Shown here piece by piece: positions 1 through 64,000 of a stretch of DNA of 64,000 nucleotides; the stretch's first letter is position 1, and each line of letters begins with the position of its first letter. The DNA is taken from the NCBI GenBank assembly GCA_001179505.1, contig CDMY01000327.1, forward strand, positions 55,525 through 119,524, in the 5' to 3' direction. A model generated the notes under the pieces. It ran no database searches. It was not told the origin of the DNA and worked only from the letters and a program-made list of their open reading frames with translations. The DNA comes from Vitrella brassicaformis CCMP3155 (lineage: Eukaryota; Protista; Chromerida). The position numbers and the translations under genes were made by a program.

Positions 1-1272
1 GATCGTCAAGAATGGCCTCCTGTGTCGGCAGATGTGCAGTGGAGAGTCGCCCGAGCTGCCCTTCAACGCCACGACTCCTCCGAGGGCGCCCTTCTTGGCC
101 CCTAACGAGGCCGGCAACGTCAGCACCGAGGGCACGGTTCGCGAGGGTGGTGGCTATCGGGCAGTGGGTGAAGGGTACATCCACGGGTCGTCGCGGGAGG
201 TGTCTTGCTTGAAGGGTTACACAGCTATCGAGGGCAAGGCCCCCGAGACCATCGGGTGCGTCGATGGACAGTGGCAGGAGCTCAGACTCGACTGCAGAGG
301 TGCGCAGAAATGGTCGCAAACACACGGGGCACGCAGTCGAATTCTGTTTCCGTCGTGTCTCCGCCTTGTTCACTGTCTGCAGCCGACTGCACGGAGCTGT
401 CTCTTGGTGACGGCTATCGCGTCGAGGGCAGTGGCCTCACCCATGGAGACACCCGCAAGATCAAGTGCTCGCCCGGCTACTTCTCGACGAAGCTTGTCGC
501 TGCCTCCACACACACACTGTCTGTGACGGTGACGTGCCAGGACGGCTCTTGGGCACCGCCGCAGCCCATCAAGTGCGTCAAGCCCGACACGACGACGAAA
601 ACACCCAGACAGGGCTTTTTCGTCTTCCTGAGGGACCTGTTTAGCGGCAACGCGGCCGTCGGCATCGTTGTGCTCATCGTCTTTTGCGTGGTCATGGTCA
701 TCGCGTCGCTGCTCGCCTGGAAGTACTACTTCAAGGACAAGTCCATTCGCAACCACGAGGAGCGAGAGAAGAGGATCCAGCAGCGACACGGCACCACACC
801 AGTGACAAGAGACGGCACCAACAATCCATCAGCAGACCTGAGGGCCGCCGGGAGCAAGACCAAGGCGCCACACAATGCTGAGGATGACTCGCTCACTCAT
901 GCCAGTGGGGGCCCCGAGACAGACCTCCTGTCCAGTGAGGGGCGGGAGAACAATAGCGACACCAGCAGCCTCGGCCCCAGCTCTGTCCGGATGGATGAGG
1001 GATCACGGTCCACCTTGCCGAACACACGGGGCGCATCATCAAACAACAAGGCGGGGCCCGACCGTCACGTGCCCTGGGCACCTCCCAGGACGGCCACTGA
1101 GGGAGGGGCGACACTCACAGACACCGACGACGACCTGACGTCGGCGGCTCACTTCGCGAGGGAGAGGAGACGGCACTCATGGGGACAAGACGGCACGAGC
1201 TCTGTGGGGTCGGAGTGGACAGAGTCGAGCAGTTTGGCGGATCGACACAGGCCGAGGAGGCCGCCCGTCTAG
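1..1272 (+). CDS. Sushi/CCP-domain type I membrane protein (5' end outside window)
   Basis: Two Cys-patterned CCP-like modules (CPELP..SCLKGY..CVDGQW..LDC and DCTEL..KCSPGYF..CQDGSW..IKC) joined by a phase-compatible GT-AG intron at 300-382. Hydrophobic helix AAVGIVVLIVFCVVMVIASLLAW is followed by a basic stop-transfer stretch and an S/T/D-rich tail; stop at 1272. Confidence 0.8.
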
Positions 1273-1941
1273 TGACGAGCGGCACGGACTGTGTCTCCTG
1301 CTCCTGGTTGTTTTGTTTGTTGTATAGCAGCGCGTGTACATGTGTGCATATCAATCAGCCAGCCGTCATCGGTGTAGATAGTCAAGCATGGTATTGAATT
1401 AGAGGTCGGTTTGGGCTCTCGACAGCCAAGTTTTCGGCCTCTGTGCTTTCTCGAGAAAGGGCACCGTGCATTACGGCGGCCTAGCTTACAAAGTGTGGGC
1501 ACGAGGAATGGGGCAGGGGCCAATTAGGTAGGTGTACCCTTGCGTGTGACAGATCGTATGGTGAGGTGCATGCGTCCACATTTTTTTCTTGTGTATGTGA
1601 TTTGTTTTGTCACGGCCTTATTGTGAGACTCTGAAGGTCATGACTAGCTGCCGCATGTTCTTCATGTGTTTATGTCTCAATCCACACAACTTCAGCAGTG
1701 TCCTTCCATACATCCATGCAACGTCCTTGCAGGCACACAGTCCTCAGCACTTGTCACAATCGCCCCAGACACCTACTGGCGGCTGCTTCGTCGCTATAAT
1801 CCACGACTTTATACACAACCTGCAATGAACAGCTCAGATGACGGCGGCACTGTGTGTGTGTGTGTGTGTGCCGGTTTTGCTGACCAGTTTCTGTGAAGCA
1901 CTCGGAAGACCGCAATCGGGACAGTGCATGCAGTGAGTCGA

Positions 1942-3295
1942 TCAGTAGAGCATTCCGCTCTCAGTTTCGCATTTTGTGCATCGACCTGCGCCGTACAGAG
2001 ACCACACAGCAATGACGCTCCCGTGTAAGGGGGATTTGCGCATCTTGCTCGTCTCACAAAGGAAATGGTGCGAGCGAAAGAGGACATCCTGCACACACAT
2101 GCACGATGCAGCAGAATATCTTTGCTCATCGCTTCTCGCCCTTACCCTGCGTACGTCGACCGGCCACGTGATGTCGACGCCATAGTTGGAGACTATCTCC
2201 TCACCTGCACAGGCAAGAGCGGCAGACATGAATGGCACCGCACGTGTGTGGGTGACATACACACATACCTGTGCGGATGTCCTTGGTGGTTGTGTAGGTC
2301 ACGAGGGTGCCTTCGGTTGGTGCATAAGACACCGACACATTGGGTGCACACGAATGGTTGATCAGGCTCGCCACGGCATACATGCCTCCTCCTCCCTTGG
2401 TCGCTGCCCCCTGTGCAGGCCCATGAGCACCGTCAATATGACACAGGTTGAACAAATTGCTCTTGACAGTGGCCACAAGACACTGATATAGCTCCACCGG
2501 CAGTTGACGTTCCCCTTCGCCAATGCCCAAGTGGTCGAGGACCTGCCGGTACTGCGACAGGATGGGCTGCATCTGCACATTCATGGCGAGTTGCTCCATT
2601 CCGTAGGGAAGCAGACCCTCGAGAGAGGCGGCCAAAGCAGACGCCAGGCTGGCCCCATCTCTTCGCTGCGATACGAGGGCCCTCCAGAGAACCCGACAGA
2701 CCAACCGTCCCTCCTGGCCATTCAACAATAATGCGGCCGTATCGTTCTGCGTGGGCTCTAGGAAGTCCACCGGTGCCCTATCATCGCCGCCATCATCCAT
2801 CGCTGCATCTGCGCCAACGTAAGAGCCGACGCCCCTGACAGAGATGCGCTTCCATGCAGACGATGCCCGCAGGCTCCCATACACCCTCCGCCGCTCCCGC
2901 GAGAATCTCCCCGTGCTGTTGACCCTGTCGAGGTTCCTCCACAACTGATCTCTCCCCTTCGGTGTCGTCGACCGGCACTCCAGCACATGGAACTCATCAC
3001 GGGCCATTGAGCGGCACTTTCTGCTGCAGTAGAGCTCAGACGAGAGGCATTGCGGGCAAAGAATCAGCCGCCTGCCACCCAAGGGACGACAGCAGTAGCT
3101 GCAAGATAATGGCGATGAGCGTGGGGGCACGGCGATCATCGACGGCTCAGAGAACAGCTGTTCGCCGGCTGTGATGTTGCGTGTTGCGACGAGTCCTCTG
3201 CCTGTGGCGGGCGAGTATGTTGGCCCCAGGGGAGCGGCGAGTGGCGAGAGGGCGCGACGCTGGTGCGCGGACAGGTGAAAGACGTCGATGACCAT
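1942..3295 (-). CDS. SET and MYND domain (SMYD-family) lysine methyltransferase
   Basis: Split SET domain: GRGLVATRNI..G, MYND finger CSYC..CPQC..YCSRKC..H..EC, INHSCAPN, then EEIVSNYG and post-SET FLCRCTKC. Assembled from a long first exon (3295-2269) and three small exons; stop at 1942. Confidence 0.9.
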
Positions 3296-3566
3296 CGAAG
3301 GATCTGATCAGCCCTTCCCTGAACAAAGGGCAAGATGCAATCAAGTGCAGCGATTCTTGTACCTACCGTCTATCTGTGGCCGGCCAAGGTCCTTCTTACC
3401 TTCATCTGTCGTACATGGCCCTTTGTCATGCAGCGCCACCACAGCCAGGCAAAAGATCTTCAATGAATGCATTGAGATGGCTGACTTTGTTGATTCATTC
3501 AGCGGCTCCGGCAGCGGCAAATTGGCTGGTTGGTTGTTGCGTTCGCCCCTCCATCCAAATCGGGCG

Positions 3567-3594
3567 CCCAAACCCTGACGCCCAAACCCTGACG
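3567..3594 (+). promoter_or_regulatory. Tandem AAACCCTG motif pair in the SMYD/zinc-finger divergent spacer
   Basis: gcccaaaccctgac occurs twice in tandem between the two start codons. Confidence 0.4.
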
Positions 3595-3709
3595 CATGCG
3601 AGACATGGATATGGAACGCGAGCTTAGCCTAGGCCGCGGTTTGCTGAGATTCACTTGCCGCCGGCGGGTTCACCCCACTCGGCACACCGGTCAGATCACG
3701 CATCAGCAG

Positions 3710-5339
3710 ATGGACAGAGGTGACGTTCCGATGCTCCCGATGGATGCCGTGTTGAGAGATGAGCTGGCCACATTCGGCCCGCACCTCAAGAACACCTTCA
3801 TTCACTTCGATGACAAAGCACAAGCCGCCAGACCTCGCCCAGAGCGACTCAGGTGACGGCGGGAGGTTACATGGGGCGGCAGAGAGAGCCGCTGACTCAC
3901 TGTGCTGCGTGTGTGTGTTCAGGTTGCCCCGGAGTTCGTCTCAGCACTCACTGCCATCGCAGGAGCAGCTGGATGAGCTGAGCAGCGATCTCCACAGCTA
4001 CTATTTCCTCAACCGTGGCATCTCCCCGTCCCCCTCCAATCGCCCCTCTCCCTCGCCCGAGATGCTCGAGTCCATGCTCGTCGAAACCACGAAGAAGCTC
4101 CGCTCGTCGAGCAGCCTCATTAGCGGCAGGTCTACCGACGCATGTGGCGGCTCCACATCCGACTCCGACGGCACCGCTCCCACCGCATCGGGCGACTCGG
4201 ACAATGAGAGCACCAGTGGCGGCGGATATGTCAAGTTCCCATCGCCATACTCGCCCTCGTCGGCCATGCAGACGGGCGGCAGGTATGATGAGAGCGAGAC
4301 GGCGTCGCTGAGCGTGCAGTCTGACGAGTTCAAGGGTGGGTGGGGGGTTCAGGGCATGGGGGGCATGCCGGCCAGCCCCCTCATGTCCATGACCGTCACT
4401 CCGGAGGAGCGCGCCGCTGCGGGCAGCTGGTCCTTCGGCACCACGTTCCATCAGAGAGGTGAGCAAGGTGGAAAGAAGCCAGGGAGGAGGCAAGACAGAC
4501 AGACAGACAGATTCCATGAATCCATGAGAACTACGTGCGTGTGTGATCCGACTGTTGAGATGCAGGCACGTGCAATCCGTGTCGTTACGAGTGGACCAAG
4601 GGGTGTCATTTGGGCAGCCAGTGCCGGTTCTGCCATCACGAGGATCACACACCCAACGGCGCCATCCGCGTCATCCCCGACGCCGAGACGGTCAAGAACT
4701 CATCGGTGCGGCCCGACACCATTCTGGGAGGCAAGAAAACCCGACTCAGCCCACACCAGAACGGTCAAGACGACAGCCCACCATTCCTCAGCCGCGAGAC
4801 TTCCCCCGTCCACATGCTATATGCAGCGGCCAATCCGACGGCATTCTACCTGCCAAAGAGGGGCGTGACGGCAGCCAACGGGGGCGGTGCGGGGGGCGCG
4901 GCGCCGCTGATGTACGTGTATTCGCCTCCCGGCAAGGGCATGCGCATGGACAGGGCTGCTTTGAAGACACTGGGAGCACCGAACCGAAGCCTGTCTGGGT
5001 GAGCTCATTCACATCACAGCACAGCACAGCCACACAACACATTACATGGTTTCCCCTCCCTGATATGATAGATGCTCATCGCATGTTTGCACTGCACGTC
5101 ACGTTGGTTGTGTGTTGTGTGTGTATGGTATGCAATGCAGGGGTCTGCTTCCGTCAATGCAGGGACCCATGTGTGATCCGACGAACGGCAACGGGCTGCT
5201 CCCCACACCCAACGGAGCATACCCTGCGCCCCGGCACATCTCGGCCCAGCAGCAACTGGAGCTGGTCGGCAAGCTGCTGACACGGAACCACCCGTCCCAG
5301 CGAAACAACGTGACCGACACCACCAACATGGCCCGGTGA
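3710..5339 (+). CDS. Low-complexity protein with KNTFIH motif and an atypical C3H-type zinc finger
   Basis: Exons 3710-3852, 3923-4458, 4566-4998 and 5141-5339 splice in frame. The spliced product contains GTTFHQRGTCNPCRYEWTKGCHLGSQCRFCHHEDH and an N-terminal HLKNTFIHFDD. Confidence 0.75.
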
Positions 5340-7576
5340 CGGGCGGACAGGGGGAGAGGGGAGGGGAGGGGGAGAGGGGAGGGGGACACTGCGTGGCTGT
5401 CTGTGTTGTGGGTGGGGTGGTACTGCGTATCCATTACATGTGAGTATCTGTGTGTGCATCCACTCCATCTGCCTAGCGCTCGTGTGTGGTGTGCATTGCA
5501 TCGACTGTGCACTCTTCCGTGCGTTGCGTTTATCCTGCCTTGTGAGGTTTGTAAGGAAGGAAGGCACACAGACAGGCAGACAGACAGACTGGCTGGCTGG
5601 CTGGCTGGGGGATTGGATTGGCTGTGTGGGTTCCATTCTACCTACAAGACAGGCACGGCACGCCTTCATGTCATGACAGACTGACTGATGGGTAAAAGTG
5701 GAAGGGAATGAATGGATTGGTCGTTGTGTTTTTTCACGATCTTGTGGTTGGGGTGAGTCAGTGGTTGTATGGCTTGTCGTGATGTGATACACGCACGTAC
5801 GGGTTTTGATTTCCAATGGGGCGACGGGGGGAGGGGGGGGGGGGTTGGATGGGATGGGCCGCAAGGCAAGGGGCGGGAGGGCATCTGTGCGACGCACATG
5901 GCCTCTGATTTGCCCCTTGCGCATGTGCCTGCCTGGCTGCCTGGATGAGTGGACTCCCCTGACTAAGCAACGCACGGAGCATTTGTGCTGTGTGCGCGAG
6001 GCCGAGATTGAGGCAACGACTCACGTGACGCTTTGACGCACACAGCAATGGATGGATGGATTGATGCGAGTGTCTGGCTGCATGCATGCAAAGGAACTCT
6101 CTCTGAACGAAGCACGGATTTTTCGCTTTCTCTGGCTGGCCAACCACAACCAGCACACATCCCATGCCATCACCTCACCTACACAAGCAGCACACAACTG
6201 GTAGACAGACAGGACGAGAGAGACAAGGAGAGGCAAGGCAGGTTGCGCTGCGCACCTGACTGGCATGACATTGGGCTTTCTCTTTCCTCCCCTGCCCTGC
6301 ACGTATGTATCACTGCATTTTTGATGACCTGCCTTCAAGTGGTATGTATGGATGTAGGGAGCACACAGGGAGGAAGCAAGCAAGGAAGCCACAAACCAAG
6401 CTGCTGCCCAGACTCTCCCTCTCCTTGTCTCGGTCTCTGCCACTAGGGGAGCGAAGCGAGGTGACATCCACTCGCAGGGAAAGCACACAGGGATGCGATC
6501 CGTGTATGGTATGCGTGCACCTTTGCATGTGTGTCTGCGTGTGCATGTGTGTGTGTGTGTGGATGGAGGGCTCCACGAGCGTACCTTTGTTTTGTCCGCT
6601 GGGGGCTCACTCACTCACCTCATATGCCTGCCGTCTGAGTGACTGTCTATAGTCACTCATTCACTATCCATCGAGTCTGTCTTTGTTCGTTTTCTCTCTC
6701 TGCGTTGCTTAGCTGCTCGTTGTGCGTACGTACGTCCGTATGTACGTGTGTGTCTATGTAAGGGTATGTACTGTTGTAATTCGACAAGCTAAGTAAGTGA
6801 GGCACAGCGCAGCGGATGCGAATGCCCTCCCTGACTGAGAGCAGAGCTTGGTGCGTTGAGTTGCGTGCGTGTGACCCAAAGGGTCAGCGAGCGGAGAGCA
6901 GACGACACGAACGACCTCCATGCATTGCATGCCGGCCTACCTGCCTACCTGCTGCTGTGGTTTTGCCCGATGATTGAGCTGCCTGCGTGATGATATCTAT
7001 GATGACTCGGGAATCTCGAGAACGGACGCTGCCTGCCTGCCTGCAAGTGTGCGATGCTACACAATGAATGGACGCGTGTTGTGTTGTGATGGATCTGGGT
7101 GAGGATGACGGTTGATTTTGTCTGCCTGCCACCGGTGGCTGCGCTGCTTCTTTCGCTCATGCAATTTTTGTCTCCTGGTCGACGGAGGGGGGGATCGGCG
7201 GGCGAAGGTATGACGGACCCGACCCACAGAGGCCGGTGACGTGATACCACGCCACGCTCGCTTCTTGCTTCCTTCCTATGTCATGGATGTTGGTGCGGTG
7301 CCCTGCTGGCTGTTTGTTGTGGTGTGAGGTTGGGAAGGCGGTTAATGCTCCGGGTGTGTTGCTTTCCGTCGTGATACTTACTGAGGTTGCTTACATACAC
7401 CCATACGTGAGTGAGTGAATGCCGTGATGTGTCTGGCGTGTCTGTGGTGTCCCTCATCCCCACATACTTGACTTGGAGAGGTGCTCCTACAAGATCAGAT
7501 CGCTCGTGAGCGTGTGAGTGGCGGTTGCCGCAGAGTCGGCAAGTGTGATGGTTCGTGTCGGTAAACTCTCACCGTC

Positions 7577-7640
7577 CCCGAGATCAGTCAGTACCTTTCA
7601 CTCACATATGGCCATATGTGAGAGAGACGTACGTCTCGGG
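7577..7640. other. Adjacent perfect palindromes (22 bp and 14 bp) in a long intergenic region
   Basis: ctcacatatggccatatgtgag (7601-7622) and gagacgtacgtctc (7624-7637); cccgaga (7577-7583) is complementary to tctcggg (7634-7640). Confidence 0.8.
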
Positions 7641-9173
7641 AAGGGAGGCAGTAGACATACCAAACCCCAGCCCAGCCGTCCTCTCATCTCCCTCCCACAA
7701 CGACAGAACAGATCAAGTGCACCTCACCGTGCGTACTTGCTTTTTGTCATCTGCTGTGAGCCTGCCTGCCTGCCTGCCAAGAAAGCATTCATGTGTGTCG
7801 TTATGTGTGTTATATTTGTAATCCCTGCGTGATGTAATGGTTACCGCCATGTCCCTTCACTCACATTCAACCACTAGCTAGCGTGAAAGATCGGCAGGGT
7901 GGAGGCCCATCCCATGGGTGTCTGTCTGAGGTGTGGTGCTGTGTCTGGTGTGCTGCCGGGTGGGTGGGCGGGGGCAAGGGGGAGGGATGGGTGTGTGTAC
8001 TCAGGGATACAAGTCTACCGACTTTGTGTATTAGTGAGAGAACGGAGGAAGGACAGACAAAAGGACAGATGAGATAGATGCACACGTCACGGTATCAGAC
8101 AGAAACAAAGGAAGCAACAACAGCGACACAGATGGATGGATGGACTGCCTGCCTGCCTGCCTGTTCACCTGCCTGTTTACCTGCGTCCGTCGAAAATCAC
8201 CTCACGTCATTCAGTCAGCGAGAGCCCTCCCTTGTTTGTTGAATTCTCTGTCCACATGACATGACATCATCACTCTGCCGTGTGTTGTGTGTGTTGTCTG
8301 TCATCTTTGTTGTATGTACAGCATGCCCTGTGGTGCTGTGGATGTCTGTCTTGCTTTCACACCCAACCGCACGCACCCATGCATTCCATCGCGTGACGTC
8401 ACACGATCATTCTCACCATCATATCCACCCCGTCAACCTATGTGTTGTGTATATCTTCAGGGATTTTTTCCGTCCTCGCAGACCGTATGCAGGCGTGCGA
8501 ACAAGACGGTTATCCACACGTTCTTTCTCGGTCTCATTCCATCTCCCTCCCTGCCTACTCGCACCTTTCCCTTTCCGTGCAATGCCCTGCCCTGAGTGAT
8601 TTAGGTGCTGCCTGCCTGCCTGCCTGCCTGCCCTGCTTTGTTCCCACCTGCTGCGATGAGATTTTGTCGGCTGGCTGCCTTCGTGCCTGTGTGTGCGAGT
8701 CCTGACTATGTCTCTCCCTTGGTGACTTACTTCCTGCCTGCCTAACGAACCGAGTGATGCACGTCTGTGTGTGTGTGTGTGTCGGTGCGTCTCTCATAAG
8801 AGAAGATATCATGACTGACACGGCTCGATGGTGCGATCGATGCGAATGAACAACCATTGCAAAAACGAAACGACATTTCGCCTCCAATGTTGACCAGGCC
8901 TCACTTCACTTACATGCGCAGGTCTGGGCGTCGGACCTTGCCCCTAATCTACACAATACCGGCGCACACACGGAATGTTAGTTAAGTCACGCCTTGATCG
9001 AAGCGTACAAACAGACGTCAGGAAGACAGCTTGCCATCCGCTCTGCATGCCCGCCGGTTATACGATACAATCACTCATCACACATTGCTGTGCGTTACAA
9101 GAAACAGTCATTCAGCAGGCGGGCTGCACAGGCGGGCGGGCAGAGGTTGGTGTGGCTGAAAGGTCGCCTGACG

Positions 9174-10920
9174 TCAGACGTCTTGGTCGGCGAAAAAGGC
9201 CACTTCCTCTTTGTCCATGCTGCCAACTGTCGTGTACTGACACGACACCATATTCACACACACGCAGACACGCCACGAGTGAGAGTTCTCGCCACTGAGT
9301 GCTGTGCTGCAGGAGCATAGCATCCGCTTACCATGGTGCTAGGTGCGCTTCGGTATGGCCCTCCCAGCCGCCGCACTACAACTGATGTCTGCAGAAGGAC
9401 AGACACAACGACAACGCGAGACTACTTGCGGACACGCGCAATCTGTCCATCGTCCACTCACCACAAGTCCCAGGACTGCTGCAATGGGCGTGCAGACGTA
9501 TCTACGCAACGTGTGTCAGTCAACACACACACAGCAACTCAGAAAGTGCCGAACTGTCTGTGGGATCACGGACGAACACATATGTCTGTGGCGGGGTGCC
9601 CCGCCCACCTCACCTGTCTTCCATGAGTTTGACGTGAGTGTGCGAGTCGTCCTCCACATCCAGTGAGCCGAAGAAGAAACCGAAAATCAAACCCAGCAGC
9701 AACGAGCCGAATATCAACGCACATATCTGACCGGAATGGACACATACCACATGGCGCTCAGCGGGCTAGCAGACAGCTTCGTCTGAGCTGCACGAACCTG
9801 TGCTGGCGTATGTACAGGCCCCAGAGGTATGGCGTCCTCTTGCGCTGCTTTCAGGCCAGTCAGGCGAAACTCGTGCAGCAAATTGAGGGCATCCTGAACC
9901 AAACAGAAGACGGGCAGGGCCGGGGGGGAGGGGGGGCTCCATCTGCATACAGCCGGACTGTTCTATCCAGCCGCTGACCAGGAAAGCAAAAGTGAGGGCA
10001 AAGCTGAGGGACACCCCAAGCAACGAATACCTGAAGCCCACCCAGACAGACGCGTACACCGATCGTGACGACGGAATGCAATGCGCTTCTCGTCCGTGCA
10101 TTCTCTGGCTGGCTACATGGGTATTTTGATGATTGGGCTGAGATTGCAGAACCAGTCCTTCTCCAGCAGAAAGCAAAAGAGGCCCGACAAGATGATCTGG
10201 GCGGCGCGCACACAGAAACAGTTACAGGTGTATCGTATCAAGCACCACATGGCCTGGCCTGGCACTGGTGGTGCTCATGACCGACCGACCATTCCAGCGA
10301 ATCCGTGCAGCATGGTCCTGCTGTGCTGCGCGGCAGGCTCAGCTGCAACAGTCGACCACCCCTTCTGCCGATGAGCTGATCAATCGGTCCGTCCACAAAT
10401 GAAATGCCAATCAATGAACACACACAGGGTGGGGTATTCATGGCGGACCCGACCCAAGGTCTCTCTCATCAATCAATGTGTCAGTGGTGTACCTCTCCAT
10501 ATGATGAGTCCGCCGAGGAAAAGAAACCCTGTACCGAACAGCTGACAGGCACGGCACAAGGAGGTAGGAGGGAGAGCGATTTATGGCAACGCTGCATCCT
10601 TCTTTCGTGTTGGCTGACGCGTCGTGTTTGGCTCGTTGCCTTGCCTACCACTGAGAACCACCGATTAAAGGAAACCTCGATGAGCGCATTGGTGACTGAA
10701 TGAAACACAATACGCAAGGCATCCGCATCCACTAAAGAGCCGAGCACCGTCCTGTGATTACGCTCACCGATGTAGGACGAAAAGGTTCCAAACACGACCC
10801 CAATCTGAACACACATGCGTCAGGCAAAGATCCATCCGTATCATTGCCGTTCTGCCCACATCCGATGCTCACCAGTGCCGCGTAGAGGTCTCCAGTGTGT
10901 ACGCGGCTGCCAATGCCCAT
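9174..10920 (-). CDS. Multi-pass membrane protein of unknown function (many small exons)
   Basis: In-frame spliced hydrophobic exons: LYAAL|IGVVFGTFSSYI, IILSGLFCFLLEKDW..IKIPM|YSLLGVSLSFALTFAFL|DALNLL.., ICALIFGSLLLGLIFGFFFGSLDVEDD, YVCTPIAAVLGLV. The 3' end and exact start are uncertain. Confidence 0.7.
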
Positions 10921-11091
10921 CACGCTACCAGATCTGTCCATGTGCTGAAAGCAACGAGTGCAGTAGATCCGTACGAGGCTTTTTGCTCTCCGGGGCTCAC
11001 CCACCTGCGCGCGCTTGAGACTGTGCCCCCTCCTGCCCACAGAAGGCGAAAAGAACCTGTCCTCTGGCCAAGTGCCACTCATTCGTTCGTC

Positions 11092-13126
11092 ATGTCTGGC
11101 GAGGAAATCCCCGACTGGGCACCACAAGATGACCCATCATGCGCATTCGCACTCGATGTTGCCACTGCAGAGTCCGCAGCGGAGGAGGCCGTCGAGTCCA
11201 TCATCCACGAGGGCGGCCGGCTCATCTACGCCCACTACCTGCAGCGGAAGGCCTTCCCCTTCGCCGCCTCGGCCATATGTGACGTGTTGCTGTCGCACGT
11301 GGACATGTGCTTCGTGCGGATGGACGAGGGCGAGAGAGGCAGGGCAGAGCAGTGGGCGCTCGAGGCCGAGCCGAAGAGGCCGCCCATCGACACCTGGGCG
11401 AGGGGGGCTGTGGAAGTGAGACGGAGGGAAGGCAAGGCGCCGAAAGCAATTGGAGCGACACAAGACGAAACCACCACGCCTTCATCCACAAGGTGAGGCG
11501 AAACACATGACGCCATCACATCCACGAATGAGCCTCCCTCCTTGCCTGTCTGTCTGTGTCCATACATTTTGCAGGAGCCCCAAGGGCCGGAGGGACATGC
11601 GGGAGAGGGAGAAAGATGAAGAGGTTCTGGAGACGGAGGAGAAACCGCCTCCACCCGTCACCATGCCCATCGAGTGGAGGCCTGGCGCAGGGGTGGATGG
11701 CTGGGTGCGGGGCCGAGACAGCGAAGAAGACGCCCTGAGGGACATGAAGGAGCGGGAGACCAGGCGGCGGAAGGATGAGGAGGCCAGGCTCAAGAAGAAG
11801 AAGCAAGAGGACGAAGAGGAGCAAGCGCGGCTCGCCAAGCTCAAGGCGGAGCTCAAGCACAAGCCATACACATTCGACTCAGATGGCAATCTTATTATGG
11901 TGTCCCCCGTCATGTCTCCCGAGAGACTGCCGCCGCAGAACGTGGCCGTCAACTACAGATGGAGGGCCACAGGTGGGTGTCTCCGCCGTACTCCAAATGA
12001 AGTGGGCTGGCTGCACTTGCCTGACTCTCCTTCTCTGTGTTCATTCAGAGGGCGGTGATGGTGCCAAGGAGGCGAAGGCGAAGAAGAATCCCGATCGGCG
12101 AACAGTGGGCAGAGAAGAAGAGAGAAAGGCAGCGGGGGATGAGGAGGCCGTTCTAGTGCGAAAGTCCAAGAGCCGTCAGCCACCTGCGATCGAGACAATG
12201 CAGGTGGCCCCTGGGGTCGCTCTGAGCGAGGGGGGCCGCATGAAAAAGGGTCAAGGCGACAGACAGCACTCACACGAGGCAGACAGACACCTATGGGATG
12301 GGCAAATATCCTCTGGACGCACTTATATGTGTGCACCTCTGCAGGTCCCGAGCCTTCCCCGGACCCCCGGCATCTAAGCCGGAAGGATTATGAGCGTCTG
12401 GTTGAGTCCTTCGCTAATATGTCGAGTTCTCTGCTGCCGTCCTCTTTCCAGCCCATCGCGTCTGTGGCATCGCCGCTGATGGAGTCTATCGCGGAGGAAC
12501 AGGTGCCGGTGGGAATGGAGAGCTGGCAGGAGACCGCTGCTGAGAGCGCGTCGCCGGTCAGAAGAGAAATCAATCAGGGCACCCACATGCACAGTATGTC
12601 ATTGCCTCCCCATCTTGTAGACTGCGAGTGTGCGGATTGCTGAGCCGGCTCCAGAGGGGGCGGCGGAGGTGAGAAATCCGGGAATCCAAGATGCGGTTGG
12701 CATCAACTGTCGTGTGCCGGTGTGCCTGGCAGGCAACAGTGGCTGCAGCACAGGCCGCCTCCACTCTTGACCGTTTCAACGCAGCCATAGTCAATGCCAA
12801 AGACTGGGGAGTGAACCCACCAGCAAAGGGTGCGACATCCAAAGGAATGTGTGACGTACGCCACGCGTCTCGCTTCTGACATGTGTGGGTGCAGGCAGCA
12901 AGAAGACTCAGCCTTCTGTTCCGACAGACCTCAGCAACACCCAATTTGTCAAACTGAAAAAAGATGGTCAGTAAGCGTTCGGGGAGAGATGGGACTGAGG
13001 CGCGGCGCAGACGGCTGTGTTGGTTGATGTGATGCATGACAGCCTTGGGAGACATCAAACGAAGGCTCAGGGACCGGTACGAGTGTACAAAAACGCAACG
13101 CACAGTGCACCCGGCAACTAGACACA

Positions 13127-13164
<38 letters not shown>

Positions 13165-13572
13165 ATGCTGGCTGCCTCTCTGTGTGGTCAGTTCCAATGA
13201 ACACTCTGGCCCCTTCAAGCACCAGCCCCCGCCTCCCCCCGGCGCGGCCAGGTCCCACCCCACTGTCGCAGAGATGCAGGAGAGGTTCTTCCTCCCACAC
13301 ATCGGTGGCCAGCCAGGGGAGGAGACGGCACACACTTCAGTACGCAGCGCGGCGCCCTCACCCGATCTGGGGCTGCCAATTGGGGGCGAAGGAGCGAGGA
13401 TGTCGCCGCCGATGGTCGCTGGGAGAGGCAAGGGGTGAGACAGCAAGCGCATATCCCCCTGCTGCCAGGCCTCCTTATAAGTGTTTGGTTTGTTTGTCTG
13501 TGTAGGCGTGGTGGCATCAAGACCAACAATCCCGAGCTGGCAAGGCGGCTGCTTGCTGGCACATCGCAGTGA
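11092..13572 (+). CDS. Uncharacterised protein with a C2orf81/DUF4639-like N-terminal motif and coiled coil
   Basis: EAEPKRPPIDTWARGAVEV resembles the EP..D.WA.G.V motif of C2orf81-like proteins (from memory, not searched). Charged coiled coil followed by KPYTFDSDGNLIMV; multiple GT-AG introns; stop TGA at 13570-13572. Confidence 0.6.
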
Positions 13573-14492
13573 AGTAGCATAGCATGGCCGGGACGGACGT
13601 GCGATTGCATTACACTGTCTTGTAAAATGGACTCACTTGGACTTTGTATGGTATGTGTGGATTTCACGCGCCGCGCCAGCACTGTGTGTAAGGTGACATA
13701 TATGGGTTGAATGGATTGACCACATCACGACACAGGCATGCCATGCAGAGAAGGATAGGTCGGTCACAACCAACACGGATACACGACATGCAAGCGTTAG
13801 GTAGGGTAGGTAGCCAGGCGCAAAAAGGCACTCACTGGGGACGGACGGTATGCATGGCATGGGTCACACGACACGGGAAGAGAGAAAGTCCATCCATCCA
13901 TCCAGCCAAGCCAAGCACCAGAGATAGGCACGGACATGCATGTAGCCACGAGACAGACCACTCATACATCAGACAGACGCATACACGCACTACAGGACAC
14001 CACACGTACGCTTATTGCGATCCCTCGTCAAACTCCGCCGGCCATCCATTCATTCATTCGTCCACACCACACCACACCACACACCCCCTATGCGTGTGTC
14101 TCGTTCGTCCCCTGTAGCTAGCTAATTACTCACCGTCCGCATTGGAACAGGAATCGTAATGGATCTACCCTACCTACCGTCGCATCACCGTGCTGATCTC
14201 ACAGTTCCATCTCCCCATGGATGGCATGGATGGCATGCATGGCATGAATGCAGAAAATACACTCGTCACCTCACCGCATGGCATGCATCACGTTGCACCC
14301 GAACATGCTCCCCTCCCGCGCCCATCCCGATCTGCGCTCAGGCACCTCACCTCAGGAGGAGAGGAGACGGACAGGACAGAGACAGTGAAAAACAAACACA
14401 ACACACCCCTTTTGTCAAAACACAACGAACGCCAAGAAAACACATATTGACGCGGCTGGAAGCACCCGGAGAGACGAATACATCGTAGGTAC

Positions 14493-16128
14493 CTAGAGGT
14501 CGGCATCTCCCGCGTGCTGGTCGAGCCGCCGTGCCTTGGCCCCCGATGTTGCGTATTTGGGGTTGTTGTGCCGCTCGAGGAAGGCCACCCCAGGGTTGGT
14601 ATCCGGGTCGATGCCTCTCTGCTGCAGCTGCTTTTCCCAGGCAGAGGGGCACTTGATGTCGCGTATCGACAGGCGCATGTTGAACGCACACATGTTGCCA
14701 CGGGAGATGCCGTTGCAGTTCTCGGTCGCGCGTGCCAAATACCAGAGTGTGGAACCTGAAAGCGAGAGGCACAGTGGCACGAATCCGTGCGTCTTTCTGT
14801 GATTGTCAGTCAGATGGGTTGGCTGACCTGTCGTGCACATGGGGAAGCTTGCTGGGTCGGAGTCACTACATGTGCCTGGGGGGGCTGCCGATGCAGTGAA
14901 GGCGAAGGGCGACTTCTGACCCGCCCCCGTGTACTGCACCCCACCCCACACACACACAAACGACATACGATAGATACGCGGACGGATGTGAGGTGAGTGT
15001 GATGTTCGCTGAAGGATGCTTGTGTGCTGTGCTGACAGACCCTGAAGTCTAGTCGATTGGCGTTGATAGCTGCCCATGTCCCTTGGTCAAATTGGGTGGG
15101 GGCGATGCCTTCCCTGGGTGGCCGAACGGTCCTGCTGAGGAAGAGCGCCTTGATGTGCTGGAAGCTCTTGAAGTATACATCCTTCTTGTACACCGGGAAC
15201 AGGTCGCCCTCGCGACCGTAGTTCTCACCCGTGCCCACAAAACGCCAGATGCCGTCGAAGGTCTGTGGCTGCATGTCCACGCTCCCCGCCATGCACCTCT
15301 TTTTCCGTGGGTCGTTCTCGATGCACGACGCCTCGAAACCAGTCACCAACACGCACTCTGACGGCAGACATAAGAGCTGTATATGTCATAGTCTTCTGAT
15401 AGTTGTGACTGTCTGTGCTCTTGTTACGTGCGTATTTCAGGGTTTGCTTCTGCGCCAGAGTCATATTGACGGGGGGTCCGGTGCCGTATTGCACCTCTGC
15501 ATAAATCGACAGCAAGAAGCACAAGGCAGGGCTCTCAATCAGTCAAATTGTCAATAATCAGTCAATCGGATCCCTTGCTTGGTCACTGACCTTTCGCCGC
15601 CTGTTTCTGCTTGCACAGCTCCCCCTGACAGAGCATGGCAGCAGGGTCCATGGCCGCAAGCTTTTGCACCTCCTTGAAGGCGTCAAGGGCCACATTCTTG
15701 GCACCGTCAAGGAACTCCTTGGGGGTCTCCCCCGACACGGCCGGCCGCAGCGCAGGCATCGGTGGCGGCTTCTTGAGTGCAGGTGCCCCTGCTGCCTCAG
15801 CTGCCATGCCAAGTGTGCCCAGTGCGCCGCCAAACCCGCCTATGACGCCATCAGACTCGCTCACAGCCGCGTTTCTGTTCACAGCCGGGTTTCTGTTGAC
15901 GATCCGCGAGCCGACGCCAGCGGCGAGGTTTGGGATGGGGAAGAGGCCGGCGGGGGGAGGGGGGGCGGGGAGGATATTGGAGGGGAAGAGCCCTCCTAAC
16001 TGGGCCAATGATGGGGTGAGGAAGATGGACACAACGAGCAGAGACCGGAGGGGAGATTTCGCTGGTGCCGGGATTGTGGTGGCTGTTCGCGCCGCTCGCA
16101 AGCTGCACGGGCCGCTTTGCCTTCTCAT
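14493..16128 (-). CDS. Predicted secreted protein with Pro/Ala-rich linker and Cys-containing C-terminal domain
   Basis: Hydrophobic leader LRSLLVVSIFLTPSLA|QL. Five phase-compatible exons give ..EVQYGTGP..QCVLVTGFEASCIE..DGIWRFVG..GSTLWYLARATENCNG..GDADL*. Confidence 0.7.
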
Positions 16129-16223
16129 CCTGGATGGATGCCGGAAAGAGGTAGTGTCCATTTGCATCCAACAAGTTGCCCGTACACTGTGCCAAGTCTC
16201 GACTTTGTAAACGAATTCGAAGA

Positions 16224-16244
16224 AGGGTTCGGGTTTCAGGGTTT
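16224..16244 (-). promoter_or_regulatory. Telomere-like AAACCCTG/AAACCCG/AACCCT cluster upstream of the secreted-protein gene
   Basis: agggttcgggtttcagggttt lies about 100 bp upstream of the ATG at 16128. Confidence 0.4.
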
Positions 16245-17061
16245 GGACAAGAGCACGCCCGCTCACAGATTGGCGCTGGTGGTCTCATTCGGTTTGTCAG
16301 TGAGGGCACAGGTGAGCCAACGACAATTACATGGCCGTCCACCGATGACAGAAATGCATTAGCCCTCCTGCCGTGTGTCCAATGTGTGTGTGCAGGCGGT
16401 GCTCGTCAGATCTCACCGCACTCATTGGCGTCAGACAGAGGCGGTGAGTGAGAGAAAGGCACACACGCACCCACATGCAGCACGGTGGACACATCGGATG
16501 ACGGGCGCCTATTCTCTGTGTGTCAGATCTGGTTTGTCTGTGTGTGGCGCCTTTGTGAGGGTATCTTCGTCAGTGTGGTCACACACAACACAGAGAGGTC
16601 GGCCTGCACACATGAGCTCAACCCTGGCCAAGCATGCGCCCATCCTTGTGTCTGTCATCTCACTGTACTGTCAGGTCCATTAGTGGTTTGTGTGGTGTGT
16701 GGCGGGAGGGATATCATCACTGAGTTCGTTCGGTGACGGCCTGACTAACTGCATTTCTATCGCTCGCGACCAGACACCACAGGTGGGTGAGGACATACAC
16801 TCAAAAACGCACAGAGGCCTCCGAGTGTGTGTTGTGTGTGTCGGAAGGTGAGCAGGGTTGTGTGTGTCGGTGTCCTCATCCATTGCCTCTCATTCGTCGC
16901 GCGTCGTCCTGTCCGCATCAGAGCCGCACAGGTGCGCCCGATGACACCATGATAAGCAGCCTCACACATGCACAGACACTTACTTGTGCCCTTTTCTGTG
17001 CGGGTGTGTGGATGCAGATCGGGCATCGTTCGTCGCACCGCCTGCAGTACTTCATCAATCA

Positions 17062-18594
17062 ATGAGCTCGTCTGCGTCGTCTTCGGGTCCCACCGCACCA
17101 TCGCCGTCGAACGTCGGAGTGTTTGAGTGTCGTGTGTATGAGGACGGCCGTGGGGGCTACGAGATGGATGTGCAGGGGCAGCGTGTGGCCATCAAGCCAC
17201 CATTCCACGACCACATCAACTTCTGCTCGGCCGTCAAGGACGACCGCATCACACAGCTCAAGCAAGAGATCGGCCAGCTCAACAAAACCTTTCAGTGCGA
17301 GAAGGTCGACTCCATTTATCCTATCCATTCATCGCTTCTCTTGTCGGCATGTGCAGGGAGAAGGACAGCCAACTGCAGCGCCACGTGGCCGACAAGACCG
17401 CCAACGCCGCCCTCCTCACCGCCAAGAACAACACCATCACATCGCTCAAGCAAGACATCGCCGCGCACCGCACCCGCATCGACAAACTCGAGCAGCAGAA
17501 CGCCACACTCGAGAGGGACCGCCTCACCGACGACCGACTCCATCAGTGTGGGTCTGCGGCTGAGATCAAAAGCATAGCGGCGCGGGCGGGTGAGGAGATG
17601 GTGCGGCTGGCGGGCTTCAAGCGGCGTGCTGAGGCGCTGCACGACCAGAGGGAGAGGGAGGAGGATGAGAGCGACCGCATGTGTGTGGCCTGCAAGTATA
17701 GAGAACGGACCGTCGCACTCCCTTGCGGTCAGTGAGGAAGACAGAGAGGCGCGGGATGGGCTGACATTCACTTCTCTCTGTGGAAGTGTTTGAGTGTGTC
17801 TGGTTGTGTGGGGGCAGGGCATGTGTGTTTCTGTGAGGAGTGCTACCGCCGTGTGCTGTCGGGTCCGCCTGAGAGAGCAGATGATGGCGGTGATGAAGAT
17901 GAGGAATTCGAGGAGGAGCCGACGCCCAAGTGTGCCATCTGTAGGAAGACATTCTCCACCAACACCACCACAGCACAGCCCGCCAGGTATAGAGGAGAAG
18001 GCCGGGGGCGGCTGTGTGTGTCACACTGATGTGCATGGCCGGGGGCTTTTCCCGTCACTGCCACACTGATTGATCCCTTGGCTTACGTGTCGGTGTGTGT
18101 CAGTGTGGCCAGTGGTGGCGGTGCGTCGGTGAGGACTTCAGCTGCCGGCACCGCTGGACCGCAGCCGAGCGGCTCGCAGCAGCAGCGGGCCGCCAACACC
18201 ACCGCAGCACAGCGGGCCAGGTCGGTGCAAAGAGAAGAGGACAAAACAGACCTCGCCGTCTGTCATGTCTGCCCCCTTCCTTTGCAGCGACATTGACGCC
18301 TTCATTGAGATGCCATCTGGTGCTTGGTATTGCATCGTCACTCCCGGCACCGGCAGAGTGCCCACACTCAACGACCGCGTCAAGTACGACTACATTGCGT
18401 GGTTTGATGGCGACGGCCGTGATCAAGCCTACGATAACCGTGGGCAAGTGGATCGTGTGTCTGATTTTCCGGCTGACTCGGAGCGTGAGGCGCTGCTGTC
18501 GATGCGAGAGGGGGAAGTGAGGCAGATCAGAATGCCAGATGACAGATACTTTGTCCCCTACGTTCAGCTGCGGTTGATCAGCATACTACAGTAG
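17062..18594 (+). CDS. Coiled-coil + RING finger (C3HC4) + degenerate FKBP-like domain protein
   Basis: RING CVACKYRERTVALPCG|HVCFCEEC..CAICRK, then a linker exon, then terminal exon 18288-18594 (SGAWYCIVTPGTGRVPTLNDRVKYDY..EALLSMREGEVRQI) with an FKBP-like pattern. Confidence 0.8.
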
Positions 18595-18990
18595 GAGAGA
18601 GTCCACACACGCACACACACATCTGTCATGTTTGCCCCCCTTCCTTTGCAGCGACAGTGATGACTTCACAGTGATGGCATCTGGTGCTCGGTATCGCATC
18701 GTCACGGAGGGCACCGGCAGAGTGCCCACACTCAACGACCGCGTCAAGTACGACTGCATTGCGTGGCGGGATGCATTCGACGGCCAGGACAAGTTCTACG
18801 ATCTCCGTGGGGCGGTGCGGTGTGTGTCTGATTTTCTGACTGGTGTGGTGCGTGAGGCGGTGCTGTCGATGAGGGAGGGGGAAGTCAGGCAAATCATAAC
18901 GTCAACCGGATATGCTGACCGCTACCATCAGCTGCATTTGGTCAGCATAGAGTAGAAGAGAGTCCACACACACACACACACACACACACA
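18259..18990 (+). repeat. Tandem duplication, about 364-bp unit (acceptor + FKBP-like exon + downstream flank)
   Basis: Units start tctgtcatgt at 18259 and 18622. Both share ggcaccggcagagtgcccacactcaacgaccgcgtcaagtacgact and end tag.agagagtccacacac. Confidence 0.9.
18652..18955 (+). CDS. Second, duplicated FKBP-like terminal exon
   Basis: Paralog of exon 18288-18594 with a near-identical acceptor (cccttcctttgcag|CGAC), the same phase, an open frame and its own stop codon. Confidence 0.7.
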
Positions 18991-20433
18991 TGGGGGCGGC
19001 TATTTGTGTCACACACTCATGTGTGTGGCTGGGGGCTCTTCCCTCGCTGTGCCTCGGCTTTGAGCGAAGGAATGAGTGTGCTGTCTGTCTGTCGGCCACC
19101 CACACACTCATGTGGCGGTTTCTGTCTGCTCGAGTGTTTGTTTCGTTTTCATTCGACGCGATTGTGTGAGAGCGACAGAGAGTTTTGACTGCTGCGTGAG
19201 TGCGTGTCTTGGATGGCCGCGTGGGATTGTCGTGTGTGCGTGTGTCAGTCGGCCTGTTGTGTGTGGTGATTGCGGTGGTTTTAATTCTCTTGCCCATTGT
19301 GTGTGTGGCGGCGAGATCGACGTGGGGTGTCTATGTCATCTGCCGTGTGTGTGTGCTGATTTTCATTCGACTCGTCTATCTGTTGTGCTGCCAGCGACCC
19401 GGGAGACAGACCGCAATGACACGACGTGCAGTCTTCGTCTGTGTGTCCATACTGACATATTTATCCGCTTAGCCAGCGCAGGGGCGCTTTTGAGCTGACA
19501 GCGAGGGGCATCTATGTGACATCTGCTTTGGTTCAAAGCTGCGCCTCAGTGTGCCCTCCTATAGCAGCCGTGGACGTGGGCAGTGTCTTCGATTCTGTCG
19601 GCCACTCTGCCTCCGTCCGTGTGTGTGGTGGGAGGGAACACTGAGATGCGGCGGCCAATCAGACAGACAGACAGACAGACATTGTCAACACGGAAGCGGC
19701 GACCCAATCAATGGATGGATGGATGGATGGCTCGATACACACACACTTTGCCCGCGCTGGCGAGGTGTGTACGTGACAGTGAACGAATGAGTGAATGAAT
19801 CGAAATCGAAAGACGCGTAGGCATAGCTCTCCTCCGACCTATCCGTCATCCATCCATGTCTGTCTGTCAAGAAGAACAGATGCATTTCTTTCTATGTACT
19901 TCCTTTGATTCGTGTGCGTGTGTCTGTGTCAGTGAGAGAGAGAAGCGGACAGTCAGACAAGACGGAAATTTAAGGGGGCTGTGGGGGATGTGTAAATAAA
20001 TGGGCTGGCTGCATGCACGTATGTCTGTCTGTCTGTCTGTACGTATTGCCTTACCCTGGCTGGGCGTCCCCACCCATCCTGACCACCGTCTCGCATGTGT
20101 CACCTCGTGCCCTCAGCTAGCTGAACGCTTAATTGTGTGGTTTCGATGCATGTATGCGTGTGCATCAGTGACACTGTATGACCGTGTCCGCCTGCGTGGA
20201 CTTGGTGAAGGCGTCAAGTTCAGGCGACCCAATTCATCTTTTGATCAAACAGCGCTATCGCATCGATAAGGTCTGTGCCTGTCAGACCCCCCCACCCCCC
20301 ACCCAAATACACCCACCCACTATGCTATGCACCACACCAAGAGGAAAAACAAAAGGTCCCCCCCGATCGTCAGTCCAAGCATCCCTCCATCAAAGCACAG
20401 CAGCTCACGTATCAACAACACCAACACATGCTT

Positions 20434-23400
20434 CTATCTATTGCCCGCTGCTTCGCTCTGCTTCCTGGGCCGCACGCGGTCCACCACACGAGTCACTCTC
20501 GCTGACGGGGTGGCTGGCGATGCAGTCGCGTCATTCCCCTGCTGCTGCGGCGGTGCACTAGCAGCCGACGGCGCCGCCACGGCGGTGTCTGTGTCTTCAC
20601 GCGCGAAGAGCTTCACACCAGTGACCTTCGATGAGGACGAACTGCTGGACGGCTCACCTGCAGCTGTGCAGAAATGGCAGGTGCAGACCCTTTGTCGTCC
20701 CCAGTGGGCGTACTCACTCACCTCTATGGGCCTGCCGAGTCGTGCGGAACAAATGGATACAGTACCTGAACAGCGATCGGCCAACAAGCACAGCACAGAG
20801 GAGTCGATCGATCGAAGACGTATGTATCTGTGTGCCGTGTGTGACGTATAATGCAATGCATGTCGGTCACCTTTTGTATGAGAATGCGGGTGGGGGTCCC
20901 ACGAAAGTGATGTGCGGGTAGCGCCCCGACATCTCGCCGAGAAACCTCTCACGTGCAGCCTGCACACGACATGGTCACAGACCGACATGGTGCGACACAG
21001 AGGCAAGTGCAAGACGTCTGAGCTGCCTGTGTGTTCCTTACCGCGCTGACAGGTCCGCCATTCAGCGACTCACACGCACACCTCCACACATCATCCCTTG
21101 TCAAGCTGGCATGAAAGCTACGAGATAACTGCACACCACACCAGAGGGCGACAAGCCAATGTAATGTCGATGTGTTTCCGCCGCAGAGCCGTACTCGTGT
21201 GCGGCTGGCTGCCTTTCTGGTGTACGTACCCTGGCCATGATGCCCAGCGATCTTGGCGGCAGGAAGGACATGATCATCTCCTGGGGCGCCCCAGGGATGC
21301 CGGGGAGGCTTGGATGCGCTATCTCCGTCACTGGCGACCGGCTGCTTCTCGTCAGGATGCGGTGCAGCACCTCCTCGAAGGCACCTCCATGCATCGACTG
21401 CAGACAGCTCAACGAATCCTGCCCACACCAAAAAAAACCACACATACCGACTGGTCTCGCCTCTCTTGTTGCTCGCTACCCTTTTGTGTCTGTCCTACCT
21501 ACCTGTCCCAGCATGGGCACGGCTGCCTGCAGCAGCGCCATCAGACGTTTCTCCACCCCCTTGGCCCGCCGCAACTCGGCACTCTGCGTCCGGACTTGCT
21601 TCTGCGACTCCTGCAGGGCCTTCTGCAGCTCAGCCACATTGGTGGTGGCGTTAGCCTCGGGCTTGTTGTGGATCTTGTTGGCCCTGTCGCCGAATCTCAG
21701 GGTGGCGATGGTCTCTCGCGCATTGTGAGAGTGGGGACTGCAGCACAGGATCACGGTGCAGTAGCTGCGACCACCGAAGGAATTCTGAAGCAGACGGGTC
21801 AGCTTCGAATCACTGAGCGAAGAGACACAAGCAGGACACAAGGTAGGTAGGTATCACTCGTGTGCTGCTCGGTCCTCTTTGTGTGTCCGTCGTCACCGGT
21901 AGGGCACGTGGGGCATTGCGGCCGGGTGCGTGTGTGCGGTCGTGCCTCTGGCATGTGACGTGTGGCTGTTGTTGTGGTGCTGCTGCTTGGTGAGTGCCGA
22001 GATGACGTTGCCGAGAGCCAGGAGGGACTGGTTGATGGTGGTCGACTCGCGCAGCCGCTCCTGGCTCTGCACCTCCGTCTTGGACAGCTTCTCGCTGCCT
22101 GGACAACCATCCCATCAACCACCACACACACACGGAAGGAGTGCCATCCATCGGTTCTCTCTACGTGTGTATGTTGGAGTGTGTCACTCACGACTCACTC
22201 ACCTGCGAGATCGACAAGGTAGACCTGTGAGACCCTGAAGGAGCAGTCGTCCAGGTTCTCGCGGCGCAGTGTGAGGACGAACACGGCGTGGCTGCGGCTG
22301 GAGTGCTGGTTGCGGGACGTCTCAGCCTGCATCCGATTTGCAGTGCCCTGCACACACACAGATGAAGCAGACAGACAAGCAGTTAGCTGTAGGGTTGCGG
22401 TGCGACAGATCTGTGCGGTGCAGAGGGACCTGTTTGATGACCCCAATAGACTCCTCTGTATCAGCGATGGGCACTTCTGTCGCATTGGTGACGATGAGGC
22501 CCTTGTCGGGCGCCTCGCGGATCTTCAAGTTGGCCTTGACAGGCGTCAGCAAATCCCGGACATGCTCATTGTAGATCTCGATGAACGAACAGCGCACAGA
22601 AAACCTGCACACAAGCGGGCCGGGCAGACACCTGTCTAGGCTTGCAGGTGCATCGTGCGGTCAGCATTGTGACCTGGCAGAGGAATCGAATTTCCTAAGA
22701 GTCTTGAACAGCCGCTCGATCAGACGCGGGATGAGCCCTCGGGTGACGGGGTCCTTGGCTGCCTTAGCCTGATCACGAGCTGTCTCCTCCGCACCATGGG
22801 CACCTATCATCGTGTAGGTTTTCCCTGACCGAACCACCAAATACAGAAAACAAAAAAGGAGAAAAAGGAGAGTGATCTACCATCCCAGTCAGTCGTTCTT
22901 TCTTTGGTGTGGCAATCTATCTCACCTGCTCCCGTCTGCCCGTAGGCGAGCACCGAGGCCGAGAATCCCTCCACGATTGGCTGCACGAGTGATGCGGCCG
23001 TGCTGCCAAAGAAGTCCTCCTGAGTGGTGTTCATGTCGAACACACGGTCCATGGTAAACCGATGCTGCACCAGCTTGGGCTCGATGCACCCCGGCTCGCG
23101 CATCTGGACGTGGATGTCCCGCTGGCTGGGCTGCACCGACGCCGCCAGCTCCCCTCCCTGGGCTATCTCATCCACACTCTCCGGACGAAGACGCACGTAC
23201 ACGTTGCACCCTTTCTGCAATGATGGTGACGGATGGCAATAAAACCAAACACCAGTGCATGCATTGAAGGCACGCATACGAGAGTGCAGTGCAGAGCCCA
23301 TCGTGTGGTGTCGGTGGCAGCTCACCGCAGGGGCAGGAGGGGTGAGGTCCAGCTCCGATGGCTCATAGAGAGCATCCCATTCGCAGCGAGAAGGTTCGGC

Positions 23401-23631
23401 AGGCACCAAGCTGACCACTGAAGGACTTCTGAGGTGCGTGCGGCTTGTCGGCTGGGGCAGTCTCGCAGAGCCTCGTTTGCCCTCATCGTCGGAATGGTCG
23501 CTCTCGAAGTCCAGTGCCCCGCTGGCTGACCTCAAAGGAGCTGCCAGTGGCAGCACCTCACCGCGGGCATTGCAGCTTTGACGAAAGACGGATGACGAGG
23601 CTTCTGACGCCACCATATCTGACTCATTCAT
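20434..23631 (-). CDS. Kinesin motor protein (kinesin-1/KHC-like motor, N-terminal extension, short coiled coil)
   Basis: VYVRLRP, FTMDRVF, P-loop YGQTGAGKTYTM, IYNEHVRDLL, switch I NQHSSRSH, switch II LVDLAGSE, INQSLLALGNVISAL, HVPYR, SKLTRLLQNSFGG, TLRFGDRA; all join in frame. First in-frame ATG is at 23631. Confidence 0.95.
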
Positions 23632-23968
23632 GCCCAACAACTCAGGCGCGGAAACCTTTTGCCCCTTCCTGAGGAGGCGGAGTCCGCGGCTAAGCTTGCA
23701 GCTAAGCTCGCAGACGGAGAGGGAGGAGGAAAGAGAGGGAGCCGAGAGAAAGAGCAATGCCCCGTGACGAGGACAGCCGCAGTCGCTCGAGATCCCGTGA
23801 GCGCGGCGTCAAGAAGCGTCGTGAGCGTGAGAGGCGACGGGACAGCCAACAGGACAGGCACCACGGCAAAGACGACAGAACCAGGTACACACGGAATTAT
23901 GGACTCTGACTGACTTGCGGCAAAATGACAGATTCATACACTTTTCGTTTGGTCGCTCAGGCGGACAG

Positions 23969-25925
23969 ATGTGCGCCGGCGCCGCAGGTCAGTCGTCAGC
24001 AAGCACGGAGGGAGGCATTCAATCTTGTCAGTCACCTTAATTCTGCATTCGCGTCCGTGTGTGCCGTCGTTCAGGAGCGCGTCACGTTCTCGTTCCCATT
24101 CTGAAAGCGAAAGTAAGGCGGCACGCAACGAGAGGCAGGGCAGGCGGGAGGTGCTGTGCCTTTTCAGCGTATCACTCACATTCGTCATACAGAGCGCCAG
24201 CCTGCAGAAAGTAGCACTGAGTGCGCTCACGGGTTGTGTCTTGTCTGTGCTTCGTCCCTACAGGCAACAGTGATTCCGGAGGTCGGTGATACACTCTTGT
24301 TCACTGATGCGTCCAAACACGTCACAAACTGCCCAGCAAAGCGTAGCGCAGCAGACAGACCAAGAATGGCACTTATTCCTTACTGTCGGAAGACGGGACG
24401 GCCTGCCCGCCGTCACACACGCTGAGGCCTCCCGAGTCCTACATCAATCACATCTGATGGTGCTGACGTCGTGTGTCGTCGTGTGTGTGTATGCTATGGC
24501 ATATGTATGTAAGGTCATCTTGTCAAGCGGCACGGTCGGTTTCGGGATCGCAAGAGGAGCCAATCACACGACCGCGAAATGGACAGGTAAGGTACGTGAT
24601 TGGGTAGGTAGTTGGATGGTTGGTTGCGGTGGATGGGGGGGGAGGGCCCACCCTGCCCACCATCTGTGTGTATGTGTGTGGTGTCAGGCGGCGGCCTGTC
24701 ATATCAGCGATACCCCCGGAAGACAAGATCAAGTACTACACAAACCACCACACGCGCCCCGCCCATTATGTCCCACCTACCTTACCATTGCTCCCCTTGT
24801 GCGTGGCGTGTCTGTCTGTTTCTGGCATCTTTCTTTCTGCACTGCAGGCAGCAGCAGGCGATGGAGGAGAAGTCCATCCAGGATGAAGTGGCTAGAAGGT
24901 CGGTCAAGCACACGTACAACCGTAGAACCAAGCAACCAGGGCCATCACATTCCTTTCATTTCTCTCGTGTGCGTGTTTGGTGCGTGCCGTGCAGGATGGA
25001 GGCTGAGATTCAGCGTCGCGTGCAGCAGCAGCTCAGCAGCGATGCATTCCAGAGGGTAGAGAAGACAGACCTTCATAACGCTAGCTAGCTGGAAATGGCA
25101 TGCGTCGTTTGTGTCCATTCCCTCTCAGGCACTGCATGAGCAGCTGGAGGCCGAGAGGAAACGCCTTGAAGCTGCCATGGTACATCAGGACATGAACACG
25201 ATCAACCAACAGCACCGAAGAAACATGATCGTTGACTGCGTGTATGTGTTTGTGTGTGTGCAGCATGCTGAGATAGAGGCGGAGAAGCGCAGGATACTCG
25301 ACGAATGGAGGCGGAAAGAGGTGAACAGACCCACACGCATGCATGCCAAACAATCAGGAACCCCGCCTTGTTTCTCTCTCTGTCTGGGTGTCCTTGATGC
25401 AGGAGGAGAAGGAGCGAAGTGCCAAGGACCTGGAAACCCTCATGGCAGAAAACGAGTGAGCATCAAACGAACGACGCCCATGGGCTCAGTGCCCGTGCTG
25501 ACTGACCCCTGTCTGTATGTTAGGCGCAAGGTTCGCGAGGATGCCCAGCGGCGCGCTGAGGCGCAGGCCAAGCAGGACGAGGAGAGGCTGCTGGAGCTGC
25601 AACGGATCCAGCACCAGAAGGAAGAGGAGAAACGACGGTACGACTCACACACACGATAGATAGACTAGGGCACTGACTGGCAGCTGTCGACGTCGTGCCT
25701 TCCTGAGGTCTGGCCCCGAGCCCATCCTTTCCCTGTCCTCCACGAATCTTGACTTTCGACTCGATGGCCCACACAAGCTGTGTATTGGGGTGTTGTGTGT
25801 GTGTGTTGCAATGCAGGCGTATTGTGGAGCTCCAGCATCACGCGAAAGGCAACGCAGCGTCGGCTGTATCGCGGACCAAAGTGGCCTTCAAACTAAACAG
25901 CAAGCCGGCTGCGGGATTGCTGTGA
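23969..25925 (+). CDS. ARGLU1-like arginine/glutamate-rich coiled-coil protein (start uncertain)
   Basis: RS-rich N-terminal pieces (RSASRSRSHS, RDRKRSQSHDR), E/R-rich coiled-coil exons (MEAEIQRRVQ.., LEAERKRLE.., RKVREDAQRR..), and a C-terminal SRTKVAFKL resembling the ARGLU1 end motif. Confidence 0.55.
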
Positions 25926-26281
25926 AAGACCAAGACACTCAGCTTCTAGCTACTAGCTACTCCAGTTGGACGATTGATTGCATGGCCAAAGTGATCTGTT
26001 CGCTTACTGCATGCTCATGCCGCAAGATCGGATTCAATTCAATTCAATTCAATTGCATGTTATGAGTGTCTGTTGGTTCCGATTCGCACCGCACGTGATC
26101 AAAAGAAATATGGAGAGTGTGCGCCTCGCCAGTGCCTATACATGCAAAAGCAAACCACCCACGCCACGCAAAAGCATCAGAAGGCCATGTCATGTGTACA
26201 CACGGACAGGAAAAGTAACGTCCAAATAGACCATCCCACCGTTCGTCAACTATCGGTCTTGTCTCGGGTCTGTCTACACTT

Positions 26282-29200
26282 TCATGTCAGTCTCCCCTCG
26301 TCTGGCTCTGTGTCCCTCGTCGCCTCAGCCAAGTCAGCACGGAGGGTCGCTAGAAACGAATCTAGCTCCGCCAGGCTCGCCTCAAGATGCTCATAGCTAG
26401 CCACACCACGCCCCTCGCCACCTTGCGTATCGTCGGTGTCCTCCTGGAAGCGAAGGGATCCTTGCACCGATATGCTCAGCAGCTGGGGAGGCTCCAGCGA
26501 TGCATGGCCGTGAGACTCGCCTGCCTGGCCTGACGCCGCCCCGGATCCTTGGGATGGGGGAAGCTCCCGGTCGTCGTGTGTCGGGACGATGTCTGGCGGG
26601 GCCGAGATGGCGGCCGGCGAGTCTCCGGGGTGCCGCAGGGAACGGCCTGGCTCGGCAGATGGCGGCTGGGAAGCCGACTGCTGAACCGCAGCCACGTCGT
26701 TCTTGACACTACGATCAATCTGAAGGAATGGACACACACCCCATCGATGAACGCGACGTGTTCCATCCATCGTGCATTCATCTCAGATTTCGGGTGCGGG
26801 CATGCCATGTGTTGGATGCGATGTGTTGTGTTGGAGTAGTGTTTACTCACTTGTTCCAGCTGGTTGTCAATCTCCGCCAGAAGCCTCTCTATCTGAACAC
26901 ACAAATAAATCAGAGACGGGTGTGGTCGGGTCGCAGCAAGGTGAGGGAACGCGAACTGACTTGTCCTGTCTGTCACTCACCTCCGCTGTCTCTATGCTGG
27001 CAGGTGAGGCCTCGTCTCCCTGGCCAACACGACCCCACTGCCCGGCTCCCACCCCACCCGACACATCCCCGTGCACACTGGCCGGCAGCGAAGGGGAAGG
27101 AGCCTGTACCGGCGGTTGGGGAAGAGCCACACGGACCTGAACACCGGATGCTGCTGTATGGTCCGCACTCGTCGTCACATCCCCATGGGCCATCCTCTCC
27201 CTGTCCTGCGGCCTCTGCTTGTCCTCCTGATCGGCGGCACGCTTGACTCTGCGGCGCTGCTTCGGAAGTGGCACTCCCACGCCCGCACCCGCACGCACGC
27301 CTACACCCACATCAGCACCTTTCTTGTGAGAAGACTTGACGGCGGCCTCCTCCGCGGCCGACTTGCCCTGGACAGGCCGCTTCGTCTTGTGTGTCTGGGG
27401 AGGTGCCCGCACCCCTACAGCCGACAGGTGACTCGGATACCTCCCGTTTGTCGCCTCCGCGGCCGTCTTGCCCCCCACGTTGTATGTCTGTGCGATCGTT
27501 CTGGCCTTTGGCGGGGCGCTGCCTGCCTGAGGCGCTTTGGTGGTGGCTGCCGGTCGCGTGGCCTTGGGAGCAGATGAAGGACGGGTGGATGCAGGACGCA
27601 CCGTGGTCTTGGGGCGCCTGGGGACGATGCGCAAGGGGGAGGACGGAGGGGGTGGCGGAGGCCGAAGACTGGGACCACCAGTTGACGGGCGAGCAGGGGG
27701 TGGGGGCGCCTTCGCCTTGAGATCCCTCGTTCGTCGATTGGCATCATAGCGCGGTCGGTCCGATGGGGTCTGCGCCCGCTTCTCCCTGGGCAGCTGTGGC
27801 ACGGGCAGCTGCCCGGACATGCTCTGGCCTCCCTGACCCGCCTCTCTCCTGACCGGCACACTAGCGGCGCTCCTGCGGGGATCCGATAGACGCTGCGCCG
27901 CGGTCTGGTGTCCCTTCAGTGGCTGGATGGGCTTGCCCGCCGTCTGTGGTGTGGACCTCGCACTGGCTGGCCGTGGTCTGCTGAGAGAAAGGTCTCCCTG
28001 CAGGGGCACGGCAGACTTGCCTCCAGCCAGCCCAACGCCCGACAGCCCTCTCACATGCGCCAACACTGGGACCGCCGCCTTAGCCGACGAGGTGGGGACG
28101 GAGGGGCCCCGACACGACGACGGACGAGCGGGCGAAATCAGGTTGAGGTGCGACTTCTGGATCAGCGGTGAGAAGATAGGGAGCCCAGGGATGCTGGCAG
28201 GGGTGAGAGAACGGGGAAGGACGGTGGATTGACTGGGCTGCGCAGGGACGCCCATCACCACTGTGTCGCGGCGGAGGACCGGCAAAGAGTGGGAGCGAAT
28301 GAGGGGACCTCGGGAAGCCGACGACACAGGAGGCTGAGAGGGGCCGGCCACCGCCGCGGTGACAGTCCCGGACGCCCGCGCAGGCTGAGTTTGTGGCTCT
28401 ACTCTCGTCAAATCCTCCACCTGCACTCCCTGCTCCTTCACGGCTTTGCTCGGCGCCTTCCGCACTGCCTTCTTGGCACCCCGACCCGCAGCCTTGCCCA
28501 CCACCCTGCCGCCCTTCTTGGCCTCAGCAACCACCTTCCGACGGTCGTCCGATTTGCTGTCCACCCACCGAATGCCCTCTAGGCCAGCACCAGCAGAACC
28601 CTCGCGCGCTGTGACGTCAACGCTTGCCATGTCGGTGGAAACAGATGGCGCAGGGCGAGCCGGCTCTGCGGCTGCGACCCGGGCCTTACAGGGCGCGGGG
28701 GGCCAGAACAGGCCTTCGGGGGAGCGGCTGTGACGGTGATATGGGAGGTGTGACGGCCAAGGTGCGTCCAGATCGACGATTTTTCTACCTGAAAAAGGAA
28801 ACAGGACAGAAGAATCATCACAGACGGTAATCCTTCGCGTGTCCTTTTCAGTGACCGAGTAGAGCGTCCTTGGATTGGGGGTTTGCGTCGTCGGCGCCGG
28901 CAGCTGGCCGCACGGGCGTCGGGCTGCACAGCACGGTCCTTCCCGCTGCCCTCAGACTTGCATGCGGAGGCTTGGTGAGGGCAGTGAACGATTGTCCAGT
29001 GGCCGCCACTCCTCTAGGACGCTCGCCATCCATCAGGTGGTCCACGTGCGTCAGAGGCCGCCCCTTGTCTTGATCCAACCCCAGCTGAGCATCCGACACA
29101 TGCATGCCTCGGTAAGCTGCCTCTCCCGCCAGACGCAAGCTCTCCCTGGGGTGGTCCAACATCCGATGCCTCTCATGACTATCAGCGGCAGCCGAGGACG

Positions 29201-29492
29201 GCCGTTTCGCCCTGTCGGGGAGCTCATCGCTCCAGTAAGGCTGCTCAAACTCCACACGTCCGCCAGCGGTGGTCAGCGGGAGCACTCCACCGCTCTCGTA
29301 TCTCCGCGACGACACCAGCGGCCTCACAGCGTCACCTCTTTCGACGTTTCGCACCGGCGAGGGCGGCATGAGAGGCATAGTCGACGTCAAGACCGGTGAT
29401 GCGGGCAGTTCATGAGCCGGTGCTACATCTGGTGCAGGCTGGAGGATGAATCGGCGGTGCAGCTCGGGAGGGGACTGGAGATTGCCCAACAT
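26282..29492 (-). CDS. Large disordered Pro/Arg/Ala-rich protein with C-terminal helical segments
   Basis: Long open exons (provided 230-aa and 587-aa ORFs) linked by GT-AG introns; terminal helices IERLLAEIDNQLEQ and LEASLAELDSFLATLRADL. No recognisable family. Confidence 0.6.
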
Positions 29493-29588
29493 CACGCTTC
29501 TCTGTGCCCTCCGCTGTGAGCCGGTTACGCGGCGATTCACCCTAACTCCCGGAGGTCCTATGGGATTGTTTCGCTGACACGTGCTTTG

Positions 29589-31518
29589 ATGATGGCGATT
29601 GGTGAATTGATTTCGCTCTTTGCGCCCGCCCTGTCGATGGTGATGGGCACATTTCTATCGTTCTGCATCGCCCCCTCACACCAGGCGCTATCGCTTGTCC
29701 AGGTAAGACAAGACAACAGTCAGATCCACGCCTATCCAATGCAGCCATGATCCAATGAAAGCAGCAATGGATGCATCTTGTCCTTACTTTGCCTTTGGGT
29801 GCCTGCAGTACTTCGCTGCGGGTGTGATCTTTGCTGCTGCTGGTGCTGAGCTGGTGCCCAAGGTGCTTCGCGTCCATCCGCCTACCCCTGCCGGCGAGAT
29901 CCCCGCGCCAGCGTGGCAGCAGACGCTTGTGGTGTGCGTCAGCTTCCTCGTCGGCATATCGGCTATGCTGGCTATCAAGGAGCTGTGCAAGCCAGAGGAG
30001 GGCGAGCAGGAGAAGGAGAAGCCGCCCCAGCGACCAGCTTCACAGGTGGGAGAGCCCACATCCGCGGAGACGCCTTCCGTCCTACCGCTCGAACGGACAC
30101 GGAGCGAGCCGTCGCTGGCACTCGTCACCCCCGCTGCCCGGGTCATCAAGGTGGAGAGGCGCAAATCCTACCTAAAGAACGCCATCGAGGCGTGGGAGCT
30201 ATGCAAGAGCTGCCAGCACCAGGGCTACTGTGCGCTGGCGGCTGAGCGTCTCAAGCAGCGGCAGAAGGCGAAAGCGAGGGCTGTCAGGGGCGACCTGAAG
30301 GAGAACCTGCTGGGCCAAGAAGACGACACAGAGGGGGATGTTGAGGACGGCGAGACGCCCCATGCTCAGTACGCGCCCGGCAAGGGGCCGAACTGCCCAC
30401 CTGGCGGCTGCGCAACGTGTCCAAACTACAAGCCCGTGGTGCCACGGATCAAGGAAGAGGCCATCCCTCACTCTCTCGACCACCTCTCCGCTCAACAGCA
30501 CTATGCGCACCCGCACCTTGATGTGGCAGTCGACGTGCTGGGGAGGCCCTCTCGTGCTCTGAGTGTGCCTCACTCCGACTTGATGGAGGAGGAAGACTTG
30601 CCCTCGCCGGACATCGATAGGACCACATCAGTCCCCCACAACGGCCGAGGTCAGTCCGTCACGGCTCGCCTTGTCGACTCGAAGCTGGACTCAATCAACA
30701 CGCCCACAGACGGCGTGACGATCGATGCTCAACACTCTCCGCCGGCAAAGGCGCGTGCGGTCATGAAGAACAAGACGGCGCCCATTGAGGAGGAGGAGGC
30801 GGCTGTCTCGTCAACTTCACCGATCGGCGGGTCGTTCATTGGGCTGGCTAAGGCCCTGCCGTGGTCTTTCGTGTGTGCGGTGTGCGCGGACGCGATGGCC
30901 GATGGGCTGGCCATCGGGGTGGTGCTGGCGACCAGGTAGGTACACACACATGCATGCACTGTGCACATGCGTCAACAATGGCCTAAGCTTTCTCATGTCT
31001 GCGTGGTCTTGTCTGTCTTCAGCGCGTCAACAGCTGCAGTAATTGCCATTGGCACCAGCCTAGAAATGATGGTGAGTTGCAGAGAGAGGAGAAATGCACG
31101 GCCGCGGCCCGCTTCTATTTTCTATATGTACTCATGTTCATTTCGTTGTGGTCTTCTTTCTTTCTTTCTTTTCTTTCTTCAGTTTGTGGCCTTCACCTTT
31201 TGTCTGACGCTGCAGCCGTACGGCCGGTCTCGCGCACTGGTGACATCGGCGCTGCCGCCCATCCTGCTGGCCCTGACGACCTACCTGGTGGCCAAGTCGG
31301 TGCAGACGATCGAGAGCATGGGCCACGGCCTCGTCTACACCGGCTTGTCGTCATTCGGGCTCGCGGCCCTCCTTTTCCTCGCCACCGACGAGTTGCTGCA
31401 GGAGGCCTATGAGAACCAGAGTGCCGACATCAGCCTGGCCAGCGTCCTCTTTTATCTCGGATTCTTGTTAGTGATCCTGGGGGAGAACCTCACCAAACAG
31501 ATCAGCCCTGTAGACTGA
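29589..31518 (+). CDS. ZIP/ZupT-family metal transporter with a large Cys/His-containing loop
   Basis: TM pattern QYFAAGVIFAAAGAELVP, VSFLVGISAML, long loop, AVCADAMADGLAIG, AIGTSLEMM, SFGLAALLFLATDELLQEA, FYLGFLLVI. Confidence 0.85.
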
Positions 31519-31805
31519 CCGAGGGGTGGATATGCCGGGTGGTGTGTTGTGTTTCCTTCCTCTTCAATGGTGGGCGATGGAGGGCGCGTAGTGTGCTTTC
31601 TTCTGTCTGATGATGTGATGTGGCTGGCTGAGCACTAGAAGATGGACGGACGGGTGTTGTGTTGAGTGATGGGTGATGTGACTTCTGAATGTCTTGTTTG
31701 TGACGACCAGTGACGTGACATGGATCCACTGACATTGCTAAGACAAACAAAGGTCTTCGCGTCTGTACACAGCTACGTCCACACGCCGATGCATCCGTCC
31801 GTTGG

Positions 31806-33263
31806 TCACTCATCCCACATATCATCATGGTTGATGCCTACCACACACGCCTCACCCACACCCCCACCGCCATCCCTTGCACTACCACTCGGCCGCTTCA
31901 CCATCATACACAGCCCTCTCGGCCCCTTGTTCTGCTCAGAAAGGCGGTAGGTCGTCACGTCCCACCCCTCCTCCAGCTCCGCATGCCCCACCGCCACACA
32001 CGTCACCTTGTCGGCCGCAATGTGATGAGCGAAGTAGCTCTTGAACCGATCCGACAGCCCGGCTTCCGAGAAGGGGCCGACGAACGTGTATGGGACGGAG
32101 CTCAGAGAGGGTGAGGGGGGGGCGGGGGGCGTCATTTTGGTGGGCTTGACGAAGCTCTCCTGCGTCAGGATGGCAACGACGCGTGACGCCTCGGTGGTCA
32201 TGTCCCTGAGCACGGCATGGATGGAGTTGTGGATGCCGCGCATGACAGGGATGCCCCCCTGGCTGTTGTGCTCGATGGGTGCGTGGCTGTTGAAGCCCGT
32301 GATGACCACCACCCGCACACAGTGGAGCTTGGGAGGGTACCTCGACAGCACGTCGGCAGGGGGGCTGGGGGTGGATGTAGAAGAGGGGTGGGCGGGGAGC
32401 TGGGGGGTGGTGCGGTGGACCTTCATGAGGGAGTGCAGCTCCCTCAGCCGCGCCAGCAACTCGACGTTGTCGAGGCACCGTGTCATGTGAAACCCACTGC
32501 AATTAACACACACACACACACAGATCAAGGGCCGTCATCGGGCCCAGTGTATTCTGACCTTAGTGCTTGCTGGAGGGTGACAGAGGCTGCGCGGTCCAGT
32601 GATGCGCCGGAGGCAGCACTGCCCTGCGCGCCCACAGACATCCCCGCACGTGCCCACACGTGAGAACACCCTCAGCGGCGACTTTGCCAATCTCTTCACC
32701 TGTGTCTGTGTGGGCTGCGATTGTGATTGGTTGTCCCTTGCATCAAGATGGCCCTGCACTGTCTTGCTGAAGTGGGCACAGTCGAACTTGAGTGCACAAT
32801 CAAACACCGCCACGCCCATTGGCGCCTCTCGGAGGCTGGAGGGCACCAAACACTGCGCCAACAGATGCTGCACGCCACACACAAAGAGAAGGGGAAGTGG
32901 TCATGATCTTAAGAGTGTATGGACGTGGACTGCAATGCCTCACGTAGAGTGCGATATTGACACCGCCGAAGGTCTGTCCATGAAGGAACAGGACAGATCC
33001 AGCCGTCATGCCTCTCCTCCCTTGAACAAACACACACAACGGCAGCATATTGGAGTCCGGTTGCCCGTTTGACATGGTCGTTCTTCACCAACGAGCTGTT
33101 TGAGCCCCGGCACCTCCGGCTTGATGGCTATCTGTGTGTTGTGGAAGAGATCTTTGGCCGTTTCGTCATAGCTAACGCGGGAACGGCTCGGCGGGGCGGC
33201 AATCACTGCCGCTTGAAGGGCGTCAGCGGCCAGCGCCTCTCCCCCTGCCGCTGCCCTGGCCAT
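31806..33263 (-). CDS. XRCC2: RAD51 paralog XRCC2-like with degenerate Walker motifs
   Basis: Spliced GSVLFLHGQTFGGVNIALY|HLLAQCLVPSSL..VAVFDCALKFDCAHF..HL and FHMTRCLDNVELLARLRELHSLM align by eye to the XRCC2 pattern LYHLTARCILP..FIDTDYHFD and FLVYC....LL.TL.SLE. Confidence 0.7.
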
Positions 33264-33320
33264 CGTGAGGCGTGTAGAAGCGGGGAAAGGATAGAAAATC
33301 TTAGCGAATTTACGACGAGA

Positions 33321-33338
33321 CAAACCCGCAAACCCTAG
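33321..33338 (+). promoter_or_regulatory. Telo-box-like GCAAACCCTAG in the XRCC2 divergent spacer
   Basis: caaacccgcaaaccctag. Confidence 0.4.
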
Positions 33339-33774
33339 CGATTTCCTAGTCTTTGATTTCGCTCCTATGCGGTGTTGGAGATTATCGTGCTGCCCGCTTA
33401 GCCCATCTCTTTTCCAAGGACTCACAACATCCATCCATCCACCCACCACTTTTCTCTCCAAGAGAGATTCATCACGACCGTCTTAAGTACAGTCCTTGAT
33501 GTCCGCGCCCGGATGGTTTGGTGTAACTGCTGTCGTCTTGTGTGCCGCATTTTCCCGTGGGAGAGTGTGTGATGCCTGCCTACCTACCTGCCTGCCTGGA
33601 TGGATGGATGGATGGATGGATGGATGTTGGACGACAAGGCGGCCTGTCGAGATCCGTTGACGACAGAAGGAGGTAAGGCACGGGTGGATGGAAGGAAACG
33701 ATGGTTCCATCCATCGCTTCTTTCTTTCTGTGTGCATTCAAGGTGCGACCTTCTTCTCTGGCCTGTTAGCAACG

Positions 33775-35763
33775 ATGGCCGCCGCGAGCAGCAGCCGCAC
33801 AAATGATGAAATAGAACACAAGATGAGGGCCATGGCTGGCTTCGCTGCCCTGCGACGCCGACAGGCTCAGAGCCCTCAAGGCGAGGGCCGGGCAGAAGGA
33901 CTGGCGGAAGCAGCTGAAGCAAATCAAGACCAGTCTGAACAACAACGTGGAGGCGTCAGTCCGCGGCTCCATCAACCTGGACAAGAAGGACACGAAAACA
34001 GCCGACGTCGCATACGTGCGACAGGTCAGTCGGGCGCTGGATCGATTCACCTCACCCACACCACCACTGCGTGTGCATCTCCCTGTCATGGTTCAGTACA
34101 CCTGCAGAGACAACCATGGCGAGCCCTCCCTTTTGGCGTGCGCTGGCACCACTCATGATATCTATGGAAGGTATCGCAGATGCACACCCGATACTCTGTC
34201 TATTAGACTGTCCATATCATACCTCAGATGTCAGGAATATGACTCAGACGAGATTCGGGCGGCTAAGCATGCGGTGGACGGCGAGGGCGAGGGGCCCCGT
34301 CCAGACCCGGCCACTGCGGTGCGTGCCATGGCCAGGGCACAGATCGACCACGAGGACCACATGCAGATGGGCATCGTCCACGCGGTCACCATCCCACCAC
34401 ACGACCGCCCGTCTCAGGTCGCCGAAGGACTGCAACAACATGACAGAGCTGTGCATCAATCGAGCCCTGGAGCGCAACGACGCCCACACTGACACAGCAC
34501 GGCATGGATCGCAAGGATCACACGGTACACACTGACACAGCTCGACCACCGGCACAAAATGCCCATGTGTTGGTCTCATGTCTGCCTGGGTGGGTGGTGG
34601 TGTTTGATCAGACGATGGGGTGCCTCATGATGGCAGAGCTCAACGGGTCGCTGAAGAAGCGCGACGAGAACGCCATGCGCATGGTCTACAACGTCGGTCG
34701 CTCCGTCGTCAAAGCAGCACCTACACACCATCACTCTGTCTATGCATGTCGTTTCTGTCAGCTTGGAGCCGTGCTAGACAGGGCACGCGCTTGCATCCAC
34801 CCCGTCACCGGTGTCCTGCCGCCACAGATTGCCGAGCTCACCATCGCACAGTTCATGGGCGAGGCCGATAAGGTACACACACAGAGAGAGAGAGAGAGTG
34901 AGAGGGCGGAGGTGCGAAGCCGTGCTGTTGTGTGTGTGTGCCGTCAGGTGAGGTCAAGGGTCCTCACGATCATGCGTAAGGTGGCGGCGCGGATGCGCAC
35001 AGACCGCATCATTTCGCTGACGGACGTCGACCCAGTAAAGGGCACTGACAAGGTGCGCAGTCGATACATTATACCTTTCCATCTCTCTCTCTCTCTCTGT
35101 GTGCGTCCGCGTGTGTGTGTGTGTGTGTGTTCAGGCGCCTTTGTCACGTCCAGCGAGACGACCATCCCCGTGTGGCGGGCGGCACCTTCGTGCGTGCTCT
35201 TCGCGACGCCCAGCAGCAGGCGCCACCCCCCCGACACACCACCAGCAGCAGCAGGGTGGTGCGGCTCCCTCCACGGCGAGCCCACACGCACAGGACTGCC
35301 GGTCATCCTGTCCCGTCCCCCAGCCCTACACAGCAGGATGGCCACAAACCAGCAGGCAGCCCCCCCTCCCCCCCCCAACACACACACACAGAGACACACA
35401 CGCCTCACACGCCTCACACGTATGCTTTGGATGGATGTGTGTGTGCAGGGCGGGGGCGTCTCGTCCCTGACCCACGGCTATGAAGGCCATGATGGTCAGC
35501 CGGCAAGACAGAAAGAGAGACGAGTCCATCAATGAATCCTCTTTGTCTATACGCCACTGTATGTACTTACTGCAGATGACGCCCACCAGTCGCCGTCGCA
35601 TGCTGCCGGTGCTGCTGCCCCTGCTGCTGCCGCTGCGCCCTTCATTCCCTCTGCCAATTTGGCGCCCGGCCCGGCCCCGAGCGTGGCGCCCAGAAGGAAA
35701 AGGAACAAGAGGAACCGGGCCAAGAGGGGCGGCGGGGCACAGGCCCAGACCGACGCCCCCTAG
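33775..35763 (+). CDS. Hypothetical multi-exon protein with an apparent frame break near 33853
   Basis: High-GC3 coding exons (DWRKQLKQIKT.., HEDHMQMGIVH.., LMMAELNGSLKK.., RSRVLTIMRKVAAR..); terminal exon ends RRKRNKRNRAKRGG..DAP* at 35763. Confidence 0.55.
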
Positions 35764-35764
35764 G

Positions 35765-35878
35765 CTAAGGGGAGGTAGGAGGGTGGAGGGAGGGTAGGGA
35801 GAGAGGGTAGAGGTGGAGGGGAGGGAGAGAGGGGAGGGAGAGAGGGGAGGGAGAGAGGGGAGGGAGAGAGGGGAGACT
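35765..35878 (+). repeat. Polypurine GGA/GA tract
   Basis: Almost pure G/A run directly after the stop codon at 35763. Confidence 0.9.
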
Positions 35879-35976
35879 CACACACGCAGAGAGAGTTGAT
35901 ACACAGACAGAAGCCTGCACACGCTTGTGCGCGTCGATGTGTGTGTGTGTGTGTGTCTGTGTGTGTGTGTGTGCAG

Positions 35977-38010
35977 CCTTCCCGGGTGACGTCAAGGCGC
36001 TCTACCGCCGCGCAAAGGCCCACATGTTCGAGTCCGACCTCAAGGCCGCCGCCGCCGACATCCAGGCCGCACTCGCCATCGAGCCGGCCAACACCGACAT
36101 ACGTGGCCTCTACAACAAAATCCGCGACAAAATACAGTGAGTGCAGTGCTGAGCACACCACCGACAGAGACAGGGACATGGGTGTGGTGGCTCATGGCAT
36201 GTGTGTGTGTGTGTGTGTGGTGCAGGGGGTCCCGATCTCTGCCCGACAAAGCTGGCGAGCTCGCCCAACAGACCGCCGCCGCCACCACGACAAAGAAGGC
36301 ACGGAACAGACGAACCACATCACACACGTTGATAGACAGGGAGAGATGTAGGCCATGGGTGTGTTGTGTCGTGACATGTGTTGTGTGTGTGTCAGAAACT
36401 GATGAAGGACCTCTATCAATGCCAGCAGGACTTCCTGGCGGTGATACGGAGGGAGGAGGACAGGTGGACAAAAGAGGTGCAGAAGGCATGCCTCAACCAG
36501 CTGGGGAAGGCATCCCTCGACCGGACCCCGCACCCGCCACTCACCGCGTTGGCCGAGTGCATCCAGGAGCAGAAGAAGGTGCTCGAAGAGGTGAACGAGA
36601 TCTGTCGCCGCTCTTCTTCCAGTGACCTGACGTCGGCAGCGGCCACACGCGAGGTCAGGGGGAGAAAGGGTAAATATGTCACCGACAGGATGGCTCACAC
36701 TCTTGTGATGATGCAGTCCGGGCACTTCCGCTTCTGGCTCGAAGGATACTTCCTCGAGGAGAGGCCGATGCACCGCTATGTCACCAAAGAGGTCAGATCA
36801 CCCATGCACACAGATACAGACAGAACGAGCAGGCCTTGTGTTGTTCGATGCGATGCACGCCTCAGGTGGTGGCTCTGGCCAGCCCGATTGGCCGGATGTT
36901 GGCGGCGGGCGTGCTGCCGGGGTGCGACGGGCTGACGAACAAGGCCAAGGAGGTGTTAGCGGTGGTGGAGGAAGAGGACGAGTTGGCGGAACAGAAGGCC
37001 AAAGAAGACAACGTACACCGGTATGTATGAATGGATCACACATATCATAGACACACATGACGGACGCATGTATGATGGATGCGATGCCCCTACCTGTGTG
37101 TGTGTGTGTCTGCCTATCTATCTATCAGAACGGTGTGTTCTCCCATTGTCGGAGGGAAGCTGTACGTGGCGGGCTACCGCGTCGCAAGCAGCAAGGCGGT
37201 CAGCGAGTGCGAAAGAAGCAGCAACACTTGTGTGTCTTTCCTGCCTCTCATTCCTGTGTATGTGGCTGGGCTGATGCATGCACGCCGCGCACGTGTGAAT
37301 GAATGGATCAATACAACAGTCCTTGGATGCTGCTGGGATCACGCACATCATAAACGCCGCTGCTGACGTGTGTGGCAGCCCCTTCCCCGACAAATACCAC
37401 TACCTCAACTACTTCCTGAAGGCAAGCCAAACCAAACGCTCCCTACACACACGACAGGCACAGAGAGATAGATGAGGCACGCCAGGCCACGCACATGTGT
37501 TCCTATGGCAATCAATCATCAGGACACCAAGACCGAGGAGATCAGCGTCTTCTTTTACAAGACCATGGAGTGGATACAGAACGCCATTGTCCATGGGGGT
37601 CGCGTCCTCGTACACTGCAGAGAGGGTGAGTAAGTACACCAAGGAAGGAACAAGGAAGGAACAAGGAAGGAAACAAACGAACGAATATGGATGGGATGGC
37701 ATTCCTTCGTCTCACACAGGTGTGTCGCGGTCCGCCACCCTTGCCACGGCCTATCTGATGTGGAGCCGAAAGTTGTCCTTCCAGGCGGCATACGAGGCTG
37801 TGAGCAGCACATGACATTACACAACACGACACAACTCGCACCATAGCAAGGCAGACAGGAACTGATGAATGAATAGATGGATGGATGGATGCTTTGATGC
37901 TTGCTTGCAAACCAGATTCGGGCGTGCAGCTCATCCCCATGAACGCGGCAGGCGGTGCCAGGTACTGCAATATCAGCCTGGCCTTCTACAATCCTCTTGT
38001 GGAGGAGCTG
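35977..38010 (+). CDS. TPR motif + dual-specificity (MKP-like) protein phosphatase; 5' end unresolved, 3' end approximate
   Basis: TPR exon FPGDVKALYRRAKAH..DIQAALAIEPAN. DSP domain CSPIVGGKLYVAG..ITHIINAAADVC..EEISVFFY..GGRVLVHCREG|VSRSATLATAYLMW carries the catalytic HCxxGxSRS motif. Confidence 0.8.
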
Positions 38011-38454
38011 CAGGTGTAGTATGCACACACACAATACACCCGCTCTGGTCAAATGTACGCGTGTGTGTTTGTGTGTATGTATGGGTGTCTTGGTCATGGT
38101 CGGTCGGACAGCAGGGCAGCAGAGACGGCAGAGCAATGCGGCAAGAAAGGGCAGCAATCGCTGCTTACATTTTATATTGGTTATCTTGGACGCACTACAT
38201 CACACCAACACGTGCAGAGACACTGCGTGCTCACTGCACTGCAGACACACATACATGGTTGGGGATCTGCTGTGGACTCACACGCTATTGAATCGTGCAA
38301 GAGCGCAAAACATTCACGATCAGTCGAATGCTCATGAGTTCGTCGACGCAGAGACACAGCAACGAAAGCGACAGAGGCTCATTCTGCTTTCTAGATCGAT
38401 GCAATCCATCTGTCTGTCCAGCAATGCTCAGACTGCGGTATACACACACATTTC

Positions 38455-41400
38455 TCATTCCTTTCCTCCTGCCTCTCTCTCGGGACTGCCCATTGTCGAT
38501 TCCATCGTACCGCTCTCGTCCTCACGGACGCCGTCCACCATGCCTGTCTCCTCTCCAGGTCGCACACTCGGGGCTTCACCTTTATCGCCTGGCTGCTGCT
38601 GCTTTTGCGCTTGCGCATCTGGGGCAGGTGAGACGGACACGGAAGTCTGTGTGGTGGGAGGGGGAGGGAGGCGGGGGGCGGCTGGGGACTGGGCGACGAC
38701 CTTGATGACGTGTGTGGGCGGGACTTGAAGCTCCTCGTTGACCCTCGACTGCAGATACTGATCCATCAGCTGCTTGAGCTCTTCGTTCTGCTTCTGCAGA
38801 AAGACAGCTGAATCGATGGCCTTTGACCTGAGAAACGCAAAGAGGGGAAAGAGTGCCTGATGGCATCAGTCACACATTCACCCCTTTATGCGATCACCTG
38901 CTGCACAGGAGTTGATAATATTTCAGCAGGAAGCCATCGTGGGCCTGAGGACCACATGCACATCCAATCCACACACCTGTGTATAGAGAAAGGGTGGTTC
39001 AGTAAGCTGGCCGACCTTCCACACACGTGTGTTCATTTCAGGCAGTGCGTGGCTCAGCCTCTCCCAAAACTTCCTCTCCTCTCTACCAAAAAAAGTGAGA
39101 GATGGTCAATTGATTTCGGTCCACACCATTGGGTGTCTCGGCTCACCTTCTCCTCCTTGCCTTCTTGTCTGATTCAGACTCAGTGCCGACCTGAAATAGA
39201 CAAACAGCGTTGACATGCATACAAAGACAGACCGAGGCCCTCACTCCATCTACCTTACCTGTGCCCCCTTTCTTCTCTTCTTGCCTCCCCCCGGTGCCAC
39301 GTCGGCGATCTTGAGGTTCTCCTTCTCGTGCAGAAAGTCCTTCAGGAGCCGCAAGACGTCGTCAGCATCAACATAGAGCGTCTCGTCGTCCTCGTCCTGG
39401 CCTGCAGATGAACACACATATAGGCATGTGCGGAGACACAAGACACAGGACGACTGATAGTGCTTTACCTTGGAAGAAGAGGGACACAAGCAGATCAACG
39501 TCTTCTTGGCCCTCCACGCCCAAGTACTTGAGCACGGCGTCAACCTGCACCACGCTCTGCTGGTCAGGGGGCAGGTCCAAGAGTTTGTCCTTGACCTGCA
39601 ATCAACACAGAGGCCTCCAATTATGGAGCCAAAGTGAATCCTGGAGGCACTTTCTGACTTTCTGGTCGAGCAGGAACTGCGTTTCTCCCAGCAAGAGGTC
39701 AAGCACCTTTTTAACCTTGGTGGGAGCATAGCGACCTGGCGAAAAACACCGGGACACACCTGTTAGTCCATGCCTGCGCCGTCATCCATACTTTTTGTTC
39801 CTCCCGATTCGTCGGACACTTTGGTAGTGGATTTGCCGGTCGCGGTGCCCGACTCGCTGTACACCTCCACCTCGCTCATGAGGGCCTCCTCGCGAGGAGG
39901 ACTCCAATCAAGACCTGACAACGACACAAACAACGTGTGTACGAATGCAAGCGGCAGGGAAGTATGTGCGATTGGCTGACCTAGCTGCTGCTCATGTACG
40001 ATGCGATCAGCCTGGAGAACTTTCGCAATCAGTGCCCGGGCCTAACCAGAAAAGGAAAGGTGACAATGGGCGGGCGCCCTTTGCAGACGCGCCGAGTGCC
40101 TCCATCCTACTTCTTGTTCGTTCATTTCCCAGACTTCTCGGAACTTCTTTTCATCGGCCAGCTCGAAGTGGTGGAACTTCTCTTGCAGGTCCTCGAATTG
40201 TTTGGTGAGCCTCTTGTACTCCTCGGTCAACTCAATGTTCTGCTGCCTGCATCGCATCGACAGACGGTCAGGCGGTGAAGCTCCAGTAGAGTAGCCACTG
40301 TATGTAGTTACTTGTATTTGGTGTCCAGCTTTTGATAGCGTGCGACGAGATTCGTCCATGTCTCACGGAGACGGTTCAGCCTGAGACACGGGAAACACAT
40401 CATTAATGATGCATTGCATCCCGGTATGTGATCGATCGCAGACCTGTTCTTGTACGAAGATAGGATGGTGGAATGTTCCTTGTTCCTCTCAGTCAGCACT
40501 TGGAGGTTGTAGTCGAGTTTCTCCTTGTTCAGTTGGTATGTGGCCACCATTCTTTCCAGGTGCTGCTCCAGCTCCTGTATGCTCTTCTCCAGGCTGATCT
40601 TGCTCTTAGTGTAATCGTCGCTGTCCTGAGTCCGCAACTCATCCAAACGCTCCTGAAACCTGAAGGTTCGCATTTGTCTAGACAGTGTCTCGGCTTTCCT
40701 GTTCCCTTTGCATACTCTTTTTCTCTCTTTTGTCTGGCTTCCATGAATTCGCTCTCCTCCATTCGCCGGCGGCGGTCGAATAGAGAGTCGATCTCACTCT
40801 TGTTGCGCGACTGCATGCATCAAAGACCGTCGACACACTCATGAACTGCTTGTTCGTCCATGGCTCTCTTGCATCCTTTTCTTCTCCCTGACCCTCATCT
40901 CTGCTCGCTCTCTGATGTGGGCCTGCTCGATCGCATCCAGCTCGTCTGCATAGTGCTTCTTGAGGGTCTCGTATTGGCTCCGCATCCGCTGCAGAATCAG
41001 CTTCACGGCCTCTTCTTGGCGCCCAAGGGCTACACAGACATCATACACAGACACACAGCATACAGGCAGACATATCCAAATGTGCAACGTTGTCTCACTT
41101 TTGACATAGTCTTCGTCGTAGTTTTTGAGCTCGGTGAGGAACTCTCGAATGCGCCTGTCTTTGCCGTCGAGGATGGCCTGGCAGGCGTTCTGCTGCTGGG
41201 ACAGCTCCTCCTTGAGCTGACTGGGGTGCTTCATGTCCTCGGACAAAAGGTCTTCCCACCGCAGTTCCACTGCCGCTATCTTGCGAGCACCCAATAGGCA
41301 CTCCTGCTCGAGAGCCTCAGACCTGCACAGAGAGGGGATGGTGTGGCCGTGAAGGGCCGAGGCACTTGTGCTCTGACCTTTCCATCCTTGCCGTCTCCTC

Positions 41401-41752
41401 GAGTATTCTTCTGGCGTTTTCTTCTTCATCGCCCTTTTGGCGCACCGCTGTCAGCTCGTCCCATGTGTCTTTCTTGACCTTCTCGAGCAGCGTGAAGCTG
41501 TCGTACACCTGCTGCTTCCCGACGGACAGGGTCTGGGAGGGCCGTTTGCTCCCGCCTGCAGCTGCGGCACTCGGGGACTCGCCCTCGACTTCCGTCGCTG
41601 GGGGAGCACACAAATGACAAAGAATACCAAGAGAAGCACAAGGTCTTCTTCTGCAGTGCAGGAGGGGGCTCACCTTCCTTCTCTTTCTTGAGTCGCGCCT
41701 CAACCCGCTTTCGACGGATAGCAATGCGCTCTTCGGCCGTTGTGCCCAGCAT
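38455..41752 (-). CDS. DRC1: Dynein regulatory complex subunit 1 (CCDC164/NYD-SP28 family)
   Basis: EERIAIRRKR, QQNACQAILDGKDRRIREFLTELKNYDEDYVK, MVATYQLNKEKLDYNLQVL, LTEEYKRLTKQFEDLQEKFHHF..VWEMNE, and C-terminal QNEELKQLMDQYLQSRVNEELQVPPT. Confidence 0.9.
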
Positions 41753-41963
41753 CGTGACAACCGGGAACGCGACAAGAAAGAAGCAGCTTGGAAGCAGCCC
41801 TCTTCGCCAACTTGTTTTGTCCCTGCCCCCCGCTTGTTGACAAGCTCGCAAAAAAGAAGGGGGTTCTCCAGGATGGCTGACACATTCACATAACTAGAGT
41901 GGAGGAGGGCAGCACTTCTGGTGAGAAAAGAGGGCCTCTCCATGAATGATGGAAAGCGATCGT

Positions 41964-41977
41964 CTAGGGTTTTGCGG
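41964..41977 (-). promoter_or_regulatory. Telo-box-like CCGCAAAACCCTAG in the DRC1/molybdoenzyme divergent spacer
   Basis: ctagggttttgcgg on the plus strand. Confidence 0.4.
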
Positions 41978-42174
41978 TTTATTTGCAGGCGAATTGGAGG
42001 GGCCAAAGAAGCCTCTGCCTGCCCCGTCGCTGGACACCTTTGATTTCACACTTGTCATCACCAACATTTGCAGATCTACGCAGAACGCGTCCACAGCGAG
42101 GTAAAGTACGTACTGCCTTGTTGCTGGCGTCCTCTCATCTCCCTGCCTGTCGTTGTGCACGCCCCTCCCTCCAG

Positions 42175-43827
42175 ATGTCTGACACAGATTCGACGGCGAC
42201 GCCCACCCCAATGGGAAGTGCAGGCGTTCCGACGCAAGGCAAGTCGCTCTACCATACCATCCGGATGCCCAAGGGCGACACCGTCTTCGACGGCACAGCA
42301 GACACACCCGATGACAAATGGTGGGCGAGGCGAGTGGGGGAGGACGCAGATCAATTGCCTATCTTACTCGCTGTGTCTGTGTGTGTCTGAATGCAGGATC
42401 AAGAGGCGGCCTGAGATGGTGCGTTTGACTGGGAAGCACCCCTTCAACAGCGAGCCGCCTCTGACCCTCATCAAGGAGTCCTTCTACACACCACAGGAGC
42501 TCCTCTACGTCCGAACACACGGTGAGGACGAGGCGACATGCACATGACACGCACAAGACTTTGCAAATGTCTGAACGTCTGTCTGTCTGTCCGCAATGTC
42601 TTCCAGGCGACACTCCGCAGCTCGACGAGAAGACCCACAGCGTCAAGGTCGACGGTCTGGTGTCCAAGCCTCTCACGCTCTCTGTCGAGCAGATCAAGCA
42701 GTTCTCCAAGACCGACATCTCCATGGTCATGGTCTGCGCCGGCAACAGGCGGAAGGAGCAAAACATGATCAAACAGACAGTGGGGTTCAACTGGGGGCCC
42801 ACGGGCTGCGGCAACGTCATCTGGACCGGTGAGCAGACCAAAGAAATGGATTAATTCCACCAAATGGGCAGTGGACGTGTTTGCTGTGTGTGGTTGGCCT
42901 GTTAGGTTGCCTGTTGCGGGATGTGTTGCTGCATTGTGGTGTGGACACGGAGGAGGCACGGCACGTCTGCTTCGTCGGTGCAGACAAGCTCGCGTAAGCT
43001 TGCCGAAAGAAGCGACAACAAAGCCCGTCAGGCCGGCCACTGACGTGTCTGTGTGTTTGCAGTCATGATCACTACGGTACGTCCATTCCGATGTCGAAGG
43101 TGATGGATCCCGAGGGCGGCGTGCTGCTGGCGTGGGAGTGCAACGGAGAGCCCCTCCTGCCCGACCACGGATACCCAATACGTGTTGTCATGCCGGGTAC
43201 GTCACGGGCATGAGACACTCTCACACACATCCACCTCACCTGCATATGGCGTATGTATGTTGGTCTCTGTGTGTGTGCAGGGTACATTGGTGGCCGTGCG
43301 GTCAAGTGGCTGACCAACATCAGTGTGTCCAAGGAGCAGAGCACCAACTACTACCACTACCGCGACAACAAGGTGTACCCCAGCCACGTCGACCAGCAGA
43401 ACGTCGGCCCCGAGGGATGGTGGGAAGACAACACATGGTGCATCAACGTGAGCCGTCACACTACCCGCACCAGCGAAAACCGAGAAGCGCCTTCATTTCA
43501 TCTCATATTTGATGTGTGGTCCTTTTGCTTGCATCACATGCAATGCAGGATCTGAATGTGAACGGAGCGATCACCAACATCCTGCACCAGCAGACCCACG
43601 ACATTTCCAAGCCCCTGAAGCTCTCGGGCTACGCCTACTCGGGCGGCGGGCACCGCATCATCCGGCCCGAGGTGTCGATCGATGGCGGCAAGACGTGGAA
43701 AATGGCCACCATTACCGTCGAACCCAAAACACGTGAGGGAGGGACGGAGGGAGGGAGGGAGGAAGAGAGAGGGAGGGAGAAAAGCCAGAGGGGCGTCGTT
43801 GTCGCCTTTGTGGATGTGTTGTTCTTG

Positions 43828-43865
<38 letters not shown>

Positions 43866-44418
43866 AGTATGGTCGCACTTACGAGTGGTCCTTCTGGGAG
43901 ACGGAGGTGCAGCTGACGCCGTCTACTGAACAGATCTGCTTCAGAGCATGGGTAAGGCGCGAACAGAAGACATGCCCGTGCACACTACACCCGTCCCTCC
44001 TGTCCACACCGCATGCGTCCGTCTTGCTGCCCTCCCTTGTGCATTGCAGGACGATGCGATGAATGTCATGCCGGACCGGCCGAATTGGACTCTGATGGGC
44101 ATGCTCAACAACTCCTGGTACCGCATCCAGGTCACCAAGAAGGCAGCCAACACCGTCGAGCTCGGCCTGCCCCACTGGGCGCACAAGGACGCACCCAACC
44201 ACCCTCTCAACGTACTCAAGGCACCACACATCACCGACACACTTGGCGGCCCCACCAGCACCACAACCACCACAACCACACCAGCAGCATCGGCCAGCAA
44301 GGGCGGCGCGGCACCAGCTGTCGCTCCATCGGTCGCCTTGATGGGCGGCATGGCGGTTACATGCAGCCTGGCCGCCGGGCTGCTGGGGTTTGCGCTCGCG
44401 CAGAGGAAGACAGTGTAG
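42175..44418 (+). CDS. Nitrate-reductase-type molybdopterin (Moco + dimerisation) protein with no haem/FAD domains and a C-terminal hydrophobic tail
   Basis: [111 protein letters not shown], then a Thr-rich linker and [28 protein letters not shown]. Confidence 0.9.
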
Positions 44419-45108
44419 GCAGGGCGGGGAGGGTGGCCGACCCGGGGTGCGGTGCGTGCGTGAGTTTGTTGTGCATGTGCTGTGCATGCGTCGAGTCGAG
44501 GGGTGGTGCTGTGTTGTATAGCGGTAGCCAGGTAACTGACTGACGGGGACGGTCCGGAATGGTTGGGCCAGCCAGTTGTTTCTCGATTGGTGGCGGCGTA
44601 CTCTGCAGGCAGATCGGATCACTTTTTTGACCGTGAATGCCTGTACGTGTGAGTGCCGTGCCCTTCTCGCGTAGCTAGGTGCAGTGCATCCACGAACCTT
44701 GTGTGTGTGTCTGGCAGCAAGAGGGCTGCCGGTTTTGGGGGATTGCTGCGCTGCGTTGATTGCCTGGCGCCATTTTGCGTCCATGCATTTCCTAAGCCTC
44801 ATCAGAAGCCCTACTAAAACATGTTCGTTCGTGTGCTTTGATTGCATGTCTGTCTGTCTGTCTGGCTGTCGATGCGATGAGTACGTGTGCGCTGTGCGTG
44901 GGGATGGCGCAGCAAACCTTTGATGGCTGACCGATCGAATGGAATGGTTCGTTCTTTTGCGGAGATGCATTGCATTGGAAAAGGCATGGAGGCAGGTCCT
45001 ATCCTATGTATACATCGGATGTAAGCAGGACATGCAGACAGGTCCATCCATCCATCCATCCATTCACCACCGACCAGTGTCGCAGTCGATCAACAGCCGC
45101 TGTGCCAT

Positions 45109-48100
45109 CTAGCTGTCCTCCAGCCTCCTTCTCTTGGCCTCCCTCTCCACACCCTCACCTGACACATTGAGGCAGACATCACAGATAGCCATGACGCACA
45201 CAAGGAATGCGTGTATGTCACGCTGATCTGGCTCATCCCCTCCCCCCATCTCACCCTCTTCCTCCTCCTCTTCCTCCTCCTCCTGCGGCTGCTGCTGGCC
45301 ATCGCCATCATCGGCATCGCCCTCCCCATCCAGATCTGCACACGCAACATATGTGCAAACGTACAAGTGAGCCCAGACACAAACACCGCCCCCCACTGAC
45401 TCCTCTGACTCCTCACCCTCATCGCTATCGTCGTCATCGTCACTATCCTCGTCCGCACCCTCTTCTGCACAAACCACACACCGATTCATCCAGCCGACCT
45501 ACCGAGATGGAGGCGGCTGGCTGCACACTCACCCTCCTCCTGTCGCCACTATCGCCATTGCCCTCTCCATCGACGTCGGCATCCATGTCTGCACAAGCAT
45601 ACTCAAGACACACAAACATGAAAGTGGGCCCAACCACACACACACATGTATTCCACTCACCCTCATCGCTGTCGCCGTCATCCGCACTGTCATCGTCATC
45701 CTCTGCACACACACATACATACATATGAGCAAGACACCTAGCAAGGCAGGCTGGGCACCACACACACCACTTACCCTCACTACTATCGCCATCGACGTCA
45801 TCCGCACCCTCCTCTGCACAACGCCACACACACCGATTCATCCGACCGACATACCGAGATGATCCACACTGATCCATTCATTGCTCATCCGTGTGCCGCC
45901 CCTCCTTGTGCTTGCCTGCACTCTGCCCGCCACCCTCACCACCACCACCACCATCAGCTGGGGGGAGGGCTACATCTAGCTGGCTGCCGAACATCCTCAC
46001 GGCGTCGGCGGCTCCCATCACCTCCCGCACCACCTTCACTGTCTGGGGGAATCTGGCGGCTCCCTCCTTGCCAGCCATCGGCGGCTCCGTCGTGCGGAGG
46101 TAGACGGTTGCATAGCCTCCATCGACGTAGAGATGTGCCGCGAATGTGTGGTCCGGCTGGTCGCCATGCAGCACTATCATGCGGCCGCGGCTTGTGGTGC
46201 TGATGGTGTGGCAGCCCCAGACGGGCGGCGGCTGAGTGGCGAGCTGCCGCTGAAGGGAAAAGGATATGACAATGAGTGAGTGGGACAGCTGGTGAGGCAA
46301 TCGTGGGTGTGTTCCCTGACCAGTCGGTTGTAGCTTGAGGGATCTTCATGCTGCGGGAGCGTCTGCTCGCGACCTGGCCGCATGGTGGTCGCGCATCCTG
46401 CATCCTGGTCAGACACATCATGGCACAGCGGTGCAGCCAATGTGTTAATGTGATCGTGTGTGTCATTCTCCTCATGTTTCTCACTCATACAACACGGTGT
46501 TGCGGACTGAAAAAAACTCAATACCTACACACAGACATGCACACACACAGCCTGATGGTCCGTTGCCCATTGCCCTTTCCCTACCTCCCCCCTCACCATA
46601 GTACTCACACACGGGGTTCTTCGGGTCATATCCATTGCGGAAGGGGTGGTCGGCCCACATCGTGTGCAGTGTGCGGATGGTCAGCCGGTGCACACCCAGC
46701 CGCTCCTCGCCGTCGACGCGCTCGAGCGTCACACCGAGATGGCGCTGGATGAGTGAGAGCTGCCGCAGCGCCTCACACCGCCCGTCGAACACCGCCCGGC
46801 TGCTCACCCCCTCCACATCAGCACTGCCCACCTCTATCGGCAACCGCTCCACCCGCCCCTGGTGCTTGGCCACCCTCACTATGGGCTCCCACCCCTCCCA
46901 CTCGCCGCTGTTGTCGATGAAGTACACCAGCCGCAGCAGATGGCCGACGGATGGCAGATCGTAGCTGATGATGTCCTGGATGTCTTTGGCAGCGAGCTGG
47001 GCGTCGATCAGCGATCTGAGCAGGTCCGCAGAGACCCGCTCTCGGCCAAGGCGGCATGTGGTGCGGATGCGGGCGAGGCTGACGGCAAGGTCGCCGCCGA
47101 GGAGGGGGAAGAGGACCCCCTTCTCGACCTCCTCGAGCAGCTTAAACAGGCGAGGCTGATGGCCAGACAGAACAACAAGGCAACCAGCGGAGAGGAGGGA
47201 GGCGGTGTGGGCTGCTTGCTTCATTCGTGTGTCTGTGGCTGCCTGAGTACCATGCTGTTGTCGGTATCCTCATCTACAGGTTGCTCCACTGGTACGTTCT
47301 CAACGAACCTGAAGCCCTTGTGGACCTGCACACACATCACATCAGACAGAACACACACAGGATCATTCAAGCAGTGGAGGTGGAGGCAGCTCTGCCTACT
47401 CCCAGACGTAAGTACCTGTTGGCCGTGCGGCGATGCCTTGGCCTGGTGCGGCACCACCACAGTGAACTCCTCTGTCCCCTCTATTTCCCTCATGGACACT
47501 CTCGTCGCCCCGCCGGCTTCCTCAGTGCGATAGACGTCGGCCTTGAGCCACACATAGCTCTTATTGGCACCCCTTCTGGTGCTCGACGTCAGCAGCACAC
47601 GCGTGCCGGTCTTGTAGCGCTCGTGGGAAGACGGCAGCATCTGATGGATGGATGGATGGATGGAACCAACAAACCAATCGACCAAATGAACGAGTGAGTG
47701 AATGGGGTACCTGTGGCTGCGGCAGGTCGGCGGCGCGGCGTGTGAGACCGCCACCGCTGTCTATGTCCATCAAATCACCGCCTGGAGTGTTGGACGGCAT
47801 GGCATGTTGTCGTGTGATGTCACTCACTCACTGACTGACCTTTCTCCTTGGCCTTGGCCTTCGCCATTGGCTTGGGTGCAGCCATGAACTTGGCCTTGGC
47901 CTTGGCCTTGGCAGCATCCATCAACATCGGAGCTGACACCATTCCACGCCCCAGACAACACACACAAAACAGGGAGAAGTGAGTCGAACGACCGGTGCAC
48001 TTGTATGCCGCGTGCTCTGTCTAGATGTGTGTGTGTACCATTGTGTTGCGAAAGGTAGCCCATCGCCGAACCTGCAGCAGGTGGAGCAGGTGCAGCTGCC

Positions 48101-49818
48101 ATCCTGGTCAGACACATCATGGCAGAGCGGTGCAGCCAATTTGTTTTATGTGATCGTGTGTGTCATTCTCCTCATCTTTCTCACCGACACGACACAGCGT
48201 CGCGAACTGAAACATAGTCAACACCTGCACACAGCAATACACACACACAACCCAATGGTCCCTCTCCTATAGCTCTGCCCCCTCCCCCTCACCATCATAC
48301 GCACACACGGGGTTGGCCGGGTCGCGGAAGGGAAGGTCGTCCGGCAGCGTGTGCAGTGGGCGAATGGTCAGCCGCCGCCCATCCAGCTGCTCCTCACCGT
48401 TGTTGTCGCGCCCGAGCGTCACACCGAGGTGCCGCTGGATGAGTGAGAGCTGGCGCAGCGCCTCACACCGGCCGTCGAACACCGCCCGGCTGCCCACCGC
48501 CTCCACATCAGCACTGGTCAGCTCTATCGGCGACCGCTCCACCCGCCCCTGGTGTTTGGCCACCCTCACTATGGGCTCCCACCCCGCCCACTCGCCGCTG
48601 TTGTCGATGATGTACACCAGATCCAGCAGCAGGTCGAGGGATGTGAGGCCGGGGAGAGTGTGATGACGTTCTTCAGGCCGTTGTCTTCCATCAGGCGGTC
48701 GATCTCCTTCTTGACGCACTGCAGCACAGCGTCGCGAGTGGAGTCGGTGATCTGCGAGAGGAGTGCCTGTCTGGTGGCCCGCGAGTGGGCCGCTTCGCTG
48801 ATCTCCACGGACCAGAGGGGCGGAGGGCTGATGGTGGAGCGGTCCTGATCCGATGACGACGTCGCCTGATGAATGAAACGAACCGACAAGCGACCAAGAG
48901 AGCCATAGTGATGCATATAGTGATGCATATGGCTCTGTGTGTGCGTCCTTCACTCCACCAGGTCTGTGTGTGTCTGGAACTCCTGCTGCTGCTGCTGCTG
49001 CTGCGGCTGTTGGTCGGCCTGCTGTCCGGTGTGCTGTTCGGCCTCCTCTGCGGGAGCGGGAGGTGTCGTGAACTCCTGACGGGGTTGGCTGCTGTCCTCT
49101 GGCTGGACGGCCGGTGACTCGTCCTCCAACACAGTGACACCAGCTGCACACAGGACAAACACACAGAGAGGGGGAGAGGACGGGAAACGTGTTGCACAGG
49201 GGTGATATGGTGTTGTGTGATGGTGTAGTGGTGTGGAGGGGTGTGCGGCGGTGGTGGCGAGGCTTCTCTGACGTGATGCTGACCCCAACGTGGTGGGGTG
49301 CGACCCCTCTGACCACGTGTGTGTGTGTGTGTGTGACTGGTCTACACCATCCCCCTTCCCCCCCACTCACCGGGCTGCTCGTGTGGTTTGCTCTCGGGGT
49401 CCTCCTGCTGCTGGTCTTGGTTGCCATCGTTGCCCTCTCCCTGCTGGTCTCCGTCGACGACAACCACCTCCTGGTGCTCGGTGGTGGTGATGTGGCCGTT
49501 CTCGGGCGCTGGATGCTGTTGCTGCGCCTCAGGGGAGTCGCCACCGTCTTGACCGACAGGGGAGGGGTCTGCACACACGCGCACCACACGCGCACACACA
49601 CACAACACCATGTTGGACGCGAGACACGTGTGGCGTGTGGTGCGGTGTGTGGAGGTGTGTTTTGGCTGCGTATGGGTGTGCGGTGGTGTGTGGTGTCGGC
49701 GCTAGAGGGTGTGTGATGAGATGGCGGGCTGGCGTGGCCGGGGGGAGGTGCCTTGGTCTGTGCGCGTGCCACCCGTGCCCGTCTCCGTACCTTGTTCGCC
49801 GGTTTCGTGGTCTGACAT
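45109..49818 (-). CDS. Lineage-specific multi-exon protein with two copies of an uncharacterised domain, Q/E-rich N-terminus and acidic micro-exon tail; at least one frame break (possible pseudogene)
   Basis: Two paralogous blocks LVY(I/F)IDNSGEW.GWEPIVRVAKHQGRVER.PIE..SADVE..SRAVFDGRCEALRQLSLIQRHLGVTL, linked by phase-compatible small exons; frame switch at about 48650. Confidence 0.6.
45190..45865 (-). repeat. Tandemly duplicated acidic micro-exon/intron units
   Basis: Intron ends atctcggta.gtcgg..ggatgaatcggtgtgtg..tgtgcag followed by (A/G)AGGGTGCGGA occur at about 45860 and 45510; D/E/G-rich micro-exons in between. Confidence 0.75.
46390..48625. repeat. Duplicated exon+intron block (about 46390-46935 vs 48100-48625)
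   Basis: Shared coding sequence (ctggatgagtgagagctg.cgcagcgcctcacaccg..) and shared intron sequence (catcctggtcagacacatcatggca.agcggtgcagccaat..gtgatcgtgtgtgtcattctcctcat). Confidence 0.9.
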
Positions 49819-50213
49819 GGTGCGCAGCCTGTTGGGAAGGCCCTCGCCGTGACCGCCTAGCTCAGTGCTCCTCGGTAAACCTCAACACGTCGCCAACCTG
49901 GACAGACATGCGCACCAAAAACACACATGCGCGAATGCATGAGTTGTCCTGCGAGGATCTCCCCTTCTCGCCCTCGCTCGTGCGCCCCTGATCCGCTGCG
50001 TCTCTCCCTACACGCCTAGCTCCCCGCCCGGATGGATCAGCACACCCCTGTCTGCCCGATGTGCGATGCACCCACCTGGCTTGGCCTGAGGAGGTGCGTG
50101 AGGGCTACCCGTCGCTAAGCCTAGGCAGCCTGGAGCACGTGGAGTCACGAGCAACTTCAAAACTAGGAACGAGGAACAAACGGAGTCGAAACTGCAGAGC
50201 TCGTTCGGTCTTC

Positions 50214-50242
50214 AAACCCTAACCCTGCAAAACCCTAACCCT
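50214..50242 (+). promoter_or_regulatory. Telo-box cluster AAACCCTAACCCT x2
   Basis: aaaccctaaccctgcaaaaccctaaccct lies between divergent starts at 49818 and 50357. Confidence 0.45.
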
Positions 50243-50356
50243 TCCAGTGGACTTTCAAAGCACGACGACGCGAATTGGCTTCATGCAGTGAAGATCTGCC
50301 TTGAGTGGAGCTCGTATTCGGGACTCATCTCGGTTCCGAGGAGTCCCGAAGTGACG

Positions 50357-51039
50357 ATGAAGGCGTCTGTGTCGTCGCTCACGCGCTGCACAGCCCTTCG
50401 CCAACACCTCACCATGCTTCGGTGCGCACTTGTCCGTCCCGCCCCATCGCTTGCCACAGCAGCTCTCCAGGCATCCCAAGCGGCGTTCGTCCGTCCCATC
50501 AGCACATCCCCCTCCCTCAGGCAGTCGGCTGCAGCTGCCCAGCACTCGTCAACGACTGGTGCTCAGGGGGACAATGATCTGCCGCCCTTCCCTCCCCCTC
50601 TCTATGACGGCGGGGCTCATCAAGGAGCTCACGCGTCGGCTGAGCGGCCCCCTGGCCGATGAGGATGGCAACGTGCCGACCGGCAAGGACCGCCCCACGG
50701 CCATCGAGGTCGAGCTTTGGCCGGAGGGGTGGACGGGTTTCGTTGTCACTCAGGACGAGGGCGGCACGCGGGCACCTACTGCATACACGTGAGCGGGCGG
50801 GGGCGGGATCGACCACGCGGGCGACGCGGGGAATGCACGTGTGCCTTTGGCTTCTTGCATGTGCAGGTAGACAACATACCCGAGTGCGTGCGGCCGTTCT
50901 TCAAGCACAAGAAGGAGCAGTCATACACGGGCTTCACCATGGACGTTTGCTTCAACAGGTGCGTCGCGACCAAAGAAGCATCCCACTGCTCACTCGTGTG
51001 TTGCGTCGTCTGTGTGTTCATAGGATGAGCGGACACTAA
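50357..51039 (+). CDS. Small hypothetical protein with a putative mitochondrial-type presequence (exon structure ambiguous)
   Basis: N-terminus rich in R/A/S/L with no acidic residues ([30 protein letters not shown]); high-GC3 segments [16 protein letters not shown] and [22 protein letters not shown]. Confidence 0.45.
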
Positions 51040-51041
51040 TC

Positions 51042-51079
51042 CAAGGTACGAGGATTCCTGCAAGGTACGAGGATTCCTG
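51042..51079 (+). repeat. Perfect 19-bp tandem duplication just after a stop codon
   Basis: caaggtacgaggattcctg x2. Confidence 0.9.
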
Positions 51080-51090
51080 CATGCTGTGAG

Positions 51091-51121
<31 letters not shown>

Positions 51122-51404
51122 TGTGCGTGTGTAAGCAATCGCTACGGCCAGTCGGCAGATTGCCTTTTCTGAATGGTGAGGATCGGCTGACTGTCATGGG
51201 TGTGTGCGTTTGTTGTGTGGATGTGTGTGGGCATCGGACTGATTGCTTAGGAGTGTGACTACTGATGCATGCACACATGGACACACGGAATCTGCTGTCA
51301 AGGAAATGCACGCGAGTCACTGACATCACATCAATCAGCACCACATGATTGCATGCATCGACCACCAGACCTCCGCGGCCTGTCGCATCCCTCACCCAGA
51401 ATGG

Positions 51405-52711
51405 TCACGTCACTCTGCCCCCCTGGTTGACCTGTCTGATGCTCAAATTGATACGTGTTTTGGCCAGCAGGTCCATCAGGAGGACCACCGTCTCGCAGTT
51501 GAGCTGCAGCAGCGACCTCATGCTCGAACAGGCGAACTTGACAAGGTCGGTGCCGCCACCAGGAACTGATGAATTGGACACACAGACGCACAGACAGGCA
51601 CAAACACACAGACACAGACACATACAGGTCTCTCTGGGTGTCCCTTTTTCTCTCCGTGGGGCTGCCTACCCTCCAATGAGTACGACAACTACTTCATTGA
51701 TCTGTGGGAATCCCTCTCTATGCTCCCCTATGTCGATGGCCCCGCTGCCCACCTCCCGAATATCACTCACGGCCACCACGTCGGGCTCCCGCTCACACCC
51801 GATCGCAGTGATGGCCTCCGCTGCCCGCTCCTCGGTCGTGTTATCTATATAGAGCTCCCGCAAGTTGGGCATCTTGCTGGCAAGCTGGGTGCCGGCCGCC
51901 AATGCCGTGTGCTTGTCGAGAACCAGCTGCGACGGTTGCGGCATCAGCTGGATCCGGTCGATGATGGCGAGGTCAGGGTGGGCGGGGGCGGGGGCGGCCT
52001 GTGCAGGCTGGTCGACACCGAACACATGCACACTCGTGGCCTTGTTGAATGCGAGGTCTCTGGCCATGTCGAGCATCGCAGGTGTGGGCGGGGTGGCGAG
52101 GTCGGCCGACCTGGTGTCCACTGTCACCTGTCTCGCCTGGTCTGCCAGCTGGCGCATGAGGGTCTCGAGGACGGGGGAGGGTGCAGAAGGGAAGAGGGGG
52201 CTGTGCAGGAGGCTCAGGTCCAGGTGAAACCGCGGAGCCGCACTGGTGAAGCTGATGGGGGCGTCCCCGATGCACACCGCGATGACGAATGTCTGCAGGG
52301 CCTCGGCAAACTGGAAAAGCCTTGGGACCACAACCGTCTCGTCGACGAACTTGACCTTCAGCGACTTGAGGGACCGACGACAGCCTCGTGCCTCGAGAAC
52401 CGACCCCAGCTCCTGAGGAAGGAAATGACATAGGTCAGTGTCATTGCAGCTGTTGTCCGTTGTGTGTCTGTCTGCCTGCTGACCTGCAATCGGGTACACC
52501 ATACCGTGAACCCCTGTTGATCCAGCATCAGGTAGCTGGACACCTCCATCGGCCCGATATCCTCCAAGTTCGCCAGCGGCCCCGGCTGTCCCTCCTCTGC
52601 AGCAACGGGCACCTGCTTCAGCACCTCGGCCTTCTGGTCGACCGTCGAGGGCACGTCGAACACCCTCGACTGATGGATCAAACGAAACGATGTGCCGGTC
52701 GTGCCAGCCAT
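51405..52711 (-). CDS. Member of a lineage-specific (chromerid-type) expanded family, probably 5'-truncated
   Basis: High-GC3 exons GQPGPLANLEDIG..|ELGSVLEARGCRRSLKSLKV..MLDMARDLAFNKATSVHV..LASKMPNLRELYID (LRR-like tail). The ATG sits directly behind a splice acceptor. Confidence 0.55.
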
Positions 52712-53232
52712 CTGCACACACCACACGTCCACAGCAGATGAATGAATGAGTGAAGGCGCTCAGCTGGCGGGTGAGTTCAGTGACACCTGATACGTTCGTT
52801 CTCAACGGTGCGATGAAGCTATTTCTCGAGAGGTAGAAACATCAGCGGCCCTCTCCAGAACAACCAGCCCGACTGGCCGCTCGGGTGCTGAATGACTAGC
52901 ACATAGGCGGCGGGCGGGGTGGAAAGCGGAGTTTGTGAGCCGCTTGCCGAGCGAGAGTGAGTCACAGCCTCTTCATCGCAGCCTGCAGCACACGCAACCA
53001 GGCAGACAATCCATCACCGCGGCATCATCGCCTCCTCTCTCTCATCGCACCTTATCGAGAGAGGCGGAAGAGAACACACGCTTTATCGTTCATTCTTTCA
53101 TTCCTTCGTTAGATGGATCCGCATACGGAAAGCGTATGATCCGCATAGGAGGTTTGTCCCCTCCACACGTAACCCACATAGAGAGATCTTTGCCAAGCTC
53201 GCAGCAGCCAGGCCAGAGGGAGGAGAAGCAAA

Positions 53233-55254
53233 ATGGTTCCGTCTCCGCACGATGATGAGCGCGCCAGTCGGCAGCATGATCTGATTGTCTGGGGAGCAAC
53301 TGGCTTCACAGGTCTGGTCAAAGATGTGCACACTCGCACTGATCTGCTTGAGAATGGCTGCGTTTGCCGGCTGCAGGCAAGCTCCTCAGTAACTATCTCG
53401 CCGAGAACTACGGTCCGTCAGGCCATTCTGTGAAGTACGCGCTCGGAGGAAGATCAGAGGCCAAGCTCACCAAGCTGCGAGAGGACCTGGCGCAGGAGAC
53501 GGCAGACAAGAGGTTCCTGGACACGCCTCTCGTGATCGGCAATGCGGGATCTGAGGAATCGATGCAACGGCTCGCGAAGCAGACAAGAGTGGTGGCCTCC
53601 CTCGTGGGCCCCTTCGAAAAGTCTGGAGAGGTCAGTGGAGTGGAGGCAGCGCAGAGATGCACAGGTCCTGTGTTCATTCGGCTGCCTGGCTTCTGTCTGT
53701 CAGAACCTTGTCAAGGCGTGTGCCGAAGCGGGCACCCACTACGTCGATATCACTGCCGAGTACCCATTCATGCGGAGGATGATTGTCAAGGTGATCTAGC
53801 TAGCTGGACAGCCGTCCGACCGAACTTAGACAGACAGATGAATCGATGGATGTACCGTCTCTCTGTGTGTGTCCAGTACTCGTCGCTGGCTGAGGAGAAT
53901 GGGGCCAAAATAGTCCACGCGTGCGGCTTCGACTCGGTGCCGTCCGACATGGGCACCTTCATGGTGAGTCAGCCACACACAACCACACGCAGACCACACC
54001 CACCCTACAGATGGCGGCCAGCGGTATCTATCTGCTTTTGCTCTTGTCAGGTGCAAGCATACGCCAAGGAGCACTTCGGCCACCCGTGTCAGCGAATCCG
54101 CTACGGCCTGACACGTCTGATTGGGCTTGTTTCTGGCGGCACCGTTCACTCTCTGATAGAGCTGTTCAGCTTCCCGCTGGCGGTGCGGCAAGTGCGCAAC
54201 GAGGACACGTACCTGGTCGACCCCATGACCATCGAGGAGAGTGTCACCCAAGAGACCATGAAGTGGGCTGGGCCAAGCACAGCACGGACACGACACAAAG
54301 CAAATGAATCAATCGAGATGAATGAAATCCGCCTACATGGTTGCGTTGCGTTTTCAGGCTCAGTGGATGGATGCTGTGTCGCGAAGAGTGCGCGTGGGAT
54401 CCCAACTTCGGTGCATACGCAGCTCCCTTCATCATGGCCCCAACCAACACCAAGATCGTCAAGTGAGGCCAACCCAACCACTGCCACACCGTGTGTCGGG
54501 CGGGCTTATGCAGACAGGACAGAAAACGTGGTCTTTCTTCTGTCAGGCGCACTGCGGCGTTGCTGCCGACTGTGTACGGCTCGGAATTCGACTATGGCGA
54601 GTGTCTGGCAGTGCGAAACATGATCGTCGCCCGCCTCTTCGCGTGGTTCACCCTCCTGTGCGAGGCTGTCTTGATTGCCTTCCCAGCTGCCAGATGGATC
54701 GTCAAGGCCCTCTTGCGGCCAGGTGGGGCGACAGTTGCCAGCCGGCATGCATCATATCCTCCTCTGGATCTTCCTCATGTCGTTCCTTCTCTTCCGGTGT
54801 CTGTCTGTTGGCCAGGTTGGGGCCCTCCCGCCTTCATCCGCCGGCTGTGCTGCTTCGCTGGCGACATTGTGGGCACTGTCAGAGATGGGGTCGGCAAGTA
54901 CCACAAAATCACGGGGCGAGTCGGCATCAACGAGGACCCCGGCTACGATGGGGTGCGCACGCAGAACGAAAAAATGACTGCTTTGTTCGTTTACACTACA
55001 CGCGTGTTCCGTCCGCATCTGTCCGTCAGACGGCCAAGATGCTGTGTGAAAGTGCGCTGTGCGCTGCCCTCGACGCACCGACCATTCCATCCACCTGCGG
55101 GGTGCTGACTCCCGCCGTAGCCTTCGGCCCCACACTGATCAAGCGACTCAAGAAGACCGGCATGACATTTGAGGTGGCGGCGACCGAGATGGACGCCGCT
55201 GAGAGCACCGACATGGGCTCGGACACCAAGAGATCTGACGACTCACTGGTCTGA
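53233..55254 (+). CDS. SCCPDH: Saccharopine dehydrogenase-like oxidoreductase
   Basis: HDLIVWGATGFTG Rossmann motif, ALGGRS..KL, VGPF..G..LVKACAEAGTHYVDITAE, HACGFDSVPSDMG, DPGY..TAKMLCESALC, TPAVAFG..LIKRL. Confidence 0.9.
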
Positions 55255-56546
55255 GGGGAAGGGGCCACATTTCATTCATGGGGCTGTGTTCCTTCCCTTC
55301 CTTGACATGATGTGTAGTGCATGATTTGGTCGCGTGTGAATGTGCAGTGCATGCTTAGTCAGCTAGTGTGTATACGTACGTATGGTGTGAAAATGTGTGT
55401 ATCTAAGTACGTTGCTTACGTGTACTGGTGTGTGTTGCGGTGCGGTGCATGTGTGCAGACAGCCAGGCGGGCTGTTCACCATCGCGCACAGCGCAAGTGA
55501 TGTGACGGCAACCGGTACGCCACGCACGCCTCCTTGTGCAGGTGTAGGTAGTTTTAGCTAGCTAGCTACGGATAATGAGAGAGAATTGGTGCACTCACTG
55601 CACGAACTGGCTCACTAGGTGCTTGATGTGATGGATGTGTGTCTCTTGTCTGTCTATTGCCCCCCCGTCTGTCTGTCTGTCTGTCTGTCCTGCCTGCTCT
55701 TTTTAGTTCTCGAGCTTTTTCAAGACCCTGCCGCCTTCTGTCTGTTTGCGCCCCGACGGCCTCCATGTCATGTGTCGATATGCGACCGAAACGACAGAGA
55801 GGGACGGCCTAATTGGCCACCCATGGATGTCGTGACTGATTTTCGTCCCTCTCTTGTATCTGTCTGTCCGTCTTTCTGTCGGGATTCTTGGCGGTCGGTT
55901 GGTCGCTCTGTTTTTTCTTCTTCTTCTTCTTCTTCTTCTTCTCTTCTTCTTCTTGAGCGGCGTTTGCATCAGGTCCTCTTCCCTTTAAGCATCTTGTGTC
56001 TGCGTGTCTGGCTGTGGCTCTCGCCGAGAATATGCCTTGCGCCATATACTGACCTGCGCAAACTCGGCGCTGTGGGCTGCTACTGCCATGTTATGTTGTG
56101 TCGTCGGGAGGGAGAGAAGTGGGTTGGTCGATTCGACTGTAGTAAGTTCATCAAGGGTGTCGCATGGTAGTGAGTGGATCGGACAATAATTGTCGACTCG
56201 ACCTCTGAGAAGGCTGGCTCTGCGCCCTTGACATGTAGCCCTCAGTCATAAAGCCTTCCTCATGTGTTTGCTACGTGTCGAAAAACTCTGTCTCAGGCAA
56301 GTGCTTGAGCAAACACCACTGCACGCCACGCCACGCCACGCCACGCCACATGCCGGCAAACCTCTGTTGTCCGCATCATCATCACCAACACACAGTCCTA
56401 ACTGACTACATGGTGCAAACCACAACCCGTCTATCAATCTATCTGTCTATCTGCCTGTGGCAGCATTGCAATGCAGGCGGAACCCGCATACGAGCCAGGC
56501 AGCCCCCCCACTCCACTCCACCACACTGCAGCGCACGTTGCCTGCT

Positions 56547-57796
56547 TCAGGCAAGCTGCGAGTTGACGAAGTCCCAATTGATGGAATCGAAGAACGCTGA
56601 AGAGAAATAAGGCAACGAAATCGATTGGTTCCAGGAAGCAAAGCCTTGCGTTTCGTGGGGTGCGGTGCGGTGCGGTGCGGTGCGGTTGTCTGACTCACCG
56701 TTGATGTAGTTGGGTCTGGCGTTGCGGAAGTCGATGTAGTAGGCGTGCTCCCAGACATCAATCACCATCACGGGCTTGTCGCCGCCATCACTGCACAGCA
56801 CACACCACACCAACAGGCGAGGCGTACAGATGAGCTGAGCTTCTTCGTGTCCGCTCTGTCATCTCACCGGACAGGATTTGCAGCATCGTGTCCATCGACG
56901 ATGTTGAGTTTGCCGTCAGCCCCCTGCACCAGCCACACCCAGCCGCTGCCGAAGTGCCCCGCAGCCCGAGCGCTGAACTGCTCCTTGAAGGCCTCGAAGC
57001 TGCCGAACGCCTCGTTGATCTTCTGTGCGATGGGGCCGGTGGGCGTCCCGCCGCCGTTGGGCTTCAAGCAGTTCCAATAGAAGTTGTGGTTCCAGATCTG
57101 AGCCGCGTTGTTGAACACAGCACCGTCGGATTTCTTGACCACGTCTGTGTAGAAGGTCACGGAGAGGGAGAGGGCCGTGTGTGGATGGTTTGACGATGAT
57201 ATGATGCGAGTGTTGCCTACCTTCCAGTGACATGGCTGCAATCTCGGGCTTTTCCTTGGCGATGCCTGCAATGAATGGCAAGGGAGGCATAGATAGCTCC
57301 GCACACAGGCTGTCATGAGACTTGATCAATCACCATCCCCTCACCATTGAGCTTCCGCACATATGTGGCGTGGTGCTTGCCGTAGTGGTAGGCGATGGTC
57401 TCCTTCGAAATGCCGCCCAGCGACATTGGATCCTGGGGGACCACGGCAAAAGACAAGCACCACATCCAGTGCTCCCGCCGGCGCACTGTCGGGTCGGTCG
57501 CTTACCCATGGGAGGGGCGGGAGGCTGAATGGCTTGGCGTTGAGGACATCGGTGACGCCGAACTCCTCATACACGCTGGGCTTCACACTCGTCGCAGTGG
57601 CCAGCAGACGACTGCTGCCGGGACGGCCGCCGCGGACCGACGGCACACCCGAGACAAACGCAGGCTCGAGATGCTTGCAGAAACCTGCACATCACAGCAA
57701 CAGACACATGCATCTGCGTCAGCGCCTCGTGTATGTATCGGCCATCTGCTTCTTACAGGGGGCGACAAGCGCAAGGAGAACGCCGAACTTCAGCAT
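56547..57796 (-). CDS. SOD: Fe superoxide dismutase with a bipartite (signal + transit) leader, probably plastid-targeted
   Basis: [32 protein letters not shown] (Fe-type Gln), [26 protein letters not shown]. Spliced leader [43 protein letters not shown]. Confidence 0.92.
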
Positions 57797-58145
57797 CTTT
57801 GTGTCTGAGAAGAGCGAAGTCGGTGGGCTTCCAGAGTCCTCGAAAATCAGTTACAGGCCTATGAAAAGCCTAGAAAATCAAGCCTCGGGGGTGGCAGATC
57901 TGAACCAGTGGCCGCAACCGATCCGCCGCGCTTGCGAGCTTCTCGTCAGATCTGGCACGGATGGAGTGTTGAAGGGATCTGAGGACGGTAGGCAGGGCGA
58001 CAGCAAGGCAGTGGAGCAAGGAGAAGCAGCCAGACGAAAAGCCAGTCCAGGAGCACTTCACCTCTCCGTGCGTGTGGGTTGCTGTCTTGGCACTTGCCAG
58101 GCTGCCTCCTCGTGATTGTCGTCTGTGTGTTCGCGTGTGACCAAG

Positions 58146-59474
58146 ATGGCGCAGCCGGAGCTGACGCAGAAGCAGGATGACATCTGCAAGATGCTCGCGT
58201 GCAAGGTCCGTGAGTGACCAGATCAGGGGAGAGGGGGCATCCCCACGCCACGCCACCATTTGTGTGTGACTGATGTGTGTCAGACCCATTTGGGTACACG
58301 CAATATCCACCACCAGATGAAGCGTTACGTCTACAAGCGCACCAACGAGGGCGTGCACATCATCAACCTGGGCAAGACGTGGGAGAAGCTCATGGTGGCC
58401 GCCAAGGTCATCGTCGCCATTGAGAACCCCGCTGACGTCGTGGTGGTGTCCGCACGACCCTACGGTCAAAGGGCCATCTTCAAGTTCGCCCAGCACACCG
58501 GTGCTCAGAGCGTCAGCGGCAGATGGACACCCGGAGCACTCACCAACCAAATCACACAAAAGTAAGCAAAGGTCAGGTCCACCACACCACACACTGTGGA
58601 TGACAGACGGGGGAAGGAAACCGAATGTGTGTCGTGTGTGATGTGTTTGAACAGGTTTATGGAGCCTCGTCTGTTGATCGTGACTGACCCGCTGGTGGAC
58701 ATGCAGGCTGTGCGTGAGTCGGCGTACGCCAACATCCCGGTGATAGCCTTCTGCGACACCGACTCGCCACTCTCGCACGTCGACATCGCCATACCGGCCA
58801 ACAACAGGGTAAGTCAGCAAAGCAAACAACACACCACGACACGGGCCTACGTTCGACTGCTGTGTGCGTCACTCACTATGTGCTATGTTAAGGGCAAGGA
58901 GTCGATTGCGCTGCTGTACTGGCTTCTGGCCCGTGAGGTCCTCTACCTCCGCGGACAGATCCCCAGGTCAGCCGACATCGGACCGACCAACCGACCTCCC
59001 CTCCTCTCCTACGTATGGTCTGTCTGGTTTTTCCCCTCCTTGGCTGGCTATTCTCAGGGGCCAGCAGTGGGACGTGATGGTGGACATGTTCTTCTGGCGC
59101 GACCCCGAGGAGTTTGAAAAGAAGGAAGAGGTCCGCCGCAAAGCACTCTGGCTGCCCACCTACCGACCTTCCTCCCCTTCCCCTCATCATGACTGCGTAT
59201 GTGCGTATGTGTGGCTGCCTTGCCTTGCGTTGCGTTGCAGGAGGAGGCGGAGATCCCGGGTGCTGCTGATTGGGCTGCGGCCCCCGCTGAGGAGTGGCAC
59301 GGCGAGACCGCACAGGAGTGGGGCGGCACTGGAGCCGAGCAGTGGACAGGCGCAGCCGGAGAGGAATGGGCAGCCACTGGAACGGGTACCTACTTGTGAC
59401 ACACACAGCGACACGACACGTGGATGTGTGTGCGTGTCCTCTGTGCAGCCCAGGAGGGGGCTGGCGACTGGTGA
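58146..59474 (+). CDS. RPSA: 40S ribosomal protein SA (uS2)
   Basis: [101 protein letters not shown], and a Trp-repeat acidic tail. Confidence 0.98.
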
Positions 59475-60099
59475 ATGGCCTGGCCAACCCAAGACACCAA
59501 CCTACCTACCGGAGGAGCCTCCATCGTGCGTGCTGGTGGAGAGTGTGGTGCATTCGTGTGCTAGCTAGAACGAGTGGTGCGATGCATGCCGTGCAGTATG
59601 ATGTGACGGCTGTATCTATCGTGCCATTCGGGTGCTGGCAGACACGGTGCGGTGCATGCGATGGATGCGTGGATACATGCTTGCTTGCGTGGTGCGTGGC
59701 GACCGATCGGTTCATTCATGGTGGGTGCTGATGGTGGGACTTTCATTCGCTTCATGCATCGCATCATCATGAGATTTCAGCAGCGGGATGGAATGCATGG
59801 CCAGCAGGTCAACGTACAACTCACCCACACACACGCGACATGGGCACACACTCGTGAGCATTGTGTTGGCTGCGGCTGAATTGAAAGCAGTCCCGTCCTG
59901 TCCACTTGGCAGGGAGGATGGCCTTGTTTGACCGGAGAGCTGATTCACCCACTCATACATGCAGGCAGGCAGGCAGGCAGGCGGGAAGGACAGCCAGCAG
60001 TCTCCTCCCCTCTCAAAAATCCATCCACGCCATGAAGACAGGCAGGCAACCAGGCACGAAGACATGCACAGGTGGGTATCACATCGACGGGTGCGATTT

Positions 60100-63000
60100 C
60101 TACCCCAACAGGGCCTTGACGACCGTATTCACCTGCACACCGCCACAGCAAACACGTCCGATGGGATGGATGACATAGGCAGAAGCGCCCTGAAGAGGAG
60201 GGTAGCTTGGCTTGGCTTACATTGAGTTTGCGCAGGTGAGTGTATTTCTGCCCCGTGCCGACGAAGATGACAGGCTGGCCGGTGATATACACCATCGACA
60301 ACGCCGCACCAACCTAATTAAACTCACACGCACGAGGATTGTGGACGTCATGTCACGCAAGTGGGATCGATGTGTTGTTGGCCAGGCGGTGGTAGGGTAC
60401 CTTACCTTATCATCGACTGTGTCGAATTTAGTGAGTAGGATTCCATCGATGGTGCGGACCTTCGATGTCTGCAACGCAACGCAAACCAGAGAAGACAGCC
60501 CAGTGTGCCATACTCGTGCAGTGCAGTGCAGCCGAGTGTGTGGTTCTCCTTGGCCTCTACTGACATGGGACATATCCACAAGGCACTGATTGAACTTCTG
60601 CAGCTGGTCTACGGCATCGTTGCCGACGAGAGCCTCACCTACACACACGCGCGTGGAGTGCAGGTCAGGTGTGTGGTCTGGGGTGAGTCTTCTGGCCGGT
60701 TAGGTTGTGTTGTATTGTGTTGAAATCACTGACTGACCGACGAATAGGATGAGGTTGGGGTTGTTGACGGCCACGAGTTTGGCGAGGGCTCTCATGAGGG
60801 GTTCGTTGTCCTGCATCCGACCCGCCGTGTCAATCAGCACCACATCGTATCCCTCATTGCCAGCCTGCCGGTCAGGGCCCGTCACACACAGGGGGGGTGC
60901 AGTGAGGGCATCAAGTAACTAAGTGGACTGCTTCCTCGTGTACGCCGTGTCGTGTGCGCGAACCGTTTGTATGGCTTCCTTTGCGATGAATGCGGCATCC
61001 TTGCCGTAACCGCGCTCGAACAAGTCCACCTCCAAACAACTGATTTCACATCACAGTCAGAGAGGGAAACGGCGTGTTCTTGTCACCTCCTCCCTCGTGT
61101 GTACTAGACATAATCTCTTACCGTGCGTGTGTGCGGAGCTGTTCGACGGCCCCCGCTCTGAATGTGTCACAGGCTGCGATCATGACCTTCAGCCCGCCCT
61201 TCTGCAGATACCATTCGAAGATGCAGTCAGTGACACGTACAGAGACAAATACGGCCAGATGCACTCACTGCTGACCGTGTGTCCGCCTGGTCTGTCTGCA
61301 TGTGTGTGTGTAAAGGTACGTACGTGTTTGAGGTAGTAGCAGACTTTGGCAAGGTTGGTCGACTTGCCCACACCATTCACACCCTGCACAGGAAGCAGGC
61401 AAGGAAGCAAGGAAGGATCGTGACACACGAGGAGGGAGGGAGGGAGGCAGGCAGGTCCTGGCCGCGTGTGGGCCGGGCCGGCTGCTGTGTGTACTCTACC
61501 ATCCCCCTGGATTACTGACCAGAAATACGATCGAGTACACCCGGCCCTGTGCCTTGGCCTCCAACGCGGCACGCAACACATCCACCGACCTTCACAAAAC
61601 AAACGACACACCAGAGGCACGATCAGTGCAGGTCAGGTCGATTATAGCCACCCGTTTCTTTCGTCTCTGGTTAATTACTTTTTGGGCGTCAGGATGCGCT
61701 GCACGGCCTCGGTGAGTGCCTTCTTGACGGTGGCTCGCACAGTGGTGAATCTCTCGGTGCGCTGGCCGATGAGTGAGGTCTTGACGGACTGTGCGAGTTT
61801 CTCAGCGATGTCAGTGGCGACGTTCTTGGCCATGAGGTTGGTCTTGAAGTCCACCAACACCGTATTGATGTCCTCGTCCGTCAACACCTTGTTGCCTGCA
61901 GTGCACAAGGCAGCAGGGGAGCAGAGCGATGGATGGTGCGATGCAGTCAAGCACTGAGTGTGGGTGGATGGGCGGCTGGATGGATGGGGGTGTGCGTACC
62001 GGTAATGTTTTGCACCGAGTCCGTGAGTCGCTTGAAGAGGCCGCCGATGGCGCCTGACGCCGCCTTGGTGCCGCTGTCGCCCTCCTCCTCTTCCTCCTCG
62101 TCAGAGGCAAGGGGATCTGGGCGAACCACACATACACACGAGGGAAAGCATTCGTATGCACATGTGCATGTGTTAGTGGGGTGTGTGTGTGTGTGTGTAT
62201 GTGTGTGTGTGTGGTTGAATATGTCTGACCGTCATTGTCGTCTGCTTCGTCCATTTCCATTTCGGCGTCGTCGTCAATGTATGCGGAGCGGTCGACGGCC
62301 CCCACGGCCACCGGCTTGCCTGTGTCGACTCCCTCCTCGTCCTTGCCCTTGAGCGAGTAGTCCAGGGCCCGCATGTTCTGACTCGTCACCTTCTGCTCGC
62401 TCCAGAACCGGGGGGCTTTCTGCACCACACCACACCACACCCAGCCCAGCGACACAATCAATCAAGGGGAGAAGGGGCATATCATTCGTGCGCAGTGCTG
62501 CCGTGTGCTGCCGAAGTGTACGTCCGTTCGTTTGCGTGTGTCTTGTCTACCTTCTTGCCCTTCTTGCCCTCCTGCGGCGAGTCCCCCTCGCCCCCCTCCT
62601 GCCCCTTGTCCTGCTTGCCCGTGTCAGCAGACCCTGCAATCCAATCACACACGCACCACAGACAAACCAACCCATAATAAGGTGGGGTGGCCATTGCATT
62701 GCCGGGGGAAATGCTCACCCTTCTTGCCCCCGCCCTTGATGCGTGCCATCATTTTCTTGCGGTTCTCGGCCATGATGGCCTCCTTGCTCATGCCGTCAGT
62801 GCCCTGCTGCTGCTTGTCATCCCCGTGGTCGTCCCCCTTTCCCCCATTGCCGTTGTGTGTGGTGCCGTCATCGTCGTCGCCCTCCTCCTCCTCCTCCTCC
62901 TCACCTTTGGCGCCACCGCCACCGGCCTTCTTTTTGCTGTCCTTCTTGGTGGCCGCCTTGCCCTTCTTGGTCTCACAGAAACTACGCATCACTGACCACG

Positions 63001-63670
63001 GGCAGACAGAAGAACAGCGGTGTGTTTCATCGGCATGTGTGTAACAGCTCTACGCACCTGTGGTCCTCTTGATCTCCTTGGCCTTCGTTTCGCAGTCCTG
63101 GAGGATCTTCATGAACTTGGCCTCAAACGCAACCTTGCGGCAACTCAGATTCACCTTGCCTGGCGGGTACACCGACACCCATCAAATCACACACAGGTCA
63201 GCCAGCCGCCCTATGCCGCGTGTGCGTGTGTTTCGCTCGTGCGCTGGTTGCCTTGCCGCTCACCCCACCTCCGATGTGTTCGATGAATGCGGTCTTGACG
63301 GAGTCGAGTAGTGCGTCGATGTAGAGGAGGTTCTGGATGCCCTGGTAGACGACCACAAACACCAGCTCCAGCTCGTTGACCAACTTCCACTTGACGTTGT
63401 AGGGATCCAGACGCACCACACTCTCGCCAGTGCGCTCCTGTCAGTCAGTCAGTCAACAATCACACAGAGGCTCACTCACCGGTGTCATGTTCTTGCTGCA
63501 GTGTGCAGATCTCTCTTCGTCTGGTGTGTGTTGGGTGGTCTTGTCTGTTCACTCACCTCAAGGAGGACGGTTTTGATGAGCTGGTTGATCGGGTCTCCTT
63601 TGAGCTTGATGAAACAGTACGACCACAGCACCACACCGCCATTCGTGAAGATGGTGATGGCGTCTATCAT
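60100..63670 (-). CDS. SRPRA: Signal recognition particle receptor alpha subunit
   Basis: N-terminal SRX/longin [17 protein letters not shown]; GTPase [73 protein letters not shown]; stop at 60100-60102. Confidence 0.97.
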
Positions 63671-64000
63671 CCTCGCCCACAATCCTCAACAGTCAACTGG
63701 CTAATGACAGATTAGCAGCGGTTCAGCCTTCGCTCCTTCGTTCCAGTTTCCCTTCAAGGCGTGCCTTTCCACTTCAAGCTCGCACCAGTTGCCATCAATC
63801 CCGAGCTGTGGCTTTTGCCCCTTCGGCTGGCACTCCGCCCCCCCATCTGACGTTCTTCTGTCTCAATATCCAGAACTTGCATGCCAAGTTTTGTGACTAT
63901 GGGGACTTACTGGATGACATGTGTATGTGGGACGCTCATAGGCGTGTACGGTATGACTTTTTGATCTTTCTCGAGACGCACCATGATGACGCAGACCCAC

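Follow-up and report, generated by a model that had tools for sequence, protein, structure and literature searches.

The gene Vbra_11175 of Vitrella brassicaformis occupies positions 42175-44418 on the plus strand of the 64 kb window, by which we mean the whole stretch of DNA that was analysed, and encodes a product of 506 amino acids. Its model comprises nine coding exons separated by eight GT..AG introns of 69-133 nt (Table 1), and translation starts with the first three letters of coding exon 1, directly after an intron in the 5'UTR. The 506-residue product is identical to an independent MMETSP transcript ORF of the same length (P0264), and the deposited protein (CEM02486.1, A0A0G4EV47; here P0001) corresponds to the exon-model product from Met13 onward. 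One neighbouring product is an NYD-SP28 protein and the others have no known function; no cytochrome b5, b5 reductase, NRT2 or nitrite reductase (NiR) gene was found among the neighbours.

Table 1. Features of Vbra_11175 and its transcript, in window positions and in residues of the 506-amino-acid product
Feature	Residues	Position	Strand	Basis
5'UTR exon		41989..42100	+	X2 record 2 spans 41989-42098 and is joined to 42173; in-frame stop, no upstream ATG
5'UTR intron, GT..AG		42101..42174	+	joint 42098->42173, GT..AG (cut +2), in X1, X2 and X7
Coding exon 1, N-terminal extension with a chromerid-specific 10-residue motif		42175..42320	+	exon model, RNA contigs
Coding exon 2, 11-residue motif and VRTH(G), substrate-binding Arg		42397..42521	+	exon model, RNA contigs, alignment
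11-residue motif of exon 2	59-69	42425..42457	+	506-aa product
VRTHG	87-91		+	506-aa product
Coding exon 3, start of Oxidored_molyb, Mo-ligand Cys134 (42735-42737) in a 10-residue motif, GFNWG		42607..42828	+	Pfam E 4.5e-17
10-residue motif of exon 3	134-143	42735..42764	+	506-aa product
GFNWG	150-154		+	506-aa product
Coding exon 4, Oxidored_molyb		42906..42993	+	exon model, Pfam, RNA contigs
Coding exon 5, Oxidored_molyb, 13-residue motif		43063..43196	+	exon model, Pfam, RNA contigs
Coding exon 6, end of Oxidored_molyb, YHYRDNK with NR-type Asn268		43281..43447	+	Pfam, alignment
YHYRDNK	263-269	43352..43372	+	506-aa product
Coding exon 7, Mo-co_dimer, GYAYSGGG		43549..43732	+	Pfam E 1.9e-17
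Coding exon 8, Mo-co_dimer		43866..43951	+	Pfam; X1 record 1 has 88 contig letters between 43729 and 44049, fitting the exon
Coding exon 9, end of Mo-co_dimer with an 11-residue motif, NR-type extra strand VELGLPHW, linker, hydrophobic tail, stop		44050..44418	+	exon model, Pfam, RNA contigs, alignment, AlphaFold
11-residue motif of exon 9	399-409	44092..44124	+	506-aa product
Predicted disordered Thr/Ala/Pro-rich linker (~55 residues)	~425-478	44170..44331	+	pLDDT <50 from residue 429 of P0001; composition
Thr run	453-462		+	506-aa product
Predicted tail-anchor transmembrane segment (23 aa)	479-501	44332..44400	+	Kyte-Doolittle
Basic end QRKTV and TAG stop (44416-44418)	502-506	44401..44418	+	506-aa product
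3'UTR, unbroken with exon 9		44419..45135	+	X1 record 1 44049-45033; X2 record 3 and X7 record 14 44049-45135

The preliminary description of this DNA had allowed that the locus might be silent, or that its transcript might splice from near 44130 into exons for haem and FAD domains. Spliced RNA-derived contigs from three runs (X1, X2 and X7) show that Vbra_11175 is expressed. Of its eight coding introns, seven are seen as joints in these contigs; the eighth, intron 7, lies inside a skipped repeat, and the contig arithmetic is consistent with it. Since the contigs start at 41989, the true transcript start may be further upstream. At the other end, the contigs contain no splice near 44130, and the transcript ends as first described: exon 9 continues past the stop codon, without a splice, as a 3'UTR of ~700 nt, with zero single-letter differences from the window over exon 9 and the 3'UTR. 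Alternative 3' exons were rejected, there being no GT..AG joint out of exon 9 in any run. Two further joints, 42393->44847 and 42590->44850, were also rejected as splicing, having non-canonical ends and only 21-22 letters on one side; because both ends lie in (TGTC)n runs (42577-42592 and 44847-44870), they are read as assembly-graph artefacts.

Only the Mo half of a nitrate reductase (NR) is encoded. Pfam searches on the exon pieces found Oxidored_molyb and Mo-co_dimer and nothing else, and the precomputed domains of the protein are PF00174 and PF03404. The product has no Cyt-b5 domain, whether sought as a Pfam match or as an HPGG motif, and neither Pfam nor tblastn of the window found a FAD_binding_6/NAD_binding_1 reductase module. 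With tblastn, the haem and FAD halves of six canonical NRs matched nothing in the 64 kb (best E 0.68); the N-terminal halves of the same six recovered Vbra_11175. Against L001 and the Chromera transcript contigs, the haem and FAD halves gave chance matches only. As had been proposed, the Pfam content and a transcript that ends without haem or FAD sequence describe an NR-type protein that has its Moco and dimerisation domains and stands alone, lacking a haem or FAD module.

The motifs quoted in the preliminary description are all present at the places given for them, in the 506-residue product and in the window. Alignment with canonical NRs and bacterial sulfite oxidases (SOs) bears out the NR-type active site that had been claimed: the Mo-binding Cys, RRKEQN, GFNWG, the Asn of DNK and Met-Gly-Met are in place, and the bacterial SOs of the same alignment have Tyr at the Asn position and Lys/Ala-Gly-Tyr for Met-Gly-Met. 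Likewise, the hallmark Tyr and Arg of SOs (chicken Y322 and R450) are not found in the Vitrella protein, which has Asn and Met instead. The Asn and Met-Gly-Met sites are the positions altered in chicken SO mutants (PDB 3r18/3r19) with changed specificity (Qiu et al., 2012, as cited in PMC6783311). In addition, of the 43 alignment columns that do not vary among 50 NR-family proteins, none is changed in the Vitrella protein. The only substrate-pocket change lies in the nearly invariant motif VRNHG, whose Asn is Thr in Vitrella (VRTHG), a replacement rarely seen in NRs. This change is probably harmless, because the Arg is kept, and because the position holds Thr in two Chromera homologues, Asn in one and Ser in bacterial SOs.

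Like the retained columns, structure prediction speaks for an intact enzyme. The AlphaFold model of the Vitrella protein has a pLDDT mostly of 90 or more over residues 81-410 (pTM 0.76), and a structural comparison ranked the Mo fragment of Pichia NR, 2bih, first (E 1.4e-48); for coding exon 3, too, Pichia NR is the top match among solved structures. By sequence, the protein scores 307 bits against 2bih compared with 255 against wild-type chicken SO and 242 against plant SO, and its identity with canonical NRs is 42-49%.

Grouping with sulfite oxidases, which the preliminary description had named as a finding that would speak against it, was not observed. All 294 proteins fetched were NR-type, and four bacterial SOs from plasmids served as outgroup for the trees; an NR clade that includes the chromerids, and with them the Vitrella protein, separates from these four with support of 100/100. 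A 2019 survey of nitrate assimilation (PMC6400420) also puts Vbra_11175 in its EUKNR family. The UniProt/UniRef name of A0A0G4EV47, 'Sulfite oxidase', is on these sequence grounds corrected to NR-type, and the sulfite oxidase reading is rejected on the NR-type active-site residues and the tree position.

That the gene model is incomplete, or the gene a pseudogene or a sulfite oxidase after all, is very improbable. Apart from the UniRef name, what speaks for such a reading is that the evidence on isoforms comes from contigs, which rare isoforms can escape. Against it stand the same full-length spliced mRNA with both UTRs in three runs, the absence of anything haem- or FAD-like in the 64 kb, the complete set of invariant residues, the replacement of the SO Tyr and Arg by NR residues, and the position in the NR clade. 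The product is most likely, as judged from its sequence, the Moco and dimerisation half of a eukaryotic assimilatory NR, without a built-in electron chain.

What follows the dimerisation domain is a predicted disordered linker and a hydrophobic tail. The top 19-residue Kyte-Doolittle window of the Vitrella protein (1.79) falls within residues 479-501, a moderately hydrophobic segment rich in Gly, Ala, Ser and Thr. An N-terminal hydrophobic segment or signal peptide was sought and not found, with the first 60 residues peaking at -0.2 on the same scale. By hydropathy prediction only, then, the protein has one hydrophobic segment, in its last 30 or so residues, and neither a signal peptide nor another transmembrane segment, which is the arrangement of a tail anchor. 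A GPI anchor was rejected as a reading of the tail because there is no signal peptide.

The hydrophobic end described in Vitrella recurs, by hydropathy, in all three homologues of Chromera velia (P0002, P0006 and P0151), which are 46-51% identical to the Vitrella protein, carry the same two Pfam domains only, and form one clade with it (98/94). Chromera thus has three paralogues compared with one in Vitrella, and, unlike the Vitrella protein, P0002 keeps VRNHG and has CVGNRR. In mRNA contigs of P0151, the ORF ends as in Vitrella and is followed by a long UTR. In all four proteins hydrophobicity peaks at the extreme C-terminus and is followed by 3-17 residues that include basic ones, and among the scanned haem-less NR-type proteins without a FAD/NAD domain, C-terminal hydrophobicity is highest in these four.

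Perhaps the tail is instead a disordered or protein-binding end on a soluble enzyme, and its Gly/Ala/Ser/Thr-rich composition, its Kyte-Doolittle value (1.79, and 1.37 in the weakest Chromera paralogue) and the AlphaFold model, in which the tail has a pLDDT of ~30 and no confident helix, would all suit this. We nevertheless consider it unlikely. The position of the tail is held in all four proteins despite linkers that have diverged past alignment, basic residues follow each tail, each lies no more than 20 residues from the end, and three of the four exceed the classical Kyte-Doolittle threshold of 1.6. The C-terminus of the Vitrella protein is, on this comparison, probably a membrane anchor.

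The position of the chromerid proteins in the NR tree appears deep. With the bacterial SOs as root, a careful tree sets the chromerid clade apart as sister group of the 55 remaining NR-type proteins, with support (88/90) that does not reach the 95/80 threshold, and in an ingroup-only tree the chromerids attach on the deep backbone. It is tempting to see in them the living descendants of a stand-alone NR-type Mo enzyme that predates the fusion, rather than degenerate NRs, a reading that their post-dimer extension, shorter than the canonical FEHPT.PG..GGWM hinge, would also fit. Such an origin nonetheless appears quite unlikely. A nested topology, with the chromerids above fungal paralogue groups, withstands the AU test (p 0.76; likelihood 13.5 log units over the quick tree), and the outgroup branch is so long (0.88) that long-branch attraction is possible. 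Moreover, the related dinoflagellate Symbiodinium has three EUKNR genes (PMC6400420), and as these are taken to be canonical fused NRs, a relic confined to chromerids would need many losses. Loss of the haem and FAD modules does occur, as the placement of other such forms shows: P0033 and P0039 lie away from the chromerids, and P0039 pairs with a full-length Rapaza NR (98/83). We favour the view that the present architecture would have arisen when an ancestor of the chromerids lost the haem/FAD half.

Cultures of Vitrella are supplied with nitrate as their source of nitrogen; a literature search for its culture medium returned nothing, and another found no paper on a tail-anchored or haem/FAD-less chromerid NR. 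In S1 Table A of the 2019 survey, Vbra_11175 is listed as the only EUKNR of Vitrella, alongside three NRT2, two NAD(P)H-NiR and no Fd-NiR, and the pathway is rated 'Complete' (PMC6400420). This listing of a sole NR comes from a predicted-proteome screen, with TBLASTN re-annotation limited to species with incomplete pathways, and the survey uses the Vbra_11175 sequence without comment on its missing domains or its architecture (PMC6400420). The preliminary description had left the role of the enzyme open between nitrate reduction, N-oxide reduction and NO-related chemistry. The survey listing favours the first and makes the other two less likely, since in the only listed NR-family gene of a species ordinary nitrate assimilation is to be expected sooner than N-oxide or NO chemistry.

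A protein of the same architecture might still have another main reaction, such as the reduction of nitrite to NO or of another N- or S-oxide, in place of the main nitrate assimilation. Reduction of nitrite to NO is, under some conditions, within reach of every eukaryotic Mo enzyme, and the choice of partner can set substrate preference, for example in crARC with NR (PMC10637980). The VRTHG of Vitrella might be read in the same sense, as might the uncertain function of other domain-reduced NR paralogues (Chattonella NR3 and a fungal euknr paralogue). On balance we hold this to be rather unlikely, because the known nitrate-binding and specificity residues are all retained, and because the species has nitrate transporters and nitrite reductases and no further NR-family gene has been reported from it.

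Since the sole listed NR gene encodes neither haem nor flavin parts, its enzyme is probably supplied with electrons by separate partner proteins. We postulate that the Vitrella protein forms dimers on the cytosolic side of a membrane, which may be the mitochondrial outer membrane as the preliminary description suggested, and reduces nitrate to nitrite, acting as the assimilatory NR alongside NRT2 and the NAD(P)H-nitrite reductases. Electrons would reach the Mo centre in trans, and the likeliest donor would be a separate membrane-bound cytochrome b5 that is itself reduced by NADH-cytochrome b5 reductase, as for mARC, a membrane-anchored Mo enzyme that relies on separate partners (PMC10637980). 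A further precedent comes from a prasinophyte-like nitrate gene cluster, in which an N-terminally anchored, haem/FAD-less NR-type protein (P0033) is encoded two genes from a tail-anchored b5-like gene. To the reading as a whole, that of a tail-anchored, assimilatory Mo subunit of NR which receives its electrons in trans and whose haem/FAD half was lost in chromerids, we assign a probability of roughly 0.55.

Vitrella is a photosynthetic, free-living alga related to the apicomplexan parasites, and its only reported NR-family gene encodes a Mo half with a predicted anchor. Membrane-bound NR activity has been reported biochemically in plants and algae and, to our knowledge, no gene has been assigned to it. 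If the Mo half is a working NR, chromerids would assimilate nitrate through a membrane-bound system split over several proteins, the fusion of the modules would be dispensable, and Vbra_11175 would supply a candidate with a defined gene for a membrane-bound NR of eukaryotes. The case also affects pathway surveys that score 'NR present' on the Mo domain alone. Prasinophyte-like algae have a second NR-type family without haem and FAD, anchored independently, which suggests that the theme extends further.

In the textbook picture, eukaryotic NR is one polypeptide that holds the whole chain from NAD(P)H through FAD and haem b5 to Mo. The Vitrella protein shares with the canonical EUKNR (Moco-dimer-Cyt b5-FAD-NAD(P)H) the Moco and dimerisation fold, with 2bih as best match, the Mo-ligand Cys, RRKEQN, GFNWG, DN(K/R), Met-Gly-Met, together with an additional strand that follows the dimerisation domain (..HP..W). 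It differs in having no Cyt-b5, FAD_binding_6 or NAD_binding_1, in ending with a linker and a hydrophobic tail, in its shortened hinge motif and in having VRTHG for VRNHG. Plant-type haem-free SO (1ogp) and the bacterial SOs have the same two-domain architecture without haem, but they carry Tyr and Arg/Lys where Vitrella has Asn and Met, end directly after the dimerisation domain, and fall in the outgroup of the tree. A likeness that would be one of mechanism only is to mARC with cytochrome b5 and NADH-cytochrome b5 reductase, likewise a membrane-anchored Mo enzyme without redox modules of its own (PMC10637980), the Vitrella anchor being a predicted one; mARC is monomeric, with a MOSC fold in contrast to the SUOX fold of the Vitrella protein, an N-terminal anchor and other substrates. 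Other protists have altered the canonical enzyme in part. In NR3 of Chattonella subsalsa the haem domain alone is missing, no membrane anchor is described, and a haem-containing NR2 coexists with it (PMC6128913); in the ichthyosporean CS-pNR chimera the haem is kept and the flavin module swapped, again with no membrane anchor described (PMC6400420). Both show that the five-domain plan of NR is not inviolable in protists.

Vbra_11175 of Vitrella brassicaformis CCMP3155 is an expressed gene whose architecture, a molybdenum cofactor (Moco) domain and a dimerisation domain on their own, carries an intact catalytic site of the nitrate reductase (NR) type. The locus, named as in PMC6400420 and lying on contig CDMY01000327.1 of assembly GCA_001179505.1, has nine exons separated by eight GT..AG introns of 69-133 nt, and its 506-aa product is identical to the open reading frame (ORF) of an independent MMETSP transcript. 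Contigs from four public sequencing runs were aligned to window positions 41700-46200; those of runs X1, X2 and X7 are spliced and hence RNA-derived, whereas those of X6 span the introns and are DNA. GT..AG joints in the RNA contigs cover seven of the eight coding introns. Intron 7 lies in a repeat skipped by the aligner, and 88 contig letters between 43729 and 44049 (X1, record 1) fit exon 8. As the 5'UTR holds an in-frame stop and no upstream ATG, translation starts at the ATG at 42175. The deposited protein (CEM02486.1/A0A0G4EV47), otherwise identical, begins at Met13 of this product and thus differs from the start supported by the mRNA.

The preliminary description had left the true last exon to RNA evidence, and had named a position near 44130 from which transcripts might splice to haem/FAD exons. 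In the RNA contigs of X1, X2 and X7 no splice occurs near that position; exon 9 runs without a joint from 44049 through the stop codon to 45033 or 45135, giving a contiguous 3'UTR of about 700 nt. Joints 42393->44847 and 42590->44850 were rejected as splicing and treated as assembly artefacts, since their ends are non-canonical, their flanks are very short and both lie in (TGTC)n runs. These microsatellites give rise to spurious joints over long distances, and to numerous loose ends, in the contigs of all four runs.

From about 45140 onward the joints have CT..AC ends and therefore belong to a minus-strand gene, whose 3' end abuts the 3'UTR of Vbra_11175, making the two convergent. Its 924-aa product has no Pfam match and contains long acidic Asp/Glu runs. 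In two further minus-strand ORFs downstream, a module of about 90 residues recurs nearly unchanged (..IDNSGEW.GWEPIVRVAKHQGRVER..SADVE..SRAVFDGRCEALRQLSLIQRHLGVTL..); they appear to be tandem paralogues, and the protein has no Pfam match. No nitrogen-metabolism gene was found among the genes neighbouring Vbra_11175.

Features of the Vbra_11175 locus and its downstream neighbours (window positions)
Feature	Position	Strand	Basis
5'UTR exon	41989-42100	+	RNA contigs
5'UTR intron	42101-42174	+	RNA contigs
Vbra_11175 CDS	42175-44418	+	exon model
Chromerid N-terminal motif	42238-42320	+	homologue comparison
(TGTC)n, intron 2	42577-42592		
Stop codon (exon 9)	44416-44418	+	RNA contigs
(TGTC)n, 3'UTR	44847-44870		
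Neighbour gene	45140-46200	-	contigs
Neighbour introns	45464-45533, 45588-45661, 45702-45775	-	CT..AC ends
ORF with common module	46481-47224	-	
ORF with common module	48267-49772	-	

In a Pfam search, exons 3-6 matched Oxidored_molyb and exons 7-9 Mo-co_dimer, with no other domain found. When the haem+FAD+NAD halves of six canonical NRs served as tblastn queries against the whole window (64 kb), the assembly locus (22 kb) and three transcript contigs from Chromera, only chance matches resulted (best E 0.68), while the N-terminal halves of the same NRs recovered Vbra_11175 at E about 1e-65. Together with the transcript end, these results bear out the initial reading of a stand-alone Moco and dimerisation protein; compared with the canonical NR holoenzyme it is without two defining features, the haem domain and the flavin domain.

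The name attached to this protein in UniRef is 'Sulfite oxidase', which is probably wrong, because both the active site and the tree position are of the NR type. Among solved structures the best match was the Mo fragment of Pichia angusta NR (307 bits), ahead of wild-type chicken sulfite oxidase (SO; 255) and plant SO (242), and the top-scoring SO structures, 3r18 and 3r19, are of chicken SO whose engineered mutations were meant to shift it towards nitrate reduction. In a search among 5.8 billion proteins, the matches listed below three Chromera homologues were NR-type, mostly full-length canonical NRs, at 41-49% identity, and the SO-type Tyr motif was absent from all fetched proteins of at least 340 residues. 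Aligned with canonical NRs and four SOs from bacteria, the product retains the Mo-ligand Cys and GFNWG. At the position of the SO Tyr it has Asn, in YHYRDNK, and in LMGMLNN it has Met-Gly-Met in place of the Lys/Ala-Gly-Tyr of SOs; the preliminary description had already named this Asn and Met as NR-type. An extra strand after the dimer domain (VELGLPHW) aligns with the NR hinge FEHP..GGW, a position before which the SOs stop. All 43 invariant columns of a 50-protein NR alignment are retained. In the VRNHG motif, the almost invariant Asn is replaced by Thr in the Vitrella protein and two Chromera proteins; the third Chromera protein keeps it, bacterial SOs have Ser there, and the adjacent substrate-binding Arg is conserved. 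An AlphaFold model of the deposited protein has high confidence across most of the stretch 81-410 (deposited numbering; pTM 0.76), with 2bih, the P. angusta fragment, as best structural match (E 1.4e-48).

Trees of 59 NR-type proteins and four bacterial SOs from plasmids (384 columns) place Vbra_11175 in the NR clade of the SUOX fold (100/100), apart from the SOs, within a chromerid clade supported at 98/94. The careful tree puts chromerids as sister to all other NR-type proteins (88/90, below the 95/80 star threshold), as might be expected of a relic predating the fusion with the haem/FAD half. The AU test does not reject an alternative tree nesting them above the fungal paralogue groups (p 0.76), and the likelihood of that tree exceeds the quick tree's; without an outgroup the chromerids attach on a deep backbone lacking resolution. 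Two other haem/FAD-less proteins, P0033 and P0039, fall away from the chromerids, and P0039 pairs with the full-length NR of Rapaza viridis (98/83), so losses of this half do occur. For the chromerids, secondary loss is the more parsimonious explanation; that they are a relic from before the fusion is less likely.

P0039 (a protein cluster of 23 members, 585 aa, from JGI/IMG metagenome contigs and an MMETSP transcript) has NR-type Moco and dimer domains and a 160-residue C-terminal extension without a hydrophobic segment. P0033 (526 aa; L002:8001-9581, + strand) lies in a nitrate gene cluster on marine metagenome contigs of 119-161 kb with single uninterrupted gene calls (L002, neighbours L002:1-13207, and with equal layout L003 and L004). 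The order is nitrite reductase (NiR) fused to a FAD/NAD module, NAR1, a canonical 1002-aa NR, P0033 itself, a kinase gene and a Cyt-b5-like gene (250 aa) with a hydrophobic C-terminal tail. P0033 has an N-terminal hydrophobic segment and is 64-68% identical to two short forms that begin with MG, P0201 (Pyramimonas, MMETSP) and P0230. Judged by sequence, this is a second, independent haem/FAD-less NR-type family, predicted to be membrane-attached, alongside a canonical NR.

In the Vitrella product, the AlphaFold model is disordered beyond about residue 424. A Thr-, Ala- and Pro-rich linker (425-478) leads into segment 479-501, which contains the protein's most hydrophobic 19-residue window (Kyte-Doolittle 1.79), followed by QRKTV; the N-terminus is hydrophilic, indicating no signal peptide. 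AlphaFold predicts no helix in the tail, a neutral result because the alignment is shallow there. The three homologues from Chromera velia, P0002 (572 aa), P0006 (541 aa) and P0151 (570 aa), show no Pfam domains beyond Oxidored_molyb and Mo-co_dimer, and in all three the hydrophobic peak lies at the extreme C-terminus (1.91, 2.14, 1.37), before a short end with basic residues. Of the scanned NR-type proteins lacking both haem and FAD/NAD domains, these four chromerid proteins have the most hydrophobic C-terminal regions. Their linkers cannot be aligned with that of Vitrella, and a tail fixed in place amid such drifting sequence argues for a function. The hydrophobic segment and basic end first described for Vitrella recur in all three Chromera homologues. 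P0151 occurs in 11 transcript contigs, with a complete ORF in the three examined, two of which lack haem/FAD homology in about 4 kb of downstream sequence. The chromerid proteins also share an N-terminal motif ahead of the TPDD.W box (residues about 22-49), made up of [FY]HT[VI]R, an M or TM, a single further residue and K[GE]D, not found in the canonical NRs compared.

The gene model is already public, and exactly this sequence is in the alignments of a published NR phylogeny (Ocana-Pallares et al. 2019; PMC6400420), whose S1 Table A credits Vitrella with three NRT2, one EUKNR (Vbra_11175), no Fd-NiR and two NAD(P)H-NiR, a 'Complete' pathway; its text is silent on the three of five NR domains that are missing. 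From this listing Vbra_11175 is, on present knowledge, Vitrella's only NR-family gene, genome-level TBLASTN having been restricted to species with an incomplete pathway. For sulfite oxidase, the supplement shows a distinct Vitrella gene of the Cyt-b5 type, Vbra_14808. That the only reported NR of chromerids is a split, probably membrane-anchored enzyme seems not to have been recognised before.

The most likely picture is a homodimer, joined through Mo-co_dimer and held by its tails at the cytosolic face of a membrane, that would reduce nitrate imported by NRT2 and leave nitrite to the NAD(P)H-NiRs, with electrons delivered by a separate carrier. Our literature search found no account of a tail-anchored NR-type protein, nor of one without both haem and flavin modules. 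Other departures from the five-domain plan include Chattonella NR3, in which the haem domain is missing (PMC6128913), and an ichthyosporean chimera (PMC6400420); foraminiferal 'pNR' candidates are SO-like (PMC6783311, PMC8153729). The nearest working precedent for the proposed electron supply is mARC, a membrane-anchored Mo enzyme relying on separate redox partners (PMC10637980).
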